Sequence record: SRR20825019_719
Strand: one strand, 5' to 3'
DNA: 64,000 bases
In this document: one piece after another, positions 1 to 64,000 of the stretch
Numbering within the stretch: the stretch's first letter is position 1
Layout of the letters: each line of letters opens with the position of its first letter
The notes under the pieces: model-generated
Database searches by the model: none
Told to the model about the DNA's origin: nothing
The model's input: only the letters and a program-made list of their open reading frames with translations
Program-made: the position numbers and the translations under genes

Positions 1-56
1 AGCTCGTCGGGCTCATAACCCGAAGGTCGTCAGTTCAAATCTGGCCCCCGCTACCA
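1..56 (+). tRNA. tRNA-fMet (initiator, CAT), 5' end truncated by window
   Basis: AGCTCGTCGGGCTCATAACCCGAAGGTCGTCAGTTCAAATCTGGCCCCCGCTACCA; GGG/CCC anticodon stem, CAT at 14-16, TTC T-loop, encoded CCA. Confidence 0.95.
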
Positions 57-331
57 ACTTCATACGTCAGTATGAATAACTGATTAGTCACAGATGGTAT
101 CGACAGGGTTATATCCTGATAGCCCTGATACCCACGCCTAAAAAAACTTTCACAGTACTTTCCACAAGATCACTTTCTCAGACTGGGATTCCAGATTTGC
201 TGCTGCCTGCTGGACTTAAAAGATTCGATGGATTACCAACCAGTCCATAGAACTCAGCGTTCTGAATTGCTATTGTTTTGCCATCAACACCTCTTCCAAG
301 TCTCGCTAATCAGGCGATTATAAGGTTTGAG

Positions 332-2719
332 ATGAATCCCAGCGCTGCACCTATATCTGCAAAAACCTATTTAAGTATTATCATCGCGATAATTTTTATT
401 GCGTCCTTGGGGAAGTTATTAGATTTTCCTGACATCCCGCGCTCAGCGATCGGCTTTGAATTGAGTCTATCTCTGGCAGCGGTATTACTGTTCGGGGCCA
501 GAATACTTCCGGCTCTCTTTCTTGGTGTTCTGGTAGCACAAATTCTGTTTACAGCGCCCAGATTCAGTGCGGTTGGTATCTCGTTGCTTTGTCTTATTGC
601 AGCCATGCTCGGACGGTGGGGGATGATTCATTTCAATGACTTTGATAACAACCTTGAAAACAGGAAAAGCGTTATCAGTCTGCTGGTCTGGGGCAGCGGC
701 GTAGCAGCGCTTTTCTCAACATTATCAAGTCTTTCCCTGCTGGACGTGATCAGTCAGGACTTTCAGGTTTCACTGGAGATCGTAGTCCATACCTGGATGT
801 GGAGCGCAATGGGCATATTGTTAATTGTCCCCAGAGTCTTGCTGACCGGGAGCAACCATTACGTCAAACTTCAGTACGACCAGCGACAAGTATTGTGGTT
901 AATCGCTATTTTTGCTTCCTGCCTGCTGGTATTTACTGATACCAGCATCAGTGAATCGCTGACGATGTTGTTCTTACCTTTCATTTTTTACCCGCTGATT
1001 GTCTGGGGGGCTTTGTATGTCGGCTTGAGTGCCGTCTATGCCGGTGCTTTTCTGATTTTTATGTCGGCGTACTGTAGCTATTTTTTTGGGGTAGGCTACT
1101 ACGGAGAACAGGTCTCGGGCGTGGCATTCGAGATGTGGATATTTATCATGTCTCTACTGATTACCGGGCTGGCAGTGGGGGTCAGTCAGGTACAGCGTGA
1201 GGAAGCAGAGTGGCGGGCTGCCAGTAGTCGAATGGATGAACTGCTGTCTCGAACGTCTCTCTCACTCAAGACATTACTGATGTTGCAGTGTAAAACCGCT
1301 GTCAATGGTGCAAAAGGTTGTTATTCAGGCATTTTTTTGATGAATGATTCCGGTAGGCTGACGCTGGATGCACAATACAATCTGCCCGAAAAATTTATCG
1401 AACCAATATCTTCCGCCGATTTTAGTCAGGTTGAAACGCCCATTCGGCAGTGTTATCAACAAGGCAGCTTAGTCAGTTCCACTGAAAATCCCAGGCAATG
1501 GATGCACCTAGATGCAAGTATGCCGCTCTGGGGCGGGGTTCACTGTTTTCCCATTCTCGATTTATTCAGAAAACCACTGGGGGTGCTTTGTGTTTTTTAC
1601 ACATCTTCAACGTGGTTTCAGCTGGCAGATATCGAACGTTTGCAGAGAATTGCTTATCAATCTTCTTTGTTGATAGTTCGCAAACAGGCCGAGATTGCGT
1701 TGAATGAAAAACATCGAGAGGTAGAAAATGAGCGTGCCATCCTCAGAACCATCATTGATGCCAATCCCGATATCATTTTTATTGAAGGTCGTGACCATAG
1801 GCTGACTCATAGTAATTCGGCTTTTGATAAATTGATGGGACTCAAGGCCGGACAGAGCTTTAATCTTTTATCTGAAGACATTTTCTCGGAAAAATACACC
1901 GCCCTGATAGCGGAAATGAATCAGAAAATTCTGGGTGGAGAAGCACCGTTACTGCGTGAAGAAGTCTGGATCAGAGGCATCAATTACACAGCCGTTCTGT
2001 TTGATTTGATAAAAGCACCGATGCAGGATGTTGAAGGCAACATTGTGGGCATCATCAGTATCGGCCGGGATATCACTCAGCAACGGGAAGTGGAAGCAGA
2101 GCTGGTTGGAATGACCGAGGATCAGCAGCGTTCCATCGGCCAGGATCTGCATGACGGTGTTGGGCAAAAGCTAGTGGGTGTCTCATTTCTTGCCAAGCTG
2201 CTTGATCATGGTTTACAGGCGAAGCAGTCTGAGTTCGCCAAGAATGCGTCAACACTGACCCAGCAAATCAACGAAGTCATCGCCGAAATCCGGGGTCTGG
2301 CACGAGGATTGTTACCCATTGAGCTGGAGTCGAACGGGCTGAATGCCGCGTTGGATAGTCTGAGTAAAAATACCACCGCGACCTCAGACGTGAGCTGTGT
2401 TTATAAACCCAGTGGTGAAGTGTTAGTTAACGACCGGATTCTATCGCTCAATCTGTACCGGATTGTCCAGGAAGCGATTAGTAATGCTATCAGACATGGC
2501 AAAGCCAATAAGATTGAAGTTGGGCTGGAAGTCAGCAATGACCATTTCACACTGACAGTCAGGGACAATGGCATTGGCTTTGATTACGAAAAATACCAAC
2601 AATTTAACAAAATTAAAGGAATCGGTTTGCAGTCCATGATTTACCGGACTAGACTCATTAATGCAAAAGTTAGCTTTACCAAGTTAACTGAAGGGTTCGA
2701 GGTTAGCGTTGTCCGTTAA
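332..2719 (+). CDS. Membrane sensor histidine kinase (MASE1-like TM region, GAF, PAS, HisKA_3, HATPase)
   Basis: Multi-TM N-terminus; PAS (IIDANPDIIF...GRDIT); H-box QDLHDGVGQ; YRIVQEAISNAIRHG; DNGIGF. ATG 332 preferred over TTG 278. Confidence 0.85.
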   Translation: MNPSAAPISAKTYLSIIIAIIFIASLGKLLDFPDIPRSAIGFELSLSLAAVLLFGARILPALFLGVLVAQILFTAPRFSAVGISLLCLIAAMLGRWGMIHFNDFDNNLENRKSVISLLVWGSGVAALFSTLSSLSLLDVISQDFQVSLEIVVHTWMWSAMGILLIVPRVLLTGSNHYVKLQYDQRQVLWLIAIFASCLLVFTDTSISESLTMLFLPFIFYPLIVWGALYVGLSAVYAGAFLIFMSAYCSYFFGVGYYGEQVSGVAFEMWIFIMSLLITGLAVGVSQVQREEAEWRAASSRMDELLSRTSLSLKTLLMLQCKTAVNGAKGCYSGIFLMNDSGRLTLDAQYNLPEKFIEPISSADFSQVETPIRQCYQQGSLVSSTENPRQWMHLDASMPLWGGVHCFPILDLFRKPLGVLCVFYTSSTWFQLADIERLQRIAYQSSLLIVRKQAEIALNEKHREVENERAILRTIIDANPDIIFIEGRDHRLTHSNSAFDKLMGLKAGQSFNLLSEDIFSEKYTALIAEMNQKILGGEAPLLREEVWIRGINYTAVLFDLIKAPMQDVEGNIVGIISIGRDITQQREVEAELVGMTEDQQRSIGQDLHDGVGQKLVGVSFLAKLLDHGLQAKQSEFAKNASTLTQQINEVIAEIRGLARGLLPIELESNGLNAALDSLSKNTTATSDVSCVYKPSGEVLVNDRILSLNLYRIVQEAISNAIRHGKANKIEVGLEVSNDHFTLTVRDNGIGFDYEKYQQFNKIKGIGLQSMIYRTRLINAKVSFTKLTEGFEVSVVR

Positions 2720-3028
2720 CCTGTTTGTGCCTGAGCAACGTTGCTCGAATACAAACTAATCCAAACTTTTTCCCACGAAGCATTTGTTCAATAACTTTCC
2801 TATTGCCGAGAGATACAGCTAAAAACCGTTATTTATTTTCGCTATTTTCTGATTGATGCGAGTAAATCTGTTTTTTTGTTTCTATATTTTCTCTTATTGG
2901 TTCACAAAATGAAGCAGAAGAGTGCCCGGTTTTGATGCGTTGTCTGAATAACACGAATTAATTCACACAGAGGTTTTTTTCTGAGTGTTAATTTGCAACC
3001 CCAATTCAGAGATTGTTGAGGTGAGTAC

Positions 3029-3685
3029 ATGGCTCATGAACTAATCAGTATTATGCTTGTGGAAGACCACCAACTGGTGAGACAGGGCATGTCAATGCTG
3101 ATCAACAACCAGGATGATATGGATGTTGTATATGAATGCGCCTGTGTCAATGAAGCAAAACAATTTCTCCAACACGACCCAGCCGAGGTAGATGTCGCGA
3201 TTATCGATATCTCACTGGACGGCGTTTCGGGATTTGAGTTGATGAAATGGATGAGAATTTATCACTCGGATTTGCCGACGCTTGCAATATCAATGCATGA
3301 CGAACTGCTGTATGCCGAGCGTGCCATTAAAACGGGCGCGAGCGGTTACATTATGAAGCAGGAGGCTTCAGACAAAGTCATCAATGGCATACGCGCTGTG
3401 AAAAACGGCCAGATCGTTGTTAGCGATGCCATCCGCTCTAGAATCAACGGCAATGAATCTACGGATAGAGACTCTGTTATAGATAACCTGACAGCCTGCG
3501 AGTACGAAGTATTCCAGCTATTGGCGCAGGGCAAGTCCACCAGCGAGATAGCCTATCTTAACAGTCGAAGTGTGAAAACCATCGAGGCACATAGAGCCAA
3601 CATCAGAAAAAAACTCGGCTTATCAGATGGCAATGCACTGATGAGGTACGCAATAAAAATGCAATCTGAAGTTGCAGCGGTTTAG
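3029..3685 (+). CDS. NarL/LuxR-family response regulator
   Basis: Receiver (VEDH, IIDISL, GYIMK) plus LuxR HTH (SVKTIEAHRANIRKKLG). Confidence 0.92.
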   Translation: MAHELISIMLVEDHQLVRQGMSMLINNQDDMDVVYECACVNEAKQFLQHDPAEVDVAIIDISLDGVSGFELMKWMRIYHSDLPTLAISMHDELLYAERAIKTGASGYIMKQEASDKVINGIRAVKNGQIVVSDAIRSRINGNESTDRDSVIDNLTACEYEVFQLLAQGKSTSEIAYLNSRSVKTIEAHRANIRKKLGLSDGNALMRYAIKMQSEVAAV

Positions 3686-3708
3686 GTTCGACTGTAAGGA
3701 AAGCATGA

Positions 3709-5091
3709 ATGGCAAGCTTACCCATCATTACCCAAGGTAATTTATCAATCACAGCCTTGTTGAAGCACGTTATAGAGCCGGTAGTGGCTGTCCTGACGCT
3801 TGTTTCAGTGGCAACATTTTATGGTGATAGCCTGAATCTGAAATACACCATATTGTCTTTGCTGATCCTGGTGATTACCTTTCCTGGCGAATGGATCACT
3901 TCAACGGTGCAGACCTTTGCCAGAAGACTGGCGTCATCATGGCTGATTATCGTCTGTCTGCTCTTTTTGCTGGGCTATGGCACCCAGACATTACAGTATT
4001 TTCCGGATGAGGTGGTCCTGACCTGGATTCTGCTGACACCGTTGATGGTGCTTATTTTCAGCGTCATTATCAAAATGATCGTGGGCAGTATTCAGGTCAT
4101 CAAGGCAGGCAACAAGAAAGCCGTTGTCATTGGTGTCAATGAATTGGCCGGTAATTTCGCGTCCCGGGTTAATGCTGATGATCTCAGCATGGTGGAAGTC
4201 GTGGGCTTTTTTGATAGTCAAGCTTCCCTGCCAGTGCTGAGAGATGCTGAAGTGCCATTGCTGGGAGAGATGTCAGATGTCGCCGTCTATTGTAAGGAAA
4301 ACAGTATCGACAATGTCTACATCGCACTCCCGATGGCTGCACAGCCAAGGATACTGCAGTTATTGGATGATCTCAGAGATACCACGGTCTCTATCTACTT
4401 TCTGCCGGACTTGTTCCTCTACGACATGATTCAGGCGCGAATTGATTCCATGAACGGGATTCCTGTGGTCGGTGTTTGCGAGTCTCCGTTTATCGGGCTC
4501 AACGGCATCATTAAACGCATCAGCGATATTGTGCTGTCATCAATCATTCTGATTCTGATCTCACCTATCCTGCTGGCGCTGGCCATTGGTGTAAAGATGA
4601 GTTCACCGGGCCCGGTTCTGTTCAAACAATTCCGCTACGGCCTCGATGGCCACAAAATACTGGTCTACAAATTCAGATCGATGCGGATCCACAAGGAAGA
4701 GGATTTCGTCAAACAGGCGACGAAAGATGATGATCGCATTACCAAATTCGGCCACTTCATTCGAAAAACCTCACTGGATGAACTGCCCCAATTTATCAAT
4801 GTGCTGCAGGGCAGAATGAGTATTGTCGGCCCCAGACCCCATGCCGTTTCACACAACGAAGAATACCGCAAACTGATCAAGGGCTATATGGTGCGGCACA
4901 TGGTCAAGCCCGGCGTCACGGGCTGGGCGCAGGTCAACGGCTTCAGGGGCGAAACGCAGACGCTCGATAAGATGGAAAGCCGAATCCGTTATGACCTGGA
5001 TTACTTACGTCACTGGTCCCTGTATCTGGACTTATGGATTATTTTCAGAACGGTAATCGTGGTTTTCAAAGGCGATGAAAATGCCTACTAA
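3709..5091 (+). CDS. Undecaprenyl-phosphate glucose-1-phosphate transferase (WcaJ/GumD/EpsB type)
   Basis: KFRSM, RKTSLDELPQFINVL, VGPRP, KPGVTGWAQVNG. Confidence 0.92.
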   Translation: MASLPIITQGNLSITALLKHVIEPVVAVLTLVSVATFYGDSLNLKYTILSLLILVITFPGEWITSTVQTFARRLASSWLIIVCLLFLLGYGTQTLQYFPDEVVLTWILLTPLMVLIFSVIIKMIVGSIQVIKAGNKKAVVIGVNELAGNFASRVNADDLSMVEVVGFFDSQASLPVLRDAEVPLLGEMSDVAVYCKENSIDNVYIALPMAAQPRILQLLDDLRDTTVSIYFLPDLFLYDMIQARIDSMNGIPVVGVCESPFIGLNGIIKRISDIVLSSIILILISPILLALAIGVKMSSPGPVLFKQFRYGLDGHKILVYKFRSMRIHKEEDFVKQATKDDDRITKFGHFIRKTSLDELPQFINVLQGRMSIVGPRPHAVSHNEEYRKLIKGYMVRHMVKPGVTGWAQVNGFRGETQTLDKMESRIRYDLDYLRHWSLYLDLWIIFRTVIVVFKGDENAY

Positions 5092-5440
5092 TCCCAAACA
5101 GTTTTATCTGAAACCAGCCCTGACTATAAGCATCATTATGGTGGGCTTGCTGGTCGGTGGTGCGAGGCCGGAAATGTCTAACCTGTTGAAGGTACCCTAC
5201 GATAAATTAGCACATGTCGGGGCCTACAGCTTGATCACGCTGCTGCTCTGGTTTTCATTTTCTGGCCGTAACAAGTCTTTTGCAGCCGTGTTGGTTTCTG
5301 CTGTTATCGCTTTGTCAGATGAAGTCTATCAACTTTTCCTGCCTGGCAGAGAAGCTGATCCGATCGACTTTCTCAGCGATCTCAGTGCAATCGGACTTAC
5401 CGGCCTGTGTTTATATCGCTATCAAGCAAACAGACAGTGA
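5075..5440 (+). CDS. VanZ-family membrane protein
   Basis: DKLAH and DEVYQLFLPGR..D..D motifs, TM segments. Confidence 0.8.
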   Translation: MKMPTNPKQFYLKPALTISIIMVGLLVGGARPEMSNLLKVPYDKLAHVGAYSLITLLLWFSFSGRNKSFAAVLVSAVIALSDEVYQLFLPGREADPIDFLSDLSAIGLTGLCLYRYQANRQ

Positions 5441-5569
5441 AAGTGGTTCTTTAACAAGGCATTTGTTGAGCGCGTACCAGGATAATTTTTATAGAAGTGT
5501 GACCCACAAGCAATCCACGTTGTTATGGGCCAGTCATTATTGCTTCATAAGCAAACTTAATAATGAGAT

Positions 5570-6517
5570 ATGAGAGGACATCAGTTAATGAGACTAGCGA
5601 ATATAGACAGATTGTTACCGGTTCTGCTCATTACAGTTCTAGTCGGTTGTTCTGAATCCAGCCCTAAGGAGAATAGCCAGGTTGCAGCGAAAGTAAACGA
5701 TCAGGAAATCACTGTGCATCAGCTCAATCTTGCAATTGGTTCAATGGGAGAAAAAGCCCTCTCAGCGGATAAGGAAGCCCTGCAAACTGCCGTGCTGAAG
5801 AACATGATCATTCAGACATTGATGGAGCAGGAAGCTGAAAAAGCGGATCTTGATCGTGAGCCTTATGTCATGCAGGCGATGGAAGCAGCCAAGCGTCGGG
5901 TGCTGGCGTCTGCCTATATGCAGCAGATAGCTACTATCAGCCCGTCAATTACGCAAGAAGATGTTGAACAATATTATGCAGCTAATACAGATTTGTTCGC
6001 TAACAGGAAACTGTTTGTCTACGAGCAGGTAACGGTCCAGTCTGATAGCGACAATGCTGAGGCCGTGGATAAAAAAGTCAGACAAACACAGTCTTTGACT
6101 GATTTCACTGCCTGGCTGCAGGAAAAGTCGATTCCCTACAGCCTGCTGACCCAGGCTAAAACCTCGGAAAATATTTCTAAGAATCTGCTTAAGCCACTGT
6201 CAACGCTGGATGTCGGTCAGGTCGGCTTTCTGAAGCTGGATGACGGCTTTGTGGTTATTGAAGTCAAAGACAAGCAACCTCAGCCAGTGGAGCTGGAAAT
6301 GGCGACACCTGCGATTAAACAGCATTTACAACAGCAACAACAAACCGCACAGATACAACAAACGGTCAGTTCGCTCAAAAGTGCTGCAATGATTGAATAC
6401 AGCAAGAATTTTGACCCCAACAATAACAACGACGCCACGGCAGATCGCCCTGAACCGGTGGAAACGGATATGATTCAAGAATCATATATTGAGAAAGGCT
6501 TGCAGGGGCTTGAGTGA
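5570..6517 (+). CDS. epsD: EpsD-family peptidyl-prolyl isomerase-like lipoprotein
   Basis: Lipobox LVGC; QVAAKVNDQEITVHQLN; position in eps cluster. Alternative start 5588. Confidence 0.8.
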   Translation: MRGHQLMRLANIDRLLPVLLITVLVGCSESSPKENSQVAAKVNDQEITVHQLNLAIGSMGEKALSADKEALQTAVLKNMIIQTLMEQEAEKADLDREPYVMQAMEAAKRRVLASAYMQQIATISPSITQEDVEQYYAANTDLFANRKLFVYEQVTVQSDSDNAEAVDKKVRQTQSLTDFTAWLQEKSIPYSLLTQAKTSENISKNLLKPLSTLDVGQVGFLKLDDGFVVIEVKDKQPQPVELEMATPAIKQHLQQQQQTAQIQQTVSSLKSAAMIEYSKNFDPNNNNDATADRPEPVETDMIQESYIEKGLQGLE

Positions 6518-7740
6518 TAATGCATCGCTTCCCTATTTTCTCAGTTAAAACAATGCTCGCTATGCTGGGTTCATCAGTCATGCTGATGGGGCAAGCTCAG
6601 GCCGCGGAGGGAGATACGTTTACTCCTTATTACAGCAGCAGCATTGTGTATGACTCCAACCTGCTCAGAATTGATGATGACAATCCGGCCAGAATTGGCG
6701 GCGTACGGGGCCGTTCGGACACATTGAAAAAAAATCTGCTGGGTTTGAATGTCGACTGGAACTATTCAAGACAGCAGTTCATTGCCAGGGCCGCGGTTAG
6801 TGATAATGACTATAACCGCTTTAATTCGCTGGATTACCAGGGACGCTACCTGAAAACCCAGTGGAATTATCAGTTGGGAAATCAAGTAAGTGGCAATATT
6901 GGCCAGGTATTCAACCGGGCCTTGGCCAGCTTTAATGACATACGCGGTTTGTCAGGCAATTTAAGGGATCAGCAAAGCCGGTTCTTTAATTTGAACTACC
7001 TGTTTCACCCCAGATGGCAGACCGGTCTGTCTTATACCGAAAATGAGCTGGAATATGATGCGGCCATTCAGAGAATTGGTGACTTCCAGAACCGTACTGT
7101 GGGTCTGGGACTGGATTATTTGACCCCGAAAGGCAGTCGCGTCGGCGTCAAGATCACCCAGGAAGACGGTAAATATCCTAATCGTTCAGTGACGGAAATC
7201 AGCACATTGGATGATGGCTACAGCGAGCAAAAAGCCGCTTTGAACCTCAAGTGGCAATATAGCGTTAAAACCAGTTTTCAAATGCAAACTGCCTATGTTC
7301 AAAGGGACTACGACAATTTGCAGGAACGTGATTATGACGCTGTCGACAAGCGTGTCAGTGTCACCTATAAGCCATCAGTTAAAACACAGTTCAAGCTTTC
7401 AGTCTTTGATGAGACATACCCCAGGGATGATTTACAGGCCAGTGTCAGTGAGCATTTTGGACAGAGTCTGGAGCTGTCCTGGCTGCCAACATCAAAGTTG
7501 ACCTTTCAAGCGAAGTACAGAAGAGAGTCCCGGGAAGATCTGGACAATCCTGGCTTTGTTATCGGCCCGGTTGCCCAGCGTGAAGATGATAATGACAGTT
7601 TGTCTTTCACCCTCAACTACGAGCCTCACCGAAATATTGATTTCACAGCCGGATATAACAGGATGGAACGTGATTCATCGGTGCCTCTGGGAGATTTTGA
7701 CGCGGATATTTTCAGTTTGACCGCCACAATCAGAATGTAA
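6514..7740 (+). CDS. epsL: EpsL-type outer-membrane beta-barrel of EPS export
   Basis: Signal peptide, YDSNLLR, alternating beta-strand pattern, between epsD and epsE. Confidence 0.75.
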   Translation: MIMHRFPIFSVKTMLAMLGSSVMLMGQAQAAEGDTFTPYYSSSIVYDSNLLRIDDDNPARIGGVRGRSDTLKKNLLGLNVDWNYSRQQFIARAAVSDNDYNRFNSLDYQGRYLKTQWNYQLGNQVSGNIGQVFNRALASFNDIRGLSGNLRDQQSRFFNLNYLFHPRWQTGLSYTENELEYDAAIQRIGDFQNRTVGLGLDYLTPKGSRVGVKITQEDGKYPNRSVTEISTLDDGYSEQKAALNLKWQYSVKTSFQMQTAYVQRDYDNLQERDYDAVDKRVSVTYKPSVKTQFKLSVFDETYPRDDLQASVSEHFGQSLELSWLPTSKLTFQAKYRRESREDLDNPGFVIGPVAQREDDNDSLSFTLNYEPHRNIDFTAGYNRMERDSSVPLGDFDADIFSLTATIRM

Positions 7741-7774
7741 TCTCACTTTCCAACCAAACAAAGACGAGTTCATT

Positions 7775-8797
7775 ATGAAAACATTAATATTCACATTTTT
7801 ATTGTGCATGTCGACTCAGCTTTTAGCCGCTAACCTGCTAGGGGCTGGCGACATGCTTCGTATCACCGTTTATGACAACCCGGATCTGACCACCGAGACC
7901 AGGGTGACAAGTGATGACACTATCAATTTCCCTCTGGTTGGCGAAATCAGTGTGGCCGGTAAATCGGTACCGGAAGCAGAAAAAATGATTGCCGGAGAGC
8001 TGGAGAACAAAGGCTTTCTGCGCAACCCTCAGGTCAATATTCTGGTCACCGAATTTCTCAGCCAGCAAGTATCGATTCTGGGCAATGTGACAAAACCCAA
8101 AAGAATTCCGCTTCATAGAGAAGTGTCACTGACAGATGCATTGGCGCTGGCGGGAGGCGTTACCCAACTGGGCTCAGATTCAGTGTCTATCATCTCAAAG
8201 AGCGGTGACAGGGCTAATAAAAAGAAACTGAACCTGACAGAGATTCTGAATGGGAAACGTCCTGATGTCATGGTCTCCCCCGGAGATATCATTTACGTCC
8301 ACGGCTTACAGGTCTCAGTGCTTGGGGCAGTCAATAGTCCGGGCAAGTATCCCATCACTGATGAGGCGACCACGGTCTCCGACTTCATTGCTTTGGCAGG
8401 TGGTATTTCCAGTACCGGTAGTGACGAAGTGACTTTGACCTCGAGCCAGCCCGACAGCGAGGGGAAAAAATATGTGATCAATCTGAATGAGATGTTCACC
8501 GGTCAAGATGCGGCGAAAAACCTGGGTGTACGGGAAGGTGATGTCATTTACGTACCTCGTGAGCCGAAGTTTTATATTTACGGCGAAGTCAATAGCAGCG
8601 GTGCCTACCGGTACGAAAAAGGAATGACTGTCTATCAGGCATTGGCTATTGGTGGCGGTTTGTCTTCACGGGGTACCGAGAATGGACTTACGCTGAAAAG
8701 AAAAAATGCGGATGGCCAATTTGTGACCCATGAGGTAGACGGCACAGCGACCATCCAGAAAAATGATGTGATTTACGTTAAAGAAGCATTCTTCTAA
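7775..8797 (+). CDS. epsE: Polysaccharide export protein EpsE (OPX family, SLBB repeats)
   Basis: LGAGDMLRITVYDNPDL, FPLVG, three ALAGG/AIGGG SLBB-like repeats. Confidence 0.88.
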   Translation: MKTLIFTFLLCMSTQLLAANLLGAGDMLRITVYDNPDLTTETRVTSDDTINFPLVGEISVAGKSVPEAEKMIAGELENKGFLRNPQVNILVTEFLSQQVSILGNVTKPKRIPLHREVSLTDALALAGGVTQLGSDSVSIISKSGDRANKKKLNLTEILNGKRPDVMVSPGDIIYVHGLQVSVLGAVNSPGKYPITDEATTVSDFIALAGGISSTGSDEVTLTSSQPDSEGKKYVINLNEMFTGQDAAKNLGVREGDVIYVPREPKFYIYGEVNSSGAYRYEKGMTVYQALAIGGGLSSRGTENGLTLKRKNADGQFVTHEVDGTATIQKNDVIYVKEAFF

Positions 8798-8807
8798 GGA
8801 TCATTCA

Positions 8808-10217
8808 ATGAGCTTAAATCAGCTGATAACAATTCTGCTGGCACGCCGGATGCTCGTGATTCTGGTCTTTGGTCTGACTGTGCTGGCGGCAGCCGCTGTC
8901 ACTATGATTTTGCCAAAAACCTATCAGGCAACCTCCTCACTGATCATCAACTACAAAGGCACTGATCCTGTCACGGGGACGACGATGCCAGCCCAGTTGG
9001 CACCCAGCTATATGGCGACGCAAGTTGATATTATTTCCAGTCAGAATGTCGCACGGAAAGTGGTCGAGAAGTTGGCGCTCGATGAAACGCGTTTTGCTAT
9101 TGATGCGTTTAAGCAGGTGACCAGTGATGCGGAAAACGTCAATAAAAATGTTGATATCAAAGACTGGTTATCCGGTGTGCTGCAGAAGAAACTGATCATC
9201 GAGCCTTCCAAACAGAGCAATGTGATTGAAGTTGGCTATAAAGGCTCGGACCCACAATTCGTTGCCAGCGTCGCCAATGCTTTTGCTGACGCCTACATCG
9301 ATACCAATCTTAAATTGAAGGTTGATCCCTCTATTGAGGCAGCAGAGTGGTTTAATGAACGTCTCGCCAGCTACAGGGAAGATGTGATCGAGGCCGAGCA
9401 AAAGCTCACTGAATATCAGAGTGATAAAGGCATTGTGGCACTGGAAGAACGCTGGGATGTTGAGAATTCGAAACTTGAACAACTTTCACAGGAATTGGTT
9501 GCAGCCCAGTCAGACGCGCTGGATTCCAACTCACGCAGCAATGAAGCAAACAAGGCTGAAAGCATTGAAAAGAACCCGGATATCCTGACAAATCCGCTGA
9601 TTCAGAGTATGAAAGCGGAACTGAATAGTGCCGAGGCGAACCTGGCTAAAATGAGGCAGCGCTACGCTGTCAATCATCCCAAGTACCAGGCCGCGCAGGC
9701 TGAAGTGAGCAACCTCAGAGCGGAGTTGCAAACAGAGATTGAGAATGTCACAGGCGGTCTCTCCAATTCGGCTGGCCTCTCTGATAAAAGAGTCAGTGAA
9801 TTGGAAGATGCTGTCCAGCAACAGAAGCAAAAGATCCTGAAACTAAATCAACACCGAGATGAGCTGGCGGTGTTGCAGCTTGATGTTGAGAGCGCACAAC
9901 AAACACTGAATACCGCCCTGGAAAGATTCAGCCAGACATCCATGGAAGGCAACACCAATCAGAGTGATGTTTCTGTGCTGACCCGGGCCACGCCACCCCT
10001 TTTTCCCAGCTCTCCAAATGTGAAACGCAATCTCTTTTTAGCGGCGGTGCTGGGGTTCATTCTGGCAGCAGGCATGGCGTTATTGCTGGAACTGCTCAAT
10101 CCCCGTGTTCGTTCCAGAGAAGATCTCTCAATACCCGTGTTGGGTGAACTCCAAAAGCGGGGCTATCGTCAGAAGACATTGCCTGCACCGAAAACTCAAT
10201 TGTTGAGTCAGCAGTGA
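8808..10217 (+). CDS. epsF: Chain-length determinant / co-polymerase EpsF
   Basis: N- and C-terminal TM, PKTYQAT, YMATQVDIISS, long coiled coil. Confidence 0.88.
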   Translation: MSLNQLITILLARRMLVILVFGLTVLAAAAVTMILPKTYQATSSLIINYKGTDPVTGTTMPAQLAPSYMATQVDIISSQNVARKVVEKLALDETRFAIDAFKQVTSDAENVNKNVDIKDWLSGVLQKKLIIEPSKQSNVIEVGYKGSDPQFVASVANAFADAYIDTNLKLKVDPSIEAAEWFNERLASYREDVIEAEQKLTEYQSDKGIVALEERWDVENSKLEQLSQELVAAQSDALDSNSRSNEANKAESIEKNPDILTNPLIQSMKAELNSAEANLAKMRQRYAVNHPKYQAAQAEVSNLRAELQTEIENVTGGLSNSAGLSDKRVSELEDAVQQQKQKILKLNQHRDELAVLQLDVESAQQTLNTALERFSQTSMEGNTNQSDVSVLTRATPPLFPSSPNVKRNLFLAAVLGFILAAGMALLLELLNPRVRSREDLSIPVLGELQKRGYRQKTLPAPKTQLLSQQ

Positions 10218-10329
10218 CAATTGACCCAAACACCAGGCTCTATGCTGTTCAGGACTGGTAAATTTTTGCTTGTCCCGCCCAGCAGGTGACTGGGATGTCA
10301 CTTTTAGCCAGCACAAAGGTTCAATTGAT

Positions 10330-11085
10330 ATGAACAAAGCAATTAACAATGATGATGAGAATTTCATGAAATCAGATTCAAATATCAGGCAATCGATCAC
10401 CAATGATGAAGATTTCATGAGATCAGGCTCCAGGGAACTGACTTACAGAATCTTGCCCCCTGACAGTACCGCGATAGATCCTGAAGTATTTGTTGCTTTC
10501 ACGCTGGATGGACAAGAGGTCGAGGAGTACAGGGCTCTGAGAACCCAGCTATTACTACGCTGGTTTGATGTCAATAAGTGCCTGCTATTTACCTCAACCC
10601 GAGAAGATGAGGGCGCCAGTCAAGCAGTGGCAAACCTGTCAATTCTATTCTCACAGATGGGGCATAAAACCTTGCTGATTGATGCCAATATCAGAAAGCC
10701 CGCGCAGCACGATTTGTTCAGGCTCGATAACACTCACGGGCTTTCCGATCTGCTGGCCCGGAGATCAGAAGGAAACAATATTCAGAAGATTAGAGGCTTT
10801 GAAAACCTACATGTACTCCCTGCGGGTCCACAATTACCGAATCCTCTGGAGTTATTATCAATTGAGAGTTTCTGGGCTGCGGCGGAAAGAGCTTTCGATA
10901 TCGTGCTAATCGATTCTCCTCCAGCCCTCGATTATTCCGACGCGCAGCTGATTGCATCGAAAGTCGGAGGCGGGGTCATTGTCGCCCGTAAGAATGTCAC
11001 CAAGACCAGGGAGCTTGAAAAATTAAAGGAACAATTTGCTGTGGCAAGAGCAGAAACCGTCGGGGTCGTACTGCGAGATTTTTAG
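10330..11085 (+). CDS. epsG: EpsG/CpsD-family tyrosine-kinase-like subunit (degenerate Walker A)
   Basis: EEYRALRTQL, LLIDANIRKP, VLIDSPP; Walker A reads TSTREDEGAS. Confidence 0.85.
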   Translation: MNKAINNDDENFMKSDSNIRQSITNDEDFMRSGSRELTYRILPPDSTAIDPEVFVAFTLDGQEVEEYRALRTQLLLRWFDVNKCLLFTSTREDEGASQAVANLSILFSQMGHKTLLIDANIRKPAQHDLFRLDNTHGLSDLLARRSEGNNIQKIRGFENLHVLPAGPQLPNPLELLSIESFWAAAERAFDIVLIDSPPALDYSDAQLIASKVGGGVIVARKNVTKTRELEKLKEQFAVARAETVGVVLRDF

Positions 11086-11159
11086 GGGATCGGAGCATAT
11101 ATTCCAGTAAGCAGTCTCATTAACATATTAACCGTTGCTACCAACAAGAGGAGCTAGCG

Positions 11160-11669
11160 ATGAAGAAGTATTATGTAATGAGCTTGTTTTTACTTATCAG
11201 TCCGTTCGCGAATGCGGCGGTCGAGTTTGACGGTAATTCTGAATTCACCACAGAAGAAATGGCATTTGAAATCGGTGATGAAGCTGTAGTTGCCAATTTT
11301 GAAAATGATAGTGAAACGGTGGAAGAATTCACCAACTTTTATTCCTTCACTGTGCCAACAACCCAGGATGTGACCTTCAGCTTTGCTACTGATGGCCCTG
11401 ATGGCGGTGAAGGAACACTTAACCTGACTGCCATGAGCCCCAGCGGTGATGAAGTCACTATTGGTAATGGATCTGATGGTTCAGTGACTTTTGCCGATCT
11501 GTCACCTGATACCTACCTGCTGCAAGTGGATGCACAAGTGCTGAATGAGGGTTCTTATACGCTTTCAACTTCAGTCTCTCCTGTGCCGGAACCGAGCACC
11601 TTGGCGCTGATGATGGCAGGTTTTGGTCTGGTTGGCTTTATGAGTAACCGTCGTCGTCAATTTGTTTAA
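11160..11669 (+). CDS. PEP-CTERM sorting-domain surface protein
   Basis: Signal peptide; C-terminal VPEPSTLALMMAGFGLVGFMSNRRR; acidic body. Confidence 0.93.
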   Translation: MKKYYVMSLFLLISPFANAAVEFDGNSEFTTEEMAFEIGDEAVVANFENDSETVEEFTNFYSFTVPTTQDVTFSFATDGPDGGEGTLNLTAMSPSGDEVTIGNGSDGSVTFADLSPDTYLLQVDAQVLNEGSYTLSTSVSPVPEPSTLALMMAGFGLVGFMSNRRRQFV

Positions 11670-11697
11670 TGTGAACTCTCATCACACAAGGATGAAC

Positions 11698-11733
11698 AAT
11701 AAAAAAAGGCGATTCTATCGCCTTTTTTTATTT
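11698..11733. terminator. Intrinsic (bidirectional-type) terminator after PEP-CTERM gene
   Basis: AATAAAAAAAGGCGA-TTCTA-TCGCCTTTTTTTATT. Confidence 0.85.
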
Positions 11734-11801
11734 TCACAGCAGGCTTAATAAACTGCACCCTGCTGTGAAGACAATAATGAGAGACATCGTTACCCGGGAA
11801 C

Positions 11802-12677
11802 ATGAGCAGACACATGGCAACAAGACTTTTTTTTCTTCATCAGGACAATGAATATCTGAAATGGATATTCATTATTTTTGGCTTGTTTGCCATGTATCTG
11901 CCCACGTTTCTCAATTTATCGGACAGACTCTGGCAGTCGGAAGATCATGCACATGGGCCTTTTGTTTTACTGATTACCCTGTTTTTGTTCTGGCAACAAC
12001 GCGATGCACTGCTAACAGAGCAGGGCGAAAAGCCCTATCCTGTGCTGGGCTCAGTCATTTTTGCATTAGGCCTGCTGATTTATCTACTGGGTCGGTCTCA
12101 GGATATTCTGATTTTCGATGCCGGCTCAATGGTCCCCGTTGTCATGGGGCTTATCCTCATGACGAAAGGGTTTAAGACCCTGAGGTCATTGTGGTTCCCG
12201 ATATTTTTTCTTTTATTTTTACTGCCGATCCCCGGTTTTATTATTGATGCCGTGACTTTACCGATGAAAATCGCGGTGTCTTATGTGGCGGAGTCGATCC
12301 TTTACTGGTTTGATTACCCGGTAGCGCGTAACGGCGTGGTCTTATATGTAGGGCCATACCAGCTGTTAGTTGCCGATGCCTGTGCCGGACTACAAACATT
12401 AATTTCACTGGAAGCGCTGGGCTTGCTCTATCTGCATTTAGTGAAGCATGACTCATTTTTACGCAATTGCCTGCTGGCGCTGGCCATTATTCCCATCTCA
12501 TTTACGGCTAATGTGACACGTGTATTAGCATTAATCCTTGTAACTTATTATTTTGGTGATGAGGTAGGTCAATCTTATCTCCATGACTTTGCTGGATTGT
12601 TTTTATTCATCGTGGCATTAACCCTCATCATCTCTGTTGATACTTTGTTATCGAAGTATTTAAGAGATGCCAAGTAA
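11802..12677 (+). CDS. xrtB: Exosortase B (EpsH-type)
   Basis: Multi-TM; catalytic motifs VADACAG, NVTRV, LHDFAG; followed by separate EpsI. Confidence 0.88.
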   Translation: MSRHMATRLFFLHQDNEYLKWIFIIFGLFAMYLPTFLNLSDRLWQSEDHAHGPFVLLITLFLFWQQRDALLTEQGEKPYPVLGSVIFALGLLIYLLGRSQDILIFDAGSMVPVVMGLILMTKGFKTLRSLWFPIFFLLFLLPIPGFIIDAVTLPMKIAVSYVAESILYWFDYPVARNGVVLYVGPYQLLVADACAGLQTLISLEALGLLYLHLVKHDSFLRNCLLALAIIPISFTANVTRVLALILVTYYFGDEVGQSYLHDFAGLFLFIVALTLIISVDTLLSKYLRDAK

Positions 12678-12694
12678 GCATTTGGGAATGATTT

Positions 12695-13390
12695 ATGTCT
12701 TGGTTGAAGGCGAGCACGCTCTGCGTTCTGATGATACTCACGGCCACCATGGCAGTGTTGGCAACGCCTACTGACTACCTGGCCAATATTAAACACAGAG
12801 ACCCTCTGAATAGCTATATAGCCCCCACGCTTGATGACTGGCATCTGGATCGTGGAAGTCGTGTATTGGTGACCAATGCGGTATTGGATGAAAAACTGAA
12901 AAGTGCTTATTCCGATCTGATTAGTGAAACCTACCAGAATGCGGATAACAAGAAAGTGATGCTGTCTGTGGCTTATTCAGATAACCAGCGCAACGGACTG
13001 GCGGTTCATTCGCCGGAGGCCTGTTATCCGGCTCAGGGTTTTGAAATTCTGGAAAGGAAGCAATTTCCCATGACACTGAATGATGGCAGAGAAATTACAG
13101 TCAGGTATATGAAGACACAACGTGGTAAGAGAATTGAGCCGCTGGTGTATTGGACAATGGCGGGTGAGCAGCTTTACCGGAATAACCTTGAAAGGAAGCA
13201 GGTTTCAATTCAGTACGCGCTGAATAATATTATTCCTGACGGCCTGATTTTCAGGGTTTCTACGATTGAGGCCGACGAAGAAGCTGCCTTGAATGTCATC
13301 ACTGACTTCATCCGGGACTTTCACAGCAGTCTGGCTCAAACCGAACAATCCCGTTTTTTCGGGACTGAGTCGATGGTGATGCCTCACTGA
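12695..13390 (+). CDS. epsI: EpsI-family exosortase-associated protein
   Basis: MLSVAY, VHSPEACYPAQGF, PDGLIFRVS. Confidence 0.88.
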   Translation: MSWLKASTLCVLMILTATMAVLATPTDYLANIKHRDPLNSYIAPTLDDWHLDRGSRVLVTNAVLDEKLKSAYSDLISETYQNADNKKVMLSVAYSDNQRNGLAVHSPEACYPAQGFEILERKQFPMTLNDGREITVRYMKTQRGKRIEPLVYWTMAGEQLYRNNLERKQVSIQYALNNIIPDGLIFRVSTIEADEEAALNVITDFIRDFHSSLAQTEQSRFFGTESMVMPH

Positions 13391-13442
13391 TAACGCACCT
13401 GATTTATCAGCTTTTCATCTATCCTGAATCAAGAAGAATTTT

Positions 13443-14480
13443 ATGGTTACATTAATTAAAAATGTCATCTCATTGAGTCCGGGCCTCAAGCAGTTTCTCA
13501 AAAAGAGCAGAGATGGCTATAAACGCAGCGTGCTCAGATATCGCTGTTACAGTTATGAAAAAAAACGTAATGCAGCGCACATGGGCTGGCATCGAGCCAA
13601 CAATATGGAATACTCCAGGCGCAGTGCAGAACTGATCTTCTGGTATCACAAACTCGAGAAGGGCTTGTGTCTGCCGCTTGAAAACCGACGTTTCTTTGGC
13701 CGCTACCCAGCCCAGCAAACGCTCACTTTGCTGGAAAAATGGCATCAGGACGGCCTGCCCAAACAAACGACGGTTTACAAAGCTGCCGTCGCTGTATTGG
13801 AAGCCTATCGTGATTTTGTGGCTACTGAGGACGCCACAAAACCGGAAGTCACAGCAACGCTGGCGGAGCTTGAGGCGTTCCTGGGCGGCCATGATCAAAG
13901 CGAAGATATTTACCGAACACCGATCGAGTTCAGGCATCTGCCGGAAGATACCTATGACATCTTGTATTCACTCTCCCTGAGCAGACGCAGTACGCGTAAC
14001 TTCAGAGATCAGCGTGTTTCTATGGATGTGGTTGAAAAGGCAGCGAAGCTGGCTCAACTCAGTCCCAGTGCCTGTAACAGGCAACCCTGGCGATTACATG
14101 TATACGACGATAAAACGCATATCGAACAGATGCTGAAACTGCAGAATGGTAATCGCGGTTTTGGCCATACCATCCCCATGCTGGCCGTGGTGTGTTGCGA
14201 TATGGGCGCTTTCTTTGATTCTACCGAAAGAAATGAACCGTCTCTCGATGGCGGGTTGTTTCTAATGTCATTTTTACTGGCCCTGCAATCCCAGGGGCTG
14301 GCGACATGCTGTTTGAACTGGTGCGTTGATCCTAAAATCGATCAGCAAGGTCATCAGTTGGGCAACATTCCACAGAATGAAAAAATTCTGACCTTTCTGG
14401 CCATTGGTTATGCCGCGGATGACACAGTGGTACCGCTGTCTGCCAGAAGACCTTTGTCAGATCTGATTGTAGTGCATTAA
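13443..14480 (+). CDS. Nitroreductase-family protein with N-terminal extension
   Basis: RRSTRNF, SPSACNRQPW, GLATCCLNW, AIGY. Confidence 0.82.
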   Translation: MVTLIKNVISLSPGLKQFLKKSRDGYKRSVLRYRCYSYEKKRNAAHMGWHRANNMEYSRRSAELIFWYHKLEKGLCLPLENRRFFGRYPAQQTLTLLEKWHQDGLPKQTTVYKAAVAVLEAYRDFVATEDATKPEVTATLAELEAFLGGHDQSEDIYRTPIEFRHLPEDTYDILYSLSLSRRSTRNFRDQRVSMDVVEKAAKLAQLSPSACNRQPWRLHVYDDKTHIEQMLKLQNGNRGFGHTIPMLAVVCCDMGAFFDSTERNEPSLDGGLFLMSFLLALQSQGLATCCLNWCVDPKIDQQGHQLGNIPQNEKILTFLAIGYAADDTVVPLSARRPLSDLIVVH

Positions 14481-14526
14481 GTTTGCGTCTGAATTTAATA
14501 CTGAGCCAACTCCGCAGGAAAAATGG

Positions 14527-15981
14527 ATGGGTTTAGCCTCGAAAGCAGCACGTGGCGGCGTGGTTATGATGTCTGGCCAGATGGGCAAAGTGGTTCTGCA
14601 AATGCTGAACCTGATCATCCTGGCCCGGTTATTAAAGCCGGAAAGTTTTGGCCTGGTGGCGATGATAGTTTCGCTGTTTGGCATCGGCGAAATCATCAGA
14701 GACTGCGGACTGTCGACAGCGGCAATACAAGCGAAAACGCTGACGCAGAAACAGGCAAGCAACCTGTTTTGGGCCAATCTTTTGATCGGCACATTGTTAA
14801 CGGTAACAGCCTACTTTCTTACCCAGTTTATTGCTGATTTCTATGATCGGATTGAATTAATCGAGATCGGACAGTTTTTATCGCTCCTGTTTCTTCTGAA
14901 TGGCGCGGCATCACAGTTCAAAGCCAAGTTGAACCGTGATCTGAAGTTTGGGTTTCTGGTGACGGTTGAGTTACTGGGGACGCTGATCGGCATTGGCGTC
15001 GGTGTCTACCTGGCCTACAGCGGCTATTCGTATATGGCGATTGTTTACCAGCAGATAGTGCAGGCCTTCATTTTTCTACTGCTTTACGCATTTCTGGCGC
15101 GCTGGTGGCCCAGTCTGCCACAGCGCGATGAAGGGACGATGCAACTGTTTTCTTTTGGCTGGAACCTGATGGGAGCACAGATCCTGGGCTACTTTTCAAA
15201 GAATATGCCGGTGGTGTTGATTGGTTATAAGTACGGTGCGACACCGCTGGGTTTTTTCGAACGCGCCATGCAGATTCTGATGATGCCGTTAAACCAACTC
15301 AGCGCGCCTTCACAGGCAGTCGCGGTACCGATCCTGTCAAAGCTGCAACTGGATAATGAAGAGAAATACAATCAGTTTCTGGTATTCGGACAAAATATCA
15401 TTGTGCATCTGATTACCTTTGGTCTGATGCTCATTGCCACCCAGACTGAGAGGCTGGTGACGCTCGTGCTGGGGGGCCAGTGGGTGCAACTGGTGCCGAT
15501 ATTCCAGGCTTTGTCTTTGGGCGGCGTATTTCTGGTACTTGGCTACAGCAGCTATTGGGTGTTTCTCAGTAAAGGCATCACCAACAGGCTGCTCAAACTC
15601 AGCTTGATCACCAGGCCGTTGATTATTGCGATAACAGCGCTTGGACTTCTGGGGAGTACAACGACGGTGGCGCTGTGTTACTCGCTGGGCTTGGGCTGCT
15701 CCTGGTTGCTGGGTATGTATTGGTTAAAAAATACCGGCATTCCGGTCAGGCGCATGATAGTTAACCCCATGACTGTTGCGCTGGTTTATTTTCTTGCGGC
15801 CTTTGTTTCGTACCAGGCGATATCCCTTTTTCAACCGGGGCTGGTTGAAGGCGTCCTCTATGGCTGGCTGGTGTTCATCACTTTACTGGTACTGGCCTAT
15901 GGGCTCCTGCCCGCTTTCAGAGCCAGTGTGAATCAACTTTTTCAGTTGCGTAATTACCTTAATAAGGGCAATCAGGCTTAA
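14527..15981 (+). CDS. Wzx flippase (WzxC/GumJ-like)
   Basis: ILARLLKPESFGLVAM, many TM helices. Confidence 0.88.
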   Translation: MGLASKAARGGVVMMSGQMGKVVLQMLNLIILARLLKPESFGLVAMIVSLFGIGEIIRDCGLSTAAIQAKTLTQKQASNLFWANLLIGTLLTVTAYFLTQFIADFYDRIELIEIGQFLSLLFLLNGAASQFKAKLNRDLKFGFLVTVELLGTLIGIGVGVYLAYSGYSYMAIVYQQIVQAFIFLLLYAFLARWWPSLPQRDEGTMQLFSFGWNLMGAQILGYFSKNMPVVLIGYKYGATPLGFFERAMQILMMPLNQLSAPSQAVAVPILSKLQLDNEEKYNQFLVFGQNIIVHLITFGLMLIATQTERLVTLVLGGQWVQLVPIFQALSLGGVFLVLGYSSYWVFLSKGITNRLLKLSLITRPLIIAITALGLLGSTTTVALCYSLGLGCSWLLGMYWLKNTGIPVRRMIVNPMTVALVYFLAAFVSYQAISLFQPGLVEGVLYGWLVFITLLVLAYGLLPAFRASVNQLFQLRNYLNKGNQA

Positions 15982-17177
15982 TGAAACAACTCATCAAAAA
16001 ATGTATCCCGAGTACGCTTATCAACGTCACGCTGGGACGTTGTGTGCTTTTCTTTATGCCAGGGCGAAAGCGCAAGTTTAGCCGCTCTGATGAATCGGCA
16101 CTGATTGCGGCCCCCGGCGGCGGCAACATTGGTGATCAGGCCATGCTGGAGTCATTTCTTCATAATGTGGCCGGTAAAAAACTGATTATCACCACCAATA
16201 ATAACGAAGTCAGCATTCCGATCAGATACCGGCTGGATACCAAAGTGATAAAGATGCCGGGACTGATTTACGGCGAGCCGCATTCATTTTTGCGTGATTT
16301 CCTCAAACTGATCCGGATCATGCCCAATTTACAATCACTCTCAATTATTGGTGCGGATGTGATGGATGGCGGCTATAACCCGCATGCTTCAGCGATGCGC
16401 TCCTATGTTGCTTTGTTTGCTGTCAAAGCGGGTATTGAGGCACGGATCCTGGGATTCAGCTGGAACACACAGCCTCATAAAAAGGCTGTTAGCGCATTGA
16501 AAAAAGCGGGGAAGCATGGGGTTCAGTTATTGGCTCGTGACGCCATTTCCCAATCACGTATTCAAGAAGCCGGCATCACTCAGGTCACCTTAACTGCGGA
16601 TGTGGTGTTTGCCAATCAGACCCAGCAGGAGGAGGGCATTGCTGACATTCTTGAGTTCTGTGAAGGCAAAACGGTCGCGATAGTGAATGCCAGCGGTTTA
16701 ATTGCCAAAAATATTGATCAGATAGAAGAATACAAAATCATCATCAGCAAACTGATCGAGAAGCACTATGCCATTGTGCTCTTGCCGCATGTCATTCGAG
16801 AGGGCGCAAACGATTTGAGTGTCTGTAAAGCGATCGCGGCCCACTTTCCGGAAGTTTATTTTGTCGACAGATTGCTTGAGCCAGACCAGATCAAACGGCT
16901 GGCCCTGGCTGCCAGGCTGGTGGTGACCGGGCGTATGCACTTATCGATTATGGCGATTAATGCCGGCGTTCCGGCCATAGTCTTGTCCACGCAGGGCAAA
17001 GTCGACGGGCTGATGAAATTCTTTTCGCTGCCTGAGTTATCACTTGAACCACAAGCCGGTTTTGGCCACAAAGTCGTGACCCTGATTGATCGGGTACAAA
17101 ACGACTATGCCCGTTACAAAGCCAGTATTGCCGACAATATTGAGCCCGTTCGCCAGTTAGCGGCGAGAAACTTCTAA
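15981..17177 (+). CDS. Polysaccharide pyruvyl transferase family
   Basis: GNIGDQAM, ARDAIS, ADVVF, TGRMH motifs. Confidence 0.8.
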   Translation: MKQLIKKCIPSTLINVTLGRCVLFFMPGRKRKFSRSDESALIAAPGGGNIGDQAMLESFLHNVAGKKLIITTNNNEVSIPIRYRLDTKVIKMPGLIYGEPHSFLRDFLKLIRIMPNLQSLSIIGADVMDGGYNPHASAMRSYVALFAVKAGIEARILGFSWNTQPHKKAVSALKKAGKHGVQLLARDAISQSRIQEAGITQVTLTADVVFANQTQQEEGIADILEFCEGKTVAIVNASGLIAKNIDQIEEYKIIISKLIEKHYAIVLLPHVIREGANDLSVCKAIAAHFPEVYFVDRLLEPDQIKRLALAARLVVTGRMHLSIMAINAGVPAIVLSTQGKVDGLMKFFSLPELSLEPQAGFGHKVVTLIDRVQNDYARYKASIADNIEPVRQLAARNF

Positions 17178-17361
17178 GCATTGTTATCGAAAGCCTTGCC
17201 GCAATGAAGTGTCATTAATAGCGTGATCCGGTTCTCTTTGAGCTGATCTTATGAGGCCGAATCGGGAGAACAGTGCAACTTATCACAGCATGCCCGGAGA
17301 CAGGATCATAAGCTGTGCACGATTTTCCTCAGCGAGTTTTGTTAATCAACAGAGTTGATGG

Positions 17362-18387
17362 ATGAAGATACTTTTCTACCCCGAGCCCGATGGGGCCAAT
17401 GAATATACCTCGAACATGGTCGACAACATCGAAGCCGTGGCGGGCGAGCCTGTGCATTTCTCACCCAATATCAAAGCGATTGTTTTAAGGCCGTTTAAAA
17501 CTTTCTGCTACAAAAAATATGATGTCGCGGTGATTAACTGGCTGGAGAACAACTTAAGGAGCGAAGACAACAGATTATTTGCTTTCGGGGTGTTGAAGTT
17601 TTTTGTTTATGTCCTGTTTTTCAAGCTGGCTGCCAGAAAAACAGTGTATGTAAGGCACAATGTCTATCCTCACGATATCCCGCCAGAACAAACAAAAATG
17701 GCCAGGAAAATCATTGATTTTGCTGAGCGCCTGTTTGATAAGAAAGTGTCGCATTCAGGACACCTGGTCGATGAAGGTTACTTTTATGTGCCTCATCCGC
17801 TTTATGGCACCCACACCGAATTATCCAGTGTCGAGCCGGATCACGGACAGGACTATTACCTTGTATTCGGCAGAGTCGCCAGATACAAGCAGATCCATAA
17901 GCTTATCGAGAACTGGCCACAAAGCGAGAGGTTATTAATTGCGGGGCCGGCATCTGATTCAGCCTATGTGGAAGAACTCAAAACCAGCGCTCAAGGCCTG
18001 AATATTGAATTTGATATTCGCTTTCTGCCCAGCGAGGACGTTGACGCAATCATGAGTCATGCCAGCGCCATTATTCTCCCCCATGCGGGTGATGAAATGA
18101 TTGTCAGTGGCAGTTTTTTTCACGCTATCAGTTACGGTCTGCCGGTCATTGCCTCAGAGCAGGCATTCCTCCGCTGGTTAAAGCAGGACATGCGGTTCAG
18201 CGGGCTGACTTTGTACAGCTCGATGGACGCGCTTGCCGCCATATTAAAAGCGCCGATAACGACCACTAAACAAGCCGTTTTAATCGAATCTGAACGACTG
18301 TTCGGCAAGCAAATTGTTCAGGTGAACCTGAACAATTTGCTGACTGAGTTAAGCCGCGATAGCCAACTGCAAAAGGAACTGAGATGA
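17362..18387 (+). CDS. Glycosyltransferase (GT-B, GumI-like)
   Basis: RHNVYPHD, FGRVARYK, SGSFFHAISYGLPVI. Confidence 0.7.
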   Translation: MKILFYPEPDGANEYTSNMVDNIEAVAGEPVHFSPNIKAIVLRPFKTFCYKKYDVAVINWLENNLRSEDNRLFAFGVLKFFVYVLFFKLAARKTVYVRHNVYPHDIPPEQTKMARKIIDFAERLFDKKVSHSGHLVDEGYFYVPHPLYGTHTELSSVEPDHGQDYYLVFGRVARYKQIHKLIENWPQSERLLIAGPASDSAYVEELKTSAQGLNIEFDIRFLPSEDVDAIMSHASAIILPHAGDEMIVSGSFFHAISYGLPVIASEQAFLRWLKQDMRFSGLTLYSSMDALAAILKAPITTTKQAVLIESERLFGKQIVQVNLNNLLTELSRDSQLQKELR

Positions 18388-19583
18388 AAAAGCTATGCAT
18401 TATCGCGGCAGCATACCCCCCCAATGTTAAAGGCGGTGGCGAGAAGTCTACGCAACTGCTGGCAAAGGGCTTATCTGATTTAGGTAATGAGGTCACCGTG
18501 CTGACTATCGACTACAGGGATAATGAATTTCAGGATGAGGCGGTTCGGGTCCGGACGATACTTTCGCCCAATATCTACTGGAACTTCAAGCACAGCGAGC
18601 CGGCTTTCAGGAAATTGGTTTGGCATTTCAGAGAAAATTTTAACCCCAAAGCGAAACAAAGGGTGATTGAAGAATTAAGCCGGATTAAGCCGGATGCCGT
18701 TATCACCAGTACCATAGAGAACTTTGGCAATGCTGCCTGGGAAGCCTGTCATGAGCTGAATATTCCGGTTGCCCACATTCTCAGGAGTTATTACACATTG
18801 TGCTTTAAAGGCACGATGTTTCGACAGGGTAAAAACTGCGAGCAACGCTGTCACAGCTGCCGGGCAGCGACCTTCGGTCGGGTCAGAAGCGCCGCTAAAG
18901 TCAACGGTCTGATTGGCATCAGTGACTTTATACTCAACCGGCACCAGCCGTATTTCAGTCAGGCATTAAGTCAGAGGATATTTAATCCCGTCGAGGTTGA
19001 GACCTCAGTCAATGCGCTGCCTGAAGGAGACCAATACATTTTTGGTTATCTGGGACGAATAGAGCCTGAAAAAGGGGTTGAACTTCTGCTGCAGGCATTT
19101 CAGACCCTGCCGGATAATTACCAAATCAGGATTGCCGGCACGGGGAAGGAAGAATACGTTAAATACCTGCAAGACCAGTATGCATCGAAAAGAATCAGCT
19201 TTCTGGGCTGGGTGTCGCCAGAAGAAGTTTATCGTTCGGTCAACTTTGTTGTGGTGCCATCAATGTGGCATGAACCCTTCGGCAGGACAGTGATTGAAGC
19301 CTATTCACACGGGGTGCCAGTGATCGCTTCTGCCAGAGGCGGGCTCAAAGAGCTGGTGGAAGAGGGCATAACCGGGCAGCTTTTTGAACCCAATGATCCG
19401 GCCAATTTCAGACAGGCCTGTCAGGAGGCGGTAAAAAACAAGCTTGCCAGCAGAGCGGTTAGCTTGTCGGTACAGCAATATGCCCAGCGTTTTTCTGTTG
19501 ATGTCATTGCAGCCCAATATGATGCCTTCATCGATGCCATGGTCAACGAGCATGCAACGCAAAACGTCATTCCGGCCAGCTGA
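18384..19583 (+). CDS. Glycosyltransferase family 4
   Basis: GGGE, GRIEPEKG, EPFGRTVIEA. Confidence 0.88.
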   Translation: MKKLCIIAAAYPPNVKGGGEKSTQLLAKGLSDLGNEVTVLTIDYRDNEFQDEAVRVRTILSPNIYWNFKHSEPAFRKLVWHFRENFNPKAKQRVIEELSRIKPDAVITSTIENFGNAAWEACHELNIPVAHILRSYYTLCFKGTMFRQGKNCEQRCHSCRAATFGRVRSAAKVNGLIGISDFILNRHQPYFSQALSQRIFNPVEVETSVNALPEGDQYIFGYLGRIEPEKGVELLLQAFQTLPDNYQIRIAGTGKEEYVKYLQDQYASKRISFLGWVSPEEVYRSVNFVVVPSMWHEPFGRTVIEAYSHGVPVIASARGGLKELVEEGITGQLFEPNDPANFRQACQEAVKNKLASRAVSLSVQQYAQRFSVDVIAAQYDAFIDAMVNEHATQNVIPAS

Positions 19584-19591
19584 GCGCGCTA

Positions 19592-20851
19592 ATGCAAACC
19601 ATGAACTCAACAGCGATTAATCAGAGCACACGCGTTGGACTGAGCGAAGCGCGATTAAACCTGCCTGGCTGGTTGGTGCTTTTCGCCATTAGCTATAACG
19701 CGTTTCTGGCCGTGATTAATGCCCACGTGATGACGATGGTGTCAACGCATGTCGCGCTCACAGAATCTTTGATTCTCATGGGCGTTATGGGTTATCTCGC
19801 CATCAACCTGAAAAAAATACCCAATATTTATCCTCATTTATTGTTTTTGCTGGGCATGGCAGCTTTGTCCTTGTGGGTCATGCTGACCAGTGACGGCACC
19901 TTCATCAAAATTCTCAGGGATTGTCTGATTATTGTCGCCTTTGTGCTGCTCGGGACCTTTCTCAGCAGCCGGCATATCATCAATCTGTTCAAATTCCTGA
20001 TGTTGGCGGTGCTGACAGTTGCCGTGATTGAGATTTTTTTTACCGACCTCTATGTCACGCTGTTTGAGCCAGCCAAATATTACGAGAGTACGAGAGGCAT
20101 CCAGCCATTCCAATATAGTGATTCGGGCTTATTCCGTAACTCTCTGGGTTACAGTTCCCGTTTTTCCTTTAATTTTTTGTCTTCACACCGGATATCGTCA
20201 ATTTTCCTGGAGCAGGTGTCACTGGCTAACTTTGCCATGGTCACACTGGTGTTCTTGATGGGCTTCGGCAAAATGATGCGTAAACGGGAAGTGCTGTTTT
20301 TCGTGCTTTCCGTGCTGTTTCTGATTTTGACTAATGACACACGCACCGGCGCCCTTTTCGCGCTGGCACTGATTCCAGGCTTTTTTATCTTTCCCATGCT
20401 GCCCAGATGGTTTGCCGTGACTTTTATTCCGGGGCTTTTGCTTATTTCAGCCTTGTTTTTCTATGACCCCAATCTGACCGCCATGACCGATGATTTCGCA
20501 GGTCGGATTGGATTCACATTATATTTATTGGCAGAGGCCGACCTCAGTACGCTGCTGATGGGGAACTTAGCCGGTGTTAATCATGTGGCGGACAGTGGTT
20601 ACGCCTACCTGCTCTATGCGACAACCGTGTTTGGCCTGATTCTCTATTGGCTCTACGCAGCACTGATCATTCGATCGGATAATCCTGCTGACAAGCGTTA
20701 TGTGTTTTCCATGAATGCTTTTATCGCTATCAATCTGATGATAGGGGCCGCGATCTTTACTATCAAGATTTCTGCACCAGTCTGGGTCATGGTGGGGTAT
20801 CTCTATACCCAACTGAAAGTCGATGAAAAAGAGGCGGTCAGTCATGATTGA
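19592..20851 (+). CDS. Wzy-type polymerase (GumE-like)
   Basis: Many TM helices; RISSIFLEQVS and DSGYAY motifs. Confidence 0.68.
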   Translation: MQTMNSTAINQSTRVGLSEARLNLPGWLVLFAISYNAFLAVINAHVMTMVSTHVALTESLILMGVMGYLAINLKKIPNIYPHLLFLLGMAALSLWVMLTSDGTFIKILRDCLIIVAFVLLGTFLSSRHIINLFKFLMLAVLTVAVIEIFFTDLYVTLFEPAKYYESTRGIQPFQYSDSGLFRNSLGYSSRFSFNFLSSHRISSIFLEQVSLANFAMVTLVFLMGFGKMMRKREVLFFVLSVLFLILTNDTRTGALFALALIPGFFIFPMLPRWFAVTFIPGLLLISALFFYDPNLTAMTDDFAGRIGFTLYLLAEADLSTLLMGNLAGVNHVADSGYAYLLYATTVFGLILYWLYAALIIRSDNPADKRYVFSMNAFIAINLMIGAAIFTIKISAPVWVMVGYLYTQLKVDEKEAVSHD

Positions 20852-20857
20852 GATGGA

Positions 20858-21973
20858 ATGCAGAATTCCTCTTTTCAGGCAGGAGGCTGGTCGAGTATGA
20901 CAACCCGGCAACGTCAGCTTGGACCTGATTACGCCAAGATGCTGGGTATAGTCCTGGTTGTATGGGGTCATACAATCAGAGGACTGATTTCAGCAGGCAT
21001 ACTACCGGATGACAGTGCCTTCTGGATTAATCTGGACAGGGCTATCTATCTGTTTCATATGCCCTTGTTTTTTTTCCTGTCCGGCATGTTCATTCAGCAA
21101 ACCCTGGTCAAACTCAGCTTATTTGATTTTCTCAAACGAAATATTCTGATATTTATCCTGCCATTGATTTTCTGGTCTTATACGCAATCAGGCATCCAGT
21201 TTCTTGCGTCCTCCAATGTCAATGTCGAGCGGTCACTGGAATATGTCTTATTGGCTCCCTTTCCACCAAAACAACAGTTCTGGTTTTTGTGGAGCCTATT
21301 TTTGATCAGCTGTTTTTCTGCATTTGCTTTGAAAACAAGGCGGGGCAAAAGCTTTCTCACGGTTTTTGGCTTAATCACTGTGGTCGTTATGAGTGTGGGA
21401 GAACAGATAGGTATCAGTCTGATTAACTACAAGATGGCTGGAATGACCTGGGGGGAAGCTTTCTTTTTCTTTCCCTATTTCGTGATGGGACTTGTACTCT
21501 CAACGCCGGCATTGATTAAAACGAGGTCGGGTTTTTTCCATACTTTGTTACTTTTCCTGTCCGCTGTTGCGGCTTACCTCTGGGTCTATCAGGAGTCCAA
21601 CGCGGTTTATTATCTGTTTTCGTTTTTCTGTGTGTATGCCAGCTACCAATGTATTGCTTTCATCGGGGAGTCAATAGAGCAGCGGCTGACCGAGAGTGAC
21701 TCAAACCAGAGACAGCTCTCATCATTGCATCGTTTCTTCATTTTTGTGGGCATGAACAGTTTTATTATCTATCTGGCTCATATCATTCCGGAGGCAGGCA
21801 TCAGGGTTGTGCTGCTGAAACTGGGGCTGTCGGATCCTTTACTGCATATTGCAGCCGGTAACCTTGCCGGCCTGTTTCTGCCGCTTCTTCTTGTGCCGGT
21901 GAATGTGTTTTTGATGCGTTACTGGTGCTCAGCAAAATACTTTATTCCAGTCAGGAGACTCAACTATGAATAA
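20858..21973 (+). CDS. Acyltransferase-3 family O-acyltransferase (GumF-like)
   Basis: DYAKMLGIVLVVWGH, FHMPLFFFLSG, WFL. Confidence 0.85.
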   Translation: MQNSSFQAGGWSSMTTRQRQLGPDYAKMLGIVLVVWGHTIRGLISAGILPDDSAFWINLDRAIYLFHMPLFFFLSGMFIQQTLVKLSLFDFLKRNILIFILPLIFWSYTQSGIQFLASSNVNVERSLEYVLLAPFPPKQQFWFLWSLFLISCFSAFALKTRRGKSFLTVFGLITVVVMSVGEQIGISLINYKMAGMTWGEAFFFFPYFVMGLVLSTPALIKTRSGFFHTLLLFLSAVAAYLWVYQESNAVYYLFSFFCVYASYQCIAFIGESIEQRLTESDSNQRQLSSLHRFFIFVGMNSFIIYLAHIIPEAGIRVVLLKLGLSDPLLHIAAGNLAGLFLPLLLVPVNVFLMRYWCSAKYFIPVRRLNYE

Positions 21974-23006
21974 ACAGATTCTCCATCGTTTTCTATTGGT
22001 TTTTTCCAGCATTTTTGTAATCAACTACAGCGGCATCGCCAGTGCCGATGACCCTGCAACCCTGAAGGGGATCAACTTTCCAGGACCGGCTATCGCGGGA
22101 CATGTTTACCCGGGAGAAATTAACGAAAACTATCATTTCCCCTCAGCGGCTGATGTCAAAACCTATGCTGAATTCGGCTTTGACATCATTCGTCTGGCGA
22201 TTACCTGGGAGCGGCTGCAGCCAGAGTTGGGTCAGCCATTTGATGCGGAGTATCTTCGCAGAATTAAGGATTTTGTCCGCGAAACAGCAAAAAATGATCT
22301 GCGCGTGGTACTGGATGTGCACAATTATGGGAAATACAAAAGACAGTTAATTGGCACTGACGCAGTGACCACCAAGGATTTTGAAACACTCTGGTACGGG
22401 CTCGCCGAGCACTTCAGGGATGACCAGCACGTCTTGTTTGGTTTGATGAACGAACCCAATAAACAGGATGCCATCACATGGTCAGTGATTGCACAGGAGG
22501 CGGTCACGGCAATCCGTAAAGCAAATGCCACACAAACCATACTGGTGCCGGCCACATTCTATTCAAGCGCGGCGCGCTGGCTTCACAAGGATGGTTATTA
22601 CTCAAACGGCGAAGCTTTGAAAAAGATTGATGATCCGCAAAACAATATGGTGTTTGAGGCACATCAATATCTCGATAAATATTCCACCGGCACCAAAGCA
22701 GACTGTGTCAGTGCTGATATCGGCGTGCAGCGACTGACGGCATTCACCGGCTGGCTTAAGGAGAATGGCTACAAAGGTTTTCTGGGTGAGTTTGCCGCCG
22801 GCGATAGTGAAACTTGTCAGCAGGCATTAAACAACATGCTTGATTATATCGAGGCTAACGAAGAGGTCTGGTACGGCTGGACTTACTGGGTGGCTGACCC
22901 TTGGTTCAAGGGCTATATCTTCAACATTTATCCACCCGACCCGCAACAGTTCCCTCAAGTCGGAATTTTGAAGCAATTCATCAATGTAAGTTCATTGAAT
23001 CGCTGA
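21966..23006 (+). CDS. Secreted GH5 endoglucanase
   Basis: Signal peptide; WERLQP, LDVHNY, NEP acid/base, HQY, GEF nucleophile. Confidence 0.88.
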   Translation: MNKQILHRFLLVFSSIFVINYSGIASADDPATLKGINFPGPAIAGHVYPGEINENYHFPSAADVKTYAEFGFDIIRLAITWERLQPELGQPFDAEYLRRIKDFVRETAKNDLRVVLDVHNYGKYKRQLIGTDAVTTKDFETLWYGLAEHFRDDQHVLFGLMNEPNKQDAITWSVIAQEAVTAIRKANATQTILVPATFYSSAARWLHKDGYYSNGEALKKIDDPQNNMVFEAHQYLDKYSTGTKADCVSADIGVQRLTAFTGWLKENGYKGFLGEFAAGDSETCQQALNNMLDYIEANEEVWYGWTYWVADPWFKGYIFNIYPPDPQQFPQVGILKQFINVSSLNR

Positions 23007-23112
23007 GCAGATTTTTGTGGGGTGTTCGGTAGTGCTTGCACCGGTGTTTGACTAGACTTACGCCATCGCTTATCGAGACCAAGAAATGGTGCTTTTCTGG
23101 AGTTAAAGGTCT

Positions 23113-24201
23113 ATGAAAATTTTGCATATTGTTCGTCAATTCGCGCCGAGTATTGGTGGGCTTGAAGACTATGTACTGAACCTGGCCACGGAACAGAAGG
23201 GCATGGGCCACGAGGTGGTTATCTACACCTTGAATAGCAATTTCCAAACCGGAGAAACGCTTCCAGCAACAGCGACTATCAAAGGTCTGTCGGTGAAAAG
23301 GTTCAACTGGCTAGGATCAAAACGTTACCCTGTCAGCCGCCTTCCGCTGAAGTCTCTGAATGAATTCGATATCGTGCATGTGCATGCAGTGGATTTCTTT
23401 ATTGACTATCTTTCGCTGCTCAAACGTTTGAGATTGTTGCAATCAAAGCTGGTTTTAACCACCCACGGCGGCTTTTTCCACACGCCGCAGCAACAGGCCC
23501 TGAAAAAGCTGTTCTTCAAAACAATCACTCGTTTCACATTAAAGCCGGTCGATGTGGTGTTCACCATCAGTGACAATGACAGGCAGCTTTTTGAGCAGGT
23601 CAGAGAGGGATGTCAACTGATTGAGAATGGGGTAGCCTATCAGAAGTTTGGTCAAGCCAAACAGACGACTGACAGTAATGATATGGTCTATCTTGGCCGG
23701 CTCAGTAGCAATAAAAAACTGGACTGGCTGATCGAGACTTTCAGCCGTATCAGTAGTGACACTGACGGTAAGCTCAGAATCATCGGTAATCGCGCTACAG
23801 GCAATGCAGAACAGCTTGAAAATCTGGTTGTGAAGCTTAATGCACAAGACCGTGTGGAGCTGTTATTCAATATTCCTGACGATGAGATATTACGCTACAT
23901 CGAATCCTCGCGCTTTGTGGTCAGTGCGTCGGAGTACGAAGGCTTCGGACTCAGTGTGATTGAATTGATGTCGTATGGTCTGGTGCCGATTCTGTCCAGA
24001 GAACCCGACTCCTTCAAGGCCTTTATCAATCAGTCCGGTGTCGGCAGTCTGTTCAGCTATGAACAGCAAGCGTTTGAAAAAAGTTATCTGACATTGATAA
24101 GAGAATGGTCTGAAGAAGAAAGACACAAGGCAAAAACATTTGCTGAGCGTTTTTCATGGAAGTCAGTAGCGAGGAGCATCATCGATGGCTATGCGAACTG
24201 A
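23113..24201 (+). CDS. GT4 glycosyltransferase (GumH-like mannosyltransferase)
   Basis: VRQFAPSIGGLE, HVHAVDFF, THGGFFHT, YEGFGLSVIE. Confidence 0.82.
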   Translation: MKILHIVRQFAPSIGGLEDYVLNLATEQKGMGHEVVIYTLNSNFQTGETLPATATIKGLSVKRFNWLGSKRYPVSRLPLKSLNEFDIVHVHAVDFFIDYLSLLKRLRLLQSKLVLTTHGGFFHTPQQQALKKLFFKTITRFTLKPVDVVFTISDNDRQLFEQVREGCQLIENGVAYQKFGQAKQTTDSNDMVYLGRLSSNKKLDWLIETFSRISSDTDGKLRIIGNRATGNAEQLENLVVKLNAQDRVELLFNIPDDEILRYIESSRFVVSASEYEGFGLSVIELMSYGLVPILSREPDSFKAFINQSGVGSLFSYEQQAFEKSYLTLIREWSEEERHKAKTFAERFSWKSVARSIIDGYAN

Positions 24202-24931
24202 TTCTTCATCAAGGGTGCAGAAAATGCTGCACAAACTCACTATTTATGACAGTGACCAAGCACTACTGGCTGAGTTGGAACAGCAGTTTCAGGGGACGGC
24301 GGATTTCAAAACTGTCGGTTTTCTTAATCAGCATGGCCTGAATCTGATGCTCCAGGATCCGGCGACATCAGCCTATTTTCAGAGTCTGGATTTTTTATTG
24401 AGAGATGGGATTGGTATCAGCCTGGCACTGAAATTCTTTTCCATGCCGACAGGTGCCAACCTCAACGGTACTGACTTAATCCCGAAAATCGTCACTAGAT
24501 TCAATGGCCCTGAAACGGATTGTTTTGTACTCGGTACCCAATCTCCCTGGCTTGAACAGGGCAGTCGCAATCTGGTTGGTGAGAAGCCAAAAGCGACTCA
24601 GGACGGTTTTCAGGCTGTTGACAGCTATATCGATTTTCTCCGCAGTCACATCATCCCCGGACGGTTTAACCTGATTATTCTGGCTATGGGCATGCCCAAG
24701 CAGGAAATGCTGGCAGCCAGGATAAAAGACAAACTGGACGGGAAAGGCCTGATTGTTTGTGGTGGTGCCATCATTGACTTCCAGGCTGGACGTTTCAAGC
24801 GGGCACCCGAGTGGATGCAAAGATGTTCTTTGGAGTGGTTATACCGGCTTTTGAAAGAGCCCAAACGTTTGTTCAAACGCTATGTCATTGGCATTCCAGT
24901 GTTTTTATTCAGAATCGTTTTCCGGGTTTGA
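24185..24931 (+). CDS. WecB/TagA/CpsF glycosyltransferase (GumM-like)
   Basis: RDGIG, NLNGTDLIP, MGMPKQE, LEWLYRL..EPKRL. Confidence 0.88.
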   Translation: MAMRTDSSSRVQKMLHKLTIYDSDQALLAELEQQFQGTADFKTVGFLNQHGLNLMLQDPATSAYFQSLDFLLRDGIGISLALKFFSMPTGANLNGTDLIPKIVTRFNGPETDCFVLGTQSPWLEQGSRNLVGEKPKATQDGFQAVDSYIDFLRSHIIPGRFNLIILAMGMPKQEMLAARIKDKLDGKGLIVCGGAIIDFQAGRFKRAPEWMQRCSLEWLYRLLKEPKRLFKRYVIGIPVFLFRIVFRV

Positions 24932-25474
24932 GCTTTCAGTGAGAAAAGCCTTTCACTATGAGGCTATCAATAGCGGACTTTATAGCGGCCTTGTCTGTCC
25001 CTCAGCCCGTTGCATATCAGTCAGTCTTCATTATCTGGCTGCAAATTTATCCCATCATCAGTACGCCGGTTCTTTTTATTAAGAAATGAGAAGTTAGGCA
25101 ATATCTGTCGATGATTAGCATGATAAAAATAACCTTGAATCGCGAACTCTGAATAGAGACCGCAAACAGGGTAAGCACTCTCTATTGCCTGCCTGTGTGA
25201 CAACGATGTCTGCTCAGGAGAGGTTGAGAGACAGCATACAGTGGCACCGCTCACTGCAATAAAAATGGCAAGCAGCATTTAATCACCCGGTTCAATACCC
25301 CATTCCAAGCATAATCAATTTAAAAATTATGCGGTTTTTTGCTGTGTTCTAAAGTTTTCAAATTTTCGTACTGATACCCTTGCATTTGATTTCTTACAAG
25401 TGGATTTGCCCACCAGTTATGGGCTTGAAATCATCCACTCATTTCCTCTGTATTTATAACAGGAACAGTGATTT

Positions 25475-26641
25475 ATGAAGATAGCGATAGCAGGTACAGG
25501 TTATGTCGGACTGTCGAATGCCGTTTTATTAGCACAGCATAATGAAGTGGTGGCGCTGGATGTCATAGCCGAAAAAGTGAAACTGATTAATGCAAAAAAG
25601 TCACCGATTTCAGATGCGGATATAGAGGATTATCTTGCCAATAAGGATCTCAACTTAAAGGCCACGCTGGATAAGCAGGAGGCTTATCGGGATGTCGACT
25701 ATGTCGTGATCGCGACCCCGACCGATTACGACCCTGAAACCAATTACTTTGATACCCGTTCGGTGGAGGCCGTAATTAGTGATGTCATGGCGATCAACGC
25801 TGCAGCGGTGATGATAATCAAATCCACCGTGCCGGTGGGTTACACGCAAAGCATCAAACAGAAGTTTGGTACTGACAATATTATATTTTCACCGGAGTTT
25901 TTGCGTGAAGGCAAGGCGCTGCATGACAACCTGTATCCGTCACGCATCATTTTAGGGGAGTCCTCTGCCAGAGCAACCATCTTTGCTGATCTGCTCATGC
26001 AGGGAGCGCTAAAAAAAGATATTCCTGTTCTGTTCACAGAGTCTACTGAAGCAGAAGCCGTGAAGTTATTCTCAAATACCTACCTGGCGATGCGAGTGGC
26101 TTATTTTAACGAACTGGATAGTTATGCAGAAATCAATGGCATTGACAGTAAGCAGATTATTAGAGGCGTTTGTTTAGATCCGCGTATTGGGGATCACTAC
26201 AACAATCCTTCTTTTGGCTATGGCGGTTATTGCCTGCCTAAAGACACCAAGCAGTTATTGGCCAACTATCAGGATGTACCCAATAATCTTATTCATGCCA
26301 TTGTCGAAGCGAACACGACCCGTAAGGATCACGTCGCCAACTGCATCCTCAAGCTGCAACCACGCGTAGTCGGTATCTATCGCTTAATCATGAAATCAGG
26401 CTCGGATAACTTCCGGTCTTCATCGGTGCAAGGAATTATGAAACGGCTCAAGGCCAAAGGTCTTGAAATCATTATCTACGAACCTGTGCTTGAAGAAGAC
26501 ACTTTTTTCAATTCGAGAGTGATTCGTGACTTTGATGAGTTTAAGTCCCTGAGCAGCGTCATTATCGCAAACCGCATGGTCGAGGAAATCAGAGACGTTG
26601 CTGACAAAGTTTATACGCGCGACTTGTTCGGGAATGACTAA
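25475..26641 (+). CDS. ugd: UDP-glucose 6-dehydrogenase
   Basis: [23 protein letters not shown]. Confidence 0.93.
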
Positions 26642-26689
26642 TTCCAGCTTCATAAAAAACGGTTAGATGCTGAATTAACAGGAGTAACT

Positions 26690-28090
26690 ATGATTCCAAT
26701 AGTCATGTCAGGCGGGAACGGGACCCGGTTGTGGCCACTTTCCCGAAAACACAAGCCCAAACAGTTTCTGGCATTATTTGGTGATACAACGATGTTTCAG
26801 CAAACGCTGATGCGTTTGAATGGTGTCAGTGATATAGAGGCACCTACAGTCGTCTGTAGTAACGAGCACAGATTTATGGTGGCAGAGCAGTTGAACGAAA
26901 TCGGTGTTTCATCAGCAACCATAATCCTGGAGCCGATGGGGCGGGATACTGCCCCAGCGCTGACGATTGCCGCTCTACAAGCCATTAAGGAGGGGGAGGA
27001 TCCTATCCTGCTGGTACTGGCGGCCGATCATATCATCAGTGATATCGAGGCTTTCCATCATGCTATAGGGAGAGCCAAAGCGCAGGCAGATGAAGGTCAC
27101 CTGGTGACGTTCGGTATTGTCCCTACCGATCCCAACACTGGTTACGGGTATATCGAAGCTAGAGAAAAAGAGGTAGTCAGCCACGTTGAAGCATTTGTTG
27201 AAAAGCCCGATATCGAGACGGCAGAAGCGTATCTGGCTTCCGGTAATTATTACTGGAACAGCGGTATGTTCATGTTCAAAGCGTCTACGCTGTTAGCCGA
27301 GCTTGAAAAGTATTCGCCGGATATCCTGGCTGCATGTCGGGAAGCTTTGAGTCAGGCGACACCAGATCTGGACTTTATCCGACTGGATCAGGAAAGCTTT
27401 GAAGCATGCAATGCGATTTCTATCGATTACGCGGTGATGGAAAAGACCGATAACGCTATCGTCGTGCCTCTGGATGCTGGCTGGAATGATGTCGGCTCCT
27501 GGTCCTCTTTGTGGGAGTGTGAACAACAGGGCGAGAATAATAATGTGACCCGCGGAGACGTCATTCTGGATGAAGTTAATAATTCCTATGTTCACAGTGA
27601 GTGCCGACTGGTTTCCGTACTGGGGCTGGAAAATGTGGTCGTGGTGGAAACAGCCGATGCGGTCATGGTGGCCAGTAAAAACAAAGCGCAGGATGTAAAA
27701 AATATTGTTCAAAGCCTGAATGAGGCCGGACGCACAGAAGCTGAAAATCATCGGCTGTGTTATCGCCCGTGGGGATATTATGACTCTATAGATAATGGAG
27801 ACCGTTTTCAGGTAAAACGGATCAGTGTGAAACCGGGGGCTTCATTGTCACTGCAGATGCATCATCACCGTGCTGAGCACTGGATTGTAGTTAGCGGCAC
27901 GGCCCAGGTGATTTGCGATGAAGAAGTCACCTTACTGACTGAAAATGAATCGACCTATATTCCTCTGGGTAAAAAACACCGTTTGCACAACCCGGGGCAG
28001 ATTCCTCTGGAGATCATTGAAGTACAATCAGGCAGCTACCTCGGTGAAGATGACATTATCCGCTTTGATGATAACTATCACCGCAATTGA
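26690..28090 (+). CDS. manC: Mannose-1-phosphate guanylyltransferase/mannose-6-phosphate isomerase
   Basis: GGNGTRLWPLSR..PKQF, WNSGMF, cupin HHHRAEHW. Confidence 0.93.
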   Translation: MIPIVMSGGNGTRLWPLSRKHKPKQFLALFGDTTMFQQTLMRLNGVSDIEAPTVVCSNEHRFMVAEQLNEIGVSSATIILEPMGRDTAPALTIAALQAIKEGEDPILLVLAADHIISDIEAFHHAIGRAKAQADEGHLVTFGIVPTDPNTGYGYIEAREKEVVSHVEAFVEKPDIETAEAYLASGNYYWNSGMFMFKASTLLAELEKYSPDILAACREALSQATPDLDFIRLDQESFEACNAISIDYAVMEKTDNAIVVPLDAGWNDVGSWSSLWECEQQGENNNVTRGDVILDEVNNSYVHSECRLVSVLGLENVVVVETADAVMVASKNKAQDVKNIVQSLNEAGRTEAENHRLCYRPWGYYDSIDNGDRFQVKRISVKPGASLSLQMHHHRAEHWIVVSGTAQVICDEEVTLLTENESTYIPLGKKHRLHNPGQIPLEIIEVQSGSYLGEDDIIRFDDNYHRN

Positions 28091-29589
28091 ATAAGCAGGG
28101 CATGAATATCAAAATCGAAACATTAATGAATGACAGTGGTGTCCACTTCGGAACCAGCGGCGTGCGTGGCCTGGTGAGTGACATGACAGATCAAGTCTGT
28201 TTTACCTACGTGACGGGCTTTTTACAGTACATGGCGCAACAGGCACTGATCACACCGGGGGGAGAAGTCGGTATTGCGGGTGATTTGCGTAAGAGTACGC
28301 CCCGAATTATCCATGCTGCTGTGACTGCCTGCCGTCAGATGGGGGTTGAGCCGGTTTATTACGGCCTGATTCCTTCCCCGGCCATTGCCTTGTATGGACT
28401 CCACCAGTCAATGCCGACCATCATGGTGACTGGCAGTCATATCCCGGATGATCGTAACGGGATTAAATTCAATACACCCGAGGGAGAAATACTGAAACAG
28501 GATGAGGCGGAAATCAGGCAACAACTTGTGGAGGTTGATGCTGCGCTGTTTGATGCTTCGGGTTATTTTTTAGCGTCGGCAGAGTTGCCGGCAACTGATC
28601 CGGCGGCTTATCAAAATTATCTAGAGCGCTATACGGCTTTTTTTCCCGAACAGTGTCTTAAAGGCAAGCATATTGGCCTGTATGAGCATTCTTCCGTTGC
28701 CAGAGAAGTATTCAAAACTATTTTGCAAAACCTGGGAGCGGAAGTGACCTCTCTGGGCCGCTCAGAGGCTTTCATCTCGGTTGATACCGAAGCTATCCGG
28801 CAAGAAGATATTGAATTAGCCCGTCGCTGGGCTGAGGCGCAGCGTTTTGATTGTATCGTCTCTGCCGATGGTGACGGTGACAGGCCCTTAATCAGTGATG
28901 AGCATGGTCAGTGGCTGAGAGGGGATGTTGTCGGCATTCTATGTGCGGCCTATCTGAAGGCAGACACGGTAGTCACACCGGTGAGCTGCAATAGTGCTGT
29001 TGAGAAAAGCCAGCTCTTCAAGCAAGTAATCAGGACCCGAATCGGCTCTCCCTTTGTGATTACAGCAATGCAGAAAGCGCAGCAGAATGCATTATCTGCT
29101 GACGTGGTGGGTTATGAAGCCAATGGTGGATTTCTCCAGCAGACAAAAATTACACATGATGGCAAGACGTTGTCACCCCTGCCCACCAGAGATGCGATGA
29201 TCGTGGTCTTGTCAGTCATGATGGCCGCTTTCGAGAAAAACCTGACGCTATCTGAGTTAGTGAAGAGCTTGCCGGAACGCTATACCTACAGTGACCGCTT
29301 AAAAAGCTTTCCGACAGCACTCAGTCAGCACAAACTTGCCGAATTCAGCAGCGGTGACTGGCAGCAGGACAAGGATAATATCCAAAAAGCTTTTCCCTTT
29401 ATTGCAAAGCCAGTGTCGGTGGATGTGACGGACGGTGTCAGAATTTCACTGGAAAATGAGGATGTCGTTCATATGAGACCATCAGGTAATGCGCCCGAAC
29501 TGCGTTGTTATACAGAATCCGGTTCCAGCCAGGCAGCGAAAAAACTCAATCAGGACTGTATCCGGCAAATGGCCTCATGGAATCTTTAG
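28087..29589 (+). CDS. manB: Phosphomannomutase
   Basis: FGTSGVRG, TGSH, DGDGDR, RPSGNAPELR. Confidence 0.85.
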   Translation: MNKQGMNIKIETLMNDSGVHFGTSGVRGLVSDMTDQVCFTYVTGFLQYMAQQALITPGGEVGIAGDLRKSTPRIIHAAVTACRQMGVEPVYYGLIPSPAIALYGLHQSMPTIMVTGSHIPDDRNGIKFNTPEGEILKQDEAEIRQQLVEVDAALFDASGYFLASAELPATDPAAYQNYLERYTAFFPEQCLKGKHIGLYEHSSVAREVFKTILQNLGAEVTSLGRSEAFISVDTEAIRQEDIELARRWAEAQRFDCIVSADGDGDRPLISDEHGQWLRGDVVGILCAAYLKADTVVTPVSCNSAVEKSQLFKQVIRTRIGSPFVITAMQKAQQNALSADVVGYEANGGFLQQTKITHDGKTLSPLPTRDAMIVVLSVMMAAFEKNLTLSELVKSLPERYTYSDRLKSFPTALSQHKLAEFSSGDWQQDKDNIQKAFPFIAKPVSVDVTDGVRISLENEDVVHMRPSGNAPELRCYTESGSSQAAKKLNQDCIRQMASWNL

Positions 29590-29620
29590 TAGATGATGAT
29601 TTGCCACCACAGGCTGACAG

Positions 29621-29998
29621 TTAATAGACCACACCGTAACGCTTTTTAGCCTGTTCAGGACTGATGAACTCGGCTTTGACAAGCTCCCAGTGTTGGGGGC
29701 TGTCCATAACAGTATTGCATCCCAGAGCCAGTTTGTGACCGTTTTCGAGTGCGAGCATGGAGCGGCCTCCCTGCCTTATATCAGAGAAATAACGGTCAAG
29801 ATGGATATCAATAATTTTGCTGGGATGTTGGTTGACGACAAAAATCCGTAAGCCGCCACGTTGATTGCAGTCACTATGGCTATCGGCGTCTGCTTCACTG
29901 ACAAATTTAACGAATTGAGCCGCTTCCGGTGACTGGGCCTGAACGACTGAAATTGGAACCAGCATGAATGAGAGCACAAGTAGAATTCTGCTTGGCAT
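29621..29998 (-). CDS. Hypothetical exported protein
   Basis: GGAGG RBS before ATG 29998; signal peptide ending VQA; two Cys. Confidence 0.7.
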   Translation of the reverse strand: MPSRILLVLSFMLVPISVVQAQSPEAAQFVKFVSEADADSHSDCNQRGGLRIFVVNQHPSKIIDIHLDRYFSDIRQGGRSMLALENGHKLALGCNTVMDSPQHWELVKAEFISPEQAKKRYGVVY

Positions 29999-30153
29999 TT
30001 TTCCTCCAGTCGAGTAGATAATTGCTGTCAAAATGACAGGGAGAAATGTAAGCGAGTTTCAGGGCTGCGCGTAAAAGGAAACAATCCCACCCGAGTCCAA
30101 GTTTTATTCCTGAACGCCATAACCCAAGCTCACTGATACATAGCGGGTTTTAG

Positions 30154-30182
30154 TTGCTGTTAACGGCTGGTTTTGTTACTAT
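30154..30182 (+). promoter_or_regulatory. Putative sigma70 promoter of rimP-nusA-infB
   Basis: TTGCTG-17 bp-TACTAT with extended TGn. Confidence 0.55.
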
Positions 30183-30294
30183 TCTGTGCTTTCTGGGAAG
30201 TCAGCGACACAGCTATCGGGTATTACTCGTTGCGCTGACTCGAGACAGAGCGGGACTGGCAACGCCCGCATAACACAATGTTTGTATATTCCGG

Positions 30295-30319
30295 GCCCCT
30301 ACAAGGGGTTTTTGTTTTT
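30295..30319 (+). terminator. Leader terminator/attenuator upstream of rimP
   Basis: GCCCCT-ACA-AGGGGT followed by TTTTGTTTTT. Confidence 0.6.
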
Positions 30320-30359
30320 CTGGAGATTTGATTCTGTTTCCAGGGGTAAAGAGACAACT

Positions 30360-30806
30360 ATGGCCATTACCGATCAGGTTGAACAATTAATCGAGTCATC
30401 TATCGAGACGCTTGGCTACGAGCTGGTTGGGGTGGAATACATCCAGGGCGGTCCGGATCCAATCCTGAGAGTTTATATTGATGCCGAGCAGGGCATCAGC
30501 ATCGAAGATTGCGAACGAGTCAGTCATCAAGTGAGCGGGATACTCGATGTAGAGGAACCGATACGTTCAGCTTATTTGCTGGAAGTATCCTCGCCCGGTT
30601 TTGACAGACCCTTGTTCAAGGCAAGGGATTTTGAACGTTTCGCCGGTGTGGAAGCAAAAATAAGCATGAAGCTGCCGGTGAATGGCAGACGTAATTTTAG
30701 AGGTGTGCTTCAGGGATTTGAAAACGGTGAAATATTGATTGAAGTGGATGGCGAAGTCTACGCATTGCCACTGGCAAAGTTGGGTAAAGCAAGACTTGTT
30801 GCCTGA
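30360..30806 (+). CDS. rimP: Ribosome maturation factor RimP
   Basis: LRVYID, DCERVS, LEVSSPG.DRPL. Confidence 0.95.
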   Translation: MAITDQVEQLIESSIETLGYELVGVEYIQGGPDPILRVYIDAEQGISIEDCERVSHQVSGILDVEEPIRSAYLLEVSSPGFDRPLFKARDFERFAGVEAKISMKLPVNGRRNFRGVLQGFENGEILIEVDGEVYALPLAKLGKARLVA

Positions 30807-30881
30807 AAAAAGCGTATTATTGTCGGTTAATAATAGAAAACTGGGTTGGATTAGTTTGCTGCGTAATCCACTGGGGGCGTG

Positions 30882-32393
30882 ATGAATAACAAAGAAATTT
30901 TATTGGTGGTCGATGCCATGTCCAACGAAAAGGGCGTAGGCAAGGAAGTCATTTTTCAGGCAATTGAAGCTGCGTTGGCGATGGCGACCCGCAAACGTTA
31001 TGACATGGCACTGGATGCGGCTGTCAAAATTGATCGCGTCACCGGTAACTACGAGACTTTCCGCCAGTGGTTAATCGTCGAAGACGAAGAAGAGCTGGAA
31101 TCTGAAGAAACTCAGATCAAGCTGGAAGATGCCAGAAAAAAAGAGCCGGAAGCCGAGGTGGGTGGTTATATTCAGGAACCGATGGAGTCCGTTGAATTCG
31201 GTCGTATCGCCGCGCAAACTGCCAAGCAGGTCATCGTACAGAAAGTCCGTGAAGCCGAGCGCGCCCAGGTGGTTGAACAATATCGCGAAAAAGTCGGGCA
31301 GATGATTCACGGCACCGTCAAACGTGTCGACCGAGGTAATGTCACGCTGGATCTGGGTGGCAACGCCGAAGCGTTCCTGCCGCGGGAAGAAATGATCCCA
31401 CGTGAAACCTTCCGGGCCGGGGATCGTATTCGAGGCTATCTTAAAGAAATCCGGCCTGAAGGCCGTGGTCCGCAGCTGATTGTCAGCCGCGTTGCACCTG
31501 AGCTGCTGATTGAACTGTTTACTCTGGAAGTACCTGAAATCAGTGACGGCATGATTGAAATCAAGGGTGCAGCCCGTGATCCCGGTCTGCGTGCCAAAAT
31601 CGCTGTGGAAGCCATGGAGTCACGTATTGATCCGGTCGGTGCCTGCGTCGGTATGCGTGGTTCACGGGTTCAGGCCGTGACTAATGAACTGGCCGGTGAA
31701 CGCGTTGATATCATTCTCTGGGATGAAGACCCGGCTCGTTTCGCCATCAATGCCATGGCACCGGCGGAAGTACTGTCTATTGTCGTTGATGAAGACACGC
31801 ACAGCATGGATATCGCCGTAGAAGATGGACAACTGTCCCAGGCTATTGGCCGCAGTGGTCAGAATGTCAGACTCGCCAGTCAACTTACCGGTTGGGAACT
31901 GAATGTGATGTCTGCCTCAGAGGCTGACCAGAAAGCAGAAAGTGAAATCGGTGAATTGATTAAAGCCTTTATGATCGATCTGGATGTCGACGAGGATGTG
32001 GCTTTGATCCTGGCACAGGAAGGCTTTTCCTCTCTCGAAGAGGTTGCCTATGTACCTGAGCAGGAAATGCTCGACATTGATGAGTTTGACGAGGATATCG
32101 TGGCTGAACTGCGCTCGAGAGCACGTGATGTTCTCTTGACCCGAGCGATTGCCAGTGAAGAACAACTGGAATCTGCAGGGCCGAGCCAGGAGCTGCAGGA
32201 TATGGAAGGTATGACACGTGAACTGGTGCTGAAACTGGCCGGTAACAAAGTAACCACACTGGACGATTTGGCAGAGCTGGCGGTTGATGAACTGGTCGAA
32301 ATCGGTGGTATGAACGAAGAGCAAGCTGCAGCATTGATCATGAAAGCCAGAGAGTCATGGTTTGCAGACGAAAATACAGATGCAGGGGAGTAA
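30882..32393 (+). CDS. nusA: Transcription factor NusA
   Basis: [26 protein letters not shown], acidic C-terminal repeats. Confidence 0.97.
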
Positions 32394-32396
32394 CCA

Positions 32397-35174
32397 ATGA
32401 GTGACATGAGGGTTAAGGACCTGGCTGGCACAGTCGGAATCACAGCTGAGCGATTGGTAGAGCAGCTGAATGAAGCGGGGATTAACGTCTCAAAGCCTGA
32501 TGATCTGATTACTGAAGAGCAAAAACAAAACTTGCTCAAGTTTCTGCAGCAACGCCATGGCAAAGCGGAAGACAGCGATGCCTCATCGCCGAGAAAGATT
32601 ACACTGAAGCGTAAATCAGTCAGCGAAATCAAGCTGGGTGGCGCAGCTCGCGGTGGCAAGAGTGTCAGCGTTGAAGTCAGAAAGAAGCGTACTTACGTTA
32701 AACGCAGTGACGCAGAGCCTAGTGCTGAAGCGGAAGACCTGTTGAAGCAGAAAGCGGGTGAAGAACACGCCGCTGAAGTAGCAAAGCAGGAAGAACAGCG
32801 CCTGCTGGAAACGAAGCGTAAACAGGAAGAAGCTGCCCGCCTGAAACAACAGCTGGATGAACAGGAAGCGGCAGAAGTCGCTGCTGCTATCGAGGCCGAA
32901 AACATGGCCAACGAAGAAGCCCAGCGCGCAGCGGAAGAAGAACAAAAAGCATTGGAAGCCGAAGCGAAAGCTAAAAAGCCGGCAACCAAAGGTAAGAAGA
33001 AAGAAGAAGAGCTGACTGCATCACAACTGGCGCACAAAAAACTGGAAGAAGCTGACGCCAGACGTCGCGCTGCCAACCTGGCCCGTATTGATGCTGAAAA
33101 AGCGCTGGAAGCCAAGCGTAAAGCACGCGAGGAAGAAGAAGCGCTGGAAAAAGCCAGAGAAGAGGCTAAAGCGGCAGCTGCAGAAGTACAGGCTAAAGAG
33201 CAGAAAGCCGCAGCCCGCAAAACCAAAGATGCCGAAGCCAAGCATCAGAAGGAAAAGTCTGGCCGTCGTGGTGGTCGTCGCGATGACGATGATTTCGAGC
33301 GTAAAGAACTTCACGTCAGTGAAGGTAAAGGCGGTCGACGTAAGAAGAAAAAAGGGGCGTCTGGCGGTCGGGTTTCAGTCAGAGATCAGGAGCATGGTTT
33401 CTCGAAGCCAACTGCACCGGTAGTCCGTGAGGTGAATGTACCTGAAACGATTAACGTTTCAGAGCTGGCTCAACGTATGTCAGTCAAGGCTGCAGAAGTC
33501 ATCAAGGCCCTGATGGGAATGGGCACGATGGCGACCATCAACCAGGTTCTGGATCAGGATACGGCAGTTATCGTCGTTGAAGAGATGGGACATGTGGCCA
33601 AGCCGATCCGCGAAAACGTGGTGGAAGAAGCGCTGCAGGTTTCTGATGAAGAGTTGGGTGAATCGGTCACCCGCGCACCGGTTGTGACCGTCATGGGCCA
33701 CGTTGACCACGGTAAGACCTCATTGCTCGACTATATTCGTCGCACCAAGGTTACATCGGGCGAAGCCGGCGGTATCACGCAGCACATCGGTGCATACCGT
33801 GTTGAAACCAGCCGCGGTGAAATCGCCTTCCTGGATACGCCGGGCCACGCGGCCTTTACCGAAATGCGTTCACGTGGTGCCAAAGTCACGGATATCGTCA
33901 TTCTGGTGGTCGCTGCTGATGACGGTGTCATGCCGCAGACGATTGAAGCGGTTCAGCATGCCAAGGCGGCTGAGTCGGTGGTGATTGTGGCTGTCAATAA
34001 AATGGATAAGCCGGAAGCCAACCCGGATCGCGTTAAACAGGAACTGGCTAATCATGAAGTCATTCCTGAAGACTGGGGCGGTGATGTACAGTTTGTACCG
34101 GTTTCTGCCCTGACCGGTGAAGGCGTCGAGGATCTGCTGGAAGCCATTTCACTGCAGGCTGAAATTATGGAGCTTAAAGCGCCGGAAACCGGTCCTGCTC
34201 ACGGTACTGTGATCGAGGCGCGCCTGGATAAAGGGCGTGGTACTGTTGTCACGGTATTGGTACAGAAAGGTACCTTGAACAAAGGCGATATCGTCGTCGT
34301 CGGCCAGGAATACGGTCGTGTACGGGCGATGTTTAATGAAAAAGGCGAACAGGTCGACAAGGCGGGTCCTTCGACGCCGGTTGAATTACTGGGTCTCTCC
34401 GGTACGCCAGCAGCGGGTGATGAACTCCAGGCTGCGCCGGATGATAAAACCGCCCGTGAAATTGCGGACTTCCGTCACACCAAGGCCCGTGAACAGAAAA
34501 TGGCGCAGCAACAGGCAGCCAAACTCGACGACATGTTCAACAAGATGGAAGAGGGCGATGTTAAAACCCTTAATGTCGTCATCAAAGGGGATGTTCACGG
34601 TTCAGTGGAAGCGGTCAGCCAAGGGTTGCAAAAACTGTCCACCGATAAAGTGAAAGTCCGTGTTGTCGGCTCCGGTGTCGGCGGTATCAACGAAACTGAT
34701 GCCCAGCTTGCTGCTGCTTCTGATGCGATCCTGATTGGCTTTAACGTACGTGCTGATAATGCGGCCCGTAAAGTGATTGCCGAGAAAGGTCTGGATGTGC
34801 AGTACTTCAGTATCATCTATGACTTGCTGGATGTCGTGACCAAGGCAATGACCGGTATGCTGGAACCTGTGTTCCGTGACGAGATCATCGGTCTGGCGCG
34901 TGTAGATGATGTGTTCAGTTCACCGAAATTCGGTGATATTGCCGGCTGTCTGGTACTGGAAGGTACGGTCAAGCGTAATAATCCGATTCGGGTACTGCGT
35001 GACAACGTGGTGATCTATGAAGGCGAGCTGGAATCTCTGCGTCGCTTCAAGGATGACGTTAACGAGGTCAATGCCGGTGTTGAATGTGGTATCGGTGTTA
35101 AGAACTACAAAGATGTTAAACCGGGCGACCAGATCGAAGTATTCGAGCGGGTTGAGGTGAAACCAACACTCTAA
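32397..35174 (+). CDS. infB: Translation initiation factor IF-2
   Basis: [21 protein letters not shown]. Confidence 0.98.
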
Positions 35175-35551
35175 TGGCAAGAGAATACAGTCGCACAAAC
35201 CGTTTCGGTGAAGTAATCATGCGGGAACTCGCGCTGATGATTCAGCGTGAGATCTCGGATCCACGGGTCGGTATGGTCACGGTTTCACATGTTGATGTCA
35301 CTGCTGATCTTAAGTATGCCAAGGTTTACGTGACACGGTTTAATGGTTTTGAGTCCGAACAGGATGCCGCAGAATGTATCAAAGGACTCAACAGCGCTGC
35401 CGGTTACCTGCGTCGGGGTCTTGCCGGCCGGGTTAAGCTGCGTAACATTCCCGAACTCCAGTTTGTTTACGATAAAAGCCTCGAGCATGGCTTTAAGATG
35501 GATGATCTGATTGCCAGGGCGAATGCGTCCAACCGTCAGGAAGACGACTGA
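35174..35551 (+). CDS. rbfA: Ribosome-binding factor A
   Basis: DPR, DLKYAKVY, PELQFVYD; follows infB. Confidence 0.95.
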   Translation: MAREYSRTNRFGEVIMRELALMIQREISDPRVGMVTVSHVDVTADLKYAKVYVTRFNGFESEQDAAECIKGLNSAAGYLRRGLAGRVKLRNIPELQFVYDKSLEHGFKMDDLIARANASNRQEDD

Positions 35552-35565
35552 TTAACTGAATTAGA

Positions 35566-36489
35566 ATGGCAAGACGTAATAAAAAAGGGCGTGACATCAC
35601 AGGTATTGTGGTCGTCGATAAGCCCAGCGGTCACAGCTCTAACCATGTTCTGCAACAGGTTAAACGCCTGTTTGATGCTAAAAAAGCAGGACATACCGGC
35701 AGCCTTGATCCCCTGGCGAGCGGTGTTTTGCCTATCTGTCTGGGAGAAGCGACCAAGTTATCCGGGTATTTGCTTGAAGCCGACAAGGAATATGCCGTTA
35801 CCTGCAAACTGGGTGTGACTACAGACAGTGGTGATGCTGATGGTGCAGTCGTTGAAGAACAAGCTGTTCCCGAGTTTGACGAAACGCAGCTGAAACAGAT
35901 CCTGGAAGATTTTATTGGTCAGCAGGATCAGGTGCCACCGATGTTTTCTGCCCTCAAGCATCAGGGGCAGCCCTTGTACAAGTTGGCACGGCAGGGTAAG
36001 GAAGTCGAGCGGAAAGCGCGACGTATAGAAATCTACGCTATTGAATTGCTGGACTGTAACCAGGATAGTTTTACACTGTCAGTCCGTTGCAGCAAAGGCA
36101 CCTATATCCGTACTCTGGTTGAAGATATCAGTCATAAACTGGGAACCGGCGGACACGTTACCATGCTGCGCCGAACCCGGGTTGCGGGCTACGCGCTTAG
36201 TGATGCCGTCAGTCTTGAGCAATTGTCTGAAAGCCGAGAAAGAGGTGAACTGGCTGCCCTTGATGAACAGCTGGAAGCCGCAGAGGATGCCTTGCCCGAC
36301 TGGCCGGTGATTAATCTGGACGAAGCCGCCAGCAAAACACTGAGCTTTGGTCAGGCGATTCAGGTTGAGCAGGACTATGAATGCGCAAATGTTCGTCTGT
36401 TTGACCAGAACGAAAAATTTATGGGCTTGGGTGAGATGTCGCCAGATGGTGTAGTCAAGCCAAAACGTTTATTTGTCGCTGCGGTTTGA
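35566..36489 (+). CDS. truB: tRNA pseudouridine(55) synthase
   Basis: KAGHTGSLDPLASG, CSKGTYIRTL. Confidence 0.96.
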   Translation: MARRNKKGRDITGIVVVDKPSGHSSNHVLQQVKRLFDAKKAGHTGSLDPLASGVLPICLGEATKLSGYLLEADKEYAVTCKLGVTTDSGDADGAVVEEQAVPEFDETQLKQILEDFIGQQDQVPPMFSALKHQGQPLYKLARQGKEVERKARRIEIYAIELLDCNQDSFTLSVRCSKGTYIRTLVEDISHKLGTGGHVTMLRRTRVAGYALSDAVSLEQLSESRERGELAALDEQLEAAEDALPDWPVINLDEAASKTLSFGQAIQVEQDYECANVRLFDQNEKFMGLGEMSPDGVVKPKRLFVAAV

Positions 36490-36500
36490 TGACGTTCTCC

Positions 36501-36529
36501 TTGTTTAGCAACGAGAATGTCGGTAAAAT
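36501..36529 (+). promoter_or_regulatory. Putative rpsO promoter
   Basis: TTGTTT-17 bp-TAAAAT. Confidence 0.55.
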
Positions 36530-36542
36530 TCGCAGCTCTTGA

Positions 36543-36640
36543 AGGGTTGGCTGTTCCGGTTGAGATCGGCTGGAACAGTTCAGAATTTAACTGCTAGCCA
36601 AAAGGCTGCAAAAAAGTTGGAGTATTCAATGTCAATTTCT
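36543..36640 (+). promoter_or_regulatory. Ribosomal protein S15 autoregulatory leader
   Basis: Stem GGCTGTTCC/GGAACAGTT; loop TTGAGAT partly complementary to start region ATGTCAA, as in the E. coli rpsO pseudoknot. Confidence 0.6.
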
Positions 36641-36898
36641 GCACAGCAAAAGAAAGAAATTATCAGCAAACACGCACGTTCTGAAGGTGATACGGGTTCT
36701 GCGGAAGTCCAGGTTGCCCTGTTGACTGCCCGCATCAACAATCTGTCAGATCATTTCAAAATCAATGCTCACGATCACCATTCACGTCAGGGTCTGCTTA
36801 AAATGGTCAGCAGCCGTCGTAAGATGCTTGATTACCTGAGAAAAACCGATATCGAGCGTTACCGTGCCCTGATTGCTGAATTAGGCCTGCGTCGCTAA
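36629..36898 (+). CDS. rpsO: 30S ribosomal protein S15
   Basis: [23 protein letters not shown]. Confidence 0.97.
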
Positions 36899-36969
36899 GT
36901 TGAAGTTAGTGACCGATTATATGCAACGACCCACGTCCGACATTAATAGGCCGGGGTTGATGATATAAG

Positions 36970-37006
36970 ATATGCCCCTGAAGCTGTTGCAGTTTCAGGG
37001 GCATAT
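36970..37006 (+). terminator. 17-bp hairpin between rpsO and pnp (terminator or processing stem)
   Basis: ATATGCCCCTGAAGCTG-TTG-CAGTTTCAGGGGCATAT. Confidence 0.6.
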
Positions 37007-37085
37007 TCGTTTATACAGTTTGTCGTTTTTAATCAGTGCCGGAACAGGTTCGGGGCTGAAAATGAAGAAAGATAAGGAAAGAAGA

Positions 37086-39179
37086 GTGAACTCAGTAAAG
37101 AAGACAGTTCAGTTCGGTGAACACCAGCTTAGTCTGGAAACCGGAAAAATTGCCCGTCAGGCAGGCGGCGCCGTTATTGCCAGCCTAGGCGAAACCTCGG
37201 TACTGGTTACTGTGGTCGGTAAAAAAGAGGTTTCTCCCGGCCAGGATTTTTTTCCTTTAACCGTTAACTATCAGGAACGGACCTATGCTGCCGGTAAAAT
37301 CCCGGGTGGCTTTTTCAAACGTGAAGGTCGTCCGAGCGAAAAAGAAACGCTCACTTCCCGTTTGATTGATCGTCCGCTTCGCCCGCTGTTTCCAAAAGGT
37401 TTCCTTAATGAAGTTCAGGTTATCGCGACTGTGGTAGCACTGGACCCGGCAATCGATCCTGATATTCCTGCCATGATTGGCGCTTCTGCTGCACTGGCTA
37501 TTTCGGGTATTCCATTCAACGGCCCGCTGGGTGCTGCCCGTGTTGGTTATGTAGATGGTCAGTATGTATTGAATCCAGCCAAAGCACAGTTGGATGAGAG
37601 CGCACTGGATCTCGTTGTCGCTGGTACCGAAAGTGCGGTGCTGATGGTGGAATCAGAAGCTTCTGAGCTGCCTGAAGAAGTCATGCTGGGTTCAGTCATG
37701 TTCGGTCACCAACAAATGCAGACCGCAATCAACCTGGTTAAAGAACTACAGGCTGAAGCCGGTAAACCGGCCTGGGACTGGACTGCACCAGAGAAAGACG
37801 AAACGCTTTACAACACCGTTAAAGCAGAAGCATACGAAGGCATTAAAGATGCCTATACGATCAGTGACAAACTGGCACGTCAGGATCAATTGAGTAACGT
37901 ACGCAGTGCGGCTGTTGAAGCGCTGGTGACTGAAGAGTCAGCGTTGACTGAAGAACAGGTCAAGAATGTTTTCTCCAAACTGGAGAAAGAACTGGTTCGT
38001 GGCAGAATCATTGACGGGGAACCTCGTATTGATGGTCGTGATACCAGCAGTGTTCGTCCAATCTTTGTCGAAACCACTTTACTGCCGCGTGTGCATGGTT
38101 CGGCTCTGTTTACCCGTGGTGAAACGCAGGCAATTGTGGTCGCCACTTTGGGTGCTGAACGTGATGCGCAGATGATTGATGCGGTAGAAGGTGAATACCG
38201 TGACCGTTTCATGCTGCACTACAACTTCCCGCCATACTGTGTTGGCGAAACCGGTTTTGTTGGTTCACCGAAACGTCGTGAAATCGGCCACGGTAAACTG
38301 GCCAAGCGGGGGATCGCTGCGGTCATGCCTACGGCTGAAGAATTTCCTTATGTTGTCCGCGTGGTTTCTGAAATCACCGAGTCAAACGGCTCAAGCTCAA
38401 TGGCTTCTGTCTGTGGCACCAGTCTGGCATTGATGGACGCCGGTGTGCCAATTAAGGCCCCGGTTGCCGGTATTGCCATGGGTCTGATTAAGGAAACAGA
38501 TGGTTATGCGGTACTGACCGACATTCTGGGTGATGAAGATCACCTGGGTGATATGGACTTTAAAGTGGCGGGTACCGAAAAAGGTGTCACTGCCCTGCAG
38601 ATGGATATCAAGATTGAAGGTATCAACGAAGAAATCATGCGTACGGCACTGGCCCAGGCGCGTGATGGCCGTTTGCATATTCTTGATAAGATGAACGCTG
38701 TAATTTCCACTCACCGTACCGAGATGTCAAAATTCGCACCGCGTATCATCACGGTTAAGATCAATGCGGATAAAATCCGTGACGTTATCGGTAAAGGTGG
38801 TGCCACCATTCGCGCCATTACAGAAGAAACGGGTGCTACCATCGACATTCAGGACGATGGCACCGTCATGATTTTCTCTGCAGATTATGATGCTGGTCAG
38901 GCTGCCCTGCGTCGTGTTGAGGATATCACTGCAGAAGTCGAAGTTGGCAAAATCTACGAAGGCCGTGTTGCCAAATTGATGGACTTCGGTGCTTTCGTCA
39001 CTATCCTGCCGGGTAAAGACGGATTGGTGCATATCTCACAGATATCTGATGAGCGGGTTGAGAATGTCGGTGATAAGCTGTCTGAAGGCGATATGATCAA
39101 AGTCAAAGTGCTGGAAGTGGATCGTCAGGGACGTATCCGTCTCAGCATGAAAGCGGTTAACGAAACTGCTGAAGACTGA
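37086..39179 (+). CDS. pnp: Polynucleotide phosphorylase
   Basis: [29 protein letters not shown] and S1 domains; GTG start. Confidence 0.97.
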
Positions 39180-39204
39180 TTGATTTCCTGAACAGTTCAA
39201 TCAG

Positions 39205-39238
39205 AAAAGCCCCGGCTGTCCAGCCGGGGCTTTTTTTT
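39205..39238 (+). terminator. pnp terminator
   Basis: AAAAGCCCCGGCTG-TC-CAGCCGGGGCTTTTTTTT. Confidence 0.9.
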
Positions 39239-39304
39239 GCCTTGAATTCAGAGCGAGAGCGGCGCTTTTCATAAGCTCTGAGCTTAACTAATTTTATGTA
39301 TAAA

Positions 39305-39320
39305 CGTGATGTGCATCACA
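39305..39320. promoter_or_regulatory. CRP-family binding-site-like element
   Basis: CGTGA-N6-TCACA flanked by A-tracts (one mismatch to TGTGA-N6-TCACA). Confidence 0.5.
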
Positions 39321-39436
39321 AAACAGAAAAACAATTAGTAAATCACTAAACTTTTCGTTATTATCGCCAATAAGGGCATCGAATATATCGAATATTCGTA
39401 TTAATGGATTAATTAAACCTTGTAGAGGGTGGAGAG

Positions 39437-40858
39437 ATGCAAAAAACGAAATTAGCGCAAATTATAACAATAGGCTTGGTTTTATCCCTATCGGTAGGTT
39501 GTAGCGGCAGCAGCAGTAAATCAGTCAAAAGTTCCGGCGGCGGCGATATGGTCGATGGTGGCGGTGGTGGTGACACAGGTGGTGGTGATGGTGCCGCAAC
39601 CACAGGGGTAGAAACTCTGGTTGATGATAGTGGTGGCATTGTTGACGGCGTGGGAGAAACAGTAACGGCACTGGGCAGTACTGTAAGTCAGATAGACTTA
39701 CTGGGAACAGGTGAAGTGACCAGTGGTACCGGTGAAATTCTCAGTAACACTGGTGAGGCAGTGAGCAGCATTGGAGATGGCCTGAGTGATGGTCTTGGCT
39801 CCTTAAGTGAGAATGACAATGCCATTGGTACTACATTGGCAGGCGTATCCGGTGCGGTCTCAGAAACTGGTGAGGCCGTTTCCTCTGCCGGAAATACGGT
39901 AGAAAGCCTGAACACATTACCGGTTTTTGCCCAAATTGATGAATCTACAGGCTTGCTGACAGCACTCGGTGGCACCGTAGATTCATTGGGCGGGGTAGTC
40001 ACCGAAACAGGTGACACGCTGACTGTTGCCTTTATCCAGGAAGATGGTCATTTAAGCGGACTTACAACTGAGCTAACGGCCGTTGTAAGACCGCTGGTAA
40101 CCAACATCGGTGGCACGACACAAGTGGTCGGTGAGGCTCTGGTTGTCGGGCCTGTTGCTAATAATATATTGACCGAAGTCGGCACAGCCGTTGTCGTTCT
40201 GGGTAACGATCTTAAAGATGAAAATAATGCGGTCTTAGCTGGCGTCGGTGGAACAGTTGAAGGCGTTGGTCAACTTGTAATCCACACTGGTGGCATTTTA
40301 TCGGTGAGTGACAGCGGCGAAGGCGAACTATTTGATCTGGCAGGATTGTTGGATACCAGTGGAGTACCGGTGCTTGGCTCGGGTGATGGGGAGCCACTCG
40401 GAGGTACTGACGGTGTTGTTGGTACAGTCACTGGTACCGTTGATGGTCTGACCGGAGGTGAAGGCGGCCTGCTTGGTGGCACTGATGGTGTCGTTGGTAC
40501 GGTCACAGATACAGTTGATGGTCTGACCGGAGGAGAAGGCGGTCTGCTTGGTGGCACAGACGGTGTGGTTGGTACAGTGACTGATACCGTTGATGGCCTT
40601 ACAGGTGGTGATGACTTACTCGGTGGTGTGACAGGCACAGTTGATGGCCTAACTGGCGGTGATGATCTGCTGGGTGGCGTCACCGGTACGGTCGAGGGTT
40701 TAACAGGCGGCGATGACTTACTGGGCGGTGTGACAGATACGGTCGATGGTGTCTCTGGTGGACTGCTTGATACTGGTAGCGGGGATGGCAGTGATGGTGG
40801 ACTTGTCGATCAGGTCGATGATGCACTGCTTGATCCGGTGCTGGGGGGCATTCTTTAA
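39437..40858 (+). CDS. Gly/Thr/Val/Asp-rich repeat lipoprotein (candidate passenger or partner of adjacent TpsB)
   Basis: RBS, signal peptide with lipobox LSVGC, Gly linker, heptad Gly region, C-terminal tandem repeats. Confidence 0.8.
   Translation: MQKTKLAQIITIGLVLSLSVGCSGSSSKSVKSSGGGDMVDGGGGGDTGGGDGAATTGVETLVDDSGGIVDGVGETVTALGSTVSQIDLLGTGEVTSGTGEILSNTGEAVSSIGDGLSDGLGSLSENDNAIGTTLAGVSGAVSETGEAVSSAGNTVESLNTLPVFAQIDESTGLLTALGGTVDSLGGVVTETGDTLTVAFIQEDGHLSGLTTELTAVVRPLVTNIGGTTQVVGEALVVGPVANNILTEVGTAVVVLGNDLKDENNAVLAGVGGTVEGVGQLVIHTGGILSVSDSGEGELFDLAGLLDTSGVPVLGSGDGEPLGGTDGVVGTVTGTVDGLTGGEGGLLGGTDGVVGTVTDTVDGLTGGEGGLLGGTDGVVGTVTDTVDGLTGGDDLLGGVTGTVDGLTGGDDLLGGVTGTVEGLTGGDDLLGGVTDTVDGVSGGLLDTGSGDGSDGGLVDQVDDALLDPVLGGIL
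40394..40762 (+). repeat. Coding tandem repeats: three 72-75 bp units then three 45-51 bp units
   Basis: LLGGTDGVVGTVTDTVDGLTGGEGG-type units at 40394/40469/40544; LLGGVTGTVDGLTGGDD-type units at 40616/40667/40718. Confidence 0.92.
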
Positions 40859-40966
40859 TTATTCACAAGTGAAACTTGAAGTTTGGACTTAACAGCTGAT
40901 CTCGCCGCTTTCTTGCTCAGAGTAAGGATGTCAGCAGCGCAGTGTGTTGTGCTCCATATCGCTATT

Positions 40967-41004
40967 AGGTGTGGCAATGGTCCCTGTTGCCACACCTTTT
41001 TTTT
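40967..41004 (+). terminator. Intrinsic terminator between repeat lipoprotein and TpsB gene
   Basis: AGGTGTGGCAA-9 nt-TTGCCACACCT followed by T-run. Confidence 0.85.
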
Positions 41005-41042
41005 GCTTAGATATTGTTTATGTTTCATGGAAGACCAGGTTA

Positions 41043-42725
41043 ATGATGAAATCAATGCTATTAAAGACACTCTTTTTCAGTGTGCTAATAACAGGTACAG
41101 CCTGGGCGGTGGAACCGCCCTTTATTGTTGATGAAGCAGAGCAGGAACCCATTGAAAAAGAGAAAACAGAGGTTGATTTACCGGCAGGTGACAGTCTCAG
41201 CACGGCAAAACAGGTCAACACGGTAAGAGTCGAAAAAGTCCAGTTTCAGGGGGGGACGGTATTTGCTCTGGAACAACTGGCTGAAATGGTGAAGCCTCTT
41301 ATCGGCCAGGATGTGACCAGAGCAGAGATTGTCGCAGTATTGCGAAGCATCACGGCAAGATACAAAGAGGCCGGCTATGCCTTGTCATTTGCTTTTCTGC
41401 CTAATCAAAACGCGTCGTCCGGCTTGTTGACCATTGTGCTGGTTGAAGGCTATATCGCCCGTAAAGAAATTATCATTGAAGATGAAGATGTCAGAGATCG
41501 GGTAAGAAAACTGGCAGCCCGGATGGAAGGAGAAAAGCCGCTCACGACCAGGACATTTGAACGTTATGTCAGTCTGATTGAAGCGACCCCCGGCTATAAG
41601 TTCAAAATCCGGGTGCCGAAACCCAAAACGCTGGGTGGGGGAACCACGGTGCGGGTAGAGGAAGTCAGTGCGGACTGGTTTGAGACATCACTTGGCTTTG
41701 ATGACAGTAAAGAGGAAGAACTCAAGCTTTTACCCGGTGTGACATTTAATTCATTAACGGGCTATGGCGATAGATTAACGCTGACAACATTACTGCCTAA
41801 CGATACGGTCAACGAATATTATGCGCTTAACTATCAGCAGGATATCGGCACTGATGGTTTGAGACTGGAACTGGCTGCTAATCACTTTGAAAGCGAAGGT
41901 GATGATCGAATTTTTGTAGCAGATATTCCATTGAACTATCAGGAAAACAAAGATCGCGACACGCTGCGTGCCGGCGTGAAATATCCCTTGCAGCTATCTA
42001 AAAAGTCCTCGTGGTGGATTGGCAGTAATCTGCATTATCTGGATGAGGAAGCAGTCTACGAACTGCAGCGGGAAGACGGTTTAGGCAATGCCGTGGAAAT
42101 AGAAAAGGAATTACGATACTCGGCACTGGAGTTGAACACGGTCTGGACTAAACAACTAACGCGACAAATTTTCAGGTTGTCCGGCAGCATCAAGCAGGGT
42201 ATTGAACTCGGCAATAGTAAAAATAACATCACCGATGCGAATGGTACTCGCTCAGGCACTGAGACGATTCATTTCAATACCGTCAGGCTGGATGGTCTCT
42301 GGCGGTATATGATGAGTCCGAAATGGCGGGTACAGACTAAAGCTAATTTATTCTGGTCAGATGATATTCTGCCGTCTGCTGAGCAAATTCGTTACGGTGG
42401 TCCCCGCTATGGTCGTGGTTACCCCGATGGTCAGGCCCAAGGGGATAAAGGCATGGCTGGCGAACTGGAGTTGCGTTATCTGCAAGCCATCCCAATGCGG
42501 GTTATCAAACGTATAGAACCCTACGTCGTGTTTGATGCGGCCCGCACTAAACTCCGTGCCAATGACAGGGAGCAAGAGCTGGTGTCAGCTGCAGTTGGTA
42601 TTGATATCACGGATACAAATACCTACACGCTGGGACTGGAATATGCCAAGCCATTGGGCGATGCCCACTTTGAAACAGGGGACCGAAGCCCGATTTATAA
42701 CATCAAGCTTCGCTGGCAATTCTGA
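41043..42725 (+). CDS. ShlB/FhaC/HecB (TpsB, Omp85) outer-membrane transporter
   Basis: Signal peptide; POTRA-like (ITARYKEAGY, LVEGYI); beta-barrel with GRGY (VRGY-like) loop; C-terminal LRWQF. Confidence 0.85.
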   Translation: MMKSMLLKTLFFSVLITGTAWAVEPPFIVDEAEQEPIEKEKTEVDLPAGDSLSTAKQVNTVRVEKVQFQGGTVFALEQLAEMVKPLIGQDVTRAEIVAVLRSITARYKEAGYALSFAFLPNQNASSGLLTIVLVEGYIARKEIIIEDEDVRDRVRKLAARMEGEKPLTTRTFERYVSLIEATPGYKFKIRVPKPKTLGGGTTVRVEEVSADWFETSLGFDDSKEEELKLLPGVTFNSLTGYGDRLTLTTLLPNDTVNEYYALNYQQDIGTDGLRLELAANHFESEGDDRIFVADIPLNYQENKDRDTLRAGVKYPLQLSKKSSWWIGSNLHYLDEEAVYELQREDGLGNAVEIEKELRYSALELNTVWTKQLTRQIFRLSGSIKQGIELGNSKNNITDANGTRSGTETIHFNTVRLDGLWRYMMSPKWRVQTKANLFWSDDILPSAEQIRYGGPRYGRGYPDGQAQGDKGMAGELELRYLQAIPMRVIKRIEPYVVFDAARTKLRANDREQELVSAAVGIDITDTNTYTLGLEYAKPLGDAHFETGDRSPIYNIKLRWQF

Positions 42726-42864
42726 TATTCAGAAAAATAGCCAAACGTTTCTCAATATTCTTAATATTCGTTTTATTTGCAGCCTCAATATGTTAAAAAC
42801 AGAACTGGTGTTTGTGCACCGGTCATGATGTCTCATGGCTAAGTTGAGAAATGAGGAGTGAGAG

Positions 42865-43797
42865 ATGCAAAAGAGAAATATTTTATCGTCCTGCCTTGTT
42901 GCTGCAGGACTTTCCCTGTCCTTTACCGCCTCTGCGCTGGAGTTGGATAGTGGATTGCCGACGGATGATGTCGTTGCTGCTGTTGAAGGTACGGTTGCAG
43001 GTGGCAAGCAAGCGGCAACCGGTTTAGTGGGGGAGACGCAAGCCGTTGCCGAAGAAACCGTTGCTGGTGTCGTAGCTCTGACTGGGGAAGAAGATACCGT
43101 GAGCGGTGCCGTCAGCATCGTTGAAGGTGCGGTCGGTGACACTAAATCGTTGATTGGTGCTGAAGACCGCGTAGCAGGTGTTGTGTCAAAAGTCGAAGCA
43201 ACCAAAACGGTTGTCAAGACAACAGCACATGACACAGTCGCCCTTGCGGGTACGGTGGTTCAGGAGACAAAAGCCGTTGCCGGTGGTGCATTGAGTGGTG
43301 TTGAGGATGTGGCTGGTGTCAGTGGGCTCACTGATGGTGCGACAGGCTTGGCCTCCAATACGGTTGATAATGTGACGGTTTTGACTGCTGGTGCCGTTGA
43401 TACCTCGGTGAGCCTGGTTGATGCCACTGTGGATACCGCCACAGGTCTGGTCGGCGGCGTTGATGCGCTCGGTACTGTCAATGACACCGTTGGCGGCGTC
43501 ACTGGTGGGGACCTGTTGGGTACGGATGTACTGGGTACAGTAACGGGTACTCTGGGTGGTGTGACCGGTGGTGAACTGCTGGGTGCCGACGCTGTTGGTA
43601 CTGTCACCGGTACTGTTGGTGGACTGACAGGTGGTGCTTTGCCGGGTACTGAAGTGCTGGGTACGGTGACTGATACTGCTGATGGCCTCACAGGCGGATT
43701 GCTGGATGTCAGTGGCAGCGCCAGTGCGGATGCTGAAGCCTCTGCTTCTGGAGAGTCAGCACTATCAACTGGCCCACTGTTGAGTGGTTTACTATAA
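42865..43797 (+). CDS. Exported Gly/Thr/Val/Ala-rich repeat protein
   Basis: GAGGAG RBS; signal peptide ending TASA; repeats share GTVTxTVxGLTGG with the 39437 protein. Confidence 0.8.
   Translation: MQKRNILSSCLVAAGLSLSFTASALELDSGLPTDDVVAAVEGTVAGGKQAATGLVGETQAVAEETVAGVVALTGEEDTVSGAVSIVEGAVGDTKSLIGAEDRVAGVVSKVEATKTVVKTTAHDTVALAGTVVQETKAVAGGALSGVEDVAGVSGLTDGATGLASNTVDNVTVLTAGAVDTSVSLVDATVDTATGLVGGVDALGTVNDTVGGVTGGDLLGTDVLGTVTGTLGGVTGGELLGADAVGTVTGTVGGLTGGALPGTEVLGTVTDTADGLTGGLLDVSGSASADAEASASGESALSTGPLLSGLL
43462..43707 (+). repeat. Coding tandem repeat, about four 63-bp units
   Basis: DALGTVNDTVGGVTGGDLLGT / DVLGTVTGTLGGVTGGELLGA / DAVGTVTGTVGGLTGGALPGT / EVLGTVTDTADGLTGGLLD. Confidence 0.88.
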
Positions 43798-43804
43798 AAA
43801 TTAT

Positions 43805-43834
43805 GACACCACCGGGAGTTACCCCGGTGGTGTC
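43805..43834 (+). terminator. 12-bp hairpin closing the repeat-protein locus
   Basis: GACACCACCGGG-AGTTAC-CCCGGTGGTGTC; weak U-tail. Confidence 0.7.
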
Positions 43835-43990
43835 TTATTGCCCTTCCAACGAAATCAAATACTTAAGCACACTGCAAAATTGTGTGTAACCAGCTCGCTC
43901 AGCCCACACCACTAATTTTCCTGTCACACACACTTAAACCGCATCCGTCGATGCTATGCTAAGACATTTACAAAAATGTTTGAGGTCTTT

Positions 43991-44767
43991 ATGCGTGTTG
44001 ACTGGCATCAATATTATGCTGCGGTATGGCGTAGTCACAGTCAGAAACTGAAACCGGTAGAGCGGCTGGATCCCGTTCGTCTGTCTGAGCTCAAAGGCAT
44101 CGAGAAGCAAAAACAGGCTTTACTGGATAATACGCGACATTTTATTCAGGGAAAAACCAGTAATCACGCGATGTTGTGGGGCGCACGCGGTACCGGCAAA
44201 TCATCCTTGATCAAGGCCATGTTAAATGAAATGGCGAGTGATGGATTACGCATGTTGCAGGTAGATAAAGATCAGGTTGGTCACCTGCCGGAAATTCTGG
44301 ATTCACTGGAAGAAGCCGACGATCAGTTTCGTTTTGTGATTTTTTGTGATGATTTGTCCTTTGAAGAAGGGGAGTCGACATACAAACCGCTCAAGTCCCT
44401 GCTTGAAGGTGGGCTGGAACTGCCGCCGGATCATGTGCGGCTTTATGCGACCTCCAATCGCCGTCATCTTTTACCGGAAAAACAGTCCGAAAATCAGCTC
44501 AGTGGTCTGGTCGATGGAGAAGTGCATTATGCCGACAGCCTGGAAGATAAGCTGGCTTTGTCTGATCGTTTCGGGCTGAACCTGTCGTTCTATCCGGCCA
44601 ACTGGGAGAACTACTTCGCGATAGTTGAATCTCTGTTTGCCGAACTGGATATCGACAAGCAGCAATTGCATGAAGCGGCCAGGCTTTATGCGATGGGTCG
44701 GGGGGGACACAGCGGGAGAACCGCGAAACAGTTTTACCAGTACTACCGAGCCCGAATCAGCGGTTAG
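43991..44767 (+). CDS. DUF815-family AAA+ ATPase
   Basis: GARGTGKSS, IFCDDLSF, YATSNRRHL, LSDRFG, SGRTA. Confidence 0.85.
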   Translation: MRVDWHQYYAAVWRSHSQKLKPVERLDPVRLSELKGIEKQKQALLDNTRHFIQGKTSNHAMLWGARGTGKSSLIKAMLNEMASDGLRMLQVDKDQVGHLPEILDSLEEADDQFRFVIFCDDLSFEEGESTYKPLKSLLEGGLELPPDHVRLYATSNRRHLLPEKQSENQLSGLVDGEVHYADSLEDKLALSDRFGLNLSFYPANWENYFAIVESLFAELDIDKQQLHEAARLYAMGRGGHSGRTAKQFYQYYRARISG

Positions 44768-45965
44768 TGGCTGAGCCTTCTTCAGTCGAAGCGCCATATT
44801 GCATCAAACCGCGCAGCACCGGCGCGGTTAGCGCGCAACTGAACATCACCAGAGTCATCGGCCATGGTGTGCCATCCCCCAGAAGACCGACCACTGATCC
44901 GCTGATGGCACCGGTGGCAAAACCGGAGGCACCGAGCAAAGCCGTCGCGGTCGCACTGTTGGTCGGGAAGTACTCCACGGTGCTTGAGGTCGCGTTGGAG
45001 ACAATCAGGCCCATAATGCCGATAAATACAATAATCAATGGTATGACGATAATGAGCGAGGGCATCTGACTGAAGCTGATATAGGTTAGCAATAGCGTTG
45101 CCGTAAGTAGCTGCCCGCCCTGCCCGACACTGAGAATCTGCTGAGGTCGGTACCTGTGTAAGAGACGGAGATTAAGTCGGTTAAACAGCATCATCGCCAC
45201 CACATTGACGCCGAACAGAAACGGATACACGGTTTCACTGACGCCGAAATAGCCCATATAAACTGCTGGAGAGCCGGTGATAAAAGCAAACATGCCGCCC
45301 AGGGCAAAACATTGTGAAAAGATAAACCCTACCGCGCAGCGGTTGCTGAGTACCATCTTGTAGCGTTTGAATGCGTTGGGTCTGTCGCTGGCGATATGCC
45401 GAGTCTCTGGCAGTTTAAAAAACAGTGTGCTGCCGATAACCAGGCCGTAAACCAGCAGGAAGTCGAAAATCAGTCGCCAGCCGCTTAGCTGCAGTAACAG
45501 CATGCCGATAAGTGGCGCCAGCAGGGGAGCCAGCATCATGATGATTGCCATATTGGACAGGTGACGGGCGCTTTCCTGTCCCTTACTCAAATCCCGTATC
45601 ACGGCTGCAGAATTTACCACTGCAAGGCCGCCACCAAAGGCTTCTACAAGGCGAGCGGCCCAGACCCACTGCATGGTCGGGCTGAAAATGATGCCCAATG
45701 TGCCCAGGCAAAACAGGCTGATACCAATACCGGTGGCAGCGCGACGGCCGAAATGATCGGAAAAAGGTCCTCCTACTAACTGACCGATAGCAAACCCGGC
45801 CAGAAACAGGCTGAGCGATAATTCGGTGTCATGAATGCTGACATTAAAAAATGCCGACATTTCAGGCATGGCCGGTAGATAGGCATCAATAGCCAGCGGT
45901 GTCATCGCTGTTAAAGCCGCGAGAAACAGAATCAGCGAGCGAATATCTGGTTGGGAGGAACTCAT
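44757..45965 (-). CDS. Bcr/CflA-family MFS efflux transporter
   Basis: PLAIDAYLPAMP, GPFSDHFGRR, LPET. Confidence 0.9.
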   Translation of the reverse strand: MSSSQPDIRSLILFLAALTAMTPLAIDAYLPAMPEMSAFFNVSIHDTELSLSLFLAGFAIGQLVGGPFSDHFGRRAATGIGISLFCLGTLGIIFSPTMQWVWAARLVEAFGGGLAVVNSAAVIRDLSKGQESARHLSNMAIIMMLAPLLAPLIGMLLLQLSGWRLIFDFLLVYGLVIGSTLFFKLPETRHIASDRPNAFKRYKMVLSNRCAVGFIFSQCFALGGMFAFITGSPAVYMGYFGVSETVYPFLFGVNVVAMMLFNRLNLRLLHRYRPQQILSVGQGGQLLTATLLLTYISFSQMPSLIIVIPLIIVFIGIMGLIVSNATSSTVEYFPTNSATATALLGASGFATGAISGSVVGLLGDGTPWPMTLVMFSCALTAPVLRGLMQYGASTEEGSATNR

Positions 45966-46480
45966 TCTGTGGCTTCTACCTGCGTTTCAATCAGTTGCAG
46001 GCAGCCCTTCAGTAAACTGGCAAACTGCGTTTTGTCATTGTCAGTCATGCCTGACAGCAGTGAGGAGAGTAAATCAAAATGGGCTGGAGCGGCCTCGTCA
46101 ATAAGTACTTGCCCCTGCGCAGTGAGGGAGACTTTCACACTGCGCCGGTCCTGCGGGCAGTGGGCTCTTGTGATTAAGCCTTTATTTTCCAGCCGATCCA
46201 GACGGCTGGTCATCGCACCGGAACTGAGCAACATGCTTTGATAGAGCGCCGATGGCGTCAGGGCGTCTACATCCGCTCGTCTCAATGCGGCAAGGACATC
46301 AAACTCTCCCTGTTTAAGATTAAAACGCGCGTGAAGATCACCGATACGTGTTTCCAGCGCCTTACTCAGTCGCAGTGCACGGGCAGCGATCTGCATGCTG
46401 CTGAAATCAGCCTTAAGTCCGCGGGCTTGCCATTGCTCGGTAATGCCATCGATATCATCTGGTGCGTTATTTTTTCTCAT
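45962..46480 (-). CDS. MarR-family regulator (UrtR/PecS-like)
   Basis: N-terminal helix with Trp, EFDVLAALRR, TSRLDRLE, DRRS wing. Confidence 0.85.
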   Translation of the reverse strand: MRKNNAPDDIDGITEQWQARGLKADFSSMQIAARALRLSKALETRIGDLHARFNLKQGEFDVLAALRRADVDALTPSALYQSMLLSSGAMTSRLDRLENKGLITRAHCPQDRRSVKVSLTAQGQVLIDEAAPAHFDLLSSLLSGMTDNDKTQFASLLKGCLQLIETQVEATE

Positions 46481-46537
46481 GATAATGGGGCGTTATTAAA
46501 AACTTATTTGAGTCTAGCTTTTTATCTTTATAAAAAC

Positions 46538-46555
46538 AATCTTTATATAAAGACA
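46538..46555. promoter_or_regulatory. Putative MarR operator palindrome
   Basis: Perfect TCTTTATATAAAGA at 46540-46553, about 60 bp upstream of marR. Confidence 0.6.
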
Positions 46556-46648
46556 CATTGCCATAATAAATTGATTTAAATTGTATAAATTGATTAACAG
46601 TTAGCTGCCGAAATAACCCGTTTTATGAATTTTGCATTGCTGTGCATA

Positions 46649-46677
46649 TTGATGTTCGCAGCTGACAAACTTATAAT
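46649..46677 (+). promoter_or_regulatory. Putative sigma70 promoter of the FdhF/YdeP gene
   Basis: TTGATG-17 bp-TATAAT. Confidence 0.65.
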
Positions 46678-46860
46678 ACGTGCTGATCGCAATGATCAGA
46701 AGGATGACAGGCGGTAGTCCTGTTTCATCACGCAGAACATGCCGTTCTGATCTCTCAATTTTTAATTTTACAGGCCAATTTCGCCTGCGCCTTGCTGATT
46801 GCTTTCAGTGCGGCCGGAAAAGCTGTGCCTGTTTTGCTTTGTCTCGGAGAATTTATTCCT

Positions 46861-49161
46861 GTGAGTCATTACAAGCCGTATAACGGACCAGCCGCAGGCT
46901 GGGGTGCGCTGGTCAGTGTGACCCGAAACTGGTTGGGTAGTAAAAACGCGATAAAGAATATTCGCGCCATGCTTAAAACCAATCAGGACCACGGCCTTGA
47001 TTGTCCCGGTTGCGCCTGGGGAGAGACCCCGGAAAAGCATTTCATCAAGTTTTGTGAAAATGGCGCCAAAGCGGTTAACTGGGAAGCGACCAGTCGTCGG
47101 GTTACCCCCGCATTCTTTGCCAGTCACAGCAATAGCGAACTGCTCAGGCAAAATGATTGGTGGCTGGAGTCACAGGGGCGTATTACGCATCCGATGCAGT
47201 ATAACCCGGAAACCGATCACTACGAACCGGTCACCTGGAAGCAGGCTTTTGAACTCGTTGCTAAACATCTCAAAGCACTGGAGTCACCGGATCAGGCTGA
47301 GTTTTACACTTCCGGCCGTGCCAGTAATGAAGCTGCCTTTCTGTATCAATTGTTTGTACGTGCTTTCGGTACCAACAACTTTCCCGACTGTTCCAATATG
47401 TGCCACGAAGCCAGTGGCATTGGTATGTCGGAAAGCATCGGTGTGGGTAAGGGGACGGTTACCTTTGAAGACTTTGCCGAAGCCGACGCCATCTTTGTGA
47501 TTGGACAGAATCCGGGTACCAATCATCCGCGCATGCTGGAGCCACTGCGTGAAGCAGTTCAGCGCGGTGCCCAGGTGATTTGCTTTAACCCGCTGAAAGA
47601 AAGAGGGCTGGAGCGCTTTCAGCATCCGCAGAACCCGCTGGAAATGCTGACCAATGAATCCGAGCCCACTACCAGTGCTTATTTTCGTCCGGCTTTGGGG
47701 GGCGATATGGCGGCGATTCGGGGCATGGTCAAGTTCCTCCTGCAATGGGAACGTGAAGCCCAGGCGCAGAATAAACCTGCGGTGTTTGACCGCGAGTTCA
47801 TTGCCGAGCATACCGATGGCCTTGATGAGTATCTGACTGAAGTCGATAACACCAGCTGGACGCAGATTGAACAACAGTCCGGGCTGAGCCGACAGGATAT
47901 TGAACTCGCCGCCAGTATGTACCGTAAGGCTGATCGCGTCATTATGTGCTGGGCGATGGGGGTGACTCAGCATCTGCATTCGGTGGCGACAGTGCAGGAA
48001 ATCATCAACCTGCAACTCCTGTGCGGCAATATCGGTAAACCCGGTGCCGGACTGTCGCCGGTTCGGGGTCACAGTAATGTGCAGGGCGACCGCACGATGG
48101 GGATTGATGAGCAGCCGCCGGCTTCACTACTGGATGCACTGGAGCAACGTTTCCAGTTCAAAGTGCCGCGTCACCACGGTCATACGACGGTGAAAGCCAT
48201 CGCTGCGATGGAGACGGGTGAGGCTAAGGTTTTCTTTGGTCTGGGCGGTAATTTTGTTCAGGCAGCGCCGGATACACCGCGAACCTATGCCGCCATGCAG
48301 AACTGCGACCTGACTGTCCACGTTTCGACCAAGCTCAACCGCAGTCATCTGATTACCGGTAAACAGGCGTTGATTCTGCCCTGTATTGGTCGAACCGAAA
48401 TTGATTACCAGAAAAACGGCAAGCAGGGCGTGACCGTAGAAGACACCTTCAGCATGGTGCATATTTCCTATGGTCAGTTGAAGCCGTTTTCGCCTTTGCT
48501 TAAATCGGAAGCCGCAATTATTGCCGGTATCGCCGAAGCCACCCTGGGCACGCATCCGGTTGACTGGAACTGGCTGGTGGAAGATTACAGCCGTATTCGT
48601 GATCTGATTGACGATACCATTCCCGGCTTTGCCAACTTTAATGAACGCGTTGATCTGCCCGGAGGTTTTTATCTGGGTAACAACGCGCGGGATCGTATCT
48701 GGTACACCGACAGTGGTAAGGCAAACTTCAAAGCCAATGCCTTGCCTACTACACTCATTCATGCCGATATCACTGCCATGGGGGACAAGCCGGATCTGAT
48801 TCTGCAGACCATGCGCTCCCATGATCAATACAACACCACGGTCTACAGCATGAATGACCGCTATCGTGGCGTTTACGGTATGCGTGATGTGGTGTTTGCC
48901 AATGAAGCCGATATTCGCAAACTCGGGCTCGAGCCCGGCCAGAAAGTGGATCTGATCTCGCTTTGGGGCGATGGCAAGGAACGTCGTGTCAATGGCTTTA
49001 CTTTGCTCAGTTATGATATCCCTGAAGGGCAGGCGGCGGCCTACTATCCGGAGACCAATCCTCTGGTGCCACTGGACAGTGTCGGTGACAAAACATTTAC
49101 CCCGACGTCCAAATTTATCGCCATTAAGCTGCAGGCCAGCCGTGAGTCGAATGCTGCCTAG
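46861..49161 (+). CDS. FdhF/YdeP-family molybdopterin oxidoreductase (Fdh4A-like)
   Basis: DCPGCAW, FCENGAKA, PDCSNMCHE, RGHSNVQG, RSHDQYNTT; GGAGA RBS before GTG. Confidence 0.9.
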   Translation: MSHYKPYNGPAAGWGALVSVTRNWLGSKNAIKNIRAMLKTNQDHGLDCPGCAWGETPEKHFIKFCENGAKAVNWEATSRRVTPAFFASHSNSELLRQNDWWLESQGRITHPMQYNPETDHYEPVTWKQAFELVAKHLKALESPDQAEFYTSGRASNEAAFLYQLFVRAFGTNNFPDCSNMCHEASGIGMSESIGVGKGTVTFEDFAEADAIFVIGQNPGTNHPRMLEPLREAVQRGAQVICFNPLKERGLERFQHPQNPLEMLTNESEPTTSAYFRPALGGDMAAIRGMVKFLLQWEREAQAQNKPAVFDREFIAEHTDGLDEYLTEVDNTSWTQIEQQSGLSRQDIELAASMYRKADRVIMCWAMGVTQHLHSVATVQEIINLQLLCGNIGKPGAGLSPVRGHSNVQGDRTMGIDEQPPASLLDALEQRFQFKVPRHHGHTTVKAIAAMETGEAKVFFGLGGNFVQAAPDTPRTYAAMQNCDLTVHVSTKLNRSHLITGKQALILPCIGRTEIDYQKNGKQGVTVEDTFSMVHISYGQLKPFSPLLKSEAAIIAGIAEATLGTHPVDWNWLVEDYSRIRDLIDDTIPGFANFNERVDLPGGFYLGNNARDRIWYTDSGKANFKANALPTTLIHADITAMGDKPDLILQTMRSHDQYNTTVYSMNDRYRGVYGMRDVVFANEADIRKLGLEPGQKVDLISLWGDGKERRVNGFTLLSYDIPEGQAAAYYPETNPLVPLDSVGDKTFTPTSKFIAIKLQASRESNAA

Positions 49162-49206
49162 ACTTTAGGGCTGATTGTTTCAGTCTTGAATATGGGTGAA
49201 AATATG

Positions 49207-49240
49207 CGGTTTGCCGGGTTTGTGCGGCAAACCGTTTTTT
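49207..49240 (+). terminator. Intrinsic terminator after FdhF/YdeP gene
   Basis: CGGTTTGCCG-8 nt-CGGCAAACCG-TTTTTT. Confidence 0.75.
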
Positions 49241-49258
49241 AATGTAGAGCTGTTATCC

Positions 49259-50836
49259 ATGTCCAGTCCCGTTCAAGAAGCTGCCAGTAAGCGGCGCACC
49301 TTCGCAATCATTTCGCATCCCGACGCCGGTAAAACCACGCTGACCGAAAAATTGCTGTATTTCGGCGGTGCGATACAGATGGCGGGTAGCGTCAAATCGC
49401 GCAAAACCGATAAGCACGCGACTTCGGACTGGATGGAAATGGAGAAAGAGCGGGGCATCTCGGTGACCTCGTCGGTGATGCAGTTTCCCTACAACGGCCG
49501 TATCGTCAATCTACTCGATACGCCAGGTCACGCCGACTTCTCCGAAGATACCTACCGGACCCTGACTGCGGTCGACTCAGCACTGATGGTGATTGACAGT
49601 GCCAAGGGTGTTGAGGAACGGACCATTAAACTGATGGAGGTCTGTCGACTGCGTGATACGCCGATTCTGACCTTTATCAACAAGCTGGACCGGGAAGGGC
49701 GCGAGCCGATTGAACTGCTCGATGAAGTGGAAACCATTCTGAATATTCAGTGTGCACCGATTACCTGGCCGATTGGCATGGGTAAGGGGTTCAAGGGCAT
49801 TTTCCACCTGTTGAACGACAGCGTGCACCTGTTCCAGCCCCATACCAAAGACGCCGGTGAAATCATTCAGGGTCTGGATAACCCGCGCCTGGATGAACTG
49901 TTCGGCAACATGGCTGACGATCTGCGAGAGGAAATCGAACTGGTGCGCGGTGCCAGCCACGACTTTGATGTGGATGAATTCCTGGCCGGTAAACTGACGC
50001 CGGTGTTTTTCGGTTCAGCGATGAACAACTTCGGCGTTACCGAATTGATGGATTCCTTTGTCGAGTACGCACCCGCGCCGCAACCGCGGGAAACCAAAAC
50101 GCGTGAAGTGTCAGCCGAAGAAGAAAAATTCAGCGGTTTTGTATTCAAAATCCAGGCGAATATGGATCCCAAACACCGTGACAGGATTGCCTTTATGCGT
50201 GTGTGTTCTGGCAGATACAGCAAAGGCATGAAAATGCTACAGACCCGTATCGGCAAGGATGTGACCATTGCCAATGCGGTGACTTTTATGGCTGCCGAAC
50301 GAGAGCAGGCCGAAGAGGCCTGGCCGGGCGACATTCTGGGGCTGCACAATCACGGCACCATTCAGATCGGCGATACCTTTACCCAGGGAGAGGAGCTGCA
50401 ATTCACCGGTATTCCCTATTTTGCACCGGAACTGTTCCGTCGCGTCCGGCTGAAAGACCCTTTGAAAAACAAGGCTTTACTCAAAGGTCTACAGCAACTC
50501 AGTGAAGAAGGTGCCACTCAGCTATTCCGTCCCATCGATAACAATGATCTGATTCTGGGGGCGGTCGGTGTGCTGCAGTTTGATGTGGTCGTGCATCGGT
50601 TGAAGGGTGAATACAATGTTGAATGTGCTTACGAACCGGTGCAGGTTCATACCGCCCGATGGGTTTACTGTGATGATGAACGCAAGCTGGAAGAATTCAA
50701 AAGAAAAGCCTCTACTAATCTGGCCTACGACGGTTCAGGTAATCTGACTTATATTGCTCCGACACGGGTCAATCTGGACCTGACCATGGAGCGTTGGCCG
50801 GATATCGACTTCCGCGCAACCCGCGAACATCTCTAA
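49259..50836 (+). CDS. prfC: Peptide chain release factor 3
   Basis: [38 protein letters not shown]. Confidence 0.97.
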
Positions 50837-50938
50837 GCTGTTTTGATGGCCGCCTGAATTAGGGGCGGCGAACACTTGCACTTGTTGATTGAACTCAAGC
50901 AGAATAGCAACAGGCACTCTGCTGAAAGGGACGAACGG

Positions 50939-51397
50939 ATGAAAGTCAGGTCGATCACCAAGAACAAGGGCAAGCCGGTTATTGGCTTATCCCTATCGGA
51001 TTCACTGGACAAGGCCGTGACCTTGATGATGGAACACCGTATCGGCTCCCTGGTCGTGACCGACGACGGTGGTAAACTGGTCGGGATTCTATCCGAGCGC
51101 GATTTGCTCAATATTCTGCATCAGAAACATGCCATGTGGAGTCCGGTCAGCGTTGCCGATGCCATGACGCCCGATCCTTATGTCTGCGAACCGGATAACA
51201 GTCTGGAAGAATGCATGAATATGATGGTCGACCACAACATCCGGCACTTGCCTGTCGTCTTTAAAGGTAAGCTGGAAGGTATGCTGTCGATAACCGATAT
51301 CGTGGAAGAGCTGCTGAATAAAGCCAAGTTTGAAAACAAGCTGCTCAAAAACTATATTCAGAACTGGCCTGATGCCGAGCACGAGCAGGGTGAGTAG
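50939..51397 (+). CDS. CBS-domain protein
   Basis: IGSLVV...GILSERD and IRHLPV...GMLSITD. Confidence 0.88.
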   Translation: MKVRSITKNKGKPVIGLSLSDSLDKAVTLMMEHRIGSLVVTDDGGKLVGILSERDLLNILHQKHAMWSPVSVADAMTPDPYVCEPDNSLEECMNMMVDHNIRHLPVVFKGKLEGMLSITDIVEELLNKAKFENKLLKNYIQNWPDAEHEQGE

Positions 51398-51403
51398 GCG
51401 CGT

Positions 51404-51697
51404 CTAATCGTCGTCCGTCGAGTACTCGCTGGTGCGTTCGGTCTGTAGTTTATTGTCCCGGGCGAAATCCATCAGAAAATCAAACAACATTTCATCTGTT
51501 TGTTCCAGAACTGCATCAATAATCACGCATTTGACACCGTCAATGGAAGCCAGTCTGACATTGGGGTGAAAGATGATTCTTCTGCCCGGACCGTAAGAAG
51601 CCACTGCGCCGCATAAGCGTTCGGCCCAGTCACTGGGCCGGAATTTGCCGCCGTCCTGCGTCAAACCCCGAATAATCAACTTTTCCGATGTGGCCAT
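51404..51697 (-). CDS. DUF3579-family protein
   Basis: IRGLTQDGGKFRPSDWAERLCG, FARDNKL. Confidence 0.78.
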   Translation of the reverse strand: MATSEKLIIRGLTQDGGKFRPSDWAERLCGAVASYGPGRRIIFHPNVRLASIDGVKCVIIDAVLEQTDEMLFDFLMDFARDNKLQTERTSEYSTDDD

Positions 51698-51872
51698 AAA
51701 ATTTCTGCTCGAAAACTCAGACGTTACAAGGCCGATATTCTACTGCAATTCGACTGCCTTGCATAAGCTGGCGCGAACAATAAATCCTTATATCATCAAG
51801 TGATCGCTCAACAGCCTATTAAAAAATCCGTATAATTACCGCTTTTGGTTTTTCGAGAATCACGGGAAGCTT

Positions 51873-54674
51873 GTGGCCGACTACAAACACACACTGAATT
51901 TACCTGCTACCGACTTTCCGATGAAAGCCGGCTTGCCCAACCGCGAACCGCAAACATTGAAGCGCTGGCAGGATATCGATCTCTACAATAAACTGCGCGA
52001 ACAGGCCAAGGGCCGGCCCCAGTTTATTCTTCATGATGGTCCGCCATATGCCAATGGCGACATTCATATCGGCCACGCGGTGAATAAGATTCTTAAGGAC
52101 ATCATTCTCAAGTCCAAGACGCTGAGTGGTTTTGATGCGCCTTATGTGCCCGGCTGGGATTGCCATGGTCTGCCGATTGAACTCAATGTTGAGAAGAAAG
52201 TCGGCAAACCGGGTGTGAAAGTGTCTGCCAAAGAATTCCGCGAAGCCTGCCGTCAGTACGCTGCAAAACAGGTCGACGGTCAGCGCGAAGACTTCAAACG
52301 TCTCGGTGTGTTGGGTGAGTGGGACAATCCTTACCTGACCATGGATTTCAGCTTTGAGGCCGATATCATTCGCACCCTGGGCCAGATCATCAAACAGGGC
52401 CATTTGCATAAAGGTGTCAAGCCGGTGCACTGGTGTGTGGATTGCGGCTCTGCGCTGGCTGAAGCGGAAGTCGAATATGAAGACAAAACCTCACCGGCGA
52501 TTGATGTCCGTTTTGAGGTGATCGAGGCGATGGCATTTGAACAGGCATCCGGTGTGACCGGTGGCGGCCCTGTCAGTATTCCGATCTGGACGACTACACC
52601 CTGGACATTGCCAGCCAACCAGGCTGTCTCACTGAACCCGGAACTGACTTATGTTGTAGTGCAAACCTCGAATGAACGCCTGGTTCTGGCAGAAGCACTC
52701 TATGAAAAAGCCCTTGAGCGTTATCAGCTTACAGGTGAGGTCATTGGCCGCGTCAAAGGGGAACAGTTAGAAGGTTTGTTACTGCAGCATCCATTCTATG
52801 ATCGCCAGGTGCCGGTGATTCTCGGTGATCATGTCACCAGCGATGGTGGTACCGGTGCTGTGCATACTGCGCCGGGCCATGGTCAGGATGACTACACGGT
52901 GGGGCTCAAATACAAGCTGGAAGTGGATAACCCGGTGGGCAGCAACGGCTGTTTCCTACCTGACACGCCTTTGTTTGCCGGTGAGTCAGTCTTTAAGGCC
53001 AACCCGCAGGTCATTGAACTGTTGAAAGAAAAGGGGGCTTTGCTGGCTTATCAGGATCTCCAGCACAGCTATCCGCACTGCTGGCGCCATAAAACGCCGA
53101 TTATTTTCCGTGCCACACCGCAATGGTTTGTCAGCATGGATCAGAACGGCCTGCGCCAGGCAGCAATGAAAGCCATTGCTGATACTGAATGGATGCCGGA
53201 CTGGGGTCAGAAACGAATTGAAGGCATGGTTGAAGGCCGTCCTGACTGGTGTATTTCGCGCCAGCGTACCTGGGGTGTACCCATCCCGCTATTTGTCCAC
53301 AAACAGACGGGTGAATTGCATCCGCAGACTGAGCGCCTGATTGAGCAGGTCGCAAAAACCGTCGAAACCGGTGGCATTGATGCCTGGTTTGATATGGACG
53401 CAGAACAGCTGCTGGCCGGTGATGCGACAGACTACGATAAAGTGACTGACACGCTGGATGTCTGGTTTGATTCCGGTGTCTCGCATGCCTGTGTGCTGGC
53501 GCGCCGCGATTATCTGAATCGTCCTGCCGATCTGTATCTGGAAGGTAGTGACCAGCATCGGGGCTGGTTCCAGTCATCGCTGCTGACATCGGTGGCGACT
53601 ACCAACGCTGCGCCATACAAGGCTGTGTTGACACATGGCTTCACGGTTGATGCGCAAGGCAAGAAGATGTCGAAGTCCAAGGGTAATGTCGTCGCACCGC
53701 AAAAGGTGATGAACAACCTGGGCGCCGATATTATCCGCCTGTGGGTGGCAGCCACTGACTACAGCGGCGAGATGCATGTGTCGGATGAGATCCTGAAGCG
53801 CACAGCGGATTCCTATCGTCGTATCCGCAATACTGCCCGTTTCCTGCTGTCGAATCTGAATGACTTTGATCCAGCCAGGAACCTGGTGGCGAGTGCCGAT
53901 ATGCTGCCACTGGATCGCTGGGCAGTGGATCGTGCCTATCAGGTGCAGCAGGATATTCTCAAAGCTTATGACAACTATCAGTTCCACCTGATTTATCAGA
54001 AAGTCCATAATTTCTGTGCCAATGAGATGGGTAGTCTGTACCTGGATATCACCAAAGACCGCCAGTACACGATGAAAGCTGACAGTCTGGCACGCCGCAG
54101 TTCACAAACAGCGATGTACCACATCATCGAAGCCTTGGTGCGCTGGATTTCACCCATCCTGACCTTTACCGCTGATGAACTGTGGGGATGTCTGCCGGGT
54201 GAACGGAATGAGTCGGTAATTCTGAATAGCTGGTATCAGCAACTGGCACCGATGGATGAAGACTCAGGTTTTGATCTGACTTTCTGGAACCAGGTGTTTG
54301 CCGTTCGTGATGCCGTGGCCAAGGAACTGGAAAATCAGCGTAACGCCGGTCATATTAAAGGCGGCCTGACCGCGGAACTGACCCTGTTTGCTGATGAAAC
54401 CCTCTTCAGCAAGCTGAACCGGCTGGGCGATGAGCTCAAATTTGTACTGATTACCTCAGCAGCTTTCCTCAAGCCCGCTACGGATAAGACGGCTGATGCG
54501 GTTGAGACCAGTGTGCCGGGATTATCTGTAGAGATCGCAGCTTCCTCACATGCACGCTGTGATCGTTGCTGGCACCAGGTGCCATCGGTAGGCCAGAACC
54601 CGGATCATCCTGAGCTTTGCGGTCGTTGTGTCGACAATATTGAAGGGGCTGGCGAACAGCGCCAGTTTGCCTGA
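51873..54674 (+). CDS. ileS: Isoleucine-tRNA ligase
   Basis: HIGH and KMSKS motifs, C-terminal zinc finger. Confidence 0.97.
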
Positions 54675-54678
54675 CACC

Positions 54679-55146
54679 ATGTTGAAATGGCTTAATCTGT
54701 CTGCTGTTGTCATCGTGCTGGATCAGATCAGCAAATGGCTGATGATGAACTGGCTGGATCTGCATGAGACGGTTGCTGTCCTGCCGTCTTTCAACCTGAC
54801 GCTGGCACATAATTACGGTGCAGCTTTCAGCTTTCTGGCTTCAGCCGGCGGCTGGCAGCGCTGGTTTTTTGTGGTGCTGGCTCTGGCCATCAGCACGGCA
54901 CTGATCATCTGGCTCAAACGTCTCGGTGCTTATGCCAAGCTTGAGGCTGCTTCGCTGGCTTTGATTCTGGGCGGTGCGATTGGTAACGTGATTGACCGGC
55001 TGATTCATGGTTATGTGATCGACTTTCTTGATGTCTACTATGGCAGTTATCACTGGCCGGCCTTTAATATCGCTGACTCAGCGATATGTGTCGGTGCAGT
55101 CCTGCTGATCTTTGACAGCTTCAGAAGCAAAACGGAGCCCCAATGA
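54679..55146 (+). CDS. lspA: Lipoprotein signal peptidase
   Basis: NYGAAFS, GNVIDR, VIDF, FNIAD. Confidence 0.95.
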   Translation: MLKWLNLSAVVIVLDQISKWLMMNWLDLHETVAVLPSFNLTLAHNYGAAFSFLASAGGWQRWFFVVLALAISTALIIWLKRLGAYAKLEAASLALILGGAIGNVIDRLIHGYVIDFLDVYYGSYHWPAFNIADSAICVGAVLLIFDSFRSKTEPQ

Positions 55147-56237
55147 GCTTTTGTGATCTCGCAGTCAGCGGCGTCGCCGAGCTGCAACCGTATGTTCCGG
55201 GTAAACCCATCGAAGAATTGCAGCGCCAGTATGGTGTGCGTGATGTTATCAAGCTGGCCTCCAATGAGAACCCGCTGGGCCCGTCTAAAGCTGCACTGGC
55301 TGCAGTCGCCAAATCTGCTAAAGAGATGACGCGTTACCCTGATGGTAATGGTTACACTTTGAAAATGGCGCTGGCGGAAAAACTGCGTCTGTCGCCTGAG
55401 CAAATCACGCTGGGTAACGGTTCCAATGATGTACTGGAACTATTGGCAAGGGCTTTTGCCGGGCACGGTGACGAAGTCATTTATTCCGAACACGCATTCG
55501 CGGTCTACCCGCTGGCGGTCAAGGCGATTGGCGCGACCGGTATCGCCACCCCGGCGAGCGACTATGGCCATGATCTTAACGCGATGCAGAAGGCGATTTC
55601 GCCGCGCACCAAACTGATTTTTATTGCCAATCCCAATAATCCGACCGGTACCTGGATCGAGCCCGGAGAAATCCAGGCGTTTCTGGAGAAAGTACCGGAA
55701 AAAGTACTGGTGGTGCTTGACGAAGCTTACGTTGAGTATCTCGATCAGACCGAGAATTCGGTCAACTGGTTACAGAATTTCGATAACCTCATCATCACAC
55801 GTACCTTTTCAAAGGCATACGGGCTTGCCGGATTGCGGATTGGTTATGCTTTGTCACATCCGGAAATTGCCGATCTGCTGAACCGTATCCGCCAGCCATT
55901 TAATGCCAATAGCCTGGCCCAGGCGGCGGCAGTAGCCGCGCTGGGTGACGAAGCGTATTTGCAGGAATCCCGGCAGGTCAATGAGGCCGGCATGAAACAA
56001 CTCACTGCCGGTTTCGAGAGAATGGGACTGAAATTTATTCCGTCCAAGGGCAATTTCATTACGGTTAATGTGCATACCAATGCGGCTGAGGTTTATGACG
56101 AACTGCTCTATGAGGGGGTTATTGTCAGGCCGGTAGCGGGCTATGGTTTGCCTCAGCATCTGCGCGTCAGCATTGGTCTTGCTGAAGAAAACCAGCGTTT
56201 CCTGGATGCCTTATCCAAAGTATTGGGGCGCGGCTGA
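55143..56237 (+). CDS. hisC: Histidinol-phosphate aminotransferase
   Basis: KLASNENP, NPNNPTG, RTFSKAYGLAGLRIG. Confidence 0.93.
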   Translation: MSFCDLAVSGVAELQPYVPGKPIEELQRQYGVRDVIKLASNENPLGPSKAALAAVAKSAKEMTRYPDGNGYTLKMALAEKLRLSPEQITLGNGSNDVLELLARAFAGHGDEVIYSEHAFAVYPLAVKAIGATGIATPASDYGHDLNAMQKAISPRTKLIFIANPNNPTGTWIEPGEIQAFLEKVPEKVLVVLDEAYVEYLDQTENSVNWLQNFDNLIITRTFSKAYGLAGLRIGYALSHPEIADLLNRIRQPFNANSLAQAAAVAALGDEAYLQESRQVNEAGMKQLTAGFERMGLKFIPSKGNFITVNVHTNAAEVYDELLYEGVIVRPVAGYGLPQHLRVSIGLAEENQRFLDALSKVLGRG

Positions 56238-57124
56238 TGATTAATCGATTGGCGATTATCGGTGTCGGACTGATTGGCGGTTCGCTGTCCCTGGCACTGA
56301 AAAAGAAGGGCGCCGTCAATGAAGTGGTCGGTTATGCCCGTAGTGAAGAAGCGAGGAGTCAGGCACTGGAGTTAGGGATTATCGACCAGGCAGCTGGCTC
56401 TCTCGCCGAAGCCGTCGCTAGTGCCGATATGATCTTTGTTGCAGTGCCTATGGGCGCGATGGCTGAAGTGTTTGACGGTATTGCCGAGCATCTGAATCCT
56501 GAAGCCATCATTACCGATGGCGGCAGTGCCAAGTCTCAGGTTGTAGACGCTGCCAGGCAGGCTTTGGGAGATAAGTTTCGCCAGTTTGTGCCGGGTCACC
56601 CGATAGCGGGCACTGAAAAAAGCGGACCTTCCGCCGCCTTTGCCGAACTGTATCAGGATCACCGGGTTGTATTGACCCCGGTGGCTGATACCGATTCTGC
56701 CGCGACCGCCAGGGTGAAAGCAATGTGGCAACTGACTGGTGCGGAAGTATTTGAAATGGACCTCGCGCATCATGACACCGTGCTGGCGGCAACCAGCCAC
56801 TTACCGCATGTATTGGCGTTTAATCTGGTCGGCATGCTGGCCGAGCGTGATGATTGCGATGATGTGCTGCGTTACGCCGCCGGCGGCTTCCGTGATTTTT
56901 CCCGGATTGCATCCAGCGATGCGGTGATGTGGCGCGATATCTGTCTGGGCAACCGCGAAGCAATACTGGCGTTGCTGGAACAATATCATCAGGGCATGAG
57001 CCGGATTGAAAAAGCGATTCGTGACGGCGACGGTGCTTACCTGATGGAAGTTTTTGCACGTGCCAAAAAAGCCCGTGATAGCCGTTTTGCCGATCCTGAT
57101 TTAATTGATAACAGCGAAGTCTGA
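56237..57124 (+). CDS. tyrA: Prephenate/arogenate dehydrogenase
   Basis: GVGLIGGS, HPIAGTE, HD...SHLPH, FRDFSRIA. Confidence 0.9.
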   Translation: MINRLAIIGVGLIGGSLSLALKKKGAVNEVVGYARSEEARSQALELGIIDQAAGSLAEAVASADMIFVAVPMGAMAEVFDGIAEHLNPEAIITDGGSAKSQVVDAARQALGDKFRQFVPGHPIAGTEKSGPSAAFAELYQDHRVVLTPVADTDSAATARVKAMWQLTGAEVFEMDLAHHDTVLAATSHLPHVLAFNLVGMLAERDDCDDVLRYAAGGFRDFSRIASSDAVMWRDICLGNREAILALLEQYHQGMSRIEKAIRDGDGAYLMEVFARAKKARDSRFADPDLIDNSEV

Positions 57125-57138
57125 GAGCACAAGCGACC

Positions 57139-58458
57139 GTGTCTAGCGAAAACAACAAAAAATACATCGTCCATCCGGGCGGCATGATCAGTGGCGAACT
57201 GCGCGTGCCCGGCGACAAATCGATTTCTCATCGCAGTATTATGCTGGGTGCACTGGCTGAAGGCACCACAGAAATCACAGGCTTTCTTGAAGGTGAAGAT
57301 GCGTTGGCTACACTGGCTGCGTTCCGTGCGATGGGGGTACATATTATCGGCCCGGATAAAGGCAGGGTCACCATTCATGGTGTTGGCATGCATGGGCTCA
57401 AAGCCCCGGATAAGGATCTCTATCTGGGCAACAGCGGCACTTCGATGCGACTGTTGAGCGGTTTACTGTCAGCACAAAGCTTCGATGTGACGCTGACCGG
57501 CGATAAATCGCTTTCAGGTAGACCGATGAAACGGGTAACTGATCCGCTGGCGTTGATGGGTGCTGAAATCGAGACTAACGAGGGTAAACCACCCCTGAAA
57601 ATTCATGGTGGCAGACCATTGAAAGGGATCGTTTACGATTTGCCGATGGCCAGTGCTCAAGTCAAATCCTGTCTGCTATTGGCTGGCATGTACGCACAAG
57701 GTAAAACGTCGGTTACTGAGCCGGCACCCACCCGCGATCATACTGAACGCATGCTCGGCGGCATGGGCTATCCACTGCAACAACAGGATAGTAGGGTCAC
57801 TATCCAGGGCGGCGGCAAACTGACCGCAACGGATATCGATGTGCCTGCCGATATTTCTTCCGCGACATTTTTCATGGTGGCTGCCGCGATTGCACCGGGC
57901 AGTGATGTGACGCTCAAACATGTCGGCATTAATCCGACCCGGACTGGCGTGATTAATATTCTCAAGTTGATGGGCGCCGATATCACCTTGATGAATGAAG
58001 CTGAAACCGGCGGCGAACCGGTGGCTGATATCCGCGTGAGGTATGCGCCACTTAAAGGCATTCAGATTCCGGAACAGCAGGTACCGCTGGCGATTGATGA
58101 GTTTCCGGCATTGTTCATTGCCGCTGCCTGTGCCGACGGTCAGACCGTACTGACCGGGGCTGAAGAATTACGGGTCAAGGAAAGTGATCGTATTCAGGTC
58201 ATGGCAGACGGTTTAAAAACGCTGGGCATAGATGCTGAGCCTACCGAAGACGGTATCGTGATCAATGGCGGCATTATTGGCAGCGGCGAAGTGGACAGCC
58301 ACGGTGACCATCGTATTGCCATGTCATTTGCGGTTGCAGCTTTGCAGGCAGGCAGCTCAATTCAGATCAATGACTGTGCCAATGTGGCAACTTCCTTCCC
58401 GGGGTTTGTCGAGTTGGCGATTGAGGCTGGACTCAATATCGAGGTGATCGATGAGTGA
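57139..58458 (+). CDS. aroA: EPSP synthase
   Basis: [28 protein letters not shown]. Confidence 0.96.
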
Positions 58459-59119
58459 TATCCCGGTTCTGACGATTGATGGTCCCAGTGGCTCCGGCAA
58501 GGGCACTATCGCGCAGATGATTGCCCGCGAGTTCGGCTGGCATTACCTCGACAGCGGGGCTATTTACCGGGTGTTGGCGCAGGCGGCAATGAAACATGAA
58601 CTGGATTTGGCTGATGAAACTGCGCTGACCAGACTGGCGGAAAAGCTGGATGTGCGCTTTGCTTTTGATAATGCAGAACTCAAAGTGATGCTGGAAGATG
58701 AGGATGTGAGTCTGCGGATCCGGAGTGAGGAAGCGGGTAACGCGGCTTCAAAAGTGGCAGCGATTCCTTCGGTTCGCAGCGCTTTGTTGCAGCGACAGCG
58801 CGATTTCAGGAAAATGCCCGGTCTGGTGACCGATGGTCGTGATATGGGTACCGTGGTGTTTGCGGATGCCCCATTTAAAGTTTTTTTAACGGCAAGCGCT
58901 GAGGAAAGGGCGCAAAGACGTTATAAGCAGTTGAAACAGAAAGGAATTGAGAGTAACCTTTCCGATCTGATCGCAGAAATCTCCGAGCGTGACAGACGAG
59001 ACAGTGAACGCGAAGTCGCCCCGCTGAGGCCGGCTGAAGGTGCGCTTATCCTTGATTCTACTGAACTCGGGATTGAAGCGGTATTCGAACAAGTCAGCGC
59101 ATTTTGCACTGACGGGTGA
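58451..59119 (+). CDS. cmk: Cytidylate kinase
   Basis: [25 protein letters not shown]. Confidence 0.96.
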
Positions 59120-59126
59120 TTGAGGC

Positions 59127-59216
59127 CCCGGTCGGCCATGCCGATTGGGATTTTTAACGATCCTGCATGTCGCAGGTGATAACTAATGGTGATCTTGTTA
59201 TCTCTAAGCAAGGTCA
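59127..59216 (+). promoter_or_regulatory. Structured rpsA leader (three hairpins)
   Basis: CCCGGTCGGC/GCCGATTGGG, CCTGC/GCAGG, TGATCTTG/CAAGGTCA in succession. Confidence 0.45.
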
Positions 59217-59228
59217 AGGATAACTAAC

Positions 59229-60902
59229 ATGAGCGAAAGCTTTGCTGATCTCTTTGAAGAGAGTTTAAATTCAACTCCCATGCAACCAGGCAAGATTGTT
59301 ACCGGTACGGTAGTCAATGTGGGCCCTGATGTTGTTATGGTTAATGCCGGCCTGAAATCTGAAGGCGCGATTCCAGTCTCTGAATTCATGAATGAAAATG
59401 GTGAAGTCACCGTTTCTATCGGTGATTTGGTCGATGTCTCGCTGGAATCCCTGGAAGATGGTTTCGGTGCCACTCACCTCTCGCGTGAGAAGGCCAAACA
59501 GGCCGAAGCATGGACCAAACTGGAACATGCCTATGAAGCGGGTGAGACCGTGACAGGTATGATTTCCGGCAAGGTGAAAGGTGGTTTCACTGTTGATCTG
59601 GAAAATATCCGTGCGTTCCTGCCGGGTTCTCTGGTCGATATTCGTCCTATCCGTGATACTTCCCACCTGGAAGGTAAAGATCTCGAATTCAAATTGATCA
59701 AACTGGATCGCCCGCGCAACAACATCGTTGTGTCACGCCGTGCGATTATGGAAGAAGAAAACAGTGCAGAACGTGAAGCGCTGCTGGAAACCCTGGAAGA
59801 AGGTAAAGTTGTTAAAGGTATCGTTAAGAACCTGACAGATTACGGTGCCTTCGTTGATCTGGGCGGCATCGATGGTCTGCTGCACATCACTGATATGGCA
59901 TGGAAACGTGTTAAACACCCATCTGAAGTGGTTGCCATCGGTGATGAAATTGAAGTTCAGGTTCTGAAATTTGATAAAGAACGTGAGCGTGTTTCTCTGG
60001 GTCTGAAACAAATGGGCGACGATCCTTGGAAAGATATCGCACGCCGTTATCCAAACAGCACCCGTATTCAAGGCAAAGTCACCAATATTGCTGATTATGG
60101 CTGCTTCGTTGAAATCGAAGACGGTGTTGAAGGCCTGGTTCACATGTCTGAAATGGACTGGACCAACAAGAACGTTCACCCATCCAAGCTGGTTTCTCTG
60201 GGTGATGAAGTGGAAGTCATGGTGCTGGATATAGACGCTGAACGTCGTCGTATTTCACTGGGTATCAAGCAATGCCAGTCTAATCCTTGGGAAGAGTTCG
60301 CAATGACTCACAACAAGGGTGACAAGGTGAAAGGTGGCATCAAGTCAATCACTGACTTCGGGATCTTCATCGGTCTGGAAGGCGGTATTGACGGTCTGAT
60401 TCACCTGTCCGATATCTCCTGGGAAGAAGACAACGAAGAACTGATTCGTGACTTCAAGAAAGGTGATGACGTTGAAGCCGTTGTCCTGGCAATTGACCCT
60501 GAACGTGAGCGTATCTCACTGGGTATCAAACAATTGCAGGATGATCCATTCTCTTCATTCCTGTCTGAAAACCCTCGCGGCACTATCGTTACAGGTACCA
60601 TCACTGCCGTTGATGCACGTGGCGCCACTGTCGAACTGGCTGAAGGTGTAGAAGGTTACATCCGTGCCGCTGATATTGCGCGTGAGCGTATTGATGATGC
60701 CAGCAAGGTCCTGACTGTAGGCGAACAAGTCGAAGCGAAATTTACTGGTATGTCACGTAAAGATCGCACCCTGACCCTGTCTATCAGAGCCAAGGACGAG
60801 AAAGAAGAGGCGGAAGCTGTCAAAGAGTACAGCAACGTCAATTCAGGCAACACCACACTGGGTGATCTGCTGAAAGAGCAAATGGATCAGAAAGATAGTT
60901 AA
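59229..60902 (+). CDS. rpsA: 30S ribosomal protein S1
   Basis: Multiple S1 domains ([18 protein letters not shown]). Confidence 0.98.
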
Positions 60903-60918
60903 TATCTGACTGCATCAG

Positions 60919-60952
60919 GTGCACCCGGCTCCGGCCGGGTGTGCTGCTTTTT
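60919..60952 (+). terminator. Putative terminator after rpsA
   Basis: GCACCCGGC-TCCG-GCCGGGTGT then GCTGCTTTTT. Confidence 0.6.
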
Positions 60953-61017
60953 AGTCAAAGGATTTATACCATTCTTAACATCGGTGTTTGGCGCATTATT
61001 CCAGGAACAATAAAGAC

Positions 61018-61308
61018 ATGACCAAATCAGATTTGATCGAAGCATTATCTGAAAAACAATCTCTACTGAATTATCGCGATGTTGAGCTGGCCGTAAAATT
61101 GATTCTCGAACAAATGAGTGACAGCCTTTCACAGGGCGACCGCATCGAGATTCGCGGTTTTGGAAGTTTTACACTGCATCACAGACCACCTCGTGTTGGT
61201 CGTAATCCTAAAAGTGGTGAATCAGTAAAGCTGGACGAAAAGTATGTTCCGCACTTTAAACCTGGCAAGGAGCTCCGTGACCGTGTTAATGATGCGGCCG
61301 GCTACTAA
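61018..61308 (+). CDS. ihfB: Integration host factor beta
   Basis: [34 protein letters not shown]. Confidence 0.96.
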
Positions 61309-61317
61309 ACTCAGACA

Positions 61318-61713
61318 ATGAAACTGAGCCAGGAAGCGGTTACTGAATATAACCAAATCCACAGTTATGATAATGACCATGTGGTCATTCGTCCCCAACA
61401 TCAAAACCGGCTTGAAACCATCAAGTCGAACTTCATTCTGACCCGGAACCAGCTCATCGTTGACTGGCCGGTGACGGATATTATCAATATCACGGCCGCA
61501 CAACTGGCCGAACTCCAGCGACTGGATCCGGAAGTTATTCTGTTTGCGACCGGGTCCGGTCTCTGTTTTGAATTCCAAAAAATAGCCAATCATTTTATGT
61601 CGTCGCAGATCGGTGTCGAGTTTATGGATATCGGTGCCGCATGCCGTACATTCAACCTGCTTGTGAGCGAACAACGCAAGGTGCTGCTGGCCGTCAGTCT
61701 TGACGGGCTGTGA
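61318..61713 (+). CDS. Mth938-like (DUF498) protein
   Basis: PEVILFATG, GVEFMDIGAACRTFNLLVSE.R. Confidence 0.85.
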   Translation: MKLSQEAVTEYNQIHSYDNDHVVIRPQHQNRLETIKSNFILTRNQLIVDWPVTDIINITAAQLAELQRLDPEVILFATGSGLCFEFQKIANHFMSSQIGVEFMDIGAACRTFNLLVSEQRKVLLAVSLDGL

Positions 61714-61937
61714 TCCGCTTCGCACTTCGTCCGCAACATGGCTTAAAACGACAATAGGATTCATTGATTTTTTCTTAAGCGATGCAGCTAAGTCACTGTT
61801 TTATTTGGTGCCTAAGAATTGGGTGCAACGCCTTGAGATGGTCAGAACTTGACCACCCAGATGGTTCTTAGGAAAATTCCCGGTTACGCAGAATAAATAA
61901 AGCATTTGCCATACCTGAGTCGGCATTTAACAAATCA

Positions 61938-61951
61938 TTGATCCAGATCAA
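61938..61951. promoter_or_regulatory. FNR/ANR box upstream of ccoN
   Basis: Perfect TTGAT-CCAG-ATCAA. Confidence 0.88.
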
Positions 61952-62095
61952 TGGATCTTGTCCATGAAAAAGTACGCGTTCAGGTAAAATTCAGCATGCT
62001 TTATTTATAAAGGCGTAATGAAAAGGGTCCTGGCTCCAAAAATATTAATAATGGAGCCGAGAGAGAGTTTTCCAAAGAGAGAAGGTGTGGTCGCT

Positions 62096-63520
62096 ATGCA
62101 AGCGGAACAACAGCAGTATAACTATCAGGTGGTCAAGTGGTTCGCCTATATGGCGTGTGTCTACTTGGTCATCGGCACCGGTGTCGGTGTTTATATCGCT
62201 TCGGAACTGGCTTGGCCGGTTTTGAACTTCGACAATCCTTACATTAGTTTCGGACGCCTGCGTCCGGTGCACACCAATGCGGTTATTTTTGCATTCGGTG
62301 GTTCAACGCTGATGGCGACGGCTTACTACATCGTACAACGTACCTGTAGTACCCGCCTGTGGAGTGACAAACTGGCCTGGTTCACCTTCTGGGGCTGGAA
62401 TCTGGTTATTCTCGCTGCTGTCATTACGTTGCCGCTGGGTTACACCCAATCCAAAGAATATGCGGAGCTGGAATGGCCGATTGATATTCTGATTGCTGCT
62501 GTCTGGCTGGCTTACACCTTCAATTTCATCATGACCATTTCGATCCGTAAGGTTTCCCACATCTATGTGGCGAACTGGTTCTTTCTGGCAATGATGATCA
62601 TGATCACCTATCTGCATGTGGTCAACAGCCTGGCGATTCCGGTTGAACTGTTTAAGTCCTACTCTATTTTCGCCGGTGTTCAGGATGCGATGATTCAGTG
62701 GTGGTGGGGTCATAACGCAGTAGGTTTCTTCCTGACTGCGGGCTTCCTCGGCATCATGTATTACTTCGTCCCGAAACAGGCTAACCGTCCGGTTTATTCT
62801 TATCGTCTGTCAGTGATTCACTTCTGGGCGCTGGTATTTGGTTATGTCTGGCTGGGTGCACACCATCTGCAATACACCGCTTTGCCAGACTGGACCGGCT
62901 CGCTGGGTGCCGCGATTTCTCTGGCGATGATCATTCCTTCCTGGGGTGGTGCCATCAACGGTATGTTTACCTTAAGTGGTGCTTGGGACAAACTGCGTAC
63001 GGACTATATTCTGCGTTTCCTTATCGTGTCGCTGGCTTTCTATGCCATGTCGACCTTCGAAGGTCCAGTAATGTCATCCAAGACCGTCAACGCCCTGTCT
63101 CACTACACTGACTGGACTATCGGTCACGTTCACTCCGGTGCCCTTGGTTGGGTCGCTATGGTCTCTATCGGTGCGTTGTACCACATGGTTGAACGTATGT
63201 GGGGCACCACCATGTACTCTGTGCGTCTGGTCAACATTCACTTCTGGATGGCAACGATTGGTACTGCTGTCTACATCACAGCGATGTGGGTCTCAGGCAT
63301 CATGCAGGGTCTGATGTGGCGTGCTTATGATGAATACGGCAACCTGGCCTACACCTTTGTGGAGTCAGTCGCCCAAATGCATCCTTACTATGCGATGCGG
63401 GCTGTAGGTGGTCTGATTTTCTTCCTGGGTGCCTGCGTTATGTTGTTCAACGTCACCGTGACTATCCGTCGCGCGATTGCCAAACCGTCTGCCGAAATGG
63501 CGACTGCGGCTAACATTTAA
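62096..63520 (+). CDS. ccoN: cbb3-type cytochrome c oxidase subunit I
   Basis: [36 protein letters not shown]. Confidence 0.96.
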
Positions 63521-63530
63521 GGAGACTGGA

Positions 63531-64000
63531 ATGTCTGATCATAATTCTAATAAACCAGTTACCTTCCAGGAGAAACTGGAGAAAAATATCTGGGCGCTGG
63601 TGCTGGCAACGGCACTGGTAGTCTCGGTAGGCGGTATTGTTGAAATCGTCCCTTTGTTCTATCTGGATACGACATTCGAAGATGATGTCTTTCCGGAATA
63701 TGAAGAACTGAAAGGGGTTCGTCCGTATACAGCGCTTGAGTTGGCCGGTCGGGATATCTATCAGCGTGAAGGCTGCTATCTGTGTCACTCTCAGATGGTG
63801 CGTCCGTTCCGTGATGAGAAGGACCGTTACGGTCATTATTCACTGGCAGTGGAATCCCAGTATGACCACCCCTTCCAATGGGGCTCCAAACGTACCGGTC
63901 CTGACCTGGCTCGTGTCGGTGGTAAATATTCCGATGCCTGGCATATCCAGCATTTGGAAGATCCTCGCTCCGTCGTGCCTGAATCAGTCATGCCTGGCTA
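63531..64000 (+). CDS. ccoO: cbb3-type cytochrome c oxidase subunit II (truncated by window end)
   Basis: Own translation: [41 protein letters not shown]. Confidence 0.93.

Follow-up and report, generated by a model that had tools for sequence, protein, structure and literature searches.

What does a TpsB transporter carry to the cell surface when no TpsA is encoded at its side? TpsB transporters are defined by their TPS-domain, beta-helical cargo, and the routes that bring lipoproteins to the surface of Gram-negative cells are incompletely understood. The preliminary description of the locus examined here, which lies in a window of 64,000 nucleotides (the whole stretch of DNA analysed, from record SRR20825019_719), proposed an undescribed, non-canonical two-partner-like system in which a TpsB is flanked by two small repeat proteins. 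The elements of the locus, in window positions, are the following.

39203..39240, + strand: intrinsic terminator of pnp, the upstream border (-26 kcal/mol, z -4.7, then a U run)
39305..39320, no strand assigned: CRP/FNR-family-like box TGTGA-N6-TCACA (9/10 match), 132 nt 5' of the ORF1 start
39437..40858, + strand: ORF1, Collagen_mid lipoprotein of 473 aa, the proposed passenger
39437..39601, + strand: ORF1 lipoprotein signal peptide with the invariant Cys22, then a flexible Ser/Gly linker (aa 23-55)
39602..40306, + strand: ORF1 helical domain (aa 56-290), about eight predicted amphipathic helices, with PF15984 at aa 92-288
40403..40768, + strand: six amphipathic repeats of ORF1 (25-mers and 17-mers), common to ORF3
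40826..40855, + strand: C-terminal amphipathic motif of ORF1, LLDPVLGGIL, candidate export signal
40967..41005, + strand: strong internal intrinsic terminator in the ORF1/tpsB gap (-22 kcal/mol, z -5.6)
41043..42725, + strand: ORF2 (tpsB), TpsB-family Omp85 transporter of 560 aa, with a signal peptide, a short N-terminal segment, two POTRA domains, a 16-strand barrel and the loop-6 GRGY motif
42865..43797, + strand: ORF3, accessory unlipidated secreted protein of 310 aa, with a helical N-terminal half, four shared repeats, a short alternating Ala/Ser stretch and an LLSGLL end
43805..43834, no strand assigned: downstream hairpin, probable terminator (z -6.9), its U-tail called on the - strand only and weak on the + strand

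The three reading frames are as first described, namely a lipoprotein, a TpsB/Omp85 protein, whose ATG start is backed by homologues, and a Sec-exported protein, and both flanking genes are under purifying selection (synonymous versus amino-acid-changing codons 148:50 for ORF3 and 239:52 for ORF1, reference L002). Their portrayal as a self-contained three-gene module bounded by terminators stands in part: the genes are real and hairpins occur at both sides, but the downstream U-tail is weak on the coding strand, a third terminator lies inside, and the core consists of two genes with ORF3 as an accessory. The internal terminator is kept, with paired stem changes, in 8/8 aligned Methylophaga sequences, and a terminator separates the partner gene from tpsB in 20 of 37 clade loci, compared with 43 of 185 shuffles. 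Neither this terminator nor the upstream box had been mentioned before. We take the box to be that of a putative CRP/FNR-family regulator. Of the 11 Methylophaga upstream regions, 7 match it at 9/10 or better; in six of these it stands at -131 to -134 and in the other at -88. Two sites in all reach its score in the 64-kb window. No sigma-54 site was found in the window; sites of at least 10/12 occur in 9 of the 38 loci, and by their sequence all nine look like Burkholderiales. One sequencing run, which we guess to be RNA, gave contigs identical over ORF1 and ORF3; contigs cannot rank genes or prove transcription. The whole stretch is present as one identical contig in a public run, which may be its source. 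At the locus, the plasmid records are unannotated.

ORF2 was modelled with AF2 (pLDDT 85), and 16 barrel strands were counted from its DSSP list. Two POTRA domains are present (POTRA_2, E 4.5e-19; POTRA folds at aa 63-134 and 137-210 of the model), the ShlB family matches above cut-off, and the best folds are CdiB (6wim, TM 0.66) and FhaC (4ql0), ahead of BamA/TamA. In loop 6 the (V/I)RG(Y/F) motif is intact: GPRYGRGYPD aligns with GESSVRGFKD of CdiB, and among 40 sequences R458 is at least 90% conserved and Y460 is invariant. No helix is predicted at aa 23-50, where the plug helix H1 that most members have would be and where pLDDT is below 50. For FhaC, the sections available of a review describe H1 as dispensable and the POTRA2 groove as suited to amphipathic extended segments (PMC5422565). 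The ORF2 clade is monophyletic (FastTree support 1.0) in a tree of the 79 of 117 sequences kept after removal of near-duplicates, all of at least 500 aa.

A canonical cargo was looked for with the TPS profile PF05860, which was not found in ORF1, ORF3, the window, 92 partner proteins or 100 clade loci; as a control, the same profile recovered all five seeds and one further TpsA in control loci. The motif search found no NPNG/NPN in ORF1 or ORF3, so the absence of both signatures from the locus, noticed earlier by eye, is confirmed. A TpsA encoded elsewhere was sought in related genomes: none lies near a clade TpsB, the true TpsA of G337 is paired with a separate TpsB of its own, and in G002-G004, which are incomplete assemblies, no TPS domain was found. 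The two partners here, of 473 and 310 aa and alpha-helical by prediction and periodicity, are not of the large beta-helical passenger class. In the available sections of the review all TpsA passengers are large (100-650 kDa) and predicted to be beta-helical (PMC5422565), and an alpha-helical, lipidated passenger is therefore without precedent there.

What, then, is ORF1? It is no unknown protein: PF15984 (Collagen_mid) matches residues 92-288 with an E-value of 1.2e-44 (152.9 bits against a gathering cut-off of 31.1); in the Atlas it clusters with Collagen_mid proteins at 0.92, and NCBIfam names neither ORF1 nor ORF3. The lipobox Cys22 is invariant in 33/33 aligned relatives, among which the Ser/Gly linker is very variable in length and the repeat copy number differs. 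Both flanking proteins are acidic and nearly free of aromatic residues, as had been claimed: ORF1 has 24% Gly, 68 D+E versus 6 K+R and three aromatics (F/W/Y), and ORF3 has 17% Gly, 38 versus 9 and one aromatic. The AF2 model of the ORF1 helical domain is all-alpha (pLDDT 72), and the hydrophobic moment peaks at 100-105 degrees, with strong amphipathic periodicity and Gly spaced at i+7. Foldseek found no clear match to this domain (best E 0.07), and the VIA search gave a best Z of 10.2 with designed 7-helix bundles (rmsd 4.4, 199 aligned) and a Z of about 9 with TolC-type barrels, all within the generic helical-bundle range of the tool.

ORF3 resembles ORF1 mostly in the C-terminal repeats. 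The core V(T/N)xT(V/L/A)xG(L/V)(T/S)GG occurs six times in ORF1 and four times in ORF3, and in none of 2000 shuffles of each; the repeat originally written GTVTxTVxGLTGG-x-LLG is real and present in both proteins, but its spacer before LLG is one to three residues rather than one. ORF3 has no Pfam or NCBIfam match above cut-off, no PF15984 by Pfam or by our own profile built from 50 domains, and no lipobox; by inspection its signal peptide is of the Sec type (ASA/LE, with TSASA in P0085 and P0086). The Atlas returned only weak (0.79) unnamed actinobacterial matches, and relatives are few (one match in 8000 scored candidates, two among 1.84 billion representatives), although low complexity limits such searches. 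The gene is found in 4 of the 10 Methylophagaceae genomes with the TpsB and in 4 of 71 family genomes, always beside tpsB, and a search of G337, a genome in a single contig, did not find it; two further lineages (L045, L157) have unlipidated analogues. The suggested design of one anchored and one free subunit thus finds no support as a general rule, and ORF3 is an accessory rather than part of the two-gene core.

PF15984 occurs in 3/400, 15/121, 9/71 and 4/301 sampled genomes, and every carrier has the clade TpsB. When distinct genomes are counted, with related genomes among them and hence not as independent observations, the clade TpsB accompanies PF15984 in 25/25, adjacent in 24 and split at a contig end in one, and a Gly-rich partner-type protein is encoded in 30/30 genomes with the clade TpsB. 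These 30 comprise 25 with PF15984, three with adjacent 'LAPVTGLV'-repeat lipoproteins, one with an adjacent truncated repeat gene and one (G429) with three copies elsewhere. In metagenomes the partner gene ends within 400 bp upstream of tpsB in 66 of 72 loci, a count that leaves out 8 of 80 loci having less than 700 bp upstream. The six without an adjacent partner are a nested long-branch Pseudomonas subclade (L052, L056, L065, L067), L080, which has the same upstream gene as L052 and is too short for the tree, and L071; five of the six are one divergent subgroup. A contig search with a single sequence gave five close loci. The contexts are unrelated: the pair follows pnp here, has tad genes as neighbours in 17 of the 38 long loci, and occupies other sites too. 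The neighbours and this TpsB clade recur together in several orders. The genomic refutation set out in the preliminary description, a true TpsA elsewhere together with neighbours that do not co-occur, thus did not come about, and the idea of a non-canonical two-partner-like system gains from this linkage, with no TPS domain near the clade TpsB. An obligate link to the Tad pilus was considered and rejected, as tad genes adjoin those 17 loci only and RcpC/CpaB was not found in G337, G002 or G004.

The partner proteins have differing domains joined to common Gly/Thr/Val/Leu amphipathic repeats and an LLGGL-like C-terminus; they are paralogues of 267-935 aa with variable repeat counts and interchangeable domains, and PF15984 matched 67 of the 92 that were Pfam-scanned from 102 composition-selected proteins. 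Of the 68 distinct partner ends, 54 show the C-terminal motif, which was picked after the sequences had been seen, within their last 16 aa, and 14 lack it. It occurs in 10% of shuffles, in 26% of 16-mers taken from the interior, and in 0/355 other ORFs.

Like type Vb two-partner systems (FhaC/FHA, CdiB/CdiA, ShlB/ShlA), the locus combines two POTRA domains, a 16-strand barrel and a loop-6 RG(Y/F) with an adjoining cargo gene. It differs in a partner of about 270-940 aa that is lipidated, predicted to be alpha-helical and devoid of a TPS domain or NPNG, and in a TpsB only 13-18% identical to CdiB/FhaC in which H1 is not predicted (at low confidence). Slam (type XI) is an outer-membrane barrel encoded beside the lipoproteins that it probably carries to the cell surface. 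The gene arrangement is alike, but Slam lies outside the Omp85/POTRA proteins and acts on beta-barrel lipoproteins, whereas here a TpsB barrel stands beside a helical cargo.

The Bcc-CLPs of the Burkholderia cepacia complex (BCAL1523, BCAL1524) share with ORF1 the PF15984 domain, lipobox, low-complexity linker and repeats. The Methylophaga protein differs in being acidic, lying away from tad and having the ORF3 companion. BPSL1902, which may be of this family, has been termed a predicted S-layer protein (PMC3443583), a label that we do not use as evidence. The reported gene order bcal1524-bcal1523-bcal1522, the last an outer-membrane protein gene of 1686 nt (PMC10224339), parallels that of L084 (562, 475 and 561 aa), and from order and size BCAL1522 would be this TpsB. 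In the available sections of the Bcc-CLP papers, bcal1522 is not called a TpsB and no export through it is proposed. BCAL1524 is found in outer-membrane vesicles, which does not equal surface exposure, and its deletion lowers autoaggregation, a modest effect that was complemented (residual OD 17.7% versus 11.9%; PMC10303873). In B. cenocepacia J2315, 3/5 PF15984 genes lie away from the operon (PMC10224339), and their products would therefore need export in trans or none. We found no paper that links a TpsB to export of these lipoproteins; as a system the locus is indeed undescribed, but its parts are not, the lipoprotein family being in Pfam and in the Burkholderia papers.

We consider it probable, from genomic linkage, that this TpsB clade is a dedicated outer-membrane exporter of Gly/Thr/Val/Leu-rich alpha-helical surface lipoproteins of adhesion or aggregation, a non-canonical form of type Vb secretion. 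According to this model, the terminator between the two genes would leave ORF1 more abundant than TpsB. ORF1 would follow the established path of lipoproteins: export by Sec, lipidation at Cys22, where a lipobox is seen, and delivery to the outer membrane by Lol. Its low-complexity, aromatic-free chain may stay unfolded. The POTRA groove, instead of holding a TPS domain, could then bind an amphipathic segment of it, for which the C-terminal LLGGL-like helix and the repeats are the likeliest candidates, and the chain could thread through the barrel. Outside, the predicted helical bundle and string of short amphipathic helices would be tethered by the N-terminal lipid via the Gly/Ser linker, and may self-associate or stick to surfaces, as the Burkholderia data suggest. 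More tentatively, ORF3, which shares the repeats and the end motif and lacks the lipid, might in some Methylophaga serve as another passenger, one that can be released. Against the model stand the clade TpsB genes with no adjacent partner, the J2315 genes outside the operon, the lack of a precedent for such a passenger in the review, and the gaps and internal occurrences of the C-terminal motif. One may speculate further that this is a new branch of type V whose TpsB reads a C-terminal amphipathic helix instead of a TPS domain, and that its lipid-anchored all-alpha substrates, produced in large excess, form a surface coat or fibre with ORF3-type free subunits; we regard this extended version as possible but doubtful.

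Could the TpsB instead act as an insertase or flippase, letting the lipid anchor or the amphipathic helices slip laterally into the outer leaflet, with apolipoprotein-like or glycine-zipper-like products that shape membrane or vesicles rather than serve as adhesins? The strong amphipathic periodicity with Gly at i+7 and the unpredicted plug helix (at low confidence) would fit, as would the presence of BCAL1524 in vesicles (PMC10303873). We think it unlikely, as the ORF2 fold is nearer to the CdiB/FhaC translocators than to BamA/TamA, the polar faces are rich in acidic residues (68 D+E in ORF1), and the fold matches to membrane proteins (Z at most 10.2) are of the kind that helical bundles give in general.

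A periplasm-facing role of the lipoprotein as a TpsB accessory, for which the Bam lipoproteins offer a parallel, would leave something else as cargo, such as a component of the Tad pilus or a TpsA from another locus. The tad genes beside many long loci agree with this, as do, in the sections available, the induction of bcal1520/1523/1524 along with flp genes (PMC7970998) and the accessory lipoprotein BcpO of some TPS operons (PMC5422565). It is nevertheless quite improbable: RcpC/CpaB was not found in G337, G002 or G004, there is no TPS domain in G002-G004 and the TpsA of G337 has its own TpsB, the partners vary and swap domains unlike a fixed subunit, and the internal terminator suggests an excess over the transporter. 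That these are true collagen-like triple-helix adhesins incidentally near a TpsB, as the Pfam and Atlas names imply, is very hard to believe given the AF2 helices, the 25/25 linkage and their reported lack of homology to known bacterial collagen-like proteins (PMC10224339, in part), and the longest Gly-X-Y runs, of three (ORF1) and two (ORF3) triplets, unlike the long Scl/Bcl-type runs, contradict the triple helix itself.

Export by a dedicated TpsB thus remains our preferred reading, and a TpsB clade tied to helical, lipidated partners would make several questions testable: which signal a POTRA groove can read, whether export has to be driven by the folding of a beta-helix, and by what means a chain with a lipid anchor passes through the barrel. 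If true, the extended version would open a surface route both to some 2,250 PF15984 proteins, as counted in PMC10224339, and to another repeat family that has no name. A TpsB clade with such partners would also make sense of a Pfam family that is misnamed, as it is not collagen, and whose Burkholderia members, for which no export route is known, have already been considered as adhesins and vaccine antigens.

The module is flanked by pnp on one side and a DUF815 ATPase gene on the other, and contains three genes:

39437..40858, ORF1, lipoprotein, 473 aa
41043..42725, ORF2 (tpsB), TpsB transporter, 560 aa
42865..43797, ORF3, repeat protein, 310 aa

The preliminary description of these ORFs, including their lengths and, for ORF1 and ORF3, acidity, near-zero content of aromatic residues and a common repeat, was borne out. 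The repeat occurs in six copies in ORF1 and four in ORF3, and in none of 2000 shuffles of each protein; compared with relatives, changes in both genes are mostly synonymous. The module had also been described as bounded by terminators. Hairpins indeed lie on both sides, but a further strong terminator separates ORF1 from tpsB. All 8 of the 8 Methylophaga sequences compared have it, their stems showing paired changes, and a terminator occupies this position in 20 of 37 clade loci versus 23% of shuffles. A candidate CRP-like box sits 132 nt 5' of ORF1; in 7 of 11 relatives its score is 9/10 or better. A tandem AATAT(T/A)(T/C)C-like direct repeat lies 5' of ORF1 (window about 39378-39400) and again 5' of ORF3 (about 42750-42772); it is partly retained in relatives and is possibly a site for a shared regulator. 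Elsewhere in the window (3709-29589) there is a large, ordinary-looking exopolysaccharide cluster encoding exosortase EpsH (11802-12677), an EpsI-like DUF3485 protein, a PPIase/SurA-like protein and a beta-barrel porin, together with chain-length genes, flippase-like genes and glycosyltransferases.

ORF2 is a TpsB by its testable features. It carries POTRA_2 and ShlB domains and a conserved loop-6 motif, and its predicted fold (pLDDT 85) combines two POTRA domains with a barrel of 16 strands; the model shows no plug helix before POTRA1, where local confidence is below 50. The closest structural matches are CdiB and FhaC, with BamA and TamA ranking lower; a reading in which this TpsB is an insertase and its partner coats the membrane appears unlikely. 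Its nearest relatives, at 69-91% identity, come from Methylophaga assemblies; related proteins also bear the names of Methylophaga, Neptuniibacter, Halomonas, Chromohalobacter, Tepidicaulis, Oceanimonas, Atlantibacter, Burkholderia, Rhodanobacter and Diaphorobacter, or lie on Ralstonia and Cupriavidus replicons. In a FastTree phylogeny of 79 of 117 sequences, the locus-derived TpsBs form one clade (support 1.0), separate from TpsBs adjoining TPS-domain proteins. Outside this clade, TpsB-like genes occur in loci L135, L136 and L139-L142, L139 having two in tandem; a span of about 6 kb around them contains no TpsA, two of these loci having limited flank.

Neither the window nor any of 100 clade loci yielded a TPS domain, the classical signal domain of two-partner secretion, while control loci gave the expected matches. 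In three incomplete Methylophaga assemblies, likewise, this domain was not found, nor any TpsB other than the clade TpsB; in a single-contig genome (G337) a TpsA is present, paired with a separate TpsB of its own. The module resembles canonical two-partner secretion in having a dedicated TpsB beside the gene of a proposed cargo, and would work similarly, but it is not a canonical member because the features that define a TpsA were sought and are absent, as the preliminary description had held.

The TpsB clade is instead accompanied by a glycine-rich partner. We collected 80 metagenome loci, 72 of them with 700 bp or more of upstream sequence. A Gly-rich, aromatic-poor ORF on the same strand ends within 400 bp upstream of the TpsB in 66 of those 72 (34 of 38 after merging near-identical TpsBs). 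A scan of 92 proteins selected by composition on either side of the TpsB gave 67 matches to PF15984 (Collagen_mid). The partner in L017 is short and consists of repeats only, and in a group of tad-linked pseudomonad-like loci an unnamed 'LAPVTGLV' repeat lipoprotein takes the place of the PF15984 partner. This second, Gly-rich lipoprotein family has long 'LAPV..LV..L.DP..G.L.PVTGLV' repeats, matches nothing in Pfam and nothing meaningful in NCBIfam, and lies mostly within tad clusters (L024, L026-L028, L034, L039, L040, L045, L049, L124-L126, L154, L157).

Genome-wide paired searches agree with the metagenome linkage. Among 400 genomes of one class, PF15984 and clade TpsB were both found in the same three, below which E values jump from 1e-163 to 1e-78. 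Among 121 genomes of one family, PF15984 occurs in 15, each time directly upstream of clade TpsB, and clade TpsB in 19; the remaining four comprise three genomes with the LAPV-type family upstream and one in which three copies lie elsewhere. The 71 Methylophagaceae genomes include nine with PF15984 and ten with TpsB, the tenth having a truncated repeat gene upstream, and in 301 genomes of one order both genes are in the same four, all already counted in other samples. Related genomes are dependent observations, yet the patchy distribution and the differing chromosomal contexts speak for the pair being gained and lost together.

Six metagenome loci have no adjoining partner: four form a nested long-branch subclade (L052, L056, L065, L067), L080 has the same upstream gene as one of these four, and L071 stands apart. 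Next after the divergent TpsB, most of the first five have genes for a response regulator and a prepilin-peptidase-like protein. These partnerless divergent loci may be relics of a lost tad/partner block. In L167 (G563:C12, 958-4226), tpsB is broken into two frames (265 and 295 aa) and the partner repeats are Lys-rich, not acidic, reflecting either decay following transporter loss or an assembly error.

What unites the partners is not a domain. They have in common a signal peptide that usually includes a lipobox, amphipathic repeats of low complexity, and a C-terminus of the hydrophobic-Gly-Gly-hydrophobic type. This C-terminal motif, which was defined after sequence inspection, occurs in 54 of 68 distinct ends; the corresponding rates are 10% in shuffles, 26% in internal windows and 0 among 355 other ORFs. 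Since the lipid fixes the N-terminus in the membrane, the natural reading is that the C-terminal segment would serve as the export signal. A review of two-partner secretion describes the POTRA2 groove as suited to amphipathic extended segments, and H1 as dispensable (PMC5422565). That the lipoprotein is a periplasmic accessory instead of cargo is slightly less probable still than a coating or insertase role.

As proposed cargo, ORF1 is a lipoprotein (Cys22 is invariant in 33 of 33) composed of a Ser/Gly linker, the PF15984 domain, six repeats and an amphipathic C-terminus. A true collagen is highly improbable and the family name is misleading, because Gly-X-Y runs reach three triplets at most, the hydrophobic periodicity is strongest at 100-105 degrees, and an AlphaFold2 model from 50 sequences predicts alpha helices only, six of them of 24-30 residues (pLDDT 72, range over five models 39-72; pTM 0.61). 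In fold searches with this model no solved structure stood out.

Burkholderia PF15984 lipoproteins are reported to make up a novel class of adhesins that has no relation to true collagens, with bcal1524-1523-1522-1520 given as a possible operon and bcal1522 as an outer-membrane protein, 'putative exported heme utilization-related'; the main text of that report nowhere uses the words 'TpsB', 'two-partner' or 'ShlB' (PMC10224339). A DUF2147 gene directly 3' of clade TpsB in L066 (7734-8246; Pfam-checked for this locus), and likewise in related Burkholderiales-like loci, occupies the position of bcal1520. BCAL1524 is reported in vesicles, with a modest effect on autoaggregation and an effect in Galleria (PMC10303873), and induction upon host-membrane contact has been reported (PMC7970998). 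The Ralstonia locus has two PF15984 genes, and the sigma-54 sites given for RSp1093 and RSp1094 (PMC4371752) lie between them; in Ralstonia and Cupriavidus, PF15984 genes occur as divergent pairs. A conserved sigma-54 promoter lies 5' of the first PF15984 gene in L092 (9706-10032) and in Burkholderiales-like loci among L057-L090 (9 of 38 loci; 1% in shuffles). Our search of mostly open-access literature returned no publication tying PF15984 lipoproteins to a TpsB, and PMC12724388 and PMC3443583 contributed no firm evidence.

ORF3 matched no known family in domain, family and protein-atlas searches and has few relatives; it resembles ORF1 chiefly through its C-terminal repeats and its end motif. 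It is accessory, because only 4 of 10 sampled TpsB-bearing Methylophagaceae genomes carry it, each time adjoining TpsB; it was not found in G337 or a second genome, G004. L045 (just 3' of TpsB) and G429/L157 also encode repeat proteins that have no lipid anchor and end in a similar way, which indicates that free companions arose more than once. The coat of anchored and free subunits envisaged earlier is possible in some lineages but is not the conserved core. In one Methylophaga assembly (L005, 4171-4926), the ORF3 homologue is followed 3' by an acidic, aromatic-free secreted protein of 251 aa with a Pro/Ala linker and no Pfam match.

Gene structure, family assignments, linkage, terminators and the lack of TPS domains nearby are observations, and the folds are model predictions; transport of the partner by TpsB, the export signal, the topology and the function of the module are inferred. 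On the most likely reading, the TpsB clade would export lipid-anchored helical proteins acting in adhesion or aggregation.
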